This document shows, in pieces, positions 1 to 54,720 of a stretch of DNA of 54,720 bases. The stretch comes from a virus (taxonomy: Duplodnaviria; Caudoviricetes), in IMG/VR virus record IMGVR_UViG_3300012346_000035, positions 1 through 54,720 of that record. The stretch is one strand, 5' to 3'. The notes under the pieces were generated by a model. It searched no databases. It was not told the DNA's origin and saw only the letters and a program-made list of their open reading frames with translations. A program made the translations under genes and the position numbers. Every line of letters starts with the position of its first letter. Within the stretch, counting starts at the first letter, position 1.

Positions 1-1
1 G

Positions 2-2458
2 ACCGTATTAGGCTCATCGCTTCTTGCTGGATCTTCTGGTAATCAGGGATATAACATAACTAAATCTTTAAGGTTAAGAAGTAGTGCTTCTGCTTATTTA
101 AATAGAACTCCTGCTGGTGCTGGCAATAGAAAAACTTGGACATTAAGTTTTTGGATGAAGTTAGGATCAACTAATGTAAGCACTTATGGCGATGATATTT
201 TCTTTGTTAATGGTGGATCAGGAGCATCTACTTTATTAAATTTTGCTTATGACAAAGATAGTGGTGTTTTATATACTGATGTAACAGGAACTCGTTTATT
301 TCAAACCAATGCTGTATTTAGAGATTTTTCAGCTTGGTATCATGTTGTTTTAGCTTTTGATTCAACTCAAGCAACTTCTACAGACAGAATTAAACTGTAT
401 ATAAATAATGTTTTACAAACATTTAGCACATACAATGCACCTACTTTAAATGCTGACTATGCAGTTAATGGTGCTTATCAACATAATATTGGTCGAGACC
501 CAACAAATTCTTGGTTTTATTTAGATGCTTATTTAGCTGAAATGAATTTGGTAGATGGTCAGCAATTAACAGCATCCAGCTTTGGTGAAACAGATGGCAT
601 AACTGGAGTATGGAAAGCTAAGAAGTATGGTGGCACGTATGGCACTAATGGCTTCTATCTACCCTTCACAGATGTTGCTACTACTAGCGGGTCTAATGCT
701 GGACTAGGTAAAGACTTTAGCGGTAATGGTAACTATTGGAATACCAATAACATATCTGTTACTGCTGGCACTACTTACGATTCAATGACTGATGTACCTA
801 CATTGACGGATGCAACAACAGCTAACTATTGTGTAATAAATAGCACAACCGCACAGCCAACTGGTTGGGGTGCTGCTACTACTTTCTCAAACGCAAATCT
901 AACTGGATATATGCCTAATGCTGGTACCGATGCACCAGCTTACGGAACTATTGCTTTACCTAGGTCAGGTAAATGGTATTGGGAAGTAGCGATTAGTAGC
1001 AGTACAGTTCCGGGTGCAGTAGGTGTTAGCGAAAGCTCAATGAAAAGACCTGATGGAACTGGTCCACTTTGTAGAACTCTTTATTCTGGTGGTGGTACAG
1101 GCGTATCAAAAGCTTATGACGGAACTAATCTTACTGGAAGTTATACATACTTTAGCAATGCCACACTTGGTGTAGCTTGTGATATGGACAATGGGAAATT
1201 GTTTTTTTCTGTTAATGGAACTTATGTAAACTCTGGTGACCCAGTTGCAGGAACAGGAGCAATATTCACAGACTTACTTAGTGCTAATCCTGCTGGAGGA
1301 AGTTGGTTGCCAATGTCTTTTGGTTATAATGGTCATGTCCATAATCATAACTATGGACAACAACCATTTTCCTACACTCCACCAACAGGCTTTGTAGCAC
1401 TCAATACTTATAACTTACCAGAGCCAAGTATTAAGGCTGGTAATAAGCACATGGATGCGACTACTTATAGTGGCAATGGAACAAGTCAAACAATTACAAA
1501 TTCTAGTGGGTTTGCCCCTGACTTTGTTTGGATTAAAGGTAGAAATTATGCTGATAACCAGACTCTTTGGAACACAGTTGTTGGTGCACAAAAATCACTG
1601 TCATCTGACACTACAACGGCAGAAACTACAAGAACAACAGCACTAACAGGATTTGTCTCCAATGGATTTACTCTTGGAACAGATACTATTGTCAACTATA
1701 GTGCTGGAACTTATGTTGGATGGCAATGGAAAGCAGGTGGAACTGCTGTATCCAATACTGCTGGCTCTATTACATCTACAGTAAGTGCTAATCCTACTGC
1801 TGGATTTAGTATTGTTACTTACAATACTGGCTCTGCTGGAAATCAAACAGTTGGTCATGGTTTAGGTGTAACTCCAGCAATGATTATTATTAAATCGAGG
1901 GTTAGTACTACTGCACATTGGGATGTTTGGCATAAATCTTTTGCTAATCCAGCACAAGGTTATTTATATTTGAATTTAACTAATGCTGTTGCCAATGATT
2001 CAAGAAACTGGGCAAATGCCGCACCAACATCTTCTGTATTTTCTTTTGAATCAGGGTATGAATTTAGTGCAAATGCTAATTATGTTGCTTATTGCTGGGC
2101 AGAAGTCGCTGGATATTCCAAGTTTGGCTCATACACAGGCAATGGCTCTACTGATGGAGCTTTTGTGCATACTGGATTTAGACCTAAGTTTGTGATGGTC
2201 AAATGTTCTAGCAATTCTTCTACAAACTGGTTTATCTTAGATACGACTAGAGATACATACAACTTATCTGGTCAATCACTTATGCCAAATTTGTCAAACG
2301 CTGAATATACACCAGCAAGCTCTGGATATTTTGGAGATATTTTGTCAAACGGATTCAAATGGCGAGATGCTTCAAATAATGCAAATAACGCTAGTGGATA
2401 TACATACATCTATATGGCATTTGCCGAAAACCCATTCAAATATTCTTTAGCGAGGTAA
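2..2458 (+). CDS. Tail fibre / receptor-binding protein with concanavalin A-like (LamG/SPRY) domains; 5' end truncated by window edge
   Basis: Frame open from base 2 (TVLGSSLLAGSSGNQGYNITKSLRL...), so start is upstream of 155; SAWYHVV, SGKWYWEV, PDFVWIK, YIYMAFAENPF motifs. Confidence 0.8.
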   Translation, partial: TVLGSSLLAGSSGNQGYNITKSLRLRSSASAYLNRTPAGAGNRKTWTLSFWMKLGSTNVSTYGDDIFFVNGGSGASTLLNFAYDKDSGVLYTDVTGTRLFQTNAVFRDFSAWYHVVLAFDSTQATSTDRIKLYINNVLQTFSTYNAPTLNADYAVNGAYQHNIGRDPTNSWFYLDAYLAEMNLVDGQQLTASSFGETDGITGVWKAKKYGGTYGTNGFYLPFTDVATTSGSNAGLGKDFSGNGNYWNTNNISVTAGTTYDSMTDVPTLTDATTANYCVINSTTAQPTGWGAATTFSNANLTGYMPNAGTDAPAYGTIALPRSGKWYWEVAISSSTVPGAVGVSESSMKRPDGTGPLCRTLYSGGGTGVSKAYDGTNLTGSYTYFSNATLGVACDMDNGKLFFSVNGTYVNSGDPVAGTGAIFTDLLSANPAGGSWLPMSFGYNGHVHNHNYGQQPFSYTPPTGFVALNTYNLPEPSIKAGNKHMDATTYSGNGTSQTITNSSGFAPDFVWIKGRNYADNQTLWNTVVGAQKSLSSDTTTAETTRTTALTGFVSNGFTLGTDTIVNYSAGTYVGWQWKAGGTAVSNTAGSITSTVSANPTAGFSIVTYNTGSAGNQTVGHGLGVTPAMIIIKSRVSTTAHWDVWHKSFANPAQGYLYLNLTNAVANDSRNWANAAPTSSVFSFESGYEFSANANYVAYCWAEVAGYSKFGSYTGNGSTDGAFVHTGFRPKFVMVKCSSNSSTNWFILDTTRDTYNLSGQSLMPNLSNAEYTPASSGYFGDILSNGFKWRDASNNANNASGYTYIYMAFAENPFKYSLAR

Positions 2459-2462
2459 GTAT

Positions 2463-2996
2463 ATGTTTTTAATTGATGGAAAAGTTTTACCAGTAGACAC
2501 ACCCTTTACTAGCAACGGTATTCAGTACCCAGCTAACTGGTTACGTCTATCTACTCAAGCTGAGAAAGAGGCTATTGGAATTACTGAAGAAGCTGACACT
2601 GTTCGTGCTGATGACAGGTTCTATTGGAATGGTGATGTCACTACCCCTAAAGCATTAGAAGACAAGCTTGAAACTAAGCAAGATGGTTCACCTATGTGGG
2701 TACAGAAGTATGATTCACTTACTGAGTCCATGGTAGATACCGACAAGCAACTAGTCACCAAGGGACTTAAGTCTAACCTTATCTCTCAAGTCAAAGTTGC
2801 TGCAGGTTCTATCCTTGCTCAGACAGATTGGATGGTAATTCGCAAGGCAGAGAGAAGTATAGATATTCCTGAAGCTATTGTTTCTTATAGGAATTCTGTT
2901 ATAACTACAGCGGATAGCCTAGAGGCATCTATTACAGCTGCTACTTCTGTAGAGGAATTAGCTGCTATTTCTTTATCTTTCCCATCCCAAGAGTAA
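2463..2996 (+). CDS. Tail fibre assembly chaperone-like protein
   Basis: YPANWL N-terminus and LAQTDWMVIRKAE...YR motif; directly after fibre gene. Confidence 0.65.
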   Translation: MFLIDGKVLPVDTPFTSNGIQYPANWLRLSTQAEKEAIGITEEADTVRADDRFYWNGDVTTPKALEDKLETKQDGSPMWVQKYDSLTESMVDTDKQLVTKGLKSNLISQVKVAAGSILAQTDWMVIRKAERSIDIPEAIVSYRNSVITTADSLEASITAATSVEELAAISLSFPSQE

Positions 2997-3006
2997 CAGG
3001 TAGAGT

Positions 3007-3219
3007 ATGAGCACAGAACAATTCCCAGATCCGTATCGTTACGGCAAACTAGTAGCACAGGTAGAAGCTATGGAAAAGAAGATCGATAAACTAGAACAGG
3101 GTATGGAAGAACTACTCGAATTAGCTAACCGTTCTAAAGGTGGCTTCTGGGTAGGCATCATGATTGTATCTGGCGTATCTGCACTTATTGGTTACATCAC
3201 AAGTCACTTCATCAAATGA
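3007..3219 (+). CDS. Small coiled-coil protein with C-terminal transmembrane helix (lysis cassette)
   Basis: Heptad N-terminus, hydrophobic GFWVGIMIVSGVSALIGYI. Confidence 0.6.
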   Translation: MSTEQFPDPYRYGKLVAQVEAMEKKIDKLEQGMEELLELANRSKGGFWVGIMIVSGVSALIGYITSHFIK

Positions 3220-3225
3220 TCACAT

Positions 3226-3675
3226 ATGTCCGATCCATTTGGGTTTGTAGAGGGGGCTAAGGGGTTCAGCAGTAGCATAGATGCTACACGGGAAAGTGCT
3301 AAGTCACTAACCAAGAGTATTGAAAACATACAACAAGATGGGTTAGATGTAGCCCAGCGTAAGGCAAGAGAAAGAAGGACTGCCCAACGTGAAGCAGAAG
3401 TAAAGAAGCAACAGGCAATCATTAAAGCCCTTGAAGAGTACAAGCGTAGAAAGTACATCACAGATCAAGAGGCAAATCTAAAGATACAGTTTGTAAGACA
3501 GTATGGTTCTAAAGAGTGGGACTCCCTACTTAGAATTAAGAATGAATTAGAAGCTCTTGAGAAGCATAACATTAAAGAGTTTCAACATGATTTAAAAGCA
3601 GTTAGACGGGTGCAGTTCTGGTGTTTCTTTGTAGCTGCTTTCATAGCGTGGTATTTAACATGGGGTATTAAATAG
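3226..3675 (+). CDS. Coiled-coil protein with C-terminal membrane anchor
   Basis: Charged helical body, hydrophobic FWCFFVAAFIAWYLTW; in lysis cassette. Confidence 0.55.
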   Translation: MSDPFGFVEGAKGFSSSIDATRESAKSLTKSIENIQQDGLDVAQRKARERRTAQREAEVKKQQAIIKALEEYKRRKYITDQEANLKIQFVRQYGSKEWDSLLRIKNELEALEKHNIKEFQHDLKAVRRVQFWCFFVAAFIAWYLTWGIK

Positions 3676-4178
3676 TGGATACATTACTTTCGATTCTTAA
3701 AGGTGTTGCACCTGTACTAGCAACAGCAGTAGCTGGTCCAGCAGGTGGTGCAGCAGTAGGATGGATCGCATCTAAACTAGGCATTGACGATGAGACAGTT
3801 GAAGGTGTTACTGCTGCTCTCACAGGCAACCCTGAGATGACTATGAAGTTAAAAGAGTTAGACTTAGAGTATGCCAAGTTAGACCAGTTAGATCGTGACT
3901 CTGCTCGCAAAGCTTATGCTGAAGTAGCTACATCAGAGAATGCAACTAAGCTTGACAAAGCTGTTGTTCCAATGCTTGCCCTTGGTACTGTAGGTCTAGC
4001 TTTCTTATTCATCGGTATCTTAATCTTTATTAATGTACCTACAGATCAACAACAGATTATTATCTTTGCACTAGGTTTTATCACTAGCTCTGCAGGTCAA
4101 GTACTTTCATTCTACTTTGGTTCTAGCCAAGGTAGTAAAGATAAAACAAAAGAAATCGAAGGGATGATGAAGCGATGA
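3675..4178 (+). CDS. Putative holin
   Basis: APVLATAVAGPAGG N-terminus, two hydrophobic helices, FYFGSS motif; overlaps endolysin start. Confidence 0.7.
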   Translation: MDTLLSILKGVAPVLATAVAGPAGGAAVGWIASKLGIDDETVEGVTAALTGNPEMTMKLKELDLEYAKLDQLDRDSARKAYAEVATSENATKLDKAVVPMLALGTVGLAFLFIGILIFINVPTDQQQIIIFALGFITSSAGQVLSFYFGSSQGSKDKTKEIEGMMKR

Positions 4179-4609
4179 ATTTAAGTGAACACTTTAGCCT
4201 AGAAGAACTAACCCACTCAGAAGTAGCAGAGCGTAAAGGGTTAGACAATACTCCTAATGCTACTGAGATAGCTAACTTAATGAGATTAGCTGCCCTATTA
4301 GAAGAGGTTAGATCCTTACTTAATAAACCAATTATGTTAAACTCAGGCTTTAGGTCTAAGCCTGTTAATGATTCTGTTGGGTCTAAGGATACCAGCCAAC
4401 ATCGTATTGGATGTGCTGCAGATATCCGTGTCCCCGGCATGACCCCTAGACAGGTCGTAGAGGCTGTCATTGCTTCCGGCATAGGGTATGATCAGATCAT
4501 TGAAGAATTCGGCTCATGGACCCATATAAGCGTTCCTGATAGTGCTGCAAGACCACCACGTAAACAAGCATTAATTATAGACAAAGCTGGTACTAGAATA
4601 TTCTCTTAA
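4175..4609 (+). CDS. Endolysin, peptidase M15A family
   Basis: LSEHFSLEE, SGFRS, SQHRIGCAAD (H..D zinc ligands), WTHIS. Confidence 0.9.
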   Translation: MNLSEHFSLEELTHSEVAERKGLDNTPNATEIANLMRLAALLEEVRSLLNKPIMLNSGFRSKPVNDSVGSKDTSQHRIGCAADIRVPGMTPRQVVEAVIASGIGYDQIIEEFGSWTHISVPDSAARPPRKQALIIDKAGTRIFS

Positions 4610-4621
4610 GGTTTTCACATT

Positions 4622-6730
4622 ATGGCAGATAAATCATTCACATCAAAACAAAAGGAAATAGTAGCCCGTAAGATGGGTTACGAAGGTCCTATGAATATGT
4701 TTGATGAATACCTTAAATCCTCACCCTCTGATGCACAGAAGTATGGCACAGTAGTGGAGAAGTTTATGGCTCGTGGAGGTATGGTACAGAAGTATGCCAT
4801 CGGAGGTGCGGTAGCCAACTCTATAGGTCCTGCGATAGGTGCTGCAGAAGACCCAACTGCTTCAACTGCCTCTTTAGGTGCAGCTACTACCCAACAGTTA
4901 GTGTACGGTCCAGATGGTACTGTATATGGTAGTCCCGGTGCAGCACAAGCAGCAGGGGTAACTAACTACACTAATACCCCACCTCAAACTGCAGCAGGTA
5001 AAACTACACTTGACACTGTATCAGGTATGCCTTCACAGCCACAAGCTGCACAGGTAAACCCTGCTTTAAATGTTGCTACTCCTGAACAAGTACTAGCTAC
5101 CCAGTTAGCCCCTGCACAGGCAGCTACTGTTACTCCTGCTACTGCTGCTCAAACGGCTACAGCTGTTGCCCCTACCGTAACACCTGCAGCTACAATGACA
5201 GCTACAACTGCTGCACCTGCTGTGACTACTGCCCTTGAAGGGGTACAAGCTGCACAGGGTACTGTAGCACAACAAGCTCAAGTACAAGCTGCTCAGGTAG
5301 AACCTACCACTACTGCTGTTAGTGGACTACAAGCTGCACAAGGTGCTACCAATGTAGTTCAAGGTGCTCCTACTCGTACTCTAGGTGCTGGTGAATTAGT
5401 CTCTGGTACTGGTGTAGATCAAGCTGCAGTCGAAGCTGCTTTAGCTAAGACACAAGCTGCTCAAGGTACTGTAACAGATGAGATGACCACTCAAGGTCAA
5501 CTCAATAAACTACTCACTGACTTTGACTCAGGTAATCCTCCAGCTTGGGCTGCTGCTTCCCTACGTAATGCTACAGCACAGATGGCTGCTCGTGGTTTAG
5601 GTGCATCTAGTCTTGCAGGTCAAGCTATTATTCAAGCTACACTTGAAGCTGCTACACCTATCGCTGCTCAGGATGCTGCTGTATTCCAACAGATGGGATT
5701 ACAGAACCTATCTAATAGACAGCAAACTGCTATCCTAACTGCACAGCAACGTGCTCAGTTCTTAGGTCAAGAGTTTGATCAGACCTTCCAGACTAAAGTA
5801 TTGAATGCTGCTAAGGTAGCCGATGTAGCTAACATGAACTTTACTGCACAGCAACAGGTTGCTTTAGAGAATGCACGTTTAGCCCAGACAATGGACCTAG
5901 CTAATCTATCTAACAAGCAAGCTGTAGTCATGGCTAGTGCAGCACAGATAGCTAACTTAGAGACTGCTAACCTTAACAACCGTCAGCAAGCTGCAGTTAT
6001 GAATGCTCAGTCTTTCTTGCAGATGGATATGGCTAACTTAGCTAACGAACAGCAGACTGAATTGTTTAAGTCACAGTCTATTGTACAAAGCTTACTCACA
6101 GATACTGCTGCAGAGAATGCTGCTAAACAGTTCAATGCTTCCAGTCAAAACCAGACAGATCAATTCTTTGCTAATCTGACCACACAAGTGGGACAGTTCA
6201 ATGCTACACAAAGCAATGCTATGTCTCAGTTTAACACTGACCAAGCTAACACTGTAGCTAAGTTCAATGCTGAAGTACAGAATCAACGTGATACATTTAA
6301 TGCACAGAATAGATTAGTCATTGACCAGTCTAATGCTCAGTGGCGTAGAGAGATTTCTACTGCTAATACTGCAGCTATCAATCGTGCTAATGAGTTCAAT
6401 GCTACCAAGGCTATGGAAATAACTATGGTAGAATACAACAACATGTGGCAACAGTACCGTGATGAGATTGAGTATTCATGGAAGTCTGCCGAGAGTGCTG
6501 CAGAACGTAGTGCTCAGATGGCTCGTCAAGAAGTGTCATCTAACGCTACCATCTTAGCTGCTACCATGGCTAAAGATGCAGAACTAACAGCTACTATCGG
6601 TAAGTCTGCTGCCTCTATCCTATCTGGTACAACTGTTGGTGGTAAGGCAATTGAATCTCTCGTAACACTGGGTGGTAAGGTTTGGGATACTGCTACTAAC
6701 TGGGTTGGTAGCTTCTTCACAGCAGAATAA
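4622..6730 (+). CDS. Ala/Gln/Thr-rich internal virion (ejection) protein
   Basis: 702 aa, QFNA-type helical repeats, late-arm position. Confidence 0.55.
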   Translation: MADKSFTSKQKEIVARKMGYEGPMNMFDEYLKSSPSDAQKYGTVVEKFMARGGMVQKYAIGGAVANSIGPAIGAAEDPTASTASLGAATTQQLVYGPDGTVYGSPGAAQAAGVTNYTNTPPQTAAGKTTLDTVSGMPSQPQAAQVNPALNVATPEQVLATQLAPAQAATVTPATAAQTATAVAPTVTPAATMTATTAAPAVTTALEGVQAAQGTVAQQAQVQAAQVEPTTTAVSGLQAAQGATNVVQGAPTRTLGAGELVSGTGVDQAAVEAALAKTQAAQGTVTDEMTTQGQLNKLLTDFDSGNPPAWAAASLRNATAQMAARGLGASSLAGQAIIQATLEAATPIAAQDAAVFQQMGLQNLSNRQQTAILTAQQRAQFLGQEFDQTFQTKVLNAAKVADVANMNFTAQQQVALENARLAQTMDLANLSNKQAVVMASAAQIANLETANLNNRQQAAVMNAQSFLQMDMANLANEQQTELFKSQSIVQSLLTDTAAENAAKQFNASSQNQTDQFFANLTTQVGQFNATQSNAMSQFNTDQANTVAKFNAEVQNQRDTFNAQNRLVIDQSNAQWRREISTANTAAINRANEFNATKAMEITMVEYNNMWQQYRDEIEYSWKSAESAAERSAQMARQEVSSNATILAATMAKDAELTATIGKSAASILSGTTVGGKAIESLVTLGGKVWDTATNWVGSFFTAE

Positions 6731-6742
6731 TAAGGGTACATA

Positions 6743-6973
6743 ATGGGTATTAGTACATACAAGAAAAAGATCGAAGCGTACATCAAGTCTAAGGAAGATG
6801 TTAAACCAAGAGAGGGTGAATCTGCTAAAGGTTTACTGGCTCCTAAGTCTCCGATGAATAAGTCTGCTGCAGGTGCAGGATCTGAACAAGATGCTGTAGC
6901 TAACGTAGGTGAGTTTATCTATGCCCTTCGTCAGAAAAGAAAAGAATTTAAACTTAAGAAGGGTGCTAAATAA
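6743..6973 (+). CDS. Hypothetical virion-associated protein
   Basis: ORF with RBS, contiguous with neighbours. Confidence 0.5.
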   Translation: MGISTYKKKIEAYIKSKEDVKPREGESAKGLLAPKSPMNKSAAGAGSEQDAVANVGEFIYALRQKRKEFKLKKGAK

Positions 6974-6974
6974 T

Positions 6975-7487
6975 ATGCCTACTCCTGATGCTGGTTTTGT
7001 AAGTGCACCAATTCCCGGTATGTCTCTAACGAGTGAGCCGGGTAATCGCCCATGGGAGAATCCTCCTATGCTAGTTACTGTAGAAGATGCCCTTGAATTC
7101 TACATTAATAAAATCATTGCAGACTCTAACAGTCATGATGCTGTACTTGAGATGTTAGAGCTACGTCTTCCTGTAGAGAACATTGCTAATCTACTCAACA
7201 AGATGAGTGTGATGGAAGGCTATCATACGATTGACGTAGGTATCCTTGTACTTCCTGCCATTGAAGAAATGATTATGGCTGTAGCAGATATGCATGGAGT
7301 TAAGTATGCAGAGTCAATGGACCAGATCATGGAAGGCTTTACTCCTAACCCTCGTGCTGTACGTCAGGCTATGCAAGAATTAGAGACATCTATGAATGCT
7401 CCTGAAGCTCCTGCTACTCCAGCTCCTATGGAAGAACCTCCTGCAGCTATGGGTTTAATGGCTAGACCACAGAAAGGTATGGAATAA
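6975..7487 (+). CDS. Hypothetical virion-associated protein (start reassigned to ATG 6975)
   Basis: APIPGMSLT...PWENPP motif; ATG just after upstream stop. Confidence 0.6.
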   Translation: MPTPDAGFVSAPIPGMSLTSEPGNRPWENPPMLVTVEDALEFYINKIIADSNSHDAVLEMLELRLPVENIANLLNKMSVMEGYHTIDVGILVLPAIEEMIMAVADMHGVKYAESMDQIMEGFTPNPRAVRQAMQELETSMNAPEAPATPAPMEEPPAAMGLMARPQKGME

Positions 7488-7488
7488 T

Positions 7489-8739
7489 ATGGCATTTGAT
7501 ATAACAGCTCTATTCGCTGGAGTATCTAGCGGTGTAGCAGAGTCTATTGAGACACGTAATAAGCAGATCCGTAATGGTGCAGTTAAGCAATTAGATCAAC
7601 TAGTCTCTGAAGCTGAAGCTAAAGAGAAAGGTCTTAAGACTGAGCGTGATACTCTGTCTCAGCAAGCTAGACAACTTGCCACATTCCGTGGTGCTAATAA
7701 TGTTGGCTTAACACAAGATCAGATCTTAGGTTTAATTCAACAGCCTGAGACAGCTAAAGCTTTGATTGAAGAGTTAAAGAATAAGAAAGACTTATCTGAA
7801 GTAGATATGGCTACTGTATTTAAAGTAGGTAAGCCCGGTACTCAGATGCCTCCAGAAGACTACATTGCTAAGAAGACTTCTATTGCTATTCCTGCCAAAG
7901 AAGAACCTGCTAAAGTTGTACGTGGTGCATTCGGATTTGAATCACCTGCAGTGAAACAAGCTGAAGCTGAGTTTGAAGCTACTAGTGGTCGTAAGGCTTC
8001 TGAAATTAAAGCTATTGCTAGAGGTAAGGCAGATCTAGGTGCAGACTTTAAACCTATGGAAGGTACTATTGATCTGAAGCAGTTCGGTAATCCAGAGTCT
8101 CTGTCTACAGTACAGAATAAACTCCGTGACAACATTGCTAATGGTCAAGACCTCGGTACTCCTGAGAACAAGAAGCTACTCAATAAGCTACGTGCTGATG
8201 CAACTATCAAGACTATGTTTGAAGAAGGTGATGGCGGTAAGCCTCGTAGTACTTCTGCTATTAACTCTGTGCTAGACAAGTCTTTACGTGCTGGCTTAGA
8301 TCCGTTTATAGTTAAAGGTGTTGTACGCTTTGACACACAGACAAATGATTATGTTCCTATCACTGGCGATACTAAAGCTATTGCTGACTTCATGGATCAC
8401 AAGAATAAACTCATTCAGTCTCAGGCTAAAGCATTGGGTATCTTGGATAAAGACGGTAACATCAAAGGTGGTCGTAATGCTTCTGATGCTTTGTTGCCGT
8501 ATGCCAACATTGAAGATGGTAAGGTTGTATCTTGGAAGTCTGCAGTTGTTCCACCTAAAACTGAAGGGGAACCTACTACTCCTCCTGCTGCTGCACCTAA
8601 AGCTACTATATCTGAGAAGCCTCTCACTATTCCTAAGACTGCCGATGGCAAGATTGATGGCACTAAACTGATATCAGGACAGAAGTATACATCTGCTGAT
8701 GGCAGTATTAAAACTTGGAATGGTGTAAGCTGGCAATAA
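7489..8739 (+). CDS. Putative internal virion protein
   Basis: 416 aa helical protein between other internal-protein-like genes. Confidence 0.5.
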   Translation: MAFDITALFAGVSSGVAESIETRNKQIRNGAVKQLDQLVSEAEAKEKGLKTERDTLSQQARQLATFRGANNVGLTQDQILGLIQQPETAKALIEELKNKKDLSEVDMATVFKVGKPGTQMPPEDYIAKKTSIAIPAKEEPAKVVRGAFGFESPAVKQAEAEFEATSGRKASEIKAIARGKADLGADFKPMEGTIDLKQFGNPESLSTVQNKLRDNIANGQDLGTPENKKLLNKLRADATIKTMFEEGDGGKPRSTSAINSVLDKSLRAGLDPFIVKGVVRFDTQTNDYVPITGDTKAIADFMDHKNKLIQSQAKALGILDKDGNIKGGRNASDALLPYANIEDGKVVSWKSAVVPPKTEGEPTTPPAAAPKATISEKPLTIPKTADGKIDGTKLISGQKYTSADGSIKTWNGVSWQ

Positions 8740-8759
8740 GAATAATAAGGATAAGCTAA

Positions 8760-11700
8760 ATGGCTAACGAATTTGATTTGCCTATAGCAGGAGTATCTGT
8801 TCAAGGTGCCCCTGCAGATGTAGTACCCACAGTAACACCAGAACAACAGAAGGCTATGCAAGATGTACCTGCCTCTGAGTTTGATCTGCCTATCTCAGGT
8901 GTAGAAAAACCTAAGTCTGAGTTTGATTTACCTATCGAGAAAGCTCCTGAGTTTAAGTATCAGGAAGATGTACAAATCCAACGTATCAAAGGTACAGCAG
9001 AAGAGCGTAAGGCTGGAGTACAGAAGGAAGTACCCTTTGAAGATTTGTATAAGAACAAAGACAACCTAAACATTATCCGTGAATACGGTGTAGCACGTTT
9101 TGGTGAGTCAGGTAAGCAGAAGGCAGATGAGTCTGACGAAGACTATGCTAAGCGTTTCATGACAGCTATGAGACAGGTAGAGTGGAACACTTCTCTGAAT
9201 GCTATCCCTGAATTAAACTGGCTTAACAATGCCAAGCCTGAAGATGTACTCAAGGCTTCTCGTGCCCACAATTTGTATGATGCTGTACCTTCATGGTATT
9301 CCAAAGGTGGACAGCCGGGTGCTAGACCTTTCGGTGAGGCAGTTTTATCTGCAGTCAGTGAACCTACTAACTTACTCAGTGCTGGTATCGGTGCTGGTGC
9401 TAGGTATGCAGTAGCTCGTGAAGCCATTAAGAATGTTCTTAGCTCTAAGCTAAAGACTATTGGTGCAGCAGCTGCAGCTGAAACAGTTATCGGTGCTGGT
9501 CAGAATGTGATTGATCAGGATGTGAGACGTAAGACTGGTGTTCAGGAAGATGAACTCAAGCTAGGTGAATTGGCTATTGCTTCAGGCTTAAGTGCTTTTG
9601 GTGGTGGTGTTGAAGCTGCAGGTGCAGTATTCGGTAAGGGCAGTAAGACTACCAAGAAAGAACTAGAAGAAATCCTAGCAGGTAAGAAAGCTAAGAGTAA
9701 GCTAAAGCCGGACCCAGCTACAGATGAATTGAATAAAGCTTTTGATAAGTCACAAGAAGACTTACTCAATGAGTTTGATATCTTTGAAGGTCGTAAGACT
9801 TTAGATAAGATCTCAGAACCTACTGACTTAACCCAAGCAGAGATCCGTACTGACATTAATAGACGAGCTATTGATGTAGCTAAGTACATCATGCTTCTGT
9901 CACCAGAATTCAGACCAGCCAATGGTCAGAAGGTAAGTGATGCAGTTAAGAATGTATTCCAATCTATTGACAATGTTACTGACGAAGTCATTGATGCTGC
10001 TCTTAAGAAAGCTAATCTAACCCCAGCAGAGTTTGCTCAGGCTACCCGTACCACTGTTGCTGATGCAGCTACGGTATTACAGGGATACTCTGCACTTGCC
10101 CGTACACTTAAGAAAGTAGCTAGCCTAGATCCTGAGACTGAGAAGCTCATTGAGAATCTCTATGGTCGTGATCACGAGTCTGTGTCTATGGTAGGTAACT
10201 TCCTACGGGTTATGAATCGTTTAGAGCGTGAGTCTAAAGCTCTAGTGGTATCTGGTATTGGTACTACTGTACGTAACATCTTAGGTACTGGTACTAACAT
10301 CACATTTGATGCTGCATCTAAAGTAATCGAAGGTGCTTTGTACACTACAGGTAAGGCTATTACTGGTGTGGTATCTGGCAACTACCAGAAGGGTGATATC
10401 ACTAACGGTATTGTAGATACAATGAAGGATGCCTTTACTACCCTAGGCAACATGACTAACTCAGGCTTGACTGCTGAGACAGTAGACTTAATCCTCAAGG
10501 ATAACCCAAGACTACAGAATCAACTGTTCAGTGCAATGCAGGAAAGTGATAAGGCAGACCTGAGTAAAGTAGCTCGTGTAGCTAACACACTTAACGTAGC
10601 ACAGGATGCCTTCTTTAGACGGGCTATCTTTGCTGCCAGTGTAGAACGTCAGCTAAGACGTGTTGGTGTGGATATGATGGATGTATTAGCCAATAACAAA
10701 TCAATCCCTCCAGATGTCCTTAAAAACGCTGCAGACGAGACTTTGAAGGCTACCTTTAGCTACACCCCTAAACAGCAGAAAGCTACCCAAAAGGGCGTAG
10801 AAGCAGCCGCAGAGGGATTGGCTCATGACTTCGTTAGTTTCTTTGAGAAGGTACCCGGTGGTTCCTTGATGGTTACCTTCCCTCGATTCATGTCTAATGC
10901 TATTGCATTCCAGTATAAGCATAGCCCATTCGGTGCTGTCTCTGGTATGGGAGATATTGCTACAGGTGCAGTGCGAGTAGCTAAGGGTGAGGATGGTGGA
11001 CAAGCCCAGTTAAATCATGGCTTAGAGAAACTCAGTAAAGGTGTAGTAGGTACTGCTGCTATTTATGCTGCCTACAAGTACCGTATGGAGAATCAAGACA
11101 GTGAATGGTTTAATGTCAAGAATGAAGACGGAAGTACAGTCGATATCCGTGGGGTATTTCCTATTGGTCCTTACATGGCTGTTGGGGATTTTATTGCCAA
11201 ACAGAAACTGGGGCGTACTGAAGATGCTAAGTTTGGGGAATTGGCTGAGGCTATTGTAGGTATGAAGATGCCTGCTGGTACTCAAGCTTCTATCCTAGAT
11301 GAGTTACCTAATGTGCTGGCTGGTACAGAAGGCAAGGCTACTGAACGTGCAGGTAAAGCTATTGGTCGTATTATGGGTGACTTCGTTGGTAGGTTTACTA
11401 CCCCTGCTAAGTCTGCCTTTGAATACTTTGATCTGTTTGATCAAGAAGGACAGATAGCTAGAGATCCTAATGTGGTAGAAGGTAAGGGTGAATTCCTCAA
11501 GACTGCACAGCAAGCTGCAGTACAAAGAGTGATGGCTAAGATACCGGGATTGAAAGAAGACTTACCTGAGTTCCAACCTTACTTCTCAGACAAGGCTCCT
11601 GTACGTGCTGGTGAATTCTTTAACAGCTTATCTGGTGTACGGGTAACCCCACGTAAGGGTCCTATTGAGAATGAGTTTGTTAAGCTCAAGCTAGATCCGT

Positions 11701-12077
11701 ATGCATTCTTTGGTAGTACTGGGGATAAGGTATATGATCGTGCCTTCATTAAGACTTCAGTTCCATATGTAGAGAACCGTATCACTAACTTACTTAACAG
11801 TGATAGATACAAGGGCTACACTCTGGATCAGAAGCGTATGGCTATGGCTACGAATCTACAAGAGACTCTTGGTATGGCACGAGAGATTACTCAGGCTCAG
11901 ATGACTGCTAGTGATAGAGAACGTATTAACACTATGAGATTTAATAAGCTACCTGCTGTTGCACGTAGAGCTATTAATGAGTTGTATGCTGCAGAGCATG
12001 ATGGTGTGACAATGGATAAAGCTAAGGACTACGGACAAGTCTATAAGTACGAAGCTTTAATCCAACAGTTTAGATAA
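8760..12077 (+). CDS. Large internal virion / ejection protein
   Basis: 1105 aa, last gene of late arm, three N-terminal EFDLPI repeats, Gly/Ala-rich hydrophobic segments. Confidence 0.6.
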   Translation: MANEFDLPIAGVSVQGAPADVVPTVTPEQQKAMQDVPASEFDLPISGVEKPKSEFDLPIEKAPEFKYQEDVQIQRIKGTAEERKAGVQKEVPFEDLYKNKDNLNIIREYGVARFGESGKQKADESDEDYAKRFMTAMRQVEWNTSLNAIPELNWLNNAKPEDVLKASRAHNLYDAVPSWYSKGGQPGARPFGEAVLSAVSEPTNLLSAGIGAGARYAVAREAIKNVLSSKLKTIGAAAAAETVIGAGQNVIDQDVRRKTGVQEDELKLGELAIASGLSAFGGGVEAAGAVFGKGSKTTKKELEEILAGKKAKSKLKPDPATDELNKAFDKSQEDLLNEFDIFEGRKTLDKISEPTDLTQAEIRTDINRRAIDVAKYIMLLSPEFRPANGQKVSDAVKNVFQSIDNVTDEVIDAALKKANLTPAEFAQATRTTVADAATVLQGYSALARTLKKVASLDPETEKLIENLYGRDHESVSMVGNFLRVMNRLERESKALVVSGIGTTVRNILGTGTNITFDAASKVIEGALYTTGKAITGVVSGNYQKGDITNGIVDTMKDAFTTLGNMTNSGLTAETVDLILKDNPRLQNQLFSAMQESDKADLSKVARVANTLNVAQDAFFRRAIFAASVERQLRRVGVDMMDVLANNKSIPPDVLKNAADETLKATFSYTPKQQKATQKGVEAAAEGLAHDFVSFFEKVPGGSLMVTFPRFMSNAIAFQYKHSPFGAVSGMGDIATGAVRVAKGEDGGQAQLNHGLEKLSKGVVGTAAIYAAYKYRMENQDSEWFNVKNEDGSTVDIRGVFPIGPYMAVGDFIAKQKLGRTEDAKFGELAEAIVGMKMPAGTQASILDELPNVLAGTEGKATERAGKAIGRIMGDFVGRFTTPAKSAFEYFDLFDQEGQIARDPNVVEGKGEFLKTAQQAAVQRVMAKIPGLKEDLPEFQPYFSDKAPVRAGEFFNSLSGVRVTPRKGPIENEFVKLKLDPYAFFGSTGDKVYDRAFIKTSVPYVENRITNLLNSDRYKGYTLDQKRMAMATNLQETLGMAREITQAQMTASDRERINTMRFNKLPAVARRAINELYAAEHDGVTMDKAKDYGQVYKYEALIQQFR

Positions 12078-12335
12078 TCACTTATATAAAAACACAGGAG
12101 TGTGTTCACCTACGAATGCACCCTGTGTGTTGTACTCGAAGTACTCCACTGCATCATCCTCCGACATGTTCTCATACTTAGCTAGTAGCTTAATGCATTT
12201 AACTGCATCATAGCAAATGGCTTGTACTTGATTTGTTCTCTGTACTACACCCACAATAGCTTTATCAAAGTAGCTAGGCTCTAGCATCATCAGCTCTACG
12301 TCTGGGTATTCTTCTGCAATTCTATAGCGGTTCAT
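12078..12335 (-). CDS. Conserved phage hypothetical protein (likely ATG 12335; frame open back to the nrdJ stop)
   Basis: FDKAIVG...YD...MSEDDAVEYFEYNTQGAFVGEHTP motif. Confidence 0.7.
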   Translation of the reverse strand: MNRYRIAEEYPDVELMMLEPSYFDKAIVGVVQRTNQVQAICYDAVKCIKLLAKYENMSEDDAVEYFEYNTQGAFVGEHTPVFLYK

Positions 12336-12355
12336 GTTATCTCTTTCATAAGAAG

Positions 12356-12389
12356 TGTGGGGTTTCTTGTGCTGGTACCCCACAACCAG
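12356..12389 (-). other. H-type RNA pseudoknot 6 nt downstream of the nrdJ stop
   Basis: Minus strand CUGGU-UGUGGGGU-ACCAG-CACAAGAA-ACCCCACA: two interleaved perfect stems. Confidence 0.6.
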
Positions 12390-12395
12390 TGTTAC

Positions 12396-14303
12396 TTAGA
12401 TACTACAACCACCCGCAGTACAAGACAACATCTGAGCACCTTCTACGTTATCGTCATACTCTTTGAAGTTATCCCAGTCTACTGACTCAGGCACTAACAA
12501 CTTCAATCGATTGTACTCTTCTTCTGTACACTCTTCATACGGGGCTTGCTTGTATGTGCCACCATCCATAGGCAGGAAAGATACCCCTGTAACCTCATCG
12601 AAGTGTTCATATACCCAAGCACCTACCTGCATCCACTCGTCTTCCTTCACAGAGATTGTGACAGATGGCTTGTGTTCACAGTAGTGACGTTGGAATAACA
12701 GCCACAGTTTCAAGTGTTGAATAGCAGATAAGTCTTCACGTAACAGTGCACCATCTGCAACCTTCACAGGGAAACTAAACACAGTAGTGCTATCAGGTTT
12801 CATGAAGCATGGCTCTGCTACGAATCCAGCCTGAATCATAAACTGTGTCAAAGGGTCTTTGTTATCAGCCCGAACCCTGCGAATGTAAAACTTACTATGT
12901 TGAGGATGAATGCCACTAGCAGTAGAACAAAGCTGGCTAACAGTTCCTTCTGGTTTGATCGCAGTGACAGCAACTGACTGATTGATACCAACAGCAGCAG
13001 CGTATTCAGCATTGACAGTAACAGCAAGCTCACGTAGTGCCTCCAATCGTTTAGGTAATTCTGGATCATCAGGGTTATTTAATAAAGCATTGTCAAGGAT
13101 ACCAGTCATTGACACACCAAGCAATGCTTCTTCTTCAGTGTTCTTCTGCCAGATCTTACGTAGGTACGGGAAGTCTGTTAAGGTCGCTTGAAATGTTCCG
13201 AGAATAGTTGCCAACCGTATCTTAGTGGATAGAGTATCAATGCTATCAGTGCTACGCACAATGCAACTAGAAAGATTACAGAACTGGTAAGGTCTAAGAA
13301 TAATCTCTGAGCAAGGATTAGTACCAAACTCATACGAACTGTCACGCCTTCCATTTTTTGCAGCTTGTCTTTGAGATGCATCACGACTGAAAATTCCTCT
13401 CTCACCTGAATGTGATTCATAAATAGATGTCCACTCACGCATGAAGTGTCCAATGCTTGGCTTCTCGTCATACACAGCAGAGTTGTTAGCCAATGCACGT
13501 TGTGCTTGACCATCCCACCAGTTACCTGCTTTAGCATGTGCCATGTTGTCATCTGTCAAGTCTGACAGTGAGATCATTGCTGACCTACGTACTCCACCCA
13601 CAACAACAACTTCCCCGATCTTGCACAGAATGTCATGGCATTCGAGGGAAGATAAACGTCTACCAGCTGCCCCCTTGAACTTGGCAATGACGAACTTAAA
13701 TAAGTCTTCCAAGGGTTTTGGTCCAGATGCCCTGCCTCCAAAGGTCTTGAGTCTTGCACCTGCCTCACGGACTTTATGTAAGTCATACTGTGGCACTTCG
13801 CCAGAGTACAAAAGAGCAATGAGTTGTCGAAGAGATTTAGCCCATCCTTCTTTAGAATCCGAAACCACAATAGTAGTTTGACTACTGAACATGCGATCAG
13901 GTACTTCAGGTAATCTAGATACATACTTCTTCTCCACACTAAATCCTACACCTGTTCCGCATAGGAGGATATACATAGCTTCATCGAATGCTTTAGCATC
14001 ATCAATAGGTAAGTAGGAACAATTGAATGCTGCTACGTTCTGTCTCTCTAGTGCTGGTCCAGAGGTCATGACGGCTCTCATGGATGGCACTACATCTAAA
14101 TCTTTTACTGCTTGTTCTAACTCGGCACGTAACTCTGGAGTTAAAGTGTAATTCTTTTTCTCTTGCAGATGCTTTGTCATAAAGTCAAAGTATCTTGTTA
14201 CTGTCTCACTCCAGTGCTCACGTCTACCGTTCTCGTCTATGTAACGGGAATAGCGACTCTTGGCAATGAAGTCATTGTATGGAGTCATTGTATATTTCGT
14301 CAT
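12396..14303 (-). CDS. nrdJ: Class II (adenosylcobalamin-dependent) ribonucleotide reductase, monomeric RTPR type
   Basis: FNCSY, TNPCSEI (thiyl Cys), QFCNL, KPEGTVSQL, C-terminal CTAGGC; no nrdB partner. Confidence 0.92.
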   Translation of the reverse strand: MTKYTMTPYNDFIAKSRYSRYIDENGRREHWSETVTRYFDFMTKHLQEKKNYTLTPELRAELEQAVKDLDVVPSMRAVMTSGPALERQNVAAFNCSYLPIDDAKAFDEAMYILLCGTGVGFSVEKKYVSRLPEVPDRMFSSQTTIVVSDSKEGWAKSLRQLIALLYSGEVPQYDLHKVREAGARLKTFGGRASGPKPLEDLFKFVIAKFKGAAGRRLSSLECHDILCKIGEVVVVGGVRRSAMISLSDLTDDNMAHAKAGNWWDGQAQRALANNSAVYDEKPSIGHFMREWTSIYESHSGERGIFSRDASQRQAAKNGRRDSSYEFGTNPCSEIILRPYQFCNLSSCIVRSTDSIDTLSTKIRLATILGTFQATLTDFPYLRKIWQKNTEEEALLGVSMTGILDNALLNNPDDPELPKRLEALRELAVTVNAEYAAAVGINQSVAVTAIKPEGTVSQLCSTASGIHPQHSKFYIRRVRADNKDPLTQFMIQAGFVAEPCFMKPDSTTVFSFPVKVADGALLREDLSAIQHLKLWLLFQRHYCEHKPSVTISVKEDEWMQVGAWVYEHFDEVTGVSFLPMDGGTYKQAPYEECTEEEYNRLKLLVPESVDWDNFKEYDDNVEGAQMLSCTAGGCSI

Positions 14304-14333
14304 GAATAATACCTATCTTATTGATTTTATTGG

Positions 14334-14368
14334 AAAAAAATAGGAGCACAGTGTTATCTGCACTCCCA
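14334..14368 (-). terminator. Intrinsic terminator in the nrdJ 5' leader
   Basis: UGGGAGUGCAG-AUAACA-CUGUGCUCCUA then U7, ending ~30 nt before the nrdJ ATG. Confidence 0.75.
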
Positions 14369-14381
14369 GCGGGGGGACTCT

Positions 14382-14410
14382 AGTTATACCTAAAATTCCT
14401 GCTAAAGCAA
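14382..14410 (-). promoter_or_regulatory. Sigma70-like promoter upstream of nrdJ
   Basis: TTGCTT-N16-TATAACT, same geometry as sites at 37125 and 47902. Confidence 0.55.
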
Positions 14411-14435
14411 CTGCCCTTCTATGTCGTTGTTTTTA

Positions 14436-14699
14436 TTAGAAATAATAAGTCTGTGTCTTGGGACCACAGGTTACATCGATGATGATGTCAGTATCCCAGT
14501 CATTAACTCTACGTTTAGCCATAATGAGAATGGGTCTCAGCTTAGCTGCTTCACAATCTCCGATTGCCATGATCACTTCTTGCCTACTCATTGGCTGTGC
14601 ACGTTTGTGTACAACTAGAGTGGACTCAGATCCGTAAGGGGATGATGCACATCCTACTAATGCTGCTGATACTGCTGCGATACTTAGAACTACTTTCAT
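14436..14699 (-). CDS. Small lipoprotein
   Basis: Signal peptide with lipobox LVGC. Confidence 0.7.
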   Translation of the reverse strand: MKVVLSIAAVSAALVGCASSPYGSESTLVVHKRAQPMSRQEVIMAIGDCEAAKLRPILIMAKRRVNDWDTDIIIDVTCGPKTQTYYF

Positions 14700-14700
14700 T

Positions 14701-15060
14701 TTAAATCTCCTTGTTGGTAGCTAACTGCCTAATTGCCTTAGCTATGACCGATGCAAAACTGCTACTGGGTGGTATTACTACTGGTGAATCATTAAATCTT
14801 TCTACTAATCTTGCTGCTTCGTCTAGTGCATTAGCTCTATCTGCTGATCCGAACATTTCAAAGTGTGCTACTTCTTCTTCAAGGGTCAGTATAACATCAC
14901 ATAAATTCTCTTGCACTTGCCATAGAGCATACTCTATTTCTGGTCTGTGGTCAAACCACTCAGAGTCTTTAGCTGCAACCATAGCACAAGTAGCAATACC
15001 CAGTGCTCTCTTCAGTGATACCAAGCTGTTATCAAACACTTCATCAGGCACCTGTGCCAT
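14701..15060 (-). CDS. Hypothetical protein
   Basis: ORF with GGAG RBS in operon. Confidence 0.6.
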   Translation of the reverse strand: MAQVPDEVFDNSLVSLKRALGIATCAMVAAKDSEWFDHRPEIEYALWQVQENLCDVILTLEEEVAHFEMFGSADRANALDEAARLVERFNDSPVVIPPSSSFASVIAKAIRQLATNKEI

Positions 15061-15625
15061 TGTCTTCTCCTAGTATATAGTCTGCTGCTTTCAGTTGAAT
15101 CAATTCTCTAGCAGTCAAGTATACATCACTTGCTGGTAGTAACTTTGATTGTATCTTCAATGCACTTAAGCCTGTTGCATCCCGTAGTATCTTAATCATT
15201 CTAGCATTACAGTTCTCTACTTCTTTTACTGCTGACTTGATGTCATGATACTTGTCTGTAATGTCATCCGATAACTGGTGACACATGATGCCTGCATTGG
15301 GTGCAATGTATCGCTCACCCTTAGTGCCACACACAAAGATCAAGAAGCCACCACTCATGATACTACCTAGTCCAATGGTACGGATAGGATGCTTACTGCT
15401 TTTCATAATGTCAATCAGTGCTAGTGACTGGTACAAATCTCCACCTGTAGTGTTGACATAGAGAGTGAGTAACTTATCCTTAGCATCAATGTTTTCATAC
15501 TCAATCCATTTGATGCATCGGTCTATGTTCTCCTCCTCTATATCTCCATGAAGAAAGAACATGTGACTGTCGAGTAGAAGATTATCAATCCTATCCTCTG
15601 CTGTCTGTTCATGTCTACGTACCAC
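15044..15625 (-). CDS. clpP: ClpP-like serine protease
   Basis: LYVNTTGG, GSIMSGG (Ser), IMCHQ (His), DVYLTA (Asp), AD.I tail align with ClpP motifs. Confidence 0.85.
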   Translation of the reverse strand: MVRRHEQTAEDRIDNLLLDSHMFFLHGDIEEENIDRCIKWIEYENIDAKDKLLTLYVNTTGGDLYQSLALIDIMKSSKHPIRTIGLGSIMSGGFLIFVCGTKGERYIAPNAGIMCHQLSDDITDKYHDIKSAVKEVENCNARMIKILRDATGLSALKIQSKLLPASDVYLTARELIQLKAADYILGEDNGTGA

Positions 15626-16061
15626 TTGGGATCTCCACTAGTTCTAGTTTACTAATCGGTACCTGAAAAAACATCTCACCTTTGTACACATACTTGTTAG
15701 GCACTTCAACTACTGGGGATTCCAATAGGGATACGTGACTACATAAGAATGCATGGCTTCGTTCATTATTAAATATCATAAAGTAAGCTGGCTTATCTAG
15801 CTTAGCAAACTTAGCCTTACGCTCAGGTATCTGCAGTGTGTCGTACTTAAACTCCGAACCCTTCCACACTTTCTTTATCTCTACTTCACAATAGAATACT
15901 TCCTTGCCTGTATTCACAATCAGATCTACAGCATAGCGATCAGGATGATCTTCTACTGTGTGACCCAAGGATGTCCAATACTTCTTGGCTGAATCCCTTG
16001 CTGTCCCGTCTGTCTCGTTAAATAGTTCTCTATCAAATCTCTTACGGATAGGGGCAGTCAT
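15615..16061 (-). CDS. PD-(D/E)XK-like nuclease-fold protein
   Basis: YAVDLIV...CEVEIKKVW. Confidence 0.5.
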   Translation of the reverse strand: MTAPIRKRFDRELFNETDGTARDSAKKYWTSLGHTVEDHPDRYAVDLIVNTGKEVFYCEVEIKKVWKGSEFKYDTLQIPERKAKFAKLDKPAYFMIFNNERSHAFLCSHVSLLESPVVEVPNKYVYKGEMFFQVPISKLELVEIPSGT

Positions 16062-16249
16062 AGGTCAGTCTCCACTTCAATAAAGAACTCGTTGACTTCT
16101 TCTGCACCTAAATCGTAGACAGCATCTTTAATTGCTTCTTGCAATACTTCTTGAAGGTACTCAGGATCTTGGTATGTAGGTGGTACAGTGTCATAGTCTA
16201 CGACTAATTCAAACCGTACCTCGACAAAGAGAGGGGAAGATGTACTCAC
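16058..16249 (-). CDS. Small acidic hypothetical protein
   Basis: Overlaps both neighbours by 4 nt. Confidence 0.55.
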   Translation of the reverse strand: MSTSSPLFVEVRFELVVDYDTVPPTYQDPEYLQEVLQEAIKDAVYDLGAEEVNEFFIEVETDL

Positions 16250-16647
16250 CAGTTTACCCCTTCAGTCTCGTTAATCAATCGAGCCATACGACTAAGGTAC
16301 GTCTTGGCTTTCTCAATCTCCTTAGCATTAGTGGTGCTGTCTTTGTCTAACAGAATCGATAAGACTGTGCCATGACAAAAGCTGATAGCATCCCATGGTC
16401 CTAGTACTTGTACGATTTGTTCAAAGGCTTCCTCTTCTTCGATCATCAGGTACACAGACTCAGTGTCTCCTCGATCCTCATCTGCCTCATCGAACAAAGA
16501 TCCTTGAAAGATATCTTCGTCATCTTTGGAATACACTGGATCTTCTTCGTACACCTTACTTGTTCTAAGAAAATCCCAATGCCCTTTAGCTGCAGCATTC
16601 CACTCCTCACCGGAACACTCATCGATTGACATGCGACCATCACCCAT
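16246..16647 (-). CDS. Hypothetical protein with degenerate DUF3310-like C-terminus
   Basis: ISFCHGTV...KEIEKAKTYL resembles GFC.GN..KY...DL.KA.WYL. Confidence 0.45.
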   Translation of the reverse strand: MGDGRMSIDECSGEEWNAAAKGHWDFLRTSKVYEEDPVYSKDDEDIFQGSLFDEADEDRGDTESVYLMIEEEEAFEQIVQVLGPWDAISFCHGTVLSILLDKDSTTNAKEIEKAKTYLSRMARLINETEGVNW

Positions 16648-16976
16648 TATGCATTCCCCTGTGTTGGTGTCCATTGTGTAAGATCAAATGTGGCATCAAA
16701 CAAATCTGAGTGTGGGTCAAACTGCAACTCACCTGCCTTAACCATCTCATCCATCTTCTCTGATACAGTGTTGCCAAACTTCTCATCTGTATTAAGTAAA
16801 TGAAAGCAAGTCACTACACCTTGAGCAAGACCAACGATCTCAGTGTAAGCATCTTCATCTAAGTTGTCGGATGGCATACAGATCATGTTCAGATCTACTG
16901 TGCCATTCCATTCTTTACCTTCAAAGTTAGGTCGAATGATGAGCACGATGTCATCTTTTTTGATAGGGCTAGTCAT
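16647..16976 (-). CDS. Hypothetical protein
   Basis: ORF coupled to neighbours. Confidence 0.6.
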   Translation of the reverse strand: MTSPIKKDDIVLIIRPNFEGKEWNGTVDLNMICMPSDNLDEDAYTEIVGLAQGVVTCFHLLNTDEKFGNTVSEKMDEMVKAGELQFDPHSDLFDATFDLTQWTPTQGNA

Positions 16977-17424
16977 GCTTGGTTCCTTTGTATGGATTAA
17001 ATTTTAGAGGCATTTCTTTTTTAGGCTTTTCAATAAGCCAATCTTCAGGTATCTTTTTATCTGCATACAGGAAGCCTTGCTTAATGCACCACTCAGCGTA
17101 AGTAGTTTTAGATTGCTTACTTAACTTACGTTTACTGCTACTGAATACAAATCTAATGTCTAGATGTGGATGTTGTTTCTTAACTAAGGTATGCTTACGC
17201 CTATCTTCTGCCGTAAACAATCCCTTGGTTTCAATGATGATGCCGTTAGGGAGTAGGAAGTCTGGGGTATATCTTCTATAACACAGGTCTTCCCACTCGA
17301 TCTTAATCGACTCATACTCAGCATCGATAGAAGCTTCCTCTAAGTCTGCTTGCACTGTCACTTCGAGACCACTACGATATCCCTTGACATGAGCAGGCAT
17401 AAAGTTCTTCTTACCGAATGCCAT
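16969..17424 (-). CDS. Endonuclease I (T7 gp3-like Holliday junction resolvase)
   Basis: YRSGLE, YTPDFLLPNGIIIETKG, HPHLDIRFVF. Confidence 0.9.
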   Translation of the reverse strand: MAFGKKNFMPAHVKGYRSGLEVTVQADLEEASIDAEYESIKIEWEDLCYRRYTPDFLLPNGIIIETKGLFTAEDRRKHTLVKKQHPHLDIRFVFSSSKRKLSKQSKTTYAEWCIKQGFLYADKKIPEDWLIEKPKKEMPLKFNPYKGTKHD

Positions 17425-17425
17425 G

Positions 17426-18283
17426 TTAGATGTCTTCTTTCTTAACGATCTTTACATACGACACCATTGGTGGGTTAGCAGCTTTGGATACAAGTGATGC
17501 ACGTTCCTCTAAGCCTTCCCAACATTTGTATCGGTATGAACACCAACCACATTCCTTACCTAAGATTAAGTTACCTGTCTCTTTCTTACGATAGGTTTCT
17601 TTCTCAGCTTCAAAGCAACGCTTGAACTTATTCTTCTTAAGCTCATCACCCTTAGCTGCAATCTTCTGTACTTCAGCATCGACATCAATGCCATCAGCAG
17701 GAACATACTTGAACTCACCGTTAGCCTTGTTGATTACCCACCACCCACCTGCCTTCACATCCATTGCCTTAGCATAGCCAGCAAGCTGACCCACATAGCC
17801 GAATGAATCATTGGCATTGAGAGTTTCAAAGTCAACAAACTTATTGGTATAAGACCAAGGGCTAGCAGACTTAACGTCATCTACTGCACCTTCTGTAATC
17901 AAGTCGGGGGTTCCGTGGATCGTGTGTTCACCAGCAGTGAGGGTAACCCTAGCACCATCGCTATACGCTACTCCTGCCTGTGTTAGAAGCCCTTTAAACA
18001 CTGCTTCTGCTATGTCACCCATCATCATGTTGATAATAAAGTTTGTAGAGTGGGGTACTGCTGCTTCAGGTTCATTCTTATCGAACCATAACTGGCAGTA
18101 TTCCCTGCCCACGTTAGACATGCGATAGCTAAATGCATTGTCACGCTTGTCTACAAACTGCCGAGTGAGGGCAGCACGAACATCCTCAACTACCTGCTCT
18201 ACAACTTCAGGGCTAAGAGTACTGTCACCGTGTCTGACCTTACTTAGATACTGATGTATCTTTAATTCGGCAGGATGATTCAT
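17426..18283 (-). CDS. PD-(D/E)XK (Cas4/RecB-like) exonuclease
   Basis: GTPDL...DDVKS; N-terminal Cys plus C-terminal CGWC...C. Confidence 0.8.
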   Translation of the reverse strand: MNHPAELKIHQYLSKVRHGDSTLSPEVVEQVVEDVRAALTRQFVDKRDNAFSYRMSNVGREYCQLWFDKNEPEAAVPHSTNFIINMMMGDIAEAVFKGLLTQAGVAYSDGARVTLTAGEHTIHGTPDLITEGAVDDVKSASPWSYTNKFVDFETLNANDSFGYVGQLAGYAKAMDVKAGGWWVINKANGEFKYVPADGIDVDAEVQKIAAKGDELKKNKFKRCFEAEKETYRKKETGNLILGKECGWCSYRYKCWEGLEERASLVSKAANPPMVSYVKIVKKEDI

Positions 18284-19179
18284 TAGGCTTCTACTTCTAC
18301 GTCAACAAACTCAGCTGCAATGTCTGCCTCTTCTGCTGTTACTGCTTCAGGCTTAGACAACTTGTTGAACTCCTTAACGATGTACTCGTTGTAGTTATCG
18401 ATCCAACCGTTGAAGTCAGCAAACAAGACTTGATCTTTATCTGTCAGGTCAATGGTGCTAGATAGATCCAGTACTGCTGTAGGTAAGAAGTAAGTAGCTC
18501 CTGTTGGTAAACTCTGTTCCTCTGAACCCAAGACCACACGATGCTGGGGAAGGATACGATTTTGTTTAGCCATCTGTGCAATAGGTGCACCAAGAGTTTT
18601 AAATGCATCACGGTTATCAATCTCCCAAATGAAAGGTATAGACTCAAGCTTATCTAAAGCTTCGCCCTTGGCATTCACTGGATCACCGATGGTAATCTCA
18701 CCGAACAGTACACGCACACGCTTGATAGACTTAAGCAATGCTTTAGTTTCAGTAGGCAATGCAGCATAATCCTCAATCCAACCTGAAGGTTTGCCACAGT
18801 TAAAGCCACCATCGTTATCACGCAAGTCACCGTTCAAGTCCTTAGCCATGATGGTCTTAACGTACTTAGACTTGGCATCGCCTGTGCCTTGGATATATTT
18901 CTTGTACATGAAACGCTGGTTAAACAAACGAATAGATACGTCTGTACCATAGACAGGCTCTTGGTTAGTGCGGTCAAGTACATAGCTACCTGCAGCTACA
19001 ACTTCAACCTTCTTCTTCTTACCACCAACAACCTCTTCACCCATGATACCTTTGTGATCTAGCTTCACACGAGCTAAGTTGTTTTGTTTCTTAGGAGTAG
19101 CGATATCTACACCCATACCCATAGCATCTGCCATTGCAGCAAAGTTACTATTACCACCAACAAGAGTCAATTCTGACAT
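18283..19179 (-). CDS. Putative ssDNA-binding / replication accessory protein
   Basis: Between polymerase and exonuclease; acidic C-terminal tail. Confidence 0.5.
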   Translation of the reverse strand: MSELTLVGGNSNFAAMADAMGMGVDIATPKKQNNLARVKLDHKGIMGEEVVGGKKKKVEVVAAGSYVLDRTNQEPVYGTDVSIRLFNQRFMYKKYIQGTGDAKSKYVKTIMAKDLNGDLRDNDGGFNCGKPSGWIEDYAALPTETKALLKSIKRVRVLFGEITIGDPVNAKGEALDKLESIPFIWEIDNRDAFKTLGAPIAQMAKQNRILPQHRVVLGSEEQSLPTGATYFLPTAVLDLSSTIDLTDKDQVLFADFNGWIDNYNEYIVKEFNKLSKPEAVTAEEADIAAEFVDVEVEA

Positions 19180-19199
19180 TGTGTATTCCTTTATATATG

Positions 19200-21251
19200 T
19201 TAATTAATATGTACGTCTTTTTGCTCTAACCAATTATCACCCATTTTACTCTCTAATGCAAGGGGAACATTGAAATCTATTGACCATTTATTGTTGATCA
19301 ATCCTACTAGATCTCGCTGTACTCCGTCTATTACTCTGACCGCTTCCTCTAACTCGTCTGGGTGTACATCAATGACGATAGAATCGTGGACAGAATTTAC
19401 TACTCTGCTCTTGTACGGCTTCAGTCTGTTGTAGATTTCTACTAGGGCTAAAGGTACGATGTCTGCTGTAGCGAATGCTTGAACTGGGTAGTTCTTGATA
19501 GCTGTGAAGTGTGTCACTGTGCCATCACGCTTACGCTGTACATCAGGGAATGCAAACTCCCTATTGCTAGGGATCTTTATGTACTTATAATTCAGGGCTT
19601 GCTTGGCTAGAACACTGTGCCATTTAGCAATGCCTGTGTACTTCTCAAGGAAGTGCTTGTAGTATGCAGCCTCAGATGGGGTACGACCATAGCCTGTGGC
19701 ACCGTAGAGTGGGGCAAAGGTATGTGCTTTAGCATCCTGTCTACTAGTAGGCTGTCCTGCATCTGTAATAACCTTGGCTGTGTATGAGTGCACATCAAAC
19801 CCTTCACTCACCTCCTGCATAGCACGTTGATCTTGGGATAAGAATGCAGCTACACGAAACTCTAACTGTGCAAAGTCTGCCTCCATAATCTTGCCACCCT
19901 CAAAGCGAGATACAAACACACGCTTAACTGGGAACGTACCACCACGAGGCATGTTCTGCATGTTCGGATTAGAACCACTGAACCTGCCAGTAGAAGTGAT
20001 GTGCTGATTCAAACGTACATGCAGTAAGCCATCAGGCTTTAGGTAGGAAGCAATACCCTCAACGAAGTTACTTAGATAACTATCTAATGCTGACAGTCTA
20101 CGTAACTTACCTAAGAACTCTACGGCATCAGTCATACCCTTGGTTACAGCCACCCGTTCAAGGGTCTCAAGGTTATCCTTGCCAGTACCAAAGCCATTGG
20201 CACTAGCCCACTTAGCATTAGGTGCAGTGAACTTTAATCCAGCTAACTCTTTGGTAGGCTTGAACTCAAACCCAACACCGTTACATGTAACACATTTGTT
20301 AGACTTCTTAAAGGGTGAGCCATCCTTCTTCTTCTTAAAGACAAAGCCCTTACCATCACAGGCATCACACTTAACTGCCTTGGTCTTGTACACATTCGTG
20401 AAGTGTCGCTTGACTGCATCCTTGAACTCTGTATCTTTCATGTACGGAGTAATAGCTGTCATCCAAGCTGTCTTGTTATGTGGCTTACGGCTATACACAA
20501 TCCATGACAACTGCTCAGGGCTATTGAGATTGATTGGTGTATCACCCATCAGTGTACGTACATGAGACTGCAGTAGTTTGACAATGTCATCACGCTCTGT
20601 CTCGAACTGTAAACGTACTGCATCGAGTGCCTTCAAGTCTACCTTGATACCTGTGTGGTAGATCTTAGTCAGTACCATAGCTACTTCGTTAGACATATCA
20701 ATCGTCTCACGTAAGCCTGCATCTTGAGGTGTCAACAGCTTAGCCTGAATAGATTTGTAGATACCTTCGGTAGATCCTAAGTCATGCTCAAGGTATTCGA
20801 CTAGCTCAGCATGCGGGATGTCACGGGTACTGTATCCATTCTTGAAGTAAGTCTTCAAGGTGTCTTGCTTAAGGATCTCACACCCGTGTCGCATAGCAAC
20901 TGAACCTAAGTCAGAGGGCAGCTTAACACCACGCTGTAATACGTAGTCACTAATCATCGTATCGAAGATAGGACCATCGTACTTAAAGCCAGACTCCCAT
21001 AGCCACACTAAGTCGTGGTTAAGGTTATGTCCAATCATCAAGGTAGTCTTGTCTAATACATCCTGCAGTGCCTTGTGATTAGCCTCAGCATCTTCCTTAA
21101 CTTCGGAGTGATCAAATGTATACACACCATACACACCATCTAACATCTTGTATCCAACCATCACCAAGGTATTGCCAGTTTCAAAGGGGTCTAAGTGTTT
21201 CTTACCCCCTCTGTTACTGACTGTGTTCTCTACGTCAAGTGTAATGATCAT
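19200..21251 (-). CDS. polA: Family A DNA polymerase with 3'-5' exonuclease and inserted DnaJ-type zinc finger
   Basis: LDVE exo I, TSTGRFS, DFAQLE motif A, RQDAKAHTFAPLYG motif B, VHDS motif C; CDACDGKG and CVTCNGVG repeats. Confidence 0.95.
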   Translation of the reverse strand: MIITLDVENTVSNRGGKKHLDPFETGNTLVMVGYKMLDGVYGVYTFDHSEVKEDAEANHKALQDVLDKTTLMIGHNLNHDLVWLWESGFKYDGPIFDTMISDYVLQRGVKLPSDLGSVAMRHGCEILKQDTLKTYFKNGYSTRDIPHAELVEYLEHDLGSTEGIYKSIQAKLLTPQDAGLRETIDMSNEVAMVLTKIYHTGIKVDLKALDAVRLQFETERDDIVKLLQSHVRTLMGDTPINLNSPEQLSWIVYSRKPHNKTAWMTAITPYMKDTEFKDAVKRHFTNVYKTKAVKCDACDGKGFVFKKKKDGSPFKKSNKCVTCNGVGFEFKPTKELAGLKFTAPNAKWASANGFGTGKDNLETLERVAVTKGMTDAVEFLGKLRRLSALDSYLSNFVEGIASYLKPDGLLHVRLNQHITSTGRFSGSNPNMQNMPRGGTFPVKRVFVSRFEGGKIMEADFAQLEFRVAAFLSQDQRAMQEVSEGFDVHSYTAKVITDAGQPTSRQDAKAHTFAPLYGATGYGRTPSEAAYYKHFLEKYTGIAKWHSVLAKQALNYKYIKIPSNREFAFPDVQRKRDGTVTHFTAIKNYPVQAFATADIVPLALVEIYNRLKPYKSRVVNSVHDSIVIDVHPDELEEAVRVIDGVQRDLVGLINNKWSIDFNVPLALESKMGDNWLEQKDVHIN

Positions 21252-22471
21252 GATGAGTACACACCAGTCTGGAAATCAAACTCGCAATTCACAATCCTGT
21301 GTACACCACTAATCTTATTCTTCACAATGTTTAAGTAACGCATACCATCATCCTCTGTCTGATCATTCATGGGTGGGTTACGTGCAACTAGAATCATTAA
21401 GTCTGACTCACCTGCCAAGCCAGTCTTACTGCCTTCAATCATTGCCTGAGATAGTACGATCTTACCTTCTGCTTCTGCTGACAACTGTGTGCAATACACA
21501 ACCAAGCAACCATACATCTTACCGATGTTACGTGCATACACTGCATTGGCTTTCAAGGTCTCGTGATTGTTAGATGATGCACCATCCTCAGCAAACTTAC
21601 TACCAATGTCCATGACTACAATCTCAGGCTTGTGCTTCTTGATGACTGCTTCAGCCCACTTCATAGTCTTACCTGTTGCATCTACAAACTTCAGGTTATC
21701 TTTGATGGGATCGTAGAGACGGTGTGCTGTAGTCTTATCAGCAATGATCTGTGCCATAGTCATACCTGTTGCAGCTGTCATGTATCTAGATGCTACACGC
21801 TCAGGCTTCTCCTCATTACACAGCACAAGTATCCTTGCACCTTGATGTGCCCAGCCATGTGGTGCAGCACAGAGTGATGAGTGAAAGCTTGACTTACCTA
21901 CGTTACTACGTGCACCAATTACAAATAACATTCCATTGTCTAAACCATTTACTGATTGGAATAGAGACTGGATATTGAACTGCCACTTGGTATTGTTTGC
22001 AGCCATGGCTGTTAGGTTATCAATACTGTTGTCAACATAGTTGATACGGATACTAGGTGTGAAGTCTTCTTGGTACTGATCAAGGATGTTACGTAGTGGT
22101 TCCATTGTAGTCTGGTCACCATTGACATACTGGAATCCAAGGTTAGCTACCTCTTCACCTACTACTTGACGGAACATATTACTTAACACTTCTGTTGCAA
22201 CATCAGCACCCATCACATCCTCTTTACGAATGCGATCAAACTGCATTTCGTATGCATGTTTCTGTGCGGTAGTAAGGGTGGGATTTGCTACAAAGAATAA
22301 TGCTTGTACTTCGTCTACTGTTAAATCTCTTTGATACTGATCCATCGCTGTGTCGATGGTTGATTTGATCTTGCGTACATCTTTAGTGAATAACTTCTCA
22401 GGACAGCGGTTACCTCTTGTTTCATCGTAGAAGTCCTTGTCCATCAAACTTCTAATCAATGTTAATTCCAT
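21248..22471 (-). CDS. DnaB-like replicative helicase
   Basis: Walker A GARSNVGKS, NEE, TQLS, IVKNK. Confidence 0.88.
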   Translation of the reverse strand: MELTLIRSLMDKDFYDETRGNRCPEKLFTKDVRKIKSTIDTAMDQYQRDLTVDEVQALFFVANPTLTTAQKHAYEMQFDRIRKEDVMGADVATEVLSNMFRQVVGEEVANLGFQYVNGDQTTMEPLRNILDQYQEDFTPSIRINYVDNSIDNLTAMAANNTKWQFNIQSLFQSVNGLDNGMLFVIGARSNVGKSSFHSSLCAAPHGWAHQGARILVLCNEEKPERVASRYMTAATGMTMAQIIADKTTAHRLYDPIKDNLKFVDATGKTMKWAEAVIKKHKPEIVVMDIGSKFAEDGASSNNHETLKANAVYARNIGKMYGCLVVYCTQLSAEAEGKIVLSQAMIEGSKTGLAGESDLMILVARNPPMNDQTEDDGMRYLNIVKNKISGVHRIVNCEFDFQTGVYSS

Positions 22472-22472
22472 A

Positions 22473-23249
22473 CTAACTCCTCATTCTATTCTTCAACTGG
22501 GCTATATCATCTGGGACACGGTACTTTAAATCATCCAGTAAGTTCATGGCTACTGCTTCGATTCCAATAGCCTTTAGCTCACGGGTATATACGAGTGTCT
22601 TACTCATTGCATCTGGATCTAATGCTACCACAACCCTGCGGTACTTAGCAAGTAGTGATTTGTGTTCCTCTAAAAGTGCAGTACCTAACAGGGCAAAGCC
22701 TGTGCCACCTAATGTATCTACAACTGCTGCACTTATACAATCCTCTACGACTACAGCTACATCTGTATCACCTGCAACGTAGGCTGTACGTGCCACACCA
22801 TAGCGTTTCCACTTAGGTACTACACCAGTGTGTACACCTCTGCCTACTGCATCTACTAACTTACCACCTTCCCGTACTGGGAATACAACTCTATCCTCTC
22901 GAATGTCATAGCGTAGGTCAAGCCAGTGTGGATCTAACTGCCATCGATAACACAAGTCTTTCAATCCCTTACGCTCATAGTCCACAATGATCCAGTCAGG
23001 TAAGTCAAACTCTACTGGTAGATCCTTGTGTATATACTGATCACGCATTAGCTTCTGTAGATCAGCTGCTGATATGGTTGTGTTCATACTGCCTGCTACA
23101 TTACAACTGGAGGCATAGCAATTCCACATTAACTTGCCCATGTCATTGATAGCAGTAAAGGTATTACGTCTGTTGCATACTGGGCAGTTACCCCTATGAA
23201 CCCTACCCATAGGTAGGTCAAGGGATTCTACGTAAGCTTTAGGATTCAT
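22473..23249 (-). CDS. DNA primase (zinc finger + TOPRIM)
   Basis: CPVC...CYASSC, VVVED, LDPD. Confidence 0.85.
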   Translation of the reverse strand: MNPKAYVESLDLPMGRVHRGNCPVCNRRNTFTAINDMGKLMWNCYASSCNVAGSMNTTISAADLQKLMRDQYIHKDLPVEFDLPDWIIVDYERKGLKDLCYRWQLDPHWLDLRYDIREDRVVFPVREGGKLVDAVGRGVHTGVVPKWKRYGVARTAYVAGDTDVAVVVEDCISAAVVDTLGGTGFALLGTALLEEHKSLLAKYRRVVVALDPDAMSKTLVYTRELKAIGIEAVAMNLLDDLKYRVPDDIAQLKNRMRS

Positions 23250-23463
23250 TCTTCATTAGCCTTTCAAGTACTGCTAACTTCTCATCATCAGTCATTACAT
23301 ACCACGTACTGATCTCTTCTTTAGTTCTATTGCAATCATTACACTTCTGAATTGTAATGTCATAAGTACATTTACCTATACATGGTGACTTAACCATATC
23401 TGTTTTCCATTTCCATAAGTTATTCCAGTTAGGTAGGTGTAGGGGTGGACACTTCCATGCCAT
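23239..23463 (-). CDS. DUF1289-like Cys-rich protein
   Basis: SPCIGKC...CNDCNRT.EEI..W. Confidence 0.7.
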   Translation of the reverse strand: MAWKCPPLHLPNWNNLWKWKTDMVKSPCIGKCTYDITIQKCNDCNRTKEEISTWYVMTDDEKLAVLERLMKNES

Positions 23464-23472
23464 TGCATATCC

Positions 23473-24378
23473 TTATACTGTATCACTGGCGGTGTTAAAG
23501 CGAAGCGTAGCAGCATTCTTCGCACTTGTCAATGTATTTTTTATATATGGTCTTACAGAGCTTGGGCAGGCATGTCCGGTGATACTCATGATCTGAGGCA
23601 GAGATACTCCGGCATCTACCATCTCCATGGTTCCTGTCCTACGCATGTCCATAATCTGTAGTTCCTCTGGTAGTCCTGCTGTCTTGATGATCTCCCTAGC
23701 TATAGTAGATAGAGAGTACTTATTGTATGGCTTGGCTACTATCTTTCTTTCCAAACATCTCGGTGCTATGTAAGGTTGGAAGTCTACGTCTGCCTTCTGT
23801 TGCATCAGCATCTCATGCAGTGCATCAGTGGTAGGCAACTCCACCTTAGCCCTACGCTTAGACTGTTCTAGGTACAAGACTCTAGCCTGTGCATCATACA
23901 TATCCCATGTCAGGTTAGACATGTCACCTAAACGCTGACACCATTCGTATGCCATCTGAACTATCAGCCCCACACTACGCCATCTAAAACGGCTGTAGGC
24001 GGTGTCTAAGAACAAGTTGATATGCTCCTTAGTCCATACCACCTTACGTGCCTTGTGTGCCCGTTTAGATACCTTGCTGAAGGGATTTACTTCTGTGTAC
24101 CCTAGCTGTATTGCAAAGTTGTATAGCTTACTGGCTACAGCATGAGTGTGGTTAGCAAATGGAACACCCCTCTCAGCCCATCCGTTGTAGCAGGCTTGAG
24201 CACGAGGGGAATCCATGGATTTAAGATACATCTTAGATACTGCCTTGCCACGTACTGTTGTGGCTAGCAGTGCATTGATACAGTACTTGTAGTCTCGCTG
24301 ACTAGAGACTGAAAGGGAACGATAGTCTAGTGATGCGTAGTACTCAGCTATTAACTCCTGCAGTTTGATTCGATTCAT
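23473..24378 (-). CDS. int: Tyrosine recombinase / integrase (start reassigned to ATG 24378)
   Basis: CQRLGD (Arg), QSKRR (Lys), MDMRRT, ITGH, RPY (Tyr). Confidence 0.85.
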   Translation of the reverse strand: MNRIKLQELIAEYYASLDYRSLSVSSQRDYKYCINALLATTVRGKAVSKMYLKSMDSPRAQACYNGWAERGVPFANHTHAVASKLYNFAIQLGYTEVNPFSKVSKRAHKARKVVWTKEHINLFLDTAYSRFRWRSVGLIVQMAYEWCQRLGDMSNLTWDMYDAQARVLYLEQSKRRAKVELPTTDALHEMLMQQKADVDFQPYIAPRCLERKIVAKPYNKYSLSTIAREIIKTAGLPEELQIMDMRRTGTMEMVDAGVSLPQIMSITGHACPSSVRPYIKNTLTSAKNAATLRFNTASDTV

Positions 24379-24619
24379 CGTAGTCTTTCTGTGTATAGTT
24401 ATTCCAGAACTCCATGTAGGATACAAAGTCTTTCGGTATCATGAAGTATGCAAGGGTAGATGCTAAACCTTCTTGTCGTTGAAGTACATCTTCGATGGGA
24501 TCAAACTTCTGTTTCTCTACATCAAACAGGGTGAAGACACAATCCTCGTATGCTTCTTTAAGGCATGCCACAGTGATCTCATCTATCTGATCAGCGTTTA
24601 ATGTAATTTTATAGCTCAT
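24344..24619 (-). CDS. Hypothetical protein
   Basis: ATG with GAGG RBS. Confidence 0.55.
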   Translation of the reverse strand: MSYKITLNADQIDEITVACLKEAYEDCVFTLFDVEKQKFDPIEDVLQRQEGLASTLAYFMIPKDFVSYMEFWNNYTQKDYDESNQTAGVNS

Positions 24620-24740
24620 TGTTATACCCTCTACGGAAAGCAAAGAAGAAGTCAATCATAAGGAATGCAGCAAAGGCAGTCCACCACCATGGTCCTGCTT
24701 CTGTTACATACAACAGGTAAGCAAACATTAATTCAAACAT
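24609..24740 (-). CDS. 43-aa hydrophobic membrane peptide (not in ORF track)
   Basis: Translated by hand: MFELMFAYLLYVTEAGPWWWTAFAAFLMIDFFFAFRRGYNNEL; fills the gap, AGGA RBS. Confidence 0.6.
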   Translation of the reverse strand: MFELMFAYLLYVTEAGPWWWTAFAAFLMIDFFFAFRRGYNNEL

Positions 24741-24741
24741 A

Positions 24742-24939
24742 TCAGATCCTATTGTTAAGTCGTACTAGTTCTTCAATGTCACGAGCGAAGTCAAAGATGT
24801 CCTGACCCTTACGGCATGACTCGATCTGCTCGTCTGTCAGTGGTACATAATTCACCACGGGTACATCCACTACTACGGATGGTTTCTCTTTGATTTTCTT
24901 TTGCTTACTAAACTGCGGTATCTTTAAATCATCAGCCAT
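24742..24939 (-). CDS. Hypothetical protein
   Basis: GGAG RBS; PLTDEQI motif. Confidence 0.55.
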   Translation of the reverse strand: MADDLKIPQFSKQKKIKEKPSVVVDVPVVNYVPLTDEQIESCRKGQDIFDFARDIEELVRLNNRI

Positions 24940-25166
24940 GTTATTACTCCTATTAAATATAATGTAACTGCAACACCTTCAACCAACACCAAAGGTGCAT
25001 CACTTTGTTTCCATCCTGCCCATGTCCATAGCATACTACCAATCAGACTTAGCAGGATGTTTAGTGGGTACACATTGAAACTGGTTAAGCCTATGCCTAG
25101 TAAGCAGAGGATAGTACCAGTCCACTTAACTGCCTTCACTAAAGTATTCCTTCGGTGGTCTATCAT
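24924..25166 (-). CDS. Small three-helix membrane protein
   Basis: KWTGTILCLLG...YPLNI...W; three hydrophobic segments; ATG with GAAGG RBS. Confidence 0.6.
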   Translation of the reverse strand: MIDHRRNTLVKAVKWTGTILCLLGIGLTSFNVYPLNILLSLIGSMLWTWAGWKQSDAPLVLVEGVAVTLYLIGVITWLMI

Positions 25167-25494
25167 CACCTTCCTTGTACGCTTTACTGTACAGCATGAG
25201 CATACGCAGGTTACACATTGCATGGGCTAGGTGATGTTCACCAGACTCCTCATCCATGTCCTCACCCCTCTGCCATGCAGCTATGTGCCTTAACGCACAG
25301 CCCAGTGGCACAGACCATGGCATGCCCTTCATCCAGTTGAATGCCTTGTACTTAGCAGTACCGTACATCCAGACTCGTGCTTCATCTTCTAACGTACTCA
25401 GTGGGATAAGGCTAAGGTCAGCCTTACCTGTGTTGTATCTAGCACCAGTACCCTTAGCATCGCTATTGATATCTCCAATACCATCACTTGACAT
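25126..25494 (-). CDS. dATP/dGTP diphosphohydrolase-domain protein (DUF5664-like)
   Basis: GKADLSLIP, YGTAKY..NW.KG, RH, D.ESG.HHLAHA.CN. Confidence 0.8.
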   Translation of the reverse strand: MSSDGIGDINSDAKGTGARYNTGKADLSLIPLSTLEDEARVWMYGTAKYKAFNWMKGMPWSVPLGCALRHIAAWQRGEDMDEESGEHHLAHAMCNLRMLMLYSKAYKEGDDRPPKEYFSEGS

Positions 25495-25702
25495 CGATCA
25501 CTCCTTGTAGTCTAACCCTCCACGGGTATTTATCTTCAATCCAAAAGCATCTGTATATTCCATTACGAACTGACAGCCATGCTGTTGTACCTGCTACATC
25601 ATTGCACTCATTGTGAGACCACTCCATCCTACCTGCGGTATGCCCTACCAGAATTCCAAATGCAAACATAAAAACTAATAGGATCTTTACCTGCCAAATC
25701 AT
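25484..25702 (-). CDS. Small membrane-anchored protein
   Basis: Hydrophobic N-terminus, two Cys. Confidence 0.5.
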   Translation of the reverse strand: MIWQVKILLVFMFAFGILVGHTAGRMEWSHNECNDVAGTTAWLSVRNGIYRCFWIEDKYPWRVRLQGVIDVK

Positions 25703-25890
25703 CTAAAGAAATCCTCCATCTTATACCCTCGCTTCTCAATCTCAATACGAAACTTTATTAGTGCCCTCTTCTCCGTCTCGTGAACACTATTCCTGTGGAT
25801 ACCAAAGTACTTACCCACTTCTTCAAGTGTCATGTCGTGACCTTCTACGTATTCCCTTTTGAGTACTGGCTTTTCTTTTACTTGTGGCAT
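25699..25890 (-). CDS. Sigma70 region-4-like helix-turn-helix protein
   Basis: MTLEEVGKYFGIHRNSVHETEKRALIKFR matches TLEEVG..F..TRERIRQIE.KAL.KLR pattern. Confidence 0.7.
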   Translation of the reverse strand: MPQVKEKPVLKREYVEGHDMTLEEVGKYFGIHRNSVHETEKRALIKFRIEIEKRGYKMEDFFR

Positions 25891-26071
25891 TTGGTTTCTT
25901 AACTTTCTTCTCTGACTCAGGCTGTTCAATGGGGTGTTGCTCTACATACTTAGTAAGTATATCAATGACAGCATGTTGAATCAAGTACTTTAATCCTTCA
26001 TTGTCAAAGTGAATGACTGCATCAGCACTCCCATCTTTATTCTCTTTAACTTCTTCGACTCGTACCATCAT
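25823..26071 (-). CDS. Hypothetical protein
   Basis: VKENKDGSAD motif; coupled to upstream gene. Confidence 0.5.
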   Translation of the reverse strand: MMVRVEEVKENKDGSADAVIHFDNEGLKYLIQHAVIDILTKYVEQHPIEQPESEKKVKKPNATSKRKASTQKGIRRRSRHDT

Positions 26072-26436
26072 TTCTTCTTGCCTTTCTTCTTGGGTACTTG
26101 CTCAGCCTGTGCCATGGTACGCTGTGCCACCACCTCATCAAGGGTACCGTACCCATCGATGTGTTCACGTTGTCTGTGTGCATCCCAGAGTACACCAACT
26201 CGTAGCTTGAGTACACTACGAATACCATCCAAGTAATTCCATACCTCATCTTCACTGAGTGTGTGAGGTGAGTCGATGTACATACAGATGAATGCATCCA
26301 TGTCATGTAATGTCTGTGCCACCTGATCAATGGCATCCTCTACATCAAAGCGTGTCTTTGTAGATACATATTTTTTAGTTGCAAATTCCATAAGCTCCTC
26401 TAACTTTTCTTCTGTGCATTCGATTTCGATCTTCAT
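26068..26436 (-). CDS. Hypothetical protein
   Basis: Coupled ORF. Confidence 0.55.
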   Translation of the reverse strand: MKIEIECTEEKLEELMEFATKKYVSTKTRFDVEDAIDQVAQTLHDMDAFICMYIDSPHTLSEDEVWNYLDGIRSVLKLRVGVLWDAHRQREHIDGYGTLDEVVAQRTMAQAEQVPKKKGKKK

Positions 26437-26666
26437 AATTTAAATACCTTTGTCCATGCTGCAAGATGTATCACCTGACCTGCACTATCTTGACAGTAGC
26501 TATACATACCATCAATGTTTCCAAAGGAAAACACATCATCCATTTTAAATTGAGGATGGGATGGAGGCACTTGTACCTCTTGATGTATGTCTGCAATCTT
26601 GAACTTGTCACCCTTGTGCAACTCAAATAGGCTACACATATCTGCTATGTCGTGTTCGTTAATCAT
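26433..26666 (-). CDS. Hypothetical protein
   Basis: NIDGMYSYC motif; AGGA RBS. Confidence 0.6.
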   Translation of the reverse strand: MINEHDIADMCSLFELHKGDKFKIADIHQEVQVPPSHPQFKMDDVFSFGNIDGMYSYCQDSAGQVIHLAAWTKVFKL

Positions 26667-26669
26667 CTG

Positions 26670-26682
26670 TAAGTCCTTGATT
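26670..26682 (-). promoter_or_regulatory. IHF-consensus site
   Basis: AATCAAGGACTTA fits WATCAANNNNTTR. Confidence 0.35.
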
Positions 26683-26691
26683 TAATTGAAT

Positions 26692-26729
26692 AAAAAGTTA
26701 CTATACAATCCGTGAACTGTATAGTAACT
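26692..26729 (-). terminator. Intrinsic terminator after the DUF932-like gene
   Basis: 12-bp stem AGTTACTATACA/TGTATAGTAACT followed by T-tract on minus strand. Confidence 0.65.
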
Positions 26730-26739
26730 CACTCACTAC

Positions 26740-27618
26740 TTAGGCATAAGACAACAACTCAGGCTCGATCATCTGCTGGAAGTCAGCACCCTGAATGACA
26801 GACTCGATGTCTTGCTCGATACGAATACGCTTACGCTCTACCTCGGTACCATCACGCTGTGCTTCAACGTGAGTACTGATGTGAGTCAGTGTGTTGTACA
26901 CTTGGTATGCAGTACCACGCATTGTGTCGTAGCTATCGTAGATACCTATGATACGCTCAAGCCATTTGTTGTTTACCTTCTGACCTGTCTTGGTCATGTA
27001 GGTAGCTACATTCCTACGGAAGAAGTCCAATGCAAAGTCACGATTAACTTTGATGCCTTGCATCTTATGCATCACCAATGCATCACGCTCTAAGCGATCA
27101 GGGAACTGTGATGCTACCTTGCCGATCACTTCAGGATCGTAGAATGTAGTGTGCTTCTGTGAGATACCTACCTTCTCACGAGGGGCAATCATTCCATTCA
27201 AGCAAGCAAGGCGATAGATCATTGCACTGATCTGCATCTTGACTGACTGGTCATGTGAGTCACGAACATGCATCACCATCTTCGCAGGCTCACCTAACTT
27301 CTTCTCGAAGTTGTACTGCTTGAGAATAATCTTGGCTGAGAATGCAGCACCATTGTTCATTGCACTGAACTCTACATCCACATCGCTTGTGTCTAGCTTA
27401 GCAATCGCTAAACCCTCACGCATGTTATCCCATACAACACGGAAGTTCTTCGGGTTATGCACAGACTTGCCATCACCGATGACTGTGTCAGTGAGCGGAT
27501 TGATTGTCCAGAACTTGTTAGGTACTGCAACACCATTGCGAGTCTGTTGCTCACGCACTGGGTTGAAGTCCAAGAACTCAGGTAAAGATGGGATGCCGTT
27601 AGATGATTTGATTAACAT
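26740..27618 (-). CDS. DUF932-like early protein
   Basis: DSHD.S, YRLACLNGM, KHT, TAYQVYNTLT. Confidence 0.7.
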   Translation of the reverse strand: MLIKSSNGIPSLPEFLDFNPVREQQTRNGVAVPNKFWTINPLTDTVIGDGKSVHNPKNFRVVWDNMREGLAIAKLDTSDVDVEFSAMNNGAAFSAKIILKQYNFEKKLGEPAKMVMHVRDSHDQSVKMQISAMIYRLACLNGMIAPREKVGISQKHTTFYDPEVIGKVASQFPDRLERDALVMHKMQGIKVNRDFALDFFRRNVATYMTKTGQKVNNKWLERIIGIYDSYDTMRGTAYQVYNTLTHISTHVEAQRDGTEVERKRIRIEQDIESVIQGADFQQMIEPELLSYA

Positions 27619-27662
27619 ATTATTTCCTTATAGATATGTGTGATTGAAATTGAACTGTGAAA

Positions 27663-28133
27663 CTAAATTGCACTGCTAGTATCGTACCTACCATAACTGT
27701 TTGTCAATGGGGGATTACCCTTAGTGTAGATAGTCTGCTTCCACTTCATCGAATACACAGGTAAATGTGTACCTACAACTGTTACATCTTGTGTGTCTGC
27801 TACATGTTGCAAGAATGTGTAGGGTGTACTACCCTGTGATTCAAATGCTACCCACAAACTATCGCCATCATACTGGGCTACAGGACATTCCCTTACTGAC
27901 CATCGACTGATGGTATGGGTAGGGCAATCAGCCTGTGCCTTGTATCCTAGGCTAGTGAAGGGTGTCATACCTTTGAACGCACTGTATATACCAGCATACT
28001 GCTGTGGTGTACCTACAAACTTTACATTCGTATGGACCCAGTCATGTGTCTTCACATCTACTGGGGCACCGAACTTGTTACGCTCCCTTGCTTGTGGGTG
28101 GTTGGGTACTACGACTTCAAGGGCATCAATCAT
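27663..28133 (-). CDS. Hypothetical early protein
   Basis: ATG with AAGGA RBS. Confidence 0.5.
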   Translation of the reverse strand: MIDALEVVVPNHPQARERNKFGAPVDVKTHDWVHTNVKFVGTPQQYAGIYSAFKGMTPFTSLGYKAQADCPTHTISRWSVRECPVAQYDGDSLWVAFESQGSTPYTFLQHVADTQDVTVVGTHLPVYSMKWKQTIYTKGNPPLTNSYGRYDTSSAI

Positions 28134-28314
28134 TAGATCCTTTCTGCTTGCGAGGCTTACGAAATTTATCAAGTACTACACGGCTGATGATACGGATAGA
28201 CTCACCTTCAAACCATGCATCACACCCTGCAGTGGAAGCCCTAGCTTCCTTGAGTGTAGGGAATACATGGTCATTGTGCTTCTCTTTAATTACCCACAAT
28301 ACTTGCTTGCTCAT
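28126..28314 (-). CDS. Hypothetical early protein
   Basis: GGAGG RBS, coupled. Confidence 0.5.
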   Translation of the reverse strand: MSKQVLWVIKEKHNDHVFPTLKEARASTAGCDAWFEGESIRIISRVVLDKFRKPRKQKGSND

Positions 28315-28532
28315 TACTCACCTCCTATTAAAGAGCTAACTGGAACTGCTACCTCTGATAACACCTCACCTTCGGTGTCAATACAAATGATGTACACATT
28401 ACCATCTGCATCCTGCCTTACCGAGATGTACCCACCTGTCTCGACACCTAACCCCTCACCTATGATGCGATCAAAGTTGATGTAGTGTATGTCATCGTTA
28501 TCTTCGTGTGATATGCATAGATCTGTTCTCAT
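28314..28532 (-). CDS. Hypothetical early protein
   Basis: GGAG RBS. Confidence 0.55.
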   Translation of the reverse strand: MRTDLCISHEDNDDIHYINFDRIIGEGLGVETGGYISVRQDADGNVYIICIDTEGEVLSEVAVPVSSLIGGE

Positions 28533-28533
28533 A

Positions 28534-28758
28534 CTATCTCCCTCCCATAAATGCTATCTCATAGCGTTGTCCATGTGCATCTTCAGCTAGCTCACCAATG
28601 TATGAGTCACACTGGGATTCCTTCACATAAAAATCCCACGCTTCTTCAGGGTCAGTGAACTCTTTCACATGCTCTACCTTACGGACTAGTGCTAGTGGGT
28701 AGGTATCGTTGTTGATTAGGAACTCACCAAACTCTACAATGCCGTAGTAATATTTCAT
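28534..28758 (-). CDS. Hypothetical early protein
   Basis: GGAG RBS. Confidence 0.55.
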   Translation of the reverse strand: MKYYYGIVEFGEFLINNDTYPLALVRKVEHVKEFTDPEEAWDFYVKESQCDSYIGELAEDAHGQRYEIAFMGGR

Positions 28759-29069
28759 ATTAACTCCTTAACTTTTAATCTTGCATTCAATACAAACGAA
28801 GCCCAAGGTTCTATCTTCAAACTGATCCAGTCATCTGTGCTCAGCCCGTCTTCATCACATACATATGCTGACATCTTCCATGTGTTAGGTTCCGTTGCAT
28901 CACCGAACTCGTAGTCATCAAAGATGTTAAGACCCCACTCCTCACCATCAAGCATGAAGTATTCCCACCAGTCACCTGACCCATCAAACTTGGTGGCTAG
29001 GATGTAACTCCCCTTAGCCTGTAATTGTTTCTTGACTTGCTCTCGTACATCGGATATGAGATACATCAT
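28755..29069 (-). CDS. Hypothetical early protein
   Basis: Coupled ORF. Confidence 0.55.
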   Translation of the reverse strand: MMYLISDVREQVKKQLQAKGSYILATKFDGSGDWWEYFMLDGEEWGLNIFDDYEFGDATEPNTWKMSAYVCDEDGLSTDDWISLKIEPWASFVLNARLKVKELI

Positions 29070-29380
29070 TCGCCCCCTGTCATTGCAGTTACACCTTCGA
29101 TTGTTGGGTACTGACTAGCACCTAAGTGTGTGTCATAGAATGTACCCCGCCCTGTTGTGTTCAGATACACTGTCTCGTCTATGACGAATCGATCAGTGAT
29201 CTTGCCCTTGCCTGCTTGTGCATCGCTTGATGTAGCACCAGACCTGAAGTGTAGCTTGGCATTCGCCTTGTCACTATCGAAACCCCAGTATGGTTTGTAT
29301 GCAAACTTAGCTACGTTGGCTAGCACTCCATCGCTACACCGAACCTTGATACCTGTCACTCTGTATACATAGACACCCAT
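29066..29380 (-). CDS. Hypothetical early protein
   Basis: GGAGG RBS. Confidence 0.55.
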   Translation of the reverse strand: MGVYVYRVTGIKVRCSDGVLANVAKFAYKPYWGFDSDKANAKLHFRSGATSSDAQAGKGKITDRFVIDETVYLNTTGRGTFYDTHLGASQYPTIEGVTAMTGGE

Positions 29381-29607
29381 TATGCAGCCCTCCGTTCATT
29401 CAATTCAAATCTAGCTAAGTCCTGACCAGAGATGTCCCTGATCCACCCACTGCCATACCAATCGCCTTGCATCTTCTCAAGCTCGATCCAATTCTCACCC
29501 CAAAATACTTCGATGTGTTCCCATCCTTCTCGTACTAATGCACGGACATGCTTCAGTACCTGTGCCTTGCTTGGCTTACGACCATTGAAATGTATCTCTC
29601 TAGACAT
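29380..29607 (-). CDS. Hypothetical early protein
   Basis: AGGAG RBS. Confidence 0.6.
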   Translation of the reverse strand: MSREIHFNGRKPSKAQVLKHVRALVREGWEHIEVFWGENWIELEKMQGDWYGSGWIRDISGQDLARFELNERRAA

Positions 29608-29618
29608 AGCAGTTCTCC

Positions 29619-29825
29619 TTACGCAGTTTTAAAAAAACAGTAGTCATATAGTTCAGCAAAATCTTTTTCGTGATACCACTTGTTTGCATCGTTGTGCAGT
29701 TCGGTAATAGCCCGACTCTTTAATTTTCCCAAGTGAGACTCACCGATCCTTCGGTTCTTCTTGATCCACTCTACAAACTGGTGAAAGTAATCCAGTAATT
29801 CACCTTCCAAAATAATAATTTCCAT
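29619..29825 (-). CDS. Hypothetical early protein
   Basis: ATG just after upstream stop. Confidence 0.45.
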   Translation of the reverse strand: MEIIILEGELLDYFHQFVEWIKKNRRIGESHLGKLKSRAITELHNDANKWYHEKDFAELYDYCFFKTA

Positions 29826-29826
29826 A

Positions 29827-30093
29827 TCACTTATTCCTCTCACTCAATCTGTCCATACATTCACTGAGGATGTACTTGGACTTGTTAATGAATTGTCTTG
29901 CCTGTTCGACACTACCCATTGCCATCACTTCCTGTGCATCACTGAGTATGCTCATCGCTAGCATCAGGTCACCTGCATCCTTGCCTAGTAGCTTGGCATA
30001 CAGGTTATCTTCGATCATGCTAAGCACTTGGGATTCGCTACACCCAAACATCTGAGTGTCTGTGCTACCTCTGGTAGTTCTTGTGATGTCCAT
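29827..30093 (-). CDS. Hypothetical early protein
   Basis: AGGAG RBS; SILSDAQE...ARQFINKSKY motif. Confidence 0.6.
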   Translation of the reverse strand: MDITRTTRGSTDTQMFGCSESQVLSMIEDNLYAKLLGKDAGDLMLAMSILSDAQEVMAMGSVEQARQFINKSKYILSECMDRLSERNK

Positions 30094-30191
30094 AGTAATT
30101 CTCCTATCGTGTAACCTACAGTTAAACCGCCAATCATTATTGTCAGACCCAGTACAACCATCATTGCAATCAACCAAATTTCTTTTTTCAT
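30015..30191 (-). CDS. 58-aa membrane peptide (not in ORF track)
   Basis: MKKEIWLIAMMVVLGLTIMIGGLTVGYTIG...; ATGA-coupled to upstream peptide, but overlaps next gene. Confidence 0.4.
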   Translation of the reverse strand: MKKEIWLIAMMVVLGLTIMIGGLTVGYTIGELLWTSQELPEVAQTLRCLGVANPKCLA

Positions 30192-30286
30192 AGCATGAAC
30201 ACCATCACATACAGTGCCATAAGCAAGGCACTCATTGCCATTCCTGTAAGCACTAAGCTACAGGCAATCTCTAGCCTACTCATCAT
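30188..30286 (-). CDS. 32-aa hydrophobic peptide (not in ORF track)
   Basis: MMSRLEIACSLVLTGMAMSALLMALYVMVFML; GAGG RBS. Confidence 0.45.
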   Translation of the reverse strand: MMSRLEIACSLVLTGMAMSALLMALYVMVFML

Positions 30287-30698
30287 CTTCCTCCTCATCT
30301 GCAGGATCTGTGTCAATCGTTATGCTACCGAAGCGTAGCTTGCCATCACCATTACTGCTACACTTAACTGGTGTAGTGAATGTGACTACAGTACACAGGT
30401 CACTACGCAATTCCTCTGTGCCTACTACCTCGACAGGCACCAGACCTATCAAGCCTGCATCTACTGGGTACATACATCCATCTGTACCTTCATAGCAACC
30501 GTCACCCCAACGGGTATTGAATGCAAGTACTGGGAACTGTTGCATCCCATCCTTAATATAGCCAATAGGATTCTCGAAGAAGTTACATGACTGCAGTAGC
30601 TCATCCCAATCACTATCGGGTACTGCATAGCATGGGTCACCTAGTATGTACTTACCTGCTGGTACTTCCACTTCTACATTTCGTATCTTCATTTGCAT
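30276..30698 (-). CDS. Conserved early protein (DUF4241-like)
   Basis: GDPCY, WGDGCY, VDAGLIG. Confidence 0.6.
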   Translation of the reverse strand: MQMKIRNVEVEVPAGKYILGDPCYAVPDSDWDELLQSCNFFENPIGYIKDGMQQFPVLAFNTRWGDGCYEGTDGCMYPVDAGLIGLVPVEVVGTEELRSDLCTVVTFTTPVKCSSNGDGKLRFGSITIDTDPADEEEDDE

Positions 30699-30705
30699 AT
30701 CTCCA

Positions 30706-30734
30706 AGTTAGTGCCGAACATTCGACAGTAGAAC
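30706..30734. repeat. ~25-bp dispersed repeat, copy 1
   Basis: AGTTAGTGCCGAACATTCGACAGTAGAAC. Confidence 0.9.
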
Positions 30735-30748
30735 CATAAAGCCTTGCT

Positions 30749-30792
30749 AGTATCGTAGCTACAATAAACTCCTGTCAATTAGGGGAAACCCT
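30749..30792 (-). promoter_or_regulatory. Early promoter with upstream palindrome
   Basis: TTGACA-N18-GATACT preceded by AGGG-TTTC-CCCT. Confidence 0.6.
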
Positions 30793-31163
30793 TATCCATA
30801 AAGGATAGCCCCTACATTCTTATCCTCTCCCATGTATACCCAACTAGCATTGTGTACTGGCATGAAGTCATTGTTCTTGCGGACAAATGAGTCATACTTG
30901 TATGGATTGTAGGTAACTGCAGTCATCTGTGGCATGTAGCTAAGGGGTACATTGATCCTGCCTAGTTGCCCTACTACACCAGCATGTACATTCTTTCTAC
31001 GCTCCCTGAGTACACGCTCTCTGCCTGCCTTGGACACCTTGAATGTACAGTCTGACAAGGTCACATTCTGTGCATGGTAGATGACCCTGCCCTTGTGCTC
31101 ACCTTCGAGTGCCTTGACTGACCAACAGTTCTTGTGCAAGTTGCGGTATACAAATACTTTCAT
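30792..31163 (-). CDS. Conserved phage hypothetical protein
   Basis: YRNLHK..WS, GRERVLRERRKNVHA, YNPYK. Confidence 0.7.
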   Translation of the reverse strand: MKVFVYRNLHKNCWSVKALEGEHKGRVIYHAQNVTLSDCTFKVSKAGRERVLRERRKNVHAGVVGQLGRINVPLSYMPQMTAVTYNPYKYDSFVRKNNDFMPVHNASWVYMGEDKNVGAILYG

Positions 31164-31171
31164 ACATCCTC

Positions 31172-31354
31172 CTAGTCAAGCTCGTTGATCTCGTGTGTTT
31201 CTTCCTCGCCATACACTACTTCTTCATCTTCGTAGTCATTCTTATTGAATCTTGCATATGCCTTCTTCTCTGCTTCGTCTTCTGACTTAGCCATCACCTC
31301 AACTGTATAGATTGTGGTTTCATTTCTTGCTATGAGTACCTCATACTTTTTCAT
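31172..31354 (-). CDS. Small DpnD/PcfM-like protein
   Basis: KYEV.I...VEV.A.SEDEA. Confidence 0.5.
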   Translation of the reverse strand: MKKYEVLIARNETTIYTVEVMAKSEDEAEKKAYARFNKNDYEDEEVVYGEEETHEINELD

Positions 31355-31368
31355 ACATCCTCCGTTAC

Positions 31369-31569
31369 CTAATCAAGATTAGAAAATGAATCTTCATCAC
31401 CTGCTTTTGCTTCGCACTTTGCTACATCAATACTTACTACATCCTCCTCTGCCCTTACAAGATCGTAGATAATATCGAGCAACTCCCCGTCTGACATACT
31501 GTCAGGGTCAGGGGTAGTCTCAGGTTCAATGTACTCTCGGATTGCCTTACATAATTCTTGCTTAGTCAT
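31369..31569 (-). CDS. Hypothetical early protein
   Basis: GGAG RBS. Confidence 0.5.
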   Translation of the reverse strand: MTKQELCKAIREYIEPETTPDPDSMSDGELLDIIYDLVRAEEDVVSIDVAKCEAKAGDEDSFSNLD

Positions 31570-31988
31570 ACTCCCTCCCTCAGTGCTTGTTTGACATAGT
31601 CAACTGCTAGGCTAGTGTGTCCACCAATGTGCCAGTCTGTAATGGATTCCGTAGGAATACCATGCTCTGACCCACAATAGTTGATGCCATCCTTCCAGTT
31701 ATAAATGGTGGCTACTGTGCCATCATCAAACTTCACAAGCCACTCTGCATCTGACTTGTAGTCATCGAACCCATCCTTCAAGGGCATACCGAATGTAGCT
31801 ACCAATTGTGTGTAGCTTGCAGTGATACCCCCTCTCAGGGATGTCATGTTGGAATTGATCAGGTCATCCTGATTGTGTGTAATGTATTGCACAATTTTCT
31901 CCTTGCGTTTTGGTATGTAAACTGACTGCTCCCTGTGCCCATTAAATGTAGACACAGAGTAGACTGGTGCTACTGGTGTGATTCTCAT
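31566..31988 (-). CDS. Conserved early protein
   Basis: KSDAEW, ATIYNWK, WHIGG. Confidence 0.6.
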   Translation of the reverse strand: MRITPVAPVYSVSTFNGHREQSVYIPKRKEKIVQYITHNQDDLINSNMTSLRGGITASYTQLVATFGMPLKDGFDDYKSDAEWLVKFDDGTVATIYNWKDGINYCGSEHGIPTESITDWHIGGHTSLAVDYVKQALREGV

Positions 31989-32176
31989 AGCTCCACCCTT
32001 ATCCTTACGGATTCAAACATCTTCCGACCTTCATACATGAACAGGTTCATTGCAGCACGATCTCTGTTAGAGATGTCCTCATCCTCTAGCATCTCCTTGA
32101 GTGTGAGTAGGATGTCTGATGTACCTATGCCATTGCCATATTCCTTGATGATCTCGATTGCCTTAGTGATATCCAT
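31985..32176 (-). CDS. Hypothetical early protein
   Basis: GGAGG RBS. Confidence 0.5.
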   Translation of the reverse strand: MDITKAIEIIKEYGNGIGTSDILLTLKEMLEDEDISNRDRAAMNLFMYEGRKMFESVRIRVEL

Positions 32177-32186
32177 ATACCCTCCG

Positions 32187-32351
32187 TTAAAACTGATTGT
32201 CGAATGATGAGAACTCCCCATTTACAATGGCAAGTACCTCGTAGATAGAACCCTTCGCATCCTCTACATACGGGTCATCGTCTACCTCTTTCAGATCCCG
32301 CAATGCTATGCCTAACAACTCCACAACTCTGTTGGTCATCTCCTGATTCAT
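32187..32351 (-). CDS. 54-aa hypothetical protein (not in ORF track)
   Basis: MNQEMTNRVVELLGIALRDLKEV...; ATGA overlap, GGAGG RBS. Confidence 0.5.
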   Translation of the reverse strand: MNQEMTNRVVELLGIALRDLKEVDDDPYVEDAKGSIYEVLAIVNGEFSSFDNQF

Positions 32352-32686
32352 ACAACCTCCGTAATTAAACTGCGATAGTCAATCTCTGGTTCACCATAGG
32401 TGATAGATCCATCATGCTCAAGCTGAGACTTCTCGAACCATGACATATAGTCATCTGATTCTACGAACCATTCCAGTACATACTCTCTGCAATAGTCATC
32501 ACTTCGTGAGATGTCCTTGCTTACCATACCTACAATGCTAGGGTATGTGTCAATATCACTAGGGATATTCCGAACCTTGTACTCTGAGCCACCCTTATAC
32601 TTCCAGTATTGTGGACACACACCCTCCCCATCCCAGTCATGTGCTCCGTAATTCTCCATGTATTGAGTACGAATAACGATAATCAT
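32348..32686 (-). CDS. Conserved early protein
   Basis: TQYMENYGAHDWDG.G.CPQYWK.KGG. Confidence 0.65.
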   Translation of the reverse strand: MIIVIRTQYMENYGAHDWDGEGVCPQYWKYKGGSEYKVRNIPSDIDTYPSIVGMVSKDISRSDDYCREYVLEWFVESDDYMSWFEKSQLEHDGSITYGEPEIDYRSLITEVV

Positions 32687-32698
32687 ATTAATCTCCGA

Positions 32699-33418
32699 TT
32701 AAATGTGAACAACGAAACCTGATACATCCTTACGAGCAGGACCTTTAGCACGAAGACCCACAATCACACCTTTCGGGTCATCGATACGAGCATCATGCAA
32801 GTCACCATCAATTACCCTTCGGGACATAAAGGTGACAGGCAATTCCTTGCCATGGAAAACTACTGCCATGTTTGCACTAGAAGACTGTGCCAATTTGACC
32901 TGATTCTTGTAGGTATCTACACCAGAGTATGAGAATGTGAGTGAGTAATTCTCAGGTGTCTTACCTAATCGTGATGCATGCTTGGTGTAATCGTAGAACT
33001 CGATTTCAGGGAAAGCCTGTGGAATGCCCTTAAATGGCTTGCCATTACGAGTACAGGCTTGAAGCTCCCAAGATATATCCGAGAAGCAATTGAGTCTGAC
33101 ACGAGCCGTCTTGCCCTGTTTGCTAGCCTTCTTTACAAGGGCTTCCAACTCAGTCACTAATTGTGCTTTGAATTCAGTAGGATTGGACATCCAAAAATCA
33201 GTCTTGCGTTGACGAGACAGTTGAACATTGCTGAAGACACCACGACCTGCATTCTTCAGGCATGGGGTCATACACTGTGCAGCCTTACTACCTGCACAGA
33301 TTGTGTTGTTAGGCATCAGGGACATTTCTGCATACAGATGATTGCCACCGACAACGGCATTCGTTTTCTCGATCTTAGCGTTAGCTACTGTGGATAACAG
33401 GGTGATTTGTGATGTCAT
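32699..33418 (-). CDS. GP88-like protein
   Basis: Three-Cys cluster, RLN..SD, FYDYTK, LTFS, DGD.HD.R..D, GL.AKG. Confidence 0.6.
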   Translation of the reverse strand: MTSQITLLSTVANAKIEKTNAVVGGNHLYAEMSLMPNNTICAGSKAAQCMTPCLKNAGRGVFSNVQLSRQRKTDFWMSNPTEFKAQLVTELEALVKKASKQGKTARVRLNCFSDISWELQACTRNGKPFKGIPQAFPEIEFYDYTKHASRLGKTPENYSLTFSYSGVDTYKNQVKLAQSSSANMAVVFHGKELPVTFMSRRVIDGDLHDARIDDPKGVIVGLRAKGPARKDVSGFVVHI

Positions 33419-33431
33419 ATAAACTCCGTTT

Positions 33432-33456
33432 AGTTAGTGACGAACATTCGACAGTA
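33432..33456. repeat. ~25-bp dispersed repeat, copy 2
   Basis: AGTTAGTGACGAACATTCGACAGTA. Confidence 0.9.
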
Positions 33457-33474
33457 CCGCTCTAAAACATTTCC

Positions 33475-33519
33475 AGTATCAAGGCAGAGGGATTGGCTTG
33501 TAAATAGGGACTTTCCCTA
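33475..33519 (-). promoter_or_regulatory. Early promoter with upstream palindrome
   Basis: TTTACA-N18-GATACT preceded by TAGGGA-AAG-TCCCTA. Confidence 0.55.
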
Positions 33520-33534
33520 CGGTATCGTAGATAC

Positions 33535-33921
33535 CTAATCCCAAGATTTCTTGTCTCCGCATTGCTCATTGTGTGCATATCCTGCGAGGTATTGCTTGAC
33601 TTGATCGTGGGTTAGACCGATGACACGCTGTCCATTGCCTGTCCCTTCGGGATAGTAGTGTGGATCACGAGGTCTACCATAGTAGCTATCGGCACTACCC
33701 CTGTCCCAAGGGCTACCATGACTACGATCAACTTCGTTGAAGTCTTCATCGAGAATGCCCCCATTTTGCAAAGCAACTTCGATATTGAATACGAAGTCAT
33801 TGATTACCTTGGGCATATCCATGCCTGCTGAATCGAATGCAGAGCGAAGCTCACCAACTAGGTTCAATGCATCTGTTTCGTAACCTTTAAAGGTTAAGTA
33901 CTTTTCTTGTGCTGTAATCAT
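33535..33921 (-). CDS. Hypothetical early protein
   Basis: HGSPWDRGSADSYY motif; GGAG RBS. Confidence 0.6.
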   Translation of the reverse strand: MITAQEKYLTFKGYETDALNLVGELRSAFDSAGMDMPKVINDFVFNIEVALQNGGILDEDFNEVDRSHGSPWDRGSADSYYGRPRDPHYYPEGTGNGQRVIGLTHDQVKQYLAGYAHNEQCGDKKSWD

Positions 33922-33922
33922 A

Positions 33923-34102
33923 TTAATCTCCGATTAATTCAAGGGTGTCTACTTCGATTGTTTCATTGGCTTCAGCCTGTGCTTTCAGCACTTCAGCAAA
34001 TGCTTCTGCATCTGAGCCTTTAGTGAATACCTTCACTACTTCGCTACTCCAATTGTTACGCTCCACTTCTACATGCGAGGTAACTACATAGACTTGCTTC
34101 AT
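33923..34102 (-). CDS. 59-aa early protein (not in ORF track)
   Basis: MKQVYVVTSHVEVERNNWSSEVVKVF...; GGAG RBS. Confidence 0.6.
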   Translation of the reverse strand: MKQVYVVTSHVEVERNNWSSEVVKVFTKGSDAEAFAEVLKAQAEANETIEVDTLELIGD

Positions 34103-34114
34103 ATTAATCTCCGA

Positions 34115-34237
34115 TTAAAGTGAGGTTGAAGTGATAGGGTTGATCTTTGCTTTGATAAAAGCATTGAAGGTGGATTCGGTGAAAGGGATAAAGCCTTTGG
34201 CTTTAGCATAAGCTACATAGTCTTGATAAGTTGGCAT
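34115..34237 (-). CDS. 40-aa early protein (start reassigned)
   Basis: MPTYQDYVAYAKAKG...; GGAG RBS. Confidence 0.55.
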   Translation of the reverse strand: MPTYQDYVAYAKAKGFIPFTESTFNAFIKAKINPITSTSL

Positions 34238-34250
34238 AGATAATCTCCGA

Positions 34251-34514
34251 TTATTTCTTGTAGAAAAATACTGTTCCTGCATCGTAAAACTCAGCCCACA
34301 ATCCCATGTTCTCAAGAACATGAGCCAGTTTAGGGTGAACACCGAAGGTGCTATCGTAGCCGTAGTAATCGAATGCTTCCCATTGCCCTTCATCTCCGAT
34401 GTAGCTACCTTCACCTGTCCAGATAGTACCTACATGATCGGGACTGAATTCGCCTCCATCTTTGAACCAAATCTTGGGGAATTTTTTAGCTAAACGCTCC
34501 ATCTTTTTTTCCAT
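34251..34514 (-). CDS. Hypothetical early protein
   Basis: FGVHPKL...AEFYDAGT; GGAG RBS. Confidence 0.6.
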   Translation of the reverse strand: MEKKMERLAKKFPKIWFKDGGEFSPDHVGTIWTGEGSYIGDEGQWEAFDYYGYDSTFGVHPKLAHVLENMGLWAEFYDAGTVFFYKK

Positions 34515-34695
34515 TGCCTAATCTCCGATTAAGTTAAGCCATGAACCCTGTGCCAGTTCCATACATACACTACATAACATCATGGCGTGACACATACATA
34601 CTGCATATACATCACATGGCACAGGACATAGCAAGTACATAGTAGGCATCATGACCTACTGCATTTGCACAACACAAAACGGGTACTACTAACGC

Positions 34696-34715
34696 CAAAA
34701 GCCCCGTTAGGGGCT
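34696..34715 (-). terminator. Possible intrinsic terminator
   Basis: AGCCCC-TAAC-GGGGCT then short T-tract. Confidence 0.45.
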
Positions 34716-34745
34716 AATGGGTACTACACAACTTGTAACCGAAGG

Positions 34746-35546
34746 TTAGTAGGTAGCTGATTCAGCTAGGATTAGCGTAGCTATTTCAGCAAGTGAGATA
34801 TGCTTTAGCTTCGCTAGAGTGATTACGGCACTAGCAATGCCTTCGGCAGTATCTTCAGCGAGTTTTAGTGACGAACATTCGACAGTAGAACTAGCTTCGC
34901 TAGAATCTGACTCATCACTCACATCGTTACGCTCAGCTTTTACTTCGTAATTCTCAGCCGATTTGCCTTCTTTACGAAGTAACTGGCGAAGATAACTAGC
35001 AGAACAAGAGTTAATATCTAACTCTTTCATTTTTGCCTTGATGTCAACCCAGTTCTCGGATAGCCACATTGCATCGCTACGATCCTGTCTAGACATATTC
35101 TTTAAGGCAGTAGCCTTAACTGCTTGACCGAATTCCTTGTCTGACTTGCCGATTACAGAGCGAAGCTCTTGTAAAACCTTACCGATTTCACACAGCTTTT
35201 CAAGCTGACTACGCTTTTGTTTGACGATACTAGTGTAAACACTAGCTGAATGCTCAATGGCTTGACCAAGGGTAAAACCCTTAACCTCACCGAATTGACG
35301 AGACATAACCTCGCTGAATTCGTTACGATACTTCGTATCCTTCGCTAATTCCGCATCGGAATGCTTTTCAGCTTTCTTGGTCGGTACAGTCTTCGACTGT
35401 TTCGTAGGTTTCAGTTTGCTATCAACCTTAACGGTTGATGTCTTGACTTCCGTAGTAGGAGTCTCAGGGATTAAGCCTTTGGCTTTAAAGATTTCCAAGT
35501 TCTTAACTTCGTTAGCCAGTAAAGCGGAGCGGATTGATTTTGCCAT
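34746..35546 (-). CDS. First large early protein, weak DUF3102-like central region
   Basis: AAGGA RBS; EIGKVLQELR...EFG...S...RS.AM. Confidence 0.6.
   Translation of the reverse strand: MAKSIRSALLANEVKNLEIFKAKGLIPETPTTEVKTSTVKVDSKLKPTKQSKTVPTKKAEKHSDAELAKDTKYRNEFSEVMSRQFGEVKGFTLGQAIEHSASVYTSIVKQKRSQLEKLCEIGKVLQELRSVIGKSDKEFGQAVKATALKNMSRQDRSDAMWLSENWVDIKAKMKELDINSCSASYLRQLLRKEGKSAENYEVKAERNDVSDESDSSEASSTVECSSLKLAEDTAEGIASAVITLAKLKHISLAEIATLILAESATY
34865..34891. repeat. ~25-bp dispersed repeat, copy 3 (inside CDS)
   Basis: TTAGTGACGAACATTCGACAGTAGAAC. Confidence 0.9.
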
Positions 35547-35598
35547 GATATTTATCCTTTCAGGATAGTTGTGAGTAAAGTTGTAAGTAAACTAAAGT

Positions 35599-35751
35599 TT
35601 AGATGCCGAATCGTTTGCTATCAAATTTATTTGATTGGTAAGCAACGAAGATTAGCCAAAGTGTATCGAAAGATACACCGAGACGATGTAATGTATACCA
35701 AAATCCGAAGGATTGGAGGAGGTCTTTAGTGCCGAGAAGGGATTTTGCCAT
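35599..35751 (-). CDS. 50-aa first early gene (not in ORF track)
   Basis: MAKSLLGTKDLLQSFGFWYTLHRLGVSFDTLWLIFVAYQSNKFDSKRFGI; TAAGGA RBS. Confidence 0.55.
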   Translation of the reverse strand: MAKSLLGTKDLLQSFGFWYTLHRLGVSFDTLWLIFVAYQSNKFDSKRFGI

Positions 35752-35768
35752 GATGATTTTTCCTTATT

Positions 35769-35861
35769 TAGTTTATCTTATTTACTTAAAAGAGAATATA
35801 TTTATATCCCCTTTCACTTTCAGTTAAAGGGTAAATATATTCTCGTAAATAAGATAAACTA
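35769..35861. repeat. Long AT-rich imperfect inverted repeat
   Basis: 17-bp, 13-bp and 6-bp nested perfect arms. Confidence 0.9.
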
Positions 35862-35942
35862 TTTCTGGGGCTACTTTTATATCTAGTCTTTAGACTAGGG
35901 GATCGGTTCGGTGAGGCAATTTCGAGACGGAAATCCCTTACT

Positions 35943-35995
35943 ATAGTAAGAAAATCATGCCAGTTGTCAACTTTTTATTTTTAATATATTTTTTA
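35943..35995 (-). promoter_or_regulatory. Main early sigma70 promoter with UP-like A-tract
   Basis: TTGACA-N16-TACTAT, A/T tracts upstream, points into early arm. Confidence 0.7.
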
Positions 35996-36052
35996 GATCG
36001 TAGATCTAAGGTCCCCCATTAAAAAATATGCTCACCCTTGAATGAGGGATTT

Positions 36053-36076
36053 GTGCCGAACATTCGACAGTAGAAC
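36053..36076. repeat. ~25-bp dispersed repeat, copy 4
   Basis: GTGCCGAACATTCGACAGTAGAAC. Confidence 0.9.
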
Positions 36077-36201
36077 ACCGAAGGTGAAGTCACCCAAAGT
36101 GAAAACACCGAAGGTGAATAGCTTAGTGGGATACCGATTGTGAGAAGTGAAAGTGGAACACCGAAGGTGAAAAGCATGGCGAGTGAAACACCGAAGGTGA
36201 A
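36074..36201 (+). repeat. Four exact copies of AACACCGAAGGTGAA
   Basis: Starts 36074, 36104, 36157, 36187. Confidence 0.95.
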
Positions 36202-36322
36202 GGGGTTAGAGTGATTAAGCCATACACCGCCAAGGGGTATCGGTTACACCGACCCTGAAATACCCCATTTTAACCACACTTTTTACTTCGTAACTGATAC
36301 CCTATCAGTTGCTATATGACTG

Positions 36323-36335
36323 TAAGTCATTGATT
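36323..36335 (-). promoter_or_regulatory. IHF-consensus site in the divergent non-coding region
   Basis: AATCAATGACTTA fits WATCAANNNNTTR. Confidence 0.5.
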
Positions 36336-36819
36336 TGTAAGGGCATCACTCGTCATCACACTTGCATCATTCGCTCTATGTGCCAGTTATGTGATGCGTA
36401 TGTGTGTTTGCCTACAGGTGATGGGTGGGCGTGGGTCACGGGGGGTCCTAGCGTTAGTTGTATATGGACTCTTACACAGATCAGGTATTTAAAAGGGTTA
36501 GTGTACACTCACATGTATCACTTGTCCCCCTCACTCATATGTTCCACATAAACCACACACCCTTGAACCTCACATTAAGTACCCCACGTAAACTGCCAAC
36601 ACATCTTCTGTACACATGAAATGCTTAGGGCTATGGTACAATCACTCTAGAAGACACTAGGAAGCTCTCAGAGAAGAGATCTCACATGCTGTGATACCTA
36701 GGGTGCTTCTTTAAGTGAAACAGCATAGCGTGTGGTTTTAGTCTGTCTGTCTCTATATAACTAGAAGTAGTATATAGATGTACAAAGCTAGATGTTTTAG
36801 TGATAAGTAAAAATAAAGC

Positions 36820-36849
36820 TTGACAAGATCTGCAAAGTACGGTTAAACT
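36820..36849 (+). promoter_or_regulatory. Sigma70-like promoter for late arm
   Basis: TTGACA-N18-TAAACT. Confidence 0.55.
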
Positions 36850-37124
36850 ACGTCTAACAGACACTCACTTAAAGTGATACAGTTAAGTGTTAGTAGTTAA
36901 ATACTAAATACATATAACTATAAAAACATATAAGTATAAAGATAGTTAAACTAAAGAACATATAAGTGTTACATTTAAGTGAGTAGAGAAGTAGACTTTG
37001 TCAAGAACTATTCGTTTACCTTTGAATGCATTTAAGTGAGTCACTTACAGTGATACCTATCTGTACACACTAAGAGTCCGAGTTCTGAAGAACGAGGGCG
37101 GTCAAATAAAAACAACAATAAGCA

Positions 37125-37153
37125 TTGACAATGTTAGAAAAACCAGTAAAACT
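37125..37153 (+). promoter_or_regulatory. Sigma70-like promoter
   Basis: TTGACA-N16-TAAAACT. Confidence 0.45.
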
Positions 37154-37406
37154 ATCCGTACCTAAAAGAACAAGGAAGAAAGTCCAGCTACGTGATGCAT
37201 TCGTACTGGAAGATTTCTATTTGGCTGTTAGGAATAACAGACTAGACTCTATACATGTACCCCACAGTGATGTATTCTTTGTCAAAGCTGCAATGGAGAA
37301 TAGACTAGGGATGAAGTTCACCCTTAAAGACATTGAAGCTGCTATGAGAGCCGAAGGCTGGAATGAATCCAGAGTTCTTAAACCTAAGAGATACTTGTAC
37401 AAATGA
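37131..37406 (+). CDS. Conserved hypothetical protein, first late gene (start uncertain)
   Basis: HVPHSDVFFV...AMRAEGW. Confidence 0.55.
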   Translation: MLEKPVKLSVPKRTRKKVQLRDAFVLEDFYLAVRNNRLDSIHVPHSDVFFVKAAMENRLGMKFTLKDIEAAMRAEGWNESRVLKPKRYLYK

Positions 37407-37672
37407 TTAAAAAAGGTAAGGAAGAGTTTGCTGGTTATAACAAACCAAAGAAGACTCCTCAACATCCTACTAAGTCACATGCTGTGCTAGCCAAGGAAGG
37501 CAGTACAGAAAAGCTTATCCGATTTGGACAACAAGGTGTATCAGGTGCTGGATCTAATCCTTCGACACCTGCAGAGAAAGCTAGACAAAAGTCATTCAAG
37601 GCAAGACACGCTAAGAATATTTCAAAGGGTAAGCTATCAGCTGCATACTGGGCTGACAAGGTTAAGTGGTAA
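37403..37672 (+). CDS. Basic conserved phage protein
   Basis: IRFGQQG, SFKARH, SAAYWA.KVKW. Confidence 0.7.
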   Translation: MIKKGKEEFAGYNKPKKTPQHPTKSHAVLAKEGSTEKLIRFGQQGVSGAGSNPSTPAEKARQKSFKARHAKNISKGKLSAAYWADKVKW

Positions 37673-37701
37673 TATCAATTTTAAACTAAAGGAATTAAAT
37701 C

Positions 37702-38097
37702 ATGGGTATCTCCTCACGTATTTCAAAGATGTTCTCTAAAGCAGAAGTAGAGAAGATGGACACAGCAGCTAAAAAAGCTGCAGGTAGTCCCGGTTATGAT
37801 GATGACACATTAGCTGCTCAGAAAGAGTTTGCTAAAGAAAAAGAAGTAGCTAAGTCTAAGAAGCTATCTGCTGCTGAAGAGAAAGCTGCTGATGCTGAGG
37901 CTTATGCTTCTGCAATGGGTACAAAGAAGCCAACTAAAAAAGGTGCTTTGACTGAGAAAGAAAAGAAGGATCTGCAGAAGTCTTTAGAGTTTAACAAAGG
38001 TGGTGCAGTTAAAAAGAAGGCAGCTTACGCTAAAGGCGGTATGGTTATGGCTAACTGTGGTGCTTCAGTTAAACCTGCACAAAAGGCTAAGAAATAA
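37702..38097 (+). CDS. Lys/Ala-rich late protein
   Basis: AAGGA RBS; FNKGG and YAKGG motifs. Confidence 0.6.
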   Translation: MGISSRISKMFSKAEVEKMDTAAKKAAGSPGYDDDTLAAQKEFAKEKEVAKSKKLSAAEEKAADAEAYASAMGTKKPTKKGALTEKEKKDLQKSLEFNKGGAVKKKAAYAKGGMVMANCGASVKPAQKAKK

Positions 38098-38098
38098 T

Positions 38099-38389
38099 AT
38101 GCCATCTAAATCAGACAACATCTTTACCCGTATCAAAGAAAATGTAATGGGCACAAAAGAAGAGAATGCCCAAGCAGAGAAGGATATTGCTAAGTACAAA
38201 GAATCTAAGGCTAAAGAGAAGGCTGCTGAAGAAGCTAAGAAAACTAAGCTGGCTAAAGGTGGTGCAGTTAAAAAAGCTACAGTTAAGAAAGCCCCAGCTA
38301 AGTCTGTCAAGAAGCCTGCCATTGCTGTGATGATTGCAGTAGGCAAGCCGAAGATGAACAAAGGTGGTATGCCTAAGAAGAAGTGCTAA
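38099..38389 (+). CDS. Lys/Ala-rich late protein (start reassigned)
   Basis: ATG after upstream stop; LAKGG, MNKGG. Confidence 0.6.
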   Translation: MPSKSDNIFTRIKENVMGTKEENAQAEKDIAKYKESKAKEKAAEEAKKTKLAKGGAVKKATVKKAPAKSVKKPAIAVMIAVGKPKMNKGGMPKKKC

Positions 38390-38392
38390 TTC

Positions 38393-38812
38393 GTGGCTGA
38401 AGACTTACAGATAAACCTACTCAAGAGTGAGCTGATCTCCTTAAGGAATGCTCGCTCTGGTAGGTCTGTTCCTGATCCTAGAATCGATAAGCGTATAGCT
38501 GAGATTGAAAGTCAGATTAGTCGTAAGAGTAGCGGTACTGTAGCTACACCGGGTTTGGCTAAAGGAGGTAGTGTGATTAAGAAATCAGGTTCTAAAGCTG
38601 CTAAGGCAGGTGTAACTAAATTCTCCCCAGTAAAAACTAAGAAGCTAGCTGAAGGTGGTTTGACTAAAAAGCAAACTGCTAAGGTGGGTAAAGTTATGGG
38701 TGAGTTCAAAGACAAGTCATTACACTCTGGTAAGGGTGGTCCTGTAGTAAAGAATCCTAAGCAGGCTATTGCCATTGCTCTATCTGAAGCACGTAAAGTG
38801 AAGAAGAAGTAA
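38393..38812 (+). CDS. Basic late protein with DUF6496-like C-terminus
   Basis: KVMGEFK...LHSGKGG..V..PKQAIAIALSEAR. Confidence 0.65.
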   Translation: MAEDLQINLLKSELISLRNARSGRSVPDPRIDKRIAEIESQISRKSSGTVATPGLAKGGSVIKKSGSKAAKAGVTKFSPVKTKKLAEGGLTKKQTAKVGKVMGEFKDKSLHSGKGGPVVKNPKQAIAIALSEARKVKKK

Positions 38813-39165
38813 TGGCAGAATCACAGTCAAAAACGTATAACGTATCATGTACTGTTCAGAATCAAGTATACACACTGTACAGATGCCCTCCTAATTGTCG
38901 TTCCTACATGCACGTACTTTATATTGCTAATGCTAGTACTACTACCCCGGCAATTACGATAGAGTGGGAAAGAGCCGATGGATCTCATATGCATATCCTC
39001 GGAGATAAAAACATGACTGCTGGTGAATTTCTACAGTGGTCATCAGCATATATTGTATTTGAGCCGGGGGATTACATGACTGCTACTGCCTCTGCCCATG
39101 CAAGTCCACACATTGATGTACTTTGTACTGTTGAAGAATTCTTCCTGCCTAACCGAGCAAGATAA
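38812..39165 (+). CDS. Small beta-rich virion-type protein, similar to 54189-54515
   Basis: LY.CP...LYIAN...EPGD pattern. Confidence 0.5.
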   Translation: MAESQSKTYNVSCTVQNQVYTLYRCPPNCRSYMHVLYIANASTTTPAITIEWERADGSHMHILGDKNMTAGEFLQWSSAYIVFEPGDYMTATASAHASPHIDVLCTVEEFFLPNRAR

Positions 39166-39542
39166 TGCCACGGACTAATGAGAAGCTTTGGGAAAAAGCT
39201 AAGTCTGAAGCTAAAGCCAAGATGGGTGGTAAGCACTCAGCTAGGGCTATGCAGTTAGCTGGAAAGATCTACAAAGATAAAGGCGGTGATTACACTGGAG
39301 AAAAGACTAAAGCCCAGAAGAGCCTATCCAAGTGGACTAAAGAAGACTGGGGTACTAAGTCAGGTAAGAAGTCTTCTGAGACAGGTGAGAGATACTTACC
39401 TAAGAAAGCAATCAAAGCGTTATCACCTGCAGAGTATGCAGCTACAACCAAGGCTAAGCGTGAGGGTACTAAAGCGGGTAAGCAGTTTGTAGCCCAACCA
39501 AAAGAGATAGCCAAGAAGGTTAAACCATTTAGGAAAGCATAA
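39165..39542 (+). CDS. DUF5872-like basic protein
   Basis: SARAMQL, SLSKWTKEDW, RYLPKKA. Confidence 0.65.
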   Translation: MPRTNEKLWEKAKSEAKAKMGGKHSARAMQLAGKIYKDKGGDYTGEKTKAQKSLSKWTKEDWGTKSGKKSSETGERYLPKKAIKALSPAEYAATTKAKREGTKAGKQFVAQPKEIAKKVKPFRKA

Positions 39543-39916
39543 TGGCAAAAGAATTAAATGAAAAGCAAGCTAAGTTTCTAGAAGTCCTGTTTGAAGAAGC
39601 AGGTGGAGATCCTATTCGTGCTAAGGAACTAGCTGGCTATTCCCGTGACTACTCTACAACTGAGTTAGTCAAAGGTATCAAAGAAGAGATCATGGAACGT
39701 ACCCAGTTGTACATGGCACGTAATGCACCTCGTGCTGCTATGTCTATTGTATCTGGTATGGTTGACCCTACAGAATTAGGATTACGTGATAAAATCAATG
39801 CAGCTAAGGATCTGTTAGATCGTGTTGGTTTGGTCAAGACTGAGAAGTTACAAGTTGAAGCTACTAACGGTTTAATGATTCTTCCTCCTAAAGAACGAGA
39901 TACAGAAGAAGAGTAA
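39542..39916 (+). CDS. terS: Putative terminase small subunit
   Basis: LNEKQ.KF, A.ELAGYS HTH, AAKDLLDR, ILPPK; upstream of terL. Confidence 0.65.
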   Translation: MAKELNEKQAKFLEVLFEEAGGDPIRAKELAGYSRDYSTTELVKGIKEEIMERTQLYMARNAPRAAMSIVSGMVDPTELGLRDKINAAKDLLDRVGLVKTEKLQVEATNGLMILPPKERDTEEE

Positions 39917-39918
39917 TC

Positions 39919-40374
39919 ATGGTTCGTACTACGGCTGGCAAGTGGATTCTACCCCAACCGATAGCTGCAAAGAATACAGGGGAATATGTTTCAATTCCTA
40001 AACTCAGTACAGTGTGGATTCCTTTTGGGTACAAGGTAAGTGAAACAGATCCAGATGTATTAGATCCTATTGCAGTAGAGCTAGAAGCATTAGAGCAAGC
40101 TAAGAAATATTTAAAGCAGTACCCGTCTAGGTACGTAGCAGCATGGCTCACTAAGGTTACTGGGAGATCGATATCTCATGCAGGATTACTAAAAAGAATA
40201 AAACATGAGCAGCGAAACAAGGCAAAGGCTGCTAGCCTCAGACGATGGGCAGCTAGATACAAACGAGCAATTGAAGAAGCGGAGAAGTACGAAAAAAGGA
40301 CGGGCAACAAGTACGTCAAAAACGCAAGAGACATCATCGACCAAGTCGATAGAGATCACGGAATCGATGTCTGA
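39919..40374 (+). CDS. Hypothetical DNA-binding protein
   Basis: IPFGY...VAAWL...ISHAGL.KR. Confidence 0.55.
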   Translation: MVRTTAGKWILPQPIAAKNTGEYVSIPKLSTVWIPFGYKVSETDPDVLDPIAVELEALEQAKKYLKQYPSRYVAAWLTKVTGRSISHAGLLKRIKHEQRNKAKAASLRRWAARYKRAIEEAEKYEKRTGNKYVKNARDIIDQVDRDHGIDV

Positions 40375-41803
40375 CGTACCAGAGAAGATGCATGTACCTG
40401 ACATTGAAGGTCAGAACATTATCTTCAAACCCAATCCGGGTCCTCAGACGTTCTTCTTAGCCGCACCTGAACGTGAAGTTCTCTATGGAGGAGCAGCGGG
40501 TGGAGGTAAATCTTATGCAATGCTTGCTGACCCTCTCAGATATATGGGTCATCCTTCCTTTAGCGGTCTGTTGTTACGTCATACTACTGAAGAACTTAGG
40601 GAACTGATCTGGAAATCACAGGAAATGTACCCGAAGATCTATCCGGGTATCAAGTGGTCAGAGAGAAAGATGCAGTGGGTAGCTCCAAGTGGGGCTAGAT
40701 TGTGGTTCTCGTACCTTGATAGAGACGAAGACGTACTCAGATACCAAGGTTTAGCGTTTAGTTGGGTAGGATTTGACGAGTTAACGCAGTGGTCTACCCC
40801 ATTTGCGTGGAATTACATGCGTTCTCGTCTACGTAGTACTGCTCCAGACCTACCAATCTTCATGAGAGCTACTACCAATCCGGGTGGACCGGGTCATGCG
40901 TGGGTTAAAAAGATGTTTATTGACCCTTCTCCTCCGGGAAAGTCCTACTGGGCTACGGATGTAGAGACAGGACAGAGATTAGAGTACCCTAAAGGGCATA
41001 GTAAAGCAGGGCAACCCCTGTTTAAGCGTAGGTTTATTCCAGCAATGCTGATAGATAACCCGTATTTGGCTGAACAAGGGGACTATGAGACGATGTTGCT
41101 CTCCTTACCAGAGCACCAACGTAAGCAATTGCTTGAAGGCAACTGGGATGTAGCAGAAGGTGCAGCATTCTCGGAGTTTAACCGACAGATTCACGTAGTA
41201 GAACCGTTTGATATACCAAGAAGCTGGGCTAAATTCAGATCTTGTGACTATGGCTACGGATCTTACTCAGCTGTAACGTGGTTTGCTATATCTCCTAGTG
41301 AACAGTTGATTGTTTACAGAGAATTGTACGTAAGTAAGGTACTTGCCACAGATTTAGCTGACATGGTGTTAGAATTAGAAGCTAATGATGGACCTATTCG
41401 CTACGGAGTACTGGATAGTTCCTGTTGGCACAAGCGTGGAGACACAGGTCCCTCACTTGCAGAGCAGATGATCATGCGTGGCTGTAGATGGAGACCTGCA
41501 GATAGAAGTGCAGGTAGCCGTGTAGCAGGTAAAAATGAAATACATAGAAGATTACAGGTCGATCCCTTTACAGAAGAGCCAAGACTTGTTATAACTAGCA
41601 ACTGCACGAACTTAATTGCACAGCTTCCTATCTTGCCTTTGGATAAGCATAACCCCGAAGACATTGATACGAAGTCAGAGGATCACCTCTATGATGCAAT
41701 GCGATATGGAGTGATGAGTAGACCACGTAGTAGTTTATTCGACTATAATCCGTTACATCAGAAAACAGGCATGTCTGTTGCTGATCCAACATTTGGATAT
41801 TGA
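40367..41803 (+). CDS. terL: Terminase large subunit (start uncertain; frame open from 40205)
   Basis: YGGAAGGGKS Walker A, FDEL Walker B, TTNPGG, DYG, DHLYDAMRY. Confidence 0.95.
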   Translation: MSDVPEKMHVPDIEGQNIIFKPNPGPQTFFLAAPEREVLYGGAAGGGKSYAMLADPLRYMGHPSFSGLLLRHTTEELRELIWKSQEMYPKIYPGIKWSERKMQWVAPSGARLWFSYLDRDEDVLRYQGLAFSWVGFDELTQWSTPFAWNYMRSRLRSTAPDLPIFMRATTNPGGPGHAWVKKMFIDPSPPGKSYWATDVETGQRLEYPKGHSKAGQPLFKRRFIPAMLIDNPYLAEQGDYETMLLSLPEHQRKQLLEGNWDVAEGAAFSEFNRQIHVVEPFDIPRSWAKFRSCDYGYGSYSAVTWFAISPSEQLIVYRELYVSKVLATDLADMVLELEANDGPIRYGVLDSSCWHKRGDTGPSLAEQMIMRGCRWRPADRSAGSRVAGKNEIHRRLQVDPFTEEPRLVITSNCTNLIAQLPILPLDKHNPEDIDTKSEDHLYDAMRYGVMSRPRSSLFDYNPLHQKTGMSVADPTFGY

Positions 41804-41812
41804 AGGTAAAGA

Positions 41813-43921
41813 ATGATAGATAATAAGTTTCTTGACGATGACTCGATCAATTTGCAAGACGTAGATAACATCAGTGCAGAGGATCAAGTAGCTAGCCCAG
41901 TGATTCAACTCCTCATGGAGCGATACACTAAAGCTGAGACAGCCCGTAGGATTGATGAAGAGCGTTGGTTACGTGCCTATCGTAACTACCGTGGTATCTA
42001 CGGAACAGATGTCCAGTTCACAGAAACTGAGAAGAGTCGTGTATTCATCAAGGTAACTAAGACCAAGACACTAGCTGCCTACGGTCAAATCATCGATGTC
42101 CTATTTGCCAACAATAGCTTTCCGATTAGTGTAGATCCTACAGTACTCCCAGAAGGCGTAGCGGAGGATGTAAGCTTTGACCCAACTGAAAGCAAGATTC
42201 GTGAAGTGGTACCTGATTTTTCTCCTTACGGATATAAAGGGGATGGTAAAGAACTTCCCCCCGGTGCTACTTATAAGACGCTTCAAGAAAGACTTGGGTC
42301 TTTAACAGACGAACTGTCTGGCATCACCAACCTCAATGAAGGTCCCGGTTTAACATCTACCTCTGCCACCTTTAGCCCAGCAATGATTGCTGCTAAGAAG
42401 ATGGAGAAGAAGATTAAAGACCAGCTCGATGAGAGCAATGCAAGTAAGCAGTTAAGGTCTACAGCATTTGAGATGGCACTCTTTGGTACAGGTATCATGA
42501 AGGGTCCATTTGCTACGGATAAAGAATATCCTAACTGGTCTGCTGAAGGTGAGTATTCTCCCACTATCAAGACTGTCCCATCTACCTCCCATGTAAGTGT
42601 TTGGAATTACTATCCTGATCCTGATGCAGTAAATATGGATGAGGCTCAGTACATCATTGAACGTCACAAGATGAGCCGTAGTCAAGTACGTGCTTTAAAG
42701 AAACGACCTTTCTTCCGTGCTAAAGTTATTGACGATGTGATTGCTCAGGGTGAGTCTTACACCAAGAAGTATTGGGAAGATGACTTGAATGATTACAGAG
42801 CAGATCATGGTGTAGATCGCTTTGAAGTATTAGAGTTCTGGGGTTCAATTGAAGTTGCTCTCCTACAAGAGAATGGCGTTAAGATCCCTAAAGAATTAGA
42901 AAATGCAGATGAGTTACAAGCTAACATCTGGTACTGTAATGGTCGTATTCTCCGCATGGTATTAAATCCTTTCAAGCCAGCTAGGATTCCGTATTACGCT
43001 GTCCCCTACGAATTAAACCCATACTCGCTATTTGGCATCGGTATCGCAGAAAACATGGACGATACACAAACTTTAATGAACGGGTTTATGCGTATGGCGG
43101 TGGATAATGCTGTCCTATCTGGCAACCTTGTATTTGAAGTAGATGAAACTAACTTGACTCCGGGTCAAGATCTGTCAGTCTATCCGGGTAAAGTATTCCG
43201 TAGACAGGGTGGTGCACCCGGTCAGGCTATCTTCGGTACTAAGTTCCCTAACGTATCTAATGAGAACCTCCAGCTATTTGACAAAGCTCGTGTACTAGCG
43301 GATGAATCTACAGGTTTACCTTCTTTCTCACATGGTCAGACAGGTGTATCAGGGGTAGGTCGTACAGCTAGCGGTATCAGCATGCTAATGAATGCTGCTT
43401 CTGGTGGTGTTAAGACTGTTATCAAGAACCTAGATGACTACTTGTTACGCCCATTAGGTGAAGCATTCTTTAGTTTCAATATGCAGTTTGACTTTGATCC
43501 TGAGATCAAGGGTGACTTAGAAGTTAAGGCTCGTGGTACAGAAAGCTTGATGGCTAATGAAGTACGTAGTCAGCGACTCATGCAGTTCTTGCAAGTAGCT
43601 AGCCAGCCAGCATTAGCCCCATATGCTAAGTTCCCTTATATCATTCGTGAGATAGCCAAGTCTATGGATCTTGATCCAGAGAAGGTAACTAATAGCTTTG
43701 ATGAGGCAACTCGTCAAGCAGTCTTACTGCAACAGAATCAACCTCCAGCACCAGCAGGTGGAGCACCGGGAGTACCGGGTGTTCAGGATATGACAGGTGC
43801 AGGTGGTGGTAACATTGGTGTAGGTGCAGCTCCAACTCCGGGTGAACAAGGATTTAGTGGTAACATTACACCACAGGGCACACCTCCAGCTGCTCCCCCA
43901 CAAGGACAAGCACCACAATGA
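41813..43921 (+). CDS. Portal protein
   Basis: 702 aa after terL; FGTGIMK, FGIGIAE, RTASGISML. Confidence 0.85.
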   Translation: MIDNKFLDDDSINLQDVDNISAEDQVASPVIQLLMERYTKAETARRIDEERWLRAYRNYRGIYGTDVQFTETEKSRVFIKVTKTKTLAAYGQIIDVLFANNSFPISVDPTVLPEGVAEDVSFDPTESKIREVVPDFSPYGYKGDGKELPPGATYKTLQERLGSLTDELSGITNLNEGPGLTSTSATFSPAMIAAKKMEKKIKDQLDESNASKQLRSTAFEMALFGTGIMKGPFATDKEYPNWSAEGEYSPTIKTVPSTSHVSVWNYYPDPDAVNMDEAQYIIERHKMSRSQVRALKKRPFFRAKVIDDVIAQGESYTKKYWEDDLNDYRADHGVDRFEVLEFWGSIEVALLQENGVKIPKELENADELQANIWYCNGRILRMVLNPFKPARIPYYAVPYELNPYSLFGIGIAENMDDTQTLMNGFMRMAVDNAVLSGNLVFEVDETNLTPGQDLSVYPGKVFRRQGGAPGQAIFGTKFPNVSNENLQLFDKARVLADESTGLPSFSHGQTGVSGVGRTASGISMLMNAASGGVKTVIKNLDDYLLRPLGEAFFSFNMQFDFDPEIKGDLEVKARGTESLMANEVRSQRLMQFLQVASQPALAPYAKFPYIIREIAKSMDLDPEKVTNSFDEATRQAVLLQQNQPPAPAGGAPGVPGVQDMTGAGGGNIGVGAAPTPGEQGFSGNITPQGTPPAAPPQGQAPQ

Positions 43922-44157
43922 CACAAGCACATGTAACAGATACAAAGCCAGCTAAACCTTTTCTCTCTAAGTTAAAAGGATTTGTAGATAGCAACAATCA
44001 GTGGGATGGCTTTGTTGAATTACTAGAGTACGAAATTGAAATGCAGCGTAAGAAGTTAGAGCAATCTAAAGAACCACTTGAAATGTACCACGCTCAAGGT
44101 GCTATCTTTGCTCTTAGACAATTGAAATATTTAAGGGATCAAGTGCATGCAAAATAA
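43918..44157 (+). CDS. Small conserved post-portal protein
   Basis: AQGAI..LR.L..LRD.V. Confidence 0.65.
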   Translation: MTQAHVTDTKPAKPFLSKLKGFVDSNNQWDGFVELLEYEIEMQRKKLEQSKEPLEMYHAQGAIFALRQLKYLRDQVHAK

Positions 44158-45190
44158 TATGCCTAACACTACTTCAGGTGGTAGCTACATTAATCCACAG
44201 TTAGATACTGCGGAATCTATCGGACACCAACAGCAGTCTAACTCGGTCATTAAGATGCCTACCTTTAACCAAGGTGGAAGTGTATCCGAGACTCGTGCTT
44301 TGCTCAAAGAAGGTGGCATGATGGATGAGGGCGGTACTGTAGACCCTATCAGTGGTAACGAAGTTCCTACGGGTGCTATGAAAGAAGAAGTACGGGATGA
44401 TGTACCTGCACAACTTAGTGAAGGTGAGTTTGTAATCCCTGCTGACGTAGTACGCTATATAGGTTTAGAACGACTCATGATGATGCGACAAGCTGCTAAA
44501 GAAGGCTTGAAGAAGATGGAGCAGATGGGTCAGATGTCTAATGCTGAAGAAGCTACTATGGAAGATGATAGTGAGTTTGAGTCAGAGATTGATGACATCC
44601 TATCTGAATTAGATTCTGAAGAAGGCGAAGATAAAGAAGAAGTAAAGATGGCTAATGGTGGTATGGTAGATCAAACCCAGCAAGCTCTGGCACAAGGTCA
44701 ACAACCTCAACAACCACAGGTACCTGCTCTCACTGAAGAACAGTTAGCCTTTATTCAGAAGACTGCAGAAGGAATGAAGGCACAGCAAGTGGAAGTTGCT
44801 CCTGAACAACAGAGCATGCCTACTGAAGGTCTCAAGTCTTCTGACATTATTCGTAGTAACTTAACTCAATCTCGTAGTCCAGAAGAGACTGATGCCTTTA
44901 TGAGTAAGGTAGCACGACTAGAGAAGACAGCTAAGATGATTAACATTCGTCATAACGATACTGTAGTCCTTGGCTTTGTCAAAGCTCCGGGTGTTGTCGA
45001 TCCTATTGTGTTCACACAAGATGATCCAGCTAGAATGCAACAGGCTATTGATGCAGCATTCAGTACTGCTAAACAATCGGGCATTAAACGCTTAGAGTCT
45101 AGTACTCCTAACCCTCAAGTTGTAGAAGCTTTAAAAGCACAGGGGTATGCAGTAGAAGAAACTCCAACTGGCTGGGGACTTAACCTGTGA
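44147..45190 (+). CDS. Virion-associated protein
   Basis: DDVPAQLSEGEFVIPADVV motif. Confidence 0.6.
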   Translation: MQNNMPNTTSGGSYINPQLDTAESIGHQQQSNSVIKMPTFNQGGSVSETRALLKEGGMMDEGGTVDPISGNEVPTGAMKEEVRDDVPAQLSEGEFVIPADVVRYIGLERLMMMRQAAKEGLKKMEQMGQMSNAEEATMEDDSEFESEIDDILSELDSEEGEDKEEVKMANGGMVDQTQQALAQGQQPQQPQVPALTEEQLAFIQKTAEGMKAQQVEVAPEQQSMPTEGLKSSDIIRSNLTQSRSPEETDAFMSKVARLEKTAKMINIRHNDTVVLGFVKAPGVVDPIVFTQDDPARMQQAIDAAFSTAKQSGIKRLESSTPNPQVVEALKAQGYAVEETPTGWGLNL

Positions 45191-45624
45191 GTATTGTACG
45201 AGCTAAACAAGAGCACTTTGATACGCTCTTTAGTTTGATTGAGAGCATGGTAGAAGAGAGTGTCTTCTCCTATGCTAAACCCAGTAAAGCAAAGATACAA
45301 AAGTTATTTAACTACCCTAGAGGGGCAGCCTTCTTAGCGTATAGAGACGATGTTTGTATTGGCTTTGTTGGTGCTGTAATTGATCAATTCTTTTTCTCTG
45401 AGTACGAGAGAGCAACAGACGTAGGCTTTTACATTCTTCCACAGTATCGTGGTGGTAGAGAAGCATTTAGATTATTGCAAGCAATAGAGCAGTGGGCTAA
45501 AGAGCAAGGTGTCTCTGAGATCTTTATGGGACACAGTGTAGGTGGCAAGATTGAAGAAATGAAGAAATTCTATATTCACCATGGTTACAAGATCGGTGGA
45601 TTTAACAGCATGAAGAAACTCTAA
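45187..45624 (+). CDS. GNAT-family acetyltransferase
   Basis: FYILPQYRGG, WAKEQG, FY..HGY. Confidence 0.8.
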   Translation: MSIVRAKQEHFDTLFSLIESMVEESVFSYAKPSKAKIQKLFNYPRGAAFLAYRDDVCIGFVGAVIDQFFFSEYERATDVGFYILPQYRGGREAFRLLQAIEQWAKEQGVSEIFMGHSVGGKIEEMKKFYIHHGYKIGGFNSMKKL

Positions 45625-45633
45625 GGATAGATT

Positions 45634-46950
45634 ATGTGTGGAGGTGGACCAACTGGTATTGGCTTTGTTGATGATGCTATTGATAAGGCAGATAACTGGA
45701 CAGAGGGTGCTGGAGAACAATTAGCTAAGATCGATCCGGGTCCTGCCATTGGCGATATCGGAGAGTCTATTGACAAGTCTGTTATTCAGCCTATGTCAAA
45801 AGACCCTGTTGGTAGTATTGCTACTATCGCTGCTATTGCAACCCAACAGTATTACTTAATTCCGTACATTGCTGCAGCTAATACAGCACTTAAAGGCGGT
45901 AAGTTAGAAGATATTGCTTTATCTTTTGGTGTTGCTTATGTTGCTGGTTCTGTAGCTCCGGGTGTTTCAGAGTGGGCAGGTGGCGGTACGACAGGTGCTA
46001 TTGTGGCAGGTACTACCGTTGGTGCTGGTTCTGGTGCAGCAACTGCAGCAGCTAGAGGACAAGACATCGGTGAAGGAGCACTAACTGGTGCCATCATGGG
46101 CGGTGTTACTGCAGGTGTAACAGAAGGTGTGTCTGCAGGTAAGAGCTACTTTATGGATGGTCCTGCCCCAACTATTGGTGCTGGTACAAAGGCAGGTGAA
46201 TTTGGTATCGATTCCAATAGGGTAGGCACAGGAGAGTTTGGTCTTAAGGCTACAGCCCCTACAGGGTCTGCTGAGTTTGGTGTAACTGCACCTACATCTT
46301 CAGCAGTAACCCCACTAATGGCTGACTACTCTGTACTTCCTGCAACAGAACTAGGTTTCATAAGTCCTGCTAGAGACTTTGGTATTAAGCCAGAGAAGTA
46401 CGGCACAGGAGAATTCGGTATTGATGCTACTAAGACAGGTGACTTTGGTATTAAAGCACCTACCTCTGAAGTTCCTACCCAGTATAAAGTGGGAAGTAGC
46501 ACCAGTCCTCTAGAAGATAACCTTAAAAAGATAGCAAGTAAGGCGATCAGTGGCAGTATCTTAGAGAATATCTACGGTACTTCACTAGAGCCAGAAGATT
46601 CTGTAACCTACAGATTGCGTAGGAAGGGTGTCTATGGAGAAGATCAACTGGATACCGGTGTAGCTGATACTAGCTTAAACCTAGCAGCAGTTAACCCAGA
46701 CAAGTTTGAGTTACGTAAGTTTGCTAATCCATCAGGTGCAAGTACCCTTATCTCGTTTAAAGATAACAAACCACAACAGCCTATCCCTACAGGCTACGAA
46801 GAAGTAGAAACAATTGGTGCAGCTGAGGGTGGACTTATCAGCACAAGTATGGTAAAATACAGCAAGAAACCACTTGTAGCTCCAAGAAAGCCTGAGCTAT
46901 CTAAGAAGAAGAAAACTACCAGAAAGGGGCTGGCAGCTAAGCAGTCTTAA
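45634..46950 (+). CDS. Gly-rich putative ejected/virion protein with [ED]FG[ILV] repeats
   Basis: MCGGG start, Gly-zipper hydrophobic segment, six repeats. Confidence 0.55.
   Translation: MCGGGPTGIGFVDDAIDKADNWTEGAGEQLAKIDPGPAIGDIGESIDKSVIQPMSKDPVGSIATIAAIATQQYYLIPYIAAANTALKGGKLEDIALSFGVAYVAGSVAPGVSEWAGGGTTGAIVAGTTVGAGSGAATAAARGQDIGEGALTGAIMGGVTAGVTEGVSAGKSYFMDGPAPTIGAGTKAGEFGIDSNRVGTGEFGLKATAPTGSAEFGVTAPTSSAVTPLMADYSVLPATELGFISPARDFGIKPEKYGTGEFGIDATKTGDFGIKAPTSEVPTQYKVGSSTSPLEDNLKKIASKAISGSILENIYGTSLEPEDSVTYRLRRKGVYGEDQLDTGVADTSLNLAAVNPDKFELRKFANPSGASTLISFKDNKPQQPIPTGYEEVETIGAAEGGLISTSMVKYSKKPLVAPRKPELSKKKKTTRKGLAAKQS
46830..46858 (+). promoter_or_regulatory. Possible internal promoter for scaffold gene
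   Basis: TGGACT-N17-TAAAAT with TGn extension. Confidence 0.35.
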
Positions 46951-46966
46951 CATTACCCCTTATTCA

Positions 46967-47010
46967 TGGCTACCTAATACCCCAGTATACACTGGCAACT
47001 GTTAGCCCCA
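46967..47010 (+). promoter_or_regulatory. Structured cis-regulatory RNA in scaffold leader
   Basis: Stem-loop with two CC/C(A/U)AC internal loops. Confidence 0.55.
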
Positions 47011-47025
47011 ACAAAAGAGGAAAAG

Positions 47026-47898
47026 ATGGAACTCACGAAAGTAGAAACACCGAAGAAAGTTATGGCTGGATTTGGAACACGCAATGCCAGCGAAGCTCGG
47101 ATAAAACAAGAAGAAGAAGAACTAAAGCAGATGACTGAGGCTAACAAAGCCCCACCAGCTGCAAGCACAGATGACGAAGATGGCAGTGATGAAGGTCTAA
47201 GTGCAGAAGAGAAAAGCTTTAAGAAGCGTTACGGTGATCTACGTAGGCATACTCAAAAGCAACAGGTTGAGATGCAGAAGCAATTAGATGACTTACGTGC
47301 CCAGTTAGAAACGACTGCTACACAGCAAATGCGTTTACCTAAGTCTGAGGAAGAGCTAGAACAGTGGACACGAGAGTTCCCTGAAGTAGCTAAGATTGTA
47401 GAAACAATTGCAATGAAGAAGGTTAAAGAGCAGAATGCTAGCATTGAAGAGCGATTCAAAGCCCTAGACCAACGTGAGGCAGAGACTGCCAAAGAGAAAG
47501 CTGAAGCTGAATTACTTCGACTTCACCCAGACTTTGACAAGATCCGTGAACAAGACGAATTCCATGATTGGGTAGAGGCTCAGCCTAAGTGGGTTCAGAG
47601 TGCTTTGTATGAGAATGAGAATGATGCTGTATCTGCAGCTCGTGCTATTGACTTGTATAAAGCAGATAAAGGTATTACTGCCTCGAAGCGTACTCGTAAA
47701 TCTGACGATAAAGAAGCAGCTTCATCTGTAGCTTCTAGCCGTAAAGCAGGGTTTGACACTGCCTCAGAACAGGGTACTTTCAGGGAAAGTGACATAGAAC
47801 GTATGAGTTCAGCAGAATATGAGCGTAATCAAGAAGCCATTATTGCTGCAATTCAGAGTGGTAAATTTATCTACGACAAGACTGGTTCTGCTAGATAA
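47026..47898 (+). CDS. Capsid scaffolding protein
   Basis: FKKRYGDLRRH, HPDF, acidic coiled coil, upstream of capsid. Confidence 0.75.
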   Translation: MELTKVETPKKVMAGFGTRNASEARIKQEEEELKQMTEANKAPPAASTDDEDGSDEGLSAEEKSFKKRYGDLRRHTQKQQVEMQKQLDDLRAQLETTATQQMRLPKSEEELEQWTREFPEVAKIVETIAMKKVKEQNASIEERFKALDQREAETAKEKAEAELLRLHPDFDKIREQDEFHDWVEAQPKWVQSALYENENDAVSAARAIDLYKADKGITASKRTRKSDDKEAASSVASSRKAGFDTASEQGTFRESDIERMSSAEYERNQEAIIAAIQSGKFIYDKTGSAR

Positions 47899-47901
47899 GG
47901 C

Positions 47902-47930
47902 TTGACAAACTTAGAAATAGGTTTATAACT
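47902..47930 (+). promoter_or_regulatory. Promoter for major capsid gene
   Basis: TTGACA-N16-TATAACT. Confidence 0.65.
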
Positions 47931-47938
47931 GTAGTACA

Positions 47939-48145
47939 AAGGGCAGGTGTGGTATTTCTGCACCTCCCTTCTTAACTCGTCTTAGGGTGCCGCTTTAGCT
48001 AAGCCAACCACCCACCAAAGACATATTTGTACTTATGTAGTAACAACGCAGTACATAGCAATTCGTAGGACACCCTATCGAGTTAGCCCATATATCTTAG
48101 CGGATCTAGAACTCTAAGCTATATGCACCTAATGTAAGAGGCTCC
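47939..48145 (+). promoter_or_regulatory. Long structured leader of capsid mRNA
   Basis: Several hairpins with repeated asymmetric internal loops. Confidence 0.55.
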
Positions 48146-48204
48146 AAGAATACATGTAAGCGTATTTGTAGTAATACATTCATTCAATTTAGGAGAAATC
48201 TAAA

Positions 48205-49275
48205 ATGGCATTTCCATCAGCAGCTGGTTACGGCAATTTACCTAATGGTAATTTTAGCCCAGTAATCTATTCCAAGCAAGTACAACTTGCATTCCGTAAA
48301 GCTTCTACTGTTGAAGCTATCACTAACAGCGACTACTTCGGTGAAATCGCTAACATGGGTGACTCTGTAAAGATCATCAAAGAGCCAGAAGTTTCAGTTC
48401 AGTCATACGCTCGTGGTACACAAATCACAGCACAAGACTTGGATGACGAGGACTTCACACTTGTTGTTGACCAAGCTAACTACTTCGCATTCAAGATTGA
48501 CGATATCGAAGCAGCACACAGCCACGTTAACTTCATGTCTATGGCTTCTGATCGTGCAGCTTATCGCTTGCGTGACCAGTATGACCAAGACGTTTTGGGC
48601 TACCTCTCTGGCTACCAGCAGTCTGCTAAGCATGGTTCACCTGACACAGCACGTTCAACATATCCCGGCACTAAGGCTGTAACTTCAGCTGGCAATGACG
48701 AATTGTTGTCTTCTATGAAGTTGATCAAGTCAAGCTTTAGCAGCATCACTACTTCATCTGCTGGTGATCACTCAATCCCATTGGCTCCACGCCTACCGGG
48801 TGCAACATCTTTGCCAACAGCTACAACTTCACCATTAAGCGTTATCGCTCGTATGGGTCGTTTGCTTGACAGCCAGTTTGTTGACACTCAAGGTCGTTGG
48901 TTAGTTGTCGATCCAGTTTTCGTTGAGATGTTGAAAGACGAAGACAGCCGTTTGTTGAATTCTGACTTCGGTGGTTCTGGCTTGCAAAACGGTTTGATCA
49001 TTAACAACCTCCACGGTTTCCGTATCTATGTGTCTAACAACCTACCTAAGATTGGTACTGGTCCAAGCACAGCTGGTACAGCTAACCAAAATGATAACTT
49101 CGGTGTTATCGTTGGTGGTCAAGATGCTGCTGTTGCTTCTGCTCAGCAAATCACTAAGACTGAAAGCTATCGTGATCCAGACAGCTTCGCTGACATTGTA
49201 CGTGGTATGCACTTGTATGGTCGTAAGATTCTTCGTCCAGAAGCTATCGTTACTGCCAAGTACAACGTAGCTTAA
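48205..49275 (+). CDS. Major capsid protein
   Basis: FSPVIYSK, GEI..MGDSVKI, F.IDDIE, FADIVRGMHLYG.K.LRPE; strong codon bias, AGGAG RBS. Confidence 0.92.
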   Translation: MAFPSAAGYGNLPNGNFSPVIYSKQVQLAFRKASTVEAITNSDYFGEIANMGDSVKIIKEPEVSVQSYARGTQITAQDLDDEDFTLVVDQANYFAFKIDDIEAAHSHVNFMSMASDRAAYRLRDQYDQDVLGYLSGYQQSAKHGSPDTARSTYPGTKAVTSAGNDELLSSMKLIKSSFSSITTSSAGDHSIPLAPRLPGATSLPTATTSPLSVIARMGRLLDSQFVDTQGRWLVVDPVFVEMLKDEDSRLLNSDFGGSGLQNGLIINNLHGFRIYVSNNLPKIGTGPSTAGTANQNDNFGVIVGGQDAAVASAQQITKTESYRDPDSFADIVRGMHLYGRKILRPEAIVTAKYNVA

Positions 49276-49292
49276 TTTAAGGAGAAATAGAA

Positions 49293-49700
49293 ATGGCTTT
49301 AGTTCAATCAGTAAAGAATCGTGCTATTGTAGTTGAAAAGTACGTTGACTTATCAGCATCTTCAGCGACTACCGTTGGTATCTCTGTTCCAGCAGGAACA
49401 TTGGTATTGGCAGTAGGCTTTGAGCCAAGCGAAGCAGTTCCTAACGTGAGTACCTATACAATGGACATCACTGACGGCACTACTACTTTTGCTAACGACT
49501 TAGACTTTGATAATACTGCAGCTGGTACTATCAAGATCGGTACAACAGCTGGTGTAGTTGCAGCTGCTGACACCATTGACGTTGTTACAACTATCTCTGG
49601 TTCGCCCGGCATTATCTCTGGTCGTTTGTTTGCAGTCATCATCGATGTAAACGAATCGGCTGTTGCTGCTGATGCAGTAGATCGTGATCAATTAGCTTAA
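49293..49700 (+). CDS. Capsid decoration / minor capsid protein
   Basis: Small beta-rich ORF between capsid and terminator, AAGGAG RBS. Confidence 0.6.
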   Translation: MALVQSVKNRAIVVEKYVDLSASSATTVGISVPAGTLVLAVGFEPSEAVPNVSTYTMDITDGTTTFANDLDFDNTAAGTIKIGTTAGVVAAADTIDVVTTISGSPGIISGRLFAVIIDVNESAVAADAVDRDQLA

Positions 49701-49718
49701 TAGGCTAAGTGTGTTGGG

Positions 49719-49746
49719 GTGGGGGTCACAAGCCCCCACTTTCTTT
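49719..49746 (+). terminator. Intrinsic terminator after capsid genes
   Basis: GTGGGGG-TCACAAG-CCCCCAC-TTTCTTT. Confidence 0.8.
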
Positions 49747-49767
49747 GTTTAGAATAAAGGCAATAGC

Positions 49768-50490
49768 GTGGCTTATAACTTCTTGGGTTTAGTTAATGAC
49801 GTTAATAAACGTCTTAATGAAGTAGAGTTGACAAGTGCTAACTTTGCTAGTGCTAAAGGATTCTATTCGCATGCTAAAGATGCAGTAAACTCAGCAATAC
49901 AAGATATCAACCAGTTGCAGTTTCAATGGCACTGGAATCACACTACACAGGAAACTACACTCACTGCGGGTACTACTCGCTATGCGTATCCTACTAATGC
50001 GAAAACTATTGACTTCGATACTTTCCGCATTAAGAAGAATTCTACATTCAATAATGACACAGTTAAACTGCGTATCATCTCTTATGAAGAGTACTTAGAG
50101 AAGTTCTCCGATCAAGAGTATACAACCGAGACTGATGTTCGTAACGTACCACAGTACGTATTCCAAGCTCCTAACCGAACCTTCGGTTTAGTACCCCCTC
50201 CTAAAGAAGCTTATGTACTAGTCTATGAGTACTATGCAAGCACTACTCCTTTAGAGAATTCTACAGATGAACCTACAATCCCTGAGATGTACCGTCACAT
50301 CATTGATGAAGGTGCAATGTACTATGCCTATATGTTCCGTAGTAACGAACAAGCTGCAGCAATTGCGAAAGCTAAGTTTGAAGATGGAATTAAGCACATG
50401 CGTATCATGCTTATTAATCGTTATGATTATGTAAGAAGTACAGCAATACAACAGAACAAACAGTACGTATCTGGTAACAGGGTTAGCTAA
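49768..50490 (+). CDS. Head-tail adaptor (tail tubular A-like)
   Basis: FL.LVN.V..RLNEV, P.IPE.YRH.I; position. Confidence 0.7.
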   Translation: MAYNFLGLVNDVNKRLNEVELTSANFASAKGFYSHAKDAVNSAIQDINQLQFQWHWNHTTQETTLTAGTTRYAYPTNAKTIDFDTFRIKKNSTFNNDTVKLRIISYEEYLEKFSDQEYTTETDVRNVPQYVFQAPNRTFGLVPPPKEAYVLVYEYYASTTPLENSTDEPTIPEMYRHIIDEGAMYYAYMFRSNEQAAAIAKAKFEDGIKHMRIMLINRYDYVRSTAIQQNKQYVSGNRVS

Positions 50491-52469
50491 TGGCAGATAA
50501 ATGGCAGACGTACCCATTTGAGTTTAGGGGTGGTCTTGTAACTAACTTGCCTCCGTTACAGCACGGTATTCAAGCACCGGGAAGTGCACGAGTATTGCGT
50601 AACTTTGAACCATCCATTGAGGGTGGCTATCGTAGGATTGAAGGCTTTGCCAAGTATGATGCTGCCAATGTCCCTAGCTATGGCACTCCAAGAGTACACG
50701 GATCTGGGCAGACTGGTACTACACTTATAGTAGGCAGTCTCTATACTTCACCTGCAGAAGGTACTACCTTTACTATCGCAGGTGTTACTGGTACTTATAC
50801 TATTGCAGCAGGTGGTGTTTCGTATGATGCCACCTACAAACGTGCAACACTAACTCTGACTACTAGCTTAGCTTCTAGTCCAGCTAATGCAGCAGCACTT
50901 ACTGTCACTAGTAACGTAGGTACTATTATTGGTGTAGCAGCTTGGAATGGTAAGACTATTGCAACACGTAATAATGCAATCTTCAAGAGCACAGGATCTG
51001 GTTGGACCAAGATCAATGTCCCTAGCTACGGTACTACTTTAGTTAACGGTGGTGCACAGACGGGTACTAGTTTAATTGTAGACGGCTTAACTGCTGCACC
51101 TCAAGCTGGTGATACCTTCACTATTGCAGGTGTTAATTTAATCTACACAGTTTTAGCTGATGCTACTGTGACTACTGGCGGTGCAACACTAAGCATTAAT
51201 CCTGCCCTAGCTTCAAGCCCTTCTGATAATGCAGCTATTACATTCTTAACTGCTAACAGATCAAATGGGTTAAAGAATAGATTTGAGAAGTATCGTATTG
51301 GTACTACAGAGAAGATTGCTGGAGTAGATAGCGTTAATGCTCCCTTCCTCTATGACAATACTACATTCACTGCACTTAATGATGCACCTAGTGATGTTCA
51401 AGCTGCAGAGCATATCTGCTGGTTTAAGAATCAAATGTTCTTTGCTAAGGGTGACAAGTTAACTTTTACTTCTCCTTATACGGATAGTGACTTTAATGCT
51501 GCCAATGGTGCAGGAGTATTAAGTGTAGGTAGTGCAATCACTGGTCTGATTGTATTCCGTGAGCAGTTGATTATCTTTAGTCAACAGAAGATTTCACGTT
51601 TAACTGGTAACACCTTAGCTGACTTTGTACTACAACCTATCACCTTAAACATCGGTTGTATTGACACAGATACCATCCAAGAGATTGGTTCTGACATTAT
51701 GTTCCTAGGTCCTGACGGCTTACGTCTACTTAGTGCAACTGACAAGATCGGTGATTTCAGCTTAGCTGTGGTATCTAAGACCATTCAGAGTGAGATGACT
51801 AGCTTCATTGCTTCATCTACTTCTTTCTGCAGTGTAGTCATTCGTGAGAAGTCACAATACCGTTTATTAGGTTTTAGTGATGCAGTAACTACCCAGAATG
51901 CTGTAGGCATTTTAGGTACTCAGATGATGGGTGATGCTACAGGTGAAATCTCTTGGGCTGAGTTACGTGGTATCAGAGCCTATGTAGCAGACAGTGATTA
52001 CTACTCCCGTATTGAGACAGTGGTCTTTGCTCAGACTGACGGCTATGTATATCGGATGGAGACAGGTAATAGTTTTGATGGATCTAACATCATTGCTACT
52101 TTCTCTACCCCATTTGTACCAATGACAGACCCACGCTTACGTAAGACTTTCTACAAGCTATTCTTGTATACAGACCCTACAGGAAGTGTGACTACATCAG
52201 CTAACTTAAAGCTTGACTTTGATGATGAAGGTGTGATACAACCAGACACCATAACGCTATCAAATGATACAGGTGCAGTAGGTTTCTACGGTTCCCCTAC
52301 AGCTACCTATGGCTCTGTTAGATACGGAACTAAGTTAAAGAAACTCTTCCAGACTCAAGTAGTGGGTTCTGGTTTCACAGTGTCGTTGCAGTTTATCTCT
52401 GAGAGTGTAGATCCTCCATTCTCTTTAGATGCTGCAACTTTAGAATTCGCAACATTCGATAGACGATAA
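50490..52469 (+). CDS. Tail nozzle (tail tubular B-like) with a duplicated ~80-aa insert
   Basis: NFEPSIEGGYRRI, ITGLIVFREQL, FLGPDGLR; two NVPSYGT...LASSP modules. Confidence 0.75.
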   Translation: MADKWQTYPFEFRGGLVTNLPPLQHGIQAPGSARVLRNFEPSIEGGYRRIEGFAKYDAANVPSYGTPRVHGSGQTGTTLIVGSLYTSPAEGTTFTIAGVTGTYTIAAGGVSYDATYKRATLTLTTSLASSPANAAALTVTSNVGTIIGVAAWNGKTIATRNNAIFKSTGSGWTKINVPSYGTTLVNGGAQTGTSLIVDGLTAAPQAGDTFTIAGVNLIYTVLADATVTTGGATLSINPALASSPSDNAAITFLTANRSNGLKNRFEKYRIGTTEKIAGVDSVNAPFLYDNTTFTALNDAPSDVQAAEHICWFKNQMFFAKGDKLTFTSPYTDSDFNAANGAGVLSVGSAITGLIVFREQLIIFSQQKISRLTGNTLADFVLQPITLNIGCIDTDTIQEIGSDIMFLGPDGLRLLSATDKIGDFSLAVVSKTIQSEMTSFIASSTSFCSVVIREKSQYRLLGFSDAVTTQNAVGILGTQMMGDATGEISWAELRGIRAYVADSDYYSRIETVVFAQTDGYVYRMETGNSFDGSNIIATFSTPFVPMTDPRLRKTFYKLFLYTDPTGSVTTSANLKLDFDDEGVIQPDTITLSNDTGAVGFYGSPTATYGSVRYGTKLKKLFQTQVVGSGFTVSLQFISESVDPPFSLDAATLEFATFDRR

Positions 52470-52478
52470 GGTAAAGAT

Positions 52479-54176
52479 ATGTCTACAGGTTATAATCGTG
52501 CTGATACAGTCAACAATATTGCTGACGGTAACATTATTAATGCATCGGATTTAGATGCAGAATTTGATGCTATTGCCTCAGCCTTTGAAGAAGTAAGTGG
52601 TCATACTCACGATGGTAGTGATGCACAAGGTGCACCTATCACTAAGATTGGTCCTGCTCAGGATATCGTAGTAGCTACAGGTGGTGCCATTCCTAAGACT
52701 ACTAATACAGTAGACTTGGGTTCTGCTACATACCAGTACAAAGATATCTACATTGACGGTACTGCATACATTGATGCCTTAGATTTAAATGGTACTCTGG
52801 TAACCTCTACTGCAGCTGAACTGAACATCCTTGATGGTGTCACTTCTACTGCTGCTGAACTGAATCTCTTAGACGGTGTCACTGCTACTACTACAGAGAT
52901 CAACTACATTGACGGTGTTACATCTAACATTCAGACCCAGTTAGATGCGAAGCAACCTTTAGATGCACAACTCACAGACATCGCTGGCTTAACACCTACA
53001 GACAATGCCATCATTATCGGTAACGGTAGTAACTTTGTAGCTGAGTCTGGGGCTACTGCCCGTACTTCACTTGGCTTAGCCATTGGTACTGATGTTCAAG
53101 CCTATGATGCTGATCTGACTACTTTGGGTGCTGGTGGTTCTTCTGCTAGAGCATTCCTTGGTTTAACTATTGGTACTGATGTTCAAGCCTACGATGCACA
53201 GCTAGCTGATATTGCAGGTCTTACTCCTACTGACAGTAACTTTATCGTAGGTAACGGAAGTAACTTTGTAGCCGAATCGGGTGCTACAGCTAGAACTTCT
53301 TTAGGTCTAGGTTCTATTGCAACTCAAGACTCTAGCAACGTCACTATCACTGGTGGTTCTATCTCTGGTATTACTGACTTGGCTATTGCCGATGGTGGTA
53401 CTGGTGCTTCTACTGCTACTGCTGCAATCAACAATCTCCTCCCATCACAGGCAAGTGCTTCAGGTAAGTACTTAAAGTCTGACGGTACTAATACCTCTTG
53501 GGATGATCTGAATATCAGTACTGCTGATATCACTGGCACTCTGCCTATTGCTAATGGTGGTACAGGTTCTACTTCAGCAAGTGCAGCTAGAACAGCTTTA
53601 GGTTTAGCTATCGGTACCGATGTACAGGCTTACGATGCTGACTTAACTACTCTAGGTGCAGGTGGATCTTCTGCTAGATCTTTCTTAGGTCTTGCTATTG
53701 GCACAGATGTACAAGCCTATGATGCACAGTTAGCTGACGTAGCAGGACTAACACCAACAGATAATGGTGTTATAATCGGCAATGGTACTAACTTCGTTGT
53801 GGAGTCTGGTGCTACCCTGAAGACTTCTTTAGGATTAACAATCGGTACAGATGTGCAGGCTTATGATGCACAGTTAGCTGATATCGCTGGACTAACTCCT
53901 ACTGACAACGGTGTCATTGTTGGTAATGGCAGTAACTTCGTAGTTGAATCCGGGGCTACACTAAAGACATCTTTAGGCTTGACGATTGGTACTGATGTTC
54001 AAGCATATGACAGTAACTTAACCTCTTTCGTAGGTACATTCACTTTACCTACTACTGACGGTACAAACGGGCAAGTGTTACAAACAAATGGATCTGGGAC
54101 TTTATCTTTCTCTACTATCACTGTAGATGCAGACCCAGCAGGAACAGCAGTAGCTTTAGCAATCGCATTAGGATAA
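52479..54176 (+). CDS. Proximal tail fibre with internal repeats
   Basis: GHTHDG, TAAELNILDGVT repeats, six LGL.IGTDVQAYD repeats, AVALAIALG end. Confidence 0.75.
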   Translation: MSTGYNRADTVNNIADGNIINASDLDAEFDAIASAFEEVSGHTHDGSDAQGAPITKIGPAQDIVVATGGAIPKTTNTVDLGSATYQYKDIYIDGTAYIDALDLNGTLVTSTAAELNILDGVTSTAAELNLLDGVTATTTEINYIDGVTSNIQTQLDAKQPLDAQLTDIAGLTPTDNAIIIGNGSNFVAESGATARTSLGLAIGTDVQAYDADLTTLGAGGSSARAFLGLTIGTDVQAYDAQLADIAGLTPTDSNFIVGNGSNFVAESGATARTSLGLGSIATQDSSNVTITGGSISGITDLAIADGGTGASTATAAINNLLPSQASASGKYLKSDGTNTSWDDLNISTADITGTLPIANGGTGSTSASAARTALGLAIGTDVQAYDADLTTLGAGGSSARSFLGLAIGTDVQAYDAQLADVAGLTPTDNGVIIGNGTNFVVESGATLKTSLGLTIGTDVQAYDAQLADIAGLTPTDNGVIVGNGSNFVVESGATLKTSLGLTIGTDVQAYDSNLTSFVGTFTLPTTDGTNGQVLQTNGSGTLSFSTITVDADPAGTAVALAIALG

Positions 54177-54188
54177 GGACAAACTCAC

Positions 54189-54515
54189 ATGGCTAATACT
54201 TTTAAAAACTATCTCAGTAAAGATGTTGGCACTTCTGCTGCCACTGTCTATACTACACCTTCAGCAACACAGACAACTATCATTGGACTGTCAGTAGCTA
54301 ATACTACTTCATCTCCAATTACTTGTGATGCTTATGTAACTTCTTCTACAGTAGATTACTACTTGATCAAAGGTGCTACTGTACCTGTCGGTGGATCTCT
54401 GGTTATTGTAGGTGGAGATCAGAAGGTTGTACTAGAAGCTGCTGATGTACTGAAGGTTATTTCTTCTGCTGCAGCTAGTGCTGACGTTGTATGCTCCCTG
54501 TTGGAGATTGCATAA
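54189..54515 (+). CDS. Small tail-associated structural protein
   Basis: MANTFK, YTTP...IIGL.VAN, KVVLE..D. Confidence 0.65.
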   Translation: MANTFKNYLSKDVGTSAATVYTTPSATQTTIIGLSVANTTSSPITCDAYVTSSTVDYYLIKGATVPVGGSLVIVGGDQKVVLEAADVLKVISSAAASADVVCSLLEIA

Positions 54516-54720
54516 TGTCTTACATCGGTTCTACTCCTACAAGTCAGAACTTTATTTCAGGTACTGATTACTTTAATGGTGATGGTTCTACTACTGCCTT
54601 TACTTTAACTCGTACTGTTAACTCCGTTAATGACGTTGAAGTAGTTATCAACAACGTAGTACAACAACCTAGCACTGCTTACACTTTAAGTGGTACTACA
54701 ATTACTTTCACTTCTGCTCC
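54515..54720 (+). CDS. Tail-fibre-related protein, truncated by window edge
   Basis: MSYIGSTP...FNGDGSTTAFTL...VVQQP..AYTLSGTTITFTSA. Confidence 0.7.
   Translation, partial: MSYIGSTPTSQNFISGTDYFNGDGSTTAFTLTRTVNSVNDVEVVINNVVQQPSTAYTLSGTTITFTSA

Follow-up and report, generated by a model that had tools for sequence, protein, structure and literature searches.

A dense field of C-GNA-G triloop inverted repeats at the start of the early operon of an HMO-2011-type podophage

The window analysed here, a stretch of 54,720 nt, is the whole genome of an HMO-2011-type podophage of marine/freshwater source. One open reading frame (ORF) crosses the contig junction, and the start of the contig is therefore arbitrary. 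The proteins of the phage include a Zn-ribbon/Toprim primase, a DnaB-like helicase, a family A polymerase, and, on the minus strand, an L5-gp82-like protein (30792..31163, PF25735). The first long early gene, g266 (34746..35546, minus strand), encodes 266 amino acids without a family assignment and shares distant homology with CRP-345 gp01. The best sigma-70-like promoter of the early operon is predicted at 35943..35970 on the minus strand (TTGACA-16-TACTAT); promoter-like sites were as frequent as in shuffled sequences (13 vs. 13.0), and its position is a consensus match only. The hairpin field described below covers the promoter-proximal start of this minus-strand operon and about 300 bp 5' of the predicted promoter, and it is adjoined by a divergent non-coding control region with four iteron-like direct repeats and an A/T-rich tract. 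The preliminary description had placed the field at the early end of the genome and taken this to be the end that enters first; the early operon start is indeed where it lies, whereas a contig whose junction is spanned by an ORF defines no end, and the public runs with this sequence, stored as contigs only, give no termini. Its proposed roles in protection against nucleases or defence sensors, or as handles for an ejected or host protein, are conjectural.

The scan retained inverted repeats whose stem was perfect and 4 bp or longer and in which a C-G pair closed a GNA loop. It found 30 of them at 32688..36293, 24 within the initial ~3.3 kb of the early operon and six within the ~300 bp that precede the predicted promoter. 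The GNA loop is on the plus strand in 13 and on the minus strand in 17; stems measure 4 bp (n = 15), 5 bp (n = 8), 6 bp (n = 5), or 7 bp (n = 2), and the loops are GAA (n = 20), GGA (n = 7), or GTA (n = 3). This script count is identical to that of the preliminary description, whose eight example hairpins were all found where it had placed them. The enrichment it reported also withstood shuffling: 1000 dinucleotide-preserving shuffles of the region gave a mean of 0.29 hairpins (sd 0.53, maximum 2) against the observed 30, about one third of which are non-independent copies (5–6 stop-SD-start cassettes and four tandem repeats at 36073-36199). Seven coding sequences (CDSs) contain 17 hairpins compared to 1.36 (maximum 7) in 2000 synonymous-codon shuffles, which hold protein sequence and codon usage constant. 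All three codon phases are used (3, 4, and 9 hairpins), in varied amino-acid contexts. The CGNAG pentamer itself occurs about three times as often in the region as in shuffles (51 vs. 17.8, maximum 39), and 30/51 CGNAG/CTNCG pentamers (59%) sit within stems of at least 4 bp, as against 18/257 (7%) outside. Among the 59 perfect triloop repeats of all classes in the region, CGAAG (20), CGGAG (7), and CGTAG (3) make up the field, and every other combination of closing pair and loop occurs at most three times. Loops of 2, 4, 5, and 6 nt formed no enriched class of their own in the region; the top 5-nt-loop class, TCGGAGA (n = 5), is the GGA cassette scored with an open closing pair. Taken together, these results show that the hairpin excess is genuine and specific to a single loop/closing-pair class. 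As first reported, the field stops sharply near 36.3 kb. Its confinement held for the structural arm, which is at chance (4 vs. 1.33 and 1 vs. 0.62), but not for the other edge, where the field decays gradually and 13 hairpins are found in the remaining early arm (12396-32687; 1.2 expected), a number reached in 0/300 shuffles.

Outside g266, several hairpins coincide with gene junctions. On the minus strand, TTAATC-GGA-GATTAA (32688..32702) forms a cassette of stop codon (TAA), Shine-Dalgarno (SD) sequence (GGAG), and start codon at the junction of a GP88-like gene and the next gene, and similar stop-SD-start cassettes are ATTAATC-GGA-GATTAAT (33922..33938), TTAATC-GGA-GATTAA (34104..34118), and ATAATC-GGA-GATTAT (34240..34254). 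The SD is likewise in the loop of TAAAC-GGA-GTTTA (33420..33432, minus), directly 5' of the ATG of the GP88-like gene, and of TAATC-GGA-GATTA (34519..34531, minus), 5' of gene 34251-34514. Gene 33535-33921 has GGTATC-GTA-GATACC at its stop (33521..33535, plus) and, within the CDS, TCCC-GAA-GGGA (33642..33652, minus), TCAAC-GAA-GTTGA (33728..33740, minus), and GAGC-GAA-GCTC (33842..33852, plus). Within CDS 34251-34514 lie CACC-GAA-GGTG (34340..34350, plus), which shares its core with the tandem repeats, and CATC-GGA-GATG (34391..34401, minus), and within a 50-aa ORF (35599-35751) lies AATCC-GAA-GGATT (35702..35714, plus). The intergenic TTAGATC-GTA-GATCTAA (35993..36009, plus) immediately precedes the predicted early promoter with its A/T-rich tract. 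It is followed by four tandem copies of AACACC-GAA-GGTGAA (36076..36199, plus), whose hairpins are at 36076, 36106, 36159, and 36189 (spacing 30, 53, and 30 nt) and which also number four in relative L011, and by the last hairpin of the field, the intergenic TTAC-GAA-GTAA (36283..36293, minus).

As in the preliminary description, ten hairpins lie wholly within g266, where 0.59 are expected, and an eleventh, TAACC-GAA-GGTTA (34736..34748, plus), runs across the stop codon and is replaced by AAACC-TAC-GGTTT in relatives. We compared these sites in an alignment of seven sequences. Three are present in 7/7: TAGC-GTA-GCTA (34773..34783, plus), with a 5–6 bp stem in three sequences; CTAGC-GAA-GCTAG (34891..34903, minus), with four different stems; and TTAC-GAA-GTAA (34972..34982, plus), whose loop is GTA in L011. 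TAGC-GAA-GCTA (34806..34816, minus) is found in 4/7, and TTAC-GAA-GTAA (34940..34950, minus) in the sequence of the window only. At TGCC-GAA-GGCA (34838..34848, minus), four relatives have ATGCT-GAA-AGCAT, in which the closing pair is altered on both sides. The stem of AGAGC-GAA-GCTCT (35157..35169, plus) becomes GGAAC/GTTCC and GAAC/GTTC in relatives, that of GATAC-GAA-GTATC (35327..35339, minus) takes three different perfect forms, that of ACAGTC-GAA-GACTGT (35386..35400, minus) is CCAGTC/GACTGG in L006, and that of TAAC-GAA-GTTA (35504..35514, minus) is 5 bp long in L006 and L007. Thus, one site may bear three to four different perfect stems, and swaps between GAA and GTA preserve the GNA pattern. 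Overall, 89.5% of the cells of the alignment are paired, as against 21–40% with partners slid, and 11/50 pairs are changed on both sides, a number reached in 0/500 shuffles (slid controls, 0–3). Conservation with covariation extends to copies whose GNA is on the template strand. At the level of sequence, the alignment shows compensatory substitutions that preserve pairing while the stem sequence and the encoded amino acids drift; with stems that vary around a fixed loop and closing pair, they bear out the earlier proposal of selection on structure.

We then looked at the field across relatives. It recurs in 7/7 close IMG/VR metagenomic relatives (12–26 hairpins per locus) and, with the remainder of each genome at chance, in HMO-2011 (10 vs. 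0.22 expected), CRP-345 (6 vs. 0.24), and CRP-1 (5 vs. 0.08). The enrichment does not extend to five other phages that were scanned, CRP-207, CRP-603, CRP-2, HTVC033P, and CRP-212. These results show that the field is inherited within a clade of HMO-2011-type phages; its absence from the sister phages CRP-207, CRP-603, and CRP-2 shows that the phage type can dispense with it. Fields were also present in 47/80 viral contigs with an L5-gp82-like gene compared to 0/71 controls; 13/47 gp82 loci whose upstream flank is complete lack a field, L5 itself, a carrier of gp82 and gp88, shows no enrichment (6 vs. 3.25, p = 0.11), and a model of the gp82-like protein had no fold match in the PDB. Through this co-occurrence, the L5-gp82-like protein is a candidate partner or reader only.

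The motif follows the rules given for DNA mini-hairpins and for the supercoil-driven extrusion of the N4 promoter hairpins in the excerpts of the reviews PMC13037366 and PMC4496689 used here, a likeness that the preliminary description had pointed out. According to the former excerpts, of the 64 triloops GNA alone gives rise to the mini-hairpin, stability is highest with GAA, the structure is poorly bound by SSB, and r(GCGAAAGC), the tetraloop-form RNA counterpart, melts at 39 C vs. 76.5 C for the DNA. According to the latter, N4 hairpins of 5–7 bp extrude at sigma −0.035 and in vivo, enabled by the C:G closing pair and the 5' G and 3' A of the loop. The same scan of the first 6 kb of N4 returned exactly three hairpins, upstream of gp1, gp2, and gp15, which are its early promoter hairpins (P1–P3).

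This identity of motif raises the question of whether the hairpins are N4-type promoters for a virion-delivered or phage-encoded hairpin-specific RNA polymerase. The loop centre is a purine in 27/30, and the five upstream copies at 35993-36199 have GNA on the would-be template strand of leftward early transcription. However, no such polymerase was found: the large virion proteins had no Pfam or PHROG matches, PF00940 had no match in the phage (a control that itself gave no signal anywhere), and a 1105-aa protein gave an all-helical model of low confidence (pLDDT 60.7) without a polymerase match. Neither a flank consensus nor a +1 position is conserved among the 30 hairpins, the GC-GNA-GC heptamer with the −8 G recognised by the N4 enzyme (PMC4496689, in part) occurs in 5/30 and is absent from 25/30, both orientations are used, with the wrong one for such promoters in 17/30, 16 copies are wholly intragenic, and a good sigma-70 promoter is predicted ahead of the operon. 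We therefore rejected membership in the N4 promoter class and regard this reading as highly improbable. A role in early mRNA, through translational coupling and SD masking at junctions and stabilisation or pausing within genes, has several observations in its favour: 24/30 lie downstream of the predicted promoter, 16 of these with GNA on the sense strand, and 5–6 are TAA-TC-GGAG-ATTA-N-ATG cassettes, in which the 5' arm contains the upstream stop codon and the loop the SD. Across 80 related loci, the start codon of an ORF of 40 aa or more follows within 0–9 nt in 75/444 sense hairpins vs. 18/278 on the other strand, and in 15/34 GGA-loop hairpins. All copies are sense in HMO-2011 (10/10) and CRP-345 (6/6), which fits an RNA-level or non-template-strand function too and in this respect counts against a DNA-level one. 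On the other hand, the hairpins favour the sense strand (2:1) to the same extent as bare CGNAG pentamers do in coding DNA (1.8:1, 1.3:1), so that strand-specific function is unnecessary to explain it. Six copies are located 5' of the predicted promoter, and eight transcribed ones, whose loops would read UNC, are nevertheless conserved through compensatory changes; both features favour the DNA over the RNA level. The fixed GNA loop and 5'C-G3' closing pair are the DNA rule of the PMC13037366 excerpts, in which the sole RNA counterpart measured is the far less stable one above. By nearest-neighbour estimates the RNA hairpins are weak (mean −1.8 kcal/mol; 0 in 5/30, one of these conserved in 7/7 sequences), and allowing G.T pairs added just 1–2 hairpins per field, a test for G.U usage with low power at 4–5 bp stems. 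As an account of the whole field, a role in mRNA is thus doubtful.

Two further explanations were considered. The hairpins could be single-strand initiation (priming) signals of an origin in or beside the divergent control region, on which the T7-type primase and DnaB-type helicase would act after unwinding of the region. The primase sites of G4, St-1, and alpha3 contain mini-hairpin cores, as does RSF1010 ssiA (CCGAAGG), and SSB leaves these cores free (PMC13037366, excerpts); the replication genes, the iteron-like repeats with the A/T-rich tract, and the presence of hairpins on both strands agree with this. So does the cumulative GC skew minimum at 34–36 kb, a weak sign of an origin because it is confounded by gene orientation. 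Yet up to 30 mostly intragenic copies over 3.6 kb are far beyond any described origin, this phage group has no mapped origin, and CRP-207, CRP-603, and CRP-2 have the same replication genes but no field; we consider priming signals of this kind unlikely. The absence from these sister phages also speaks against a neutral mutational by-product, in which template-switch ("quasi-palindrome correction") events would nucleate at stable CGNAG cores in often single-stranded DNA and leave functionless perfect repeats. Such switching alters both arms together and would mimic compensatory change, site turnover between relatives is high, and hairpin units are tandemly duplicated in the C-terminal part of g266 in relatives. 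However, the pentamer itself is enriched, the same genomic place is enriched at only ~60% polymerase identity and in a phage of 61.5% GC, GNNA tetraloop cores of equal stability show no enrichment, and intragenic palindromes that change amino acids persist, which makes a purely neutral origin quite improbable.

We tentatively prefer to read the field as an array of selected DNA-level structural elements built around a d(C-GNA-G) mini-hairpin core. Nearest-neighbour DNA energies are weak too (mean −1.3 kcal/mol), and the argument rests on the published special stability, which these parameters miss; 15/30 stems here are 4 bp long, whereas the N4 hairpins with demonstrated extrusion in the excerpts of PMC4496689 have 5–7 bp. 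Judging from the published work on the motif, the repeats may extrude or fold into SSB-resistant mini-hairpins upon negative supercoiling or unwinding of the DNA by gyrase, divergent early transcription, or origin opening. They would then serve as structure-specific marks for an early process, most likely the loading or positioning, at this end of the early arm, of a protein that initiates early transcription or DNA priming, a role that would resemble those of the N4 promoters and the G4/RSF1010 priming signals. Selection would act on the number and density of hairpins and not on their exact position, and the 5–6 GGA copies that double as stop-SD-start cassettes are probably translational-coupling hairpins in the mRNA too. 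Collectively, the field points to an unrecognised structure-based signal in this clade of HMO-2011-type phages.

A genome-wide script scan returned 48 perfect inverted repeats of the C-GNA-G triloop type (stem ≥ 4 bp), of which 30 (GNA on + in 13 and on − in 17) lie in the field, 32688–36293; the script thus reproduced the count of the preliminary description, and the eight example hairpins that it had quoted were all found at their coordinates. Stems measure 4 bp in 15 of these hairpins, 5 bp in eight, 6 bp in five, and 7 bp in two, and the loop is GAA in 20, GGA in seven, and GTA in three. Against the 30 observed, 1000 dinucleotide shuffles of the field region gave an expected number of 0.29 and a maximum of 2. 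The bare CGNAG pentamer occurs 51 times in the region (17.8 in dinucleotide shuffles, maximum 39), and 59% of the pentamers there sit within stems of at least 4 bp, compared to 7% elsewhere in the genome. The comparison with codon-preserving shuffles that had been proposed as a check was also carried out: seven CDSs hold 17 hairpins, compared to 1.36 (maximum 7) in 2000 synonymous-codon shuffles, and the ten hairpins reported for the first long early gene (34746–35546, −; 266 aa, hereafter g266) were recounted as ten, with 0.59 expected in such shuffles. Sixteen of the 30 hairpins fall wholly within CDSs, where each of the three codon phases is represented (3, 4, and 9 copies) and amino-acid contexts differ.

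The field region contains 59 perfect triloop repeats, and beyond the 30 C-GNA-G copies no class of loop and closing pair has more than three members; C-GNA-G is the sole enriched triloop class (the GNA loop in 30 of 30 follows from the search definition). With respect to the 5'C-G3' closing pair, G-GAA-C does not appear in the class list of the region and T-GAA-A has three copies. Loops of 2, 4, 5, and 6 nt form no enriched class of their own in this region, the top class of 5-nt loops being a junction hairpin with a GGA loop (the cassette described below) with its closing pair left open. The field had been described as confined to the early end of the genome. This holds with respect to the structural arm, where hairpins are at chance level (4 vs. 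1.33 and 1 vs. 0.62), but the rest of the early arm is enriched as well (13 vs. 1.2 expected; 0 of 300 shuffles reach 13), so that the field is not strictly confined.

The virus is an HMO-2011-type podophage, whose family A DNA polymerase shares 62% identity with that of Puniceispirillum phage HMO-2011 and 55–60% with those of the Roseobacter phages CRP-345, CRP-1, CRP-207, CRP-603, and CRP-2. In the window, this polymerase gene (19200–21251, −) has a weak match (E 1.9e-4, short of the cut-off) to a DnaJ-type CXXCXGXG zinc finger, located between the exonuclease and polymerase portions, and HMO-2011 gp12 is annotated with the same type of finger. The window is the whole virus record, classed as linear by IMG/VR, with a CheckV completeness of 94%. 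An 895-codon ORF (+; PHROG 19943, DUF7483, SPRY) runs across the contig junction from 54485–54720 into 1–2458; the contig ends are therefore not virion ends, and the record is a closed or permuted assembly cut within a tail or virion gene. In sequencing run X1, two contigs meet near position 35734, next to a direct repeat of 25 nt, and we read this junction as an assembly break and not a terminus. The 25-nt repeat is common to the starts of g266 and of an upstream 50-aa ORF (35536–35560 and 35741–35765), and both proteins begin with MAKS. The window sequence was also found in Logan contigs from aquatic, freshwater, or other metagenomes; among the listed runs containing it, there was no RNA dataset. 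Placing the contigs of four such runs on the window showed no position at which molecules start or stop.

The structural and packaging arm (+) starts at about 36.85 kb, continues past the contig end as far as 12.1 kb, and encodes the terminase, an SU10-type portal, the major head protein, and tail proteins. The early and replication arm (−) starts at about 35.97 kb, reaches 12.4 kb, and encodes an integrase, primase, DnaB-like helicase, the polymerase, a T7-type endonuclease I, and, at its distal end, a ClpP-like protease (15044–15625, −) and a class II (B12-type) ribonucleotide reductase (12396–14303, −). A non-coding stretch at about 35.95–36.85 kb separates these divergent arms, and three overlapping A/T-rich direct repeats with a 16-nt period (36905–36967, family D6) lie in the long non-coding leader of the + strand arm. 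The best sigma70-like match for the early arm is TTGACA-16-TACTAT (35970 to 35943), located behind an A/T-rich tract; this predicted promoter is a consensus match only, promoter-like sites being as frequent as in shuffles (13 vs. 13.0). Six field hairpins lie upstream of it (35993–36293) and 24 in the transcribed part, with GNA on the sense strand in 16 and on the template strand in eight. Between 32000 and 37500, there are 0 terminator-like sites (a G+C-rich stem followed by a T run), compared to 3.8 in shuffles; the field hairpins do not have the make-up of intrinsic terminators.

Three hairpin sub-classes can be distinguished within the field. Stop-SD-start cassettes with a GGA loop (five to six copies) occupy gene junctions on the coding strand at 32688, 33420, 33922, 34104, 34240, and 34519; in this design, the TAA of the upstream gene is located in the 5' arm, loop and closing G together form GGAG, and the next ATG follows 1–4 nt past the 3' arm. 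Four tandem repeats of about 23 nt, with the sequence AACACC-GAA-GGTGAA in each, spaced by 30, 53, and 30 nt, lie in the non-coding control region at 36066–36201. Each contains the hairpin CACC-GAA-GGTG, a fifth copy of the core is within a CDS, and among the close IMG/VR relatives L011 has four such repeats and L012 and L006 one; they look like iterons or operators. The remaining hairpins, about 19, have unrelated stems and are mostly within genes. A REP/MITE-like repeat family was considered and rejected, sequence being shared only among the five to six cassettes and among the four tandem repeats and the one CDS copy. No conserved flank was detected outside the hairpins in the 19 non-cassette copies; a weak G/C column at +14 reaches only 60% among 77 hairpins of relatives, and we attribute the G enrichment that remains at +8, +14, and +17 to codon periodicity. 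Hairpin spacing does not follow the helical repeat (resultant 0.21 at 10.5 bp, n = 57). Separately, a 15-nt motif occurs in four exact copies of the same orientation (30716–30730, 33442–33456, 34873–34887, and 36058–36072), with similarity extending over about 24–27 nt. Three copies are intergenic, the one in g266 is kept by each of the six relatives in the alignment while the sequence around it varies, and two have a hairpin 2 nt upstream on the coding strand; the motif may be an operator or promoter element.

The field recurs in relatives of the virus, a comparison that the preliminary description had called for. An IMG/VR search with the GP88-like protein (gene 32699–33418, −) retrieved seven close relatives (L006–L012; protein identity 74–97%), and all seven carry the same dense field just upstream of the GP88-like gene, with 12–26 hairpins per locus. 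Among cultured phages, HMO-2011 has 10 hairpins in 2.9 kb at its early end (0.22 expected) vs. 4 in the rest of the genome (3.6 expected); CRP-345 has 6 in its first 3.3 kb (0.24 expected) vs. 4 in the rest (3.7 expected); and CRP-1 has 5 in its first 1.9 kb (0.08 expected) vs. 6 in bases 1901–50000, without the last 4 kb (3.2 expected). CRP-207, CRP-603, and CRP-2 have no hairpins in the first 3.3 kb, and HTVC033P and CRP-212 have one each in the first 9 kb, in all five cases leaving out the stretch upstream of the first annotated gene; for CRP-603, CRP-2, HTVC033P, and CRP-212 the first 9 kb only were covered. The absence of the field from several HMO-type relatives makes it a trait of one sub-lineage and not of the whole phage type. 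A nucleotide search of the field region against the phage collection and a tblastn search with g266 gave no match; g266 also had no PHROG, Pfam, or PDB-sequence match above noise, and the ESM Atlas offered a weak DUF3102 lead only (0.91, 147 features). Taken together, the field is real, far beyond chance, specific, and conserved.

Selection on structure, which had been proposed because stems vary around a fixed loop, is borne out by an alignment of g266 from the window and six relatives, comprising 18 hairpin sites. One site carries the perfect stems GATAC/GTATC, GACTC/GAGTC, and GTCATC/GATGAC, another CTAGC, CTACC, TTAGC, and TAAC, and a further one AGAGC vs. GGAAC; at one site, the closing pair itself is swapped (TGCC-GAA-GGCA vs. 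ATGCT-GAA-AGCAT). Loop swaps between GAA and GTA retain GNA, and some copies have TAA or AAA. For the 50 pairs that make up the 11 window hairpins, pairing holds in 89.5% of cells vs. 21–40% with partners slid by 1–3 columns, a measure biased by taking the structure from one aligned sequence; this bias does not affect the count of double changes, which affect both sides of 11 of the 50 pairs, compared to 0–3 in slid controls and a mean of 5.3 in shuffles (0 of 500 reach 11). The hairpin pairing is under selection. Hairpin sites are also gained and lost between relatives. We consider it very unlikely that the field is a mutational by-product.

The L5-gp82-like gene (PF25735; 30792–31163, −) is the sole early gene present in all four field-positive genomes (the window, HMO-2011, CRP-345, and CRP-1) and in none of five field-negative HMO-type genomes. 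It was found in five of the seven IMG/VR relatives, the contigs of the other two (L009 and L010) ending before that position. Among 72 unrelated GP88-bearing loci, a single contig of 61.5% GC (L052) has a gp82-like gene, and it is also the only one with a hairpin excess (17 in 20.7 kb vs. 4.5 expected; maximum 12 in 200 shuffles); six of its C-GNA-G hairpins are packed into 1.2 kb, at 7170–8384. We then surveyed 80 IMG/VR loci carrying the gp82-like gene, five of them contigs already seen. A hairpin excess at p < 1e-3 was detected in 47 of the 80 (722 hairpins in all vs. 122.8 expected from pentamers) and in 0 of 71 control loci (136 vs. 117). Hairpin density peaks 1–3 kb upstream of the gene at 2.1/kb and is about 0.1–0.2/kb beyond −6 and +5 kb; the loops are GAA in 426, GTA in 219, GGA in 50, and GCA in 27. 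The relation is patchy, however: 5 kb or more of upstream sequence is available for 47 of the 80 loci, and these comprise 29 positive, 5 intermediate, and 13 negative ones, the field-positive state needs at least nine changes on the gp82-like protein tree, and mycobacteriophage L5 itself shows no enrichment (6 hairpins vs. 3.25).

The AF2 model of the gp82-like protein is confident (pLDDT 90.9), with an all-beta-plus-one-helix architecture. Foldseek returned nothing at E ≤ 0.001, the best VIA-wide match had a Z of 2.5, and no PDB fold matched, so that no function can be inferred from the model; the protein, which has at least 2282 relatives in the protein database, may represent a new fold. 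In a gene-family scan of the 80 loci (±10 kb), gp82, which had served as the search key, was the one family common to every field-positive locus; the integrase (31 of 48) and GP88 (28 of 48) came next. The association between field and gp82-like gene is real, yet it may reflect no more than a shared module of early genes; we regard it as a lead and not a mechanism.

Whether the hairpins act as DNA or as RNA can be approached through their fixed features. According to excerpts of a review (PMC13037366), GNA alone among the 64 triloops makes the mini-hairpin, GAA is the most stable GNA loop (Tm by middle base, A 76 > G 73 > C 71 > T 70°C), the tetraloop form melts at 76.5°C as DNA vs. 39°C for its RNA counterpart r(GCGAAAGC), and the mini-hairpin is poorly bound by SSB. 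What is fixed in the field is exactly this DNA rule, which favours the DNA level. For N4 hairpins of 5–7 bp, the C:G closing pair and a loop with 5'G and 3'A permit extrusion at a superhelical density of −0.035 with Mg2+, and the promoter hairpins are also extruded in vivo in a gyrase-dependent manner (PMC4496689, in part). Half of the field stems are below the length of the N4 hairpins demonstrated to extrude, and DNA nearest-neighbour energies are weak, too (mean −1.3 kcal/mol); the review excerpts state that nearest-neighbour parameters miss the stability of the motif (PMC13037366). Predicted RNA energies average −1.8 kcal/mol and are 0 for 5 of the 30 hairpins, one of them a site kept in 7 of 7 sequences, and allowing G·T pairs adds just one or two hairpins per field, a weak test for stems of 4–5 bp. 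Together with the six copies upstream of the predicted promoter and the template-strand hairpins, which covary as the other copies do, these results favour DNA. The 2:1 sense bias equals that of the bare CGNAG pentamer in coding sequence (early arm 1.8:1, structural arm 1.3:1), and hence no strand-specific function is needed. On the side of mRNA, all copies are sense-strand in HMO-2011 (10 of 10) and CRP-345 (6 of 6), and in the 80 loci hairpins just before start codons are over-represented on the sense strand (75 of 444 vs. 18 of 278 on the other), so that at least the cassette sub-class probably has a role in mRNA as well, most simply as translational-coupling hairpins. For the field at large, we consider mRNA-level roles unlikely, though they carry some weight. 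An SD-in-hairpin design recurs with different sequence in another viral locus, L150 (7550–8403), whose junction hairpins have GAA loops and a GG(T/A)AA 3' arm (e.g., TTACC-GAA-GGTAA) and lie 5–6 nt before the ATG.

The same scan found exactly three hairpins in the first 6 kb of N4, at 94, 563, and 4552, upstream of gp1, gp2, and gp15, which correspond to P1–P3 of the literature; all three have GNA on the template strand and contain the GC-GNA-GC heptamer. The field shares with them the 3-nt GNA loop, the 5'C-G3' closing pair, a variable stem, and an early location. N4 stems measure 5–7 bp, as do 15 of the 30 field stems; 27 of the 30 have a purine (A or G) at the loop centre (−11), and the features fixed in the field are those that allow supercoil-driven extrusion (PMC4496689, in part). 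N4, however, has three copies, all intergenic, with a conserved −17 to +1 sequence read by a 3500-aa virion polymerase, whereas the field has 30 in both orientations, many inside genes and half with 4-bp stems. Only 5 of the 30 carry the heptamer, whose −8 G is read by the N4 enzyme, just 13 have the N4-like template-strand placement for leftward transcription, and no N4-like −17 to +1 or start consensus was found in the field. A single-subunit RNA polymerase was not found: the large virion proteins lack Pfam and PHROG matches, and the PF00940 profile had no match in the window, its control being silent as well. The low-confidence AF2 model of the 1105-aa virion protein (pLDDT 60.7) is all-helical and matched no polymerase, Foldseek giving only helical-repeat proteins (E ≥ 0.04); this protein had no PDB-sequence match of note, and among Atlas clusters with an assigned Pfam family those closest to it have LPD38, LPD3, or MuF_C. 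The field employs the type of DNA element known from N4 without being a set of N4-type promoters, a role that we hold to be extremely improbable for its hairpins.

Origin or priming signals proper are a further candidate. The G4, St-1, and alpha3 origins and RSF1010 ssiA have the mini-hairpin as their core (CCGAAGG in ssiA), and their DNA turns single-stranded at replication start (PMC13037366, in part); as in this comparison, the field hairpins lie on both strands and near iteron-like repeats, with four direct repeats and an A/T-rich tract at 35.94–36.2 kb, where GC skew is confounded by gene orientation. Such signals number one or two, of about 40 nt, with defined flanks and a mapped origin, unlike dozens of bare 11–17-nt hairpins over 3.6 kb of coding DNA, and this explanation is distinctly unlikely. 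A primase that needs hairpins for want of a zinc-binding domain was dismissed, since the 258-aa primase (weak Toprim match) has a CxxC...C...C motif. The ops hairpins of RfaH and Bacteroides UpxY are likewise promoter-proximal, on the sense strand, and built on the same core, with GCGAAGC and GCGTAGC present in the ops sequences of Bacteroides PSE and PSA (PMC11685472, in part). An ops element is a single conserved 12-nt sequence in an untranslated leader with a cognate NusG paralogue; the field sequences vary, are many, and lie mostly within genes, a third of them on the other strand. The variable stems, the lack of conserved flanks, the 16 of 30 copies wholly within CDSs, and the 8 of 24 transcribed copies on the template strand speak against ops elements. 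T4-type intercistronic hairpins, PeSL cassettes, and mycobacteriophage L5 stoperators are many small repeats that run through phage early operons, some at junctions. They are set by conserved sequence (an RNA tetraloop hairpin, a promoter with stem-loop, and a 13-bp repressor site, respectively), whereas the field keeps only loop and pairing.

Collectively, these analyses best support a structural code at the level of DNA: the field would consist of extrudable mini-hairpins, resistant to SSB, arrayed where the early arm begins on its promoter-proximal side. The hairpins may serve as a structure-specific mark at which early transcription or priming is started, a role that we put forward tentatively, at somewhat less than an even chance. 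A more far-reaching proposal, which we rate as rather doubtful, is an unrecognised structure-coded element: 10–30 supercoil-extrudable mini-hairpins in the coding sequence of the first early genes, maintained by selection for pairing and for number of copies and recognised by an early phage protein dedicated to them, the prime suspect being the gp82-like protein (PF25735) with its possibly novel fold; this would amount to hairpin-based early control or counter-defence across a large clade of uncultivated aquatic phages.

A 2026 review names, in its excerpts, few biological uses of the d(C-GNA-G) mini-hairpin, namely the three N4 promoters, G4-type origins, and RSF1010 ssiA, and describes the reports as "still limited in number" (PMC13037366); our literature search, supplements excluded, found no published report of such hairpin fields. 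Here, the same motif forms a dense covarying array within protein-coding early genes, kept in marine phages that are in culture (HMO-2011 of SAR116; CRP-345 and CRP-1 of Roseobacter) as well as in dozens of contigs from metagenomes. It provides a dsDNA phage case in which selection on DNA secondary structure overrides codon, and even amino-acid, choice, and a testable system with cultured hosts, field-less sister phages, and defined loop rules. If a reader protein does exist, the field would represent a new means for phages to mark or control early DNA.
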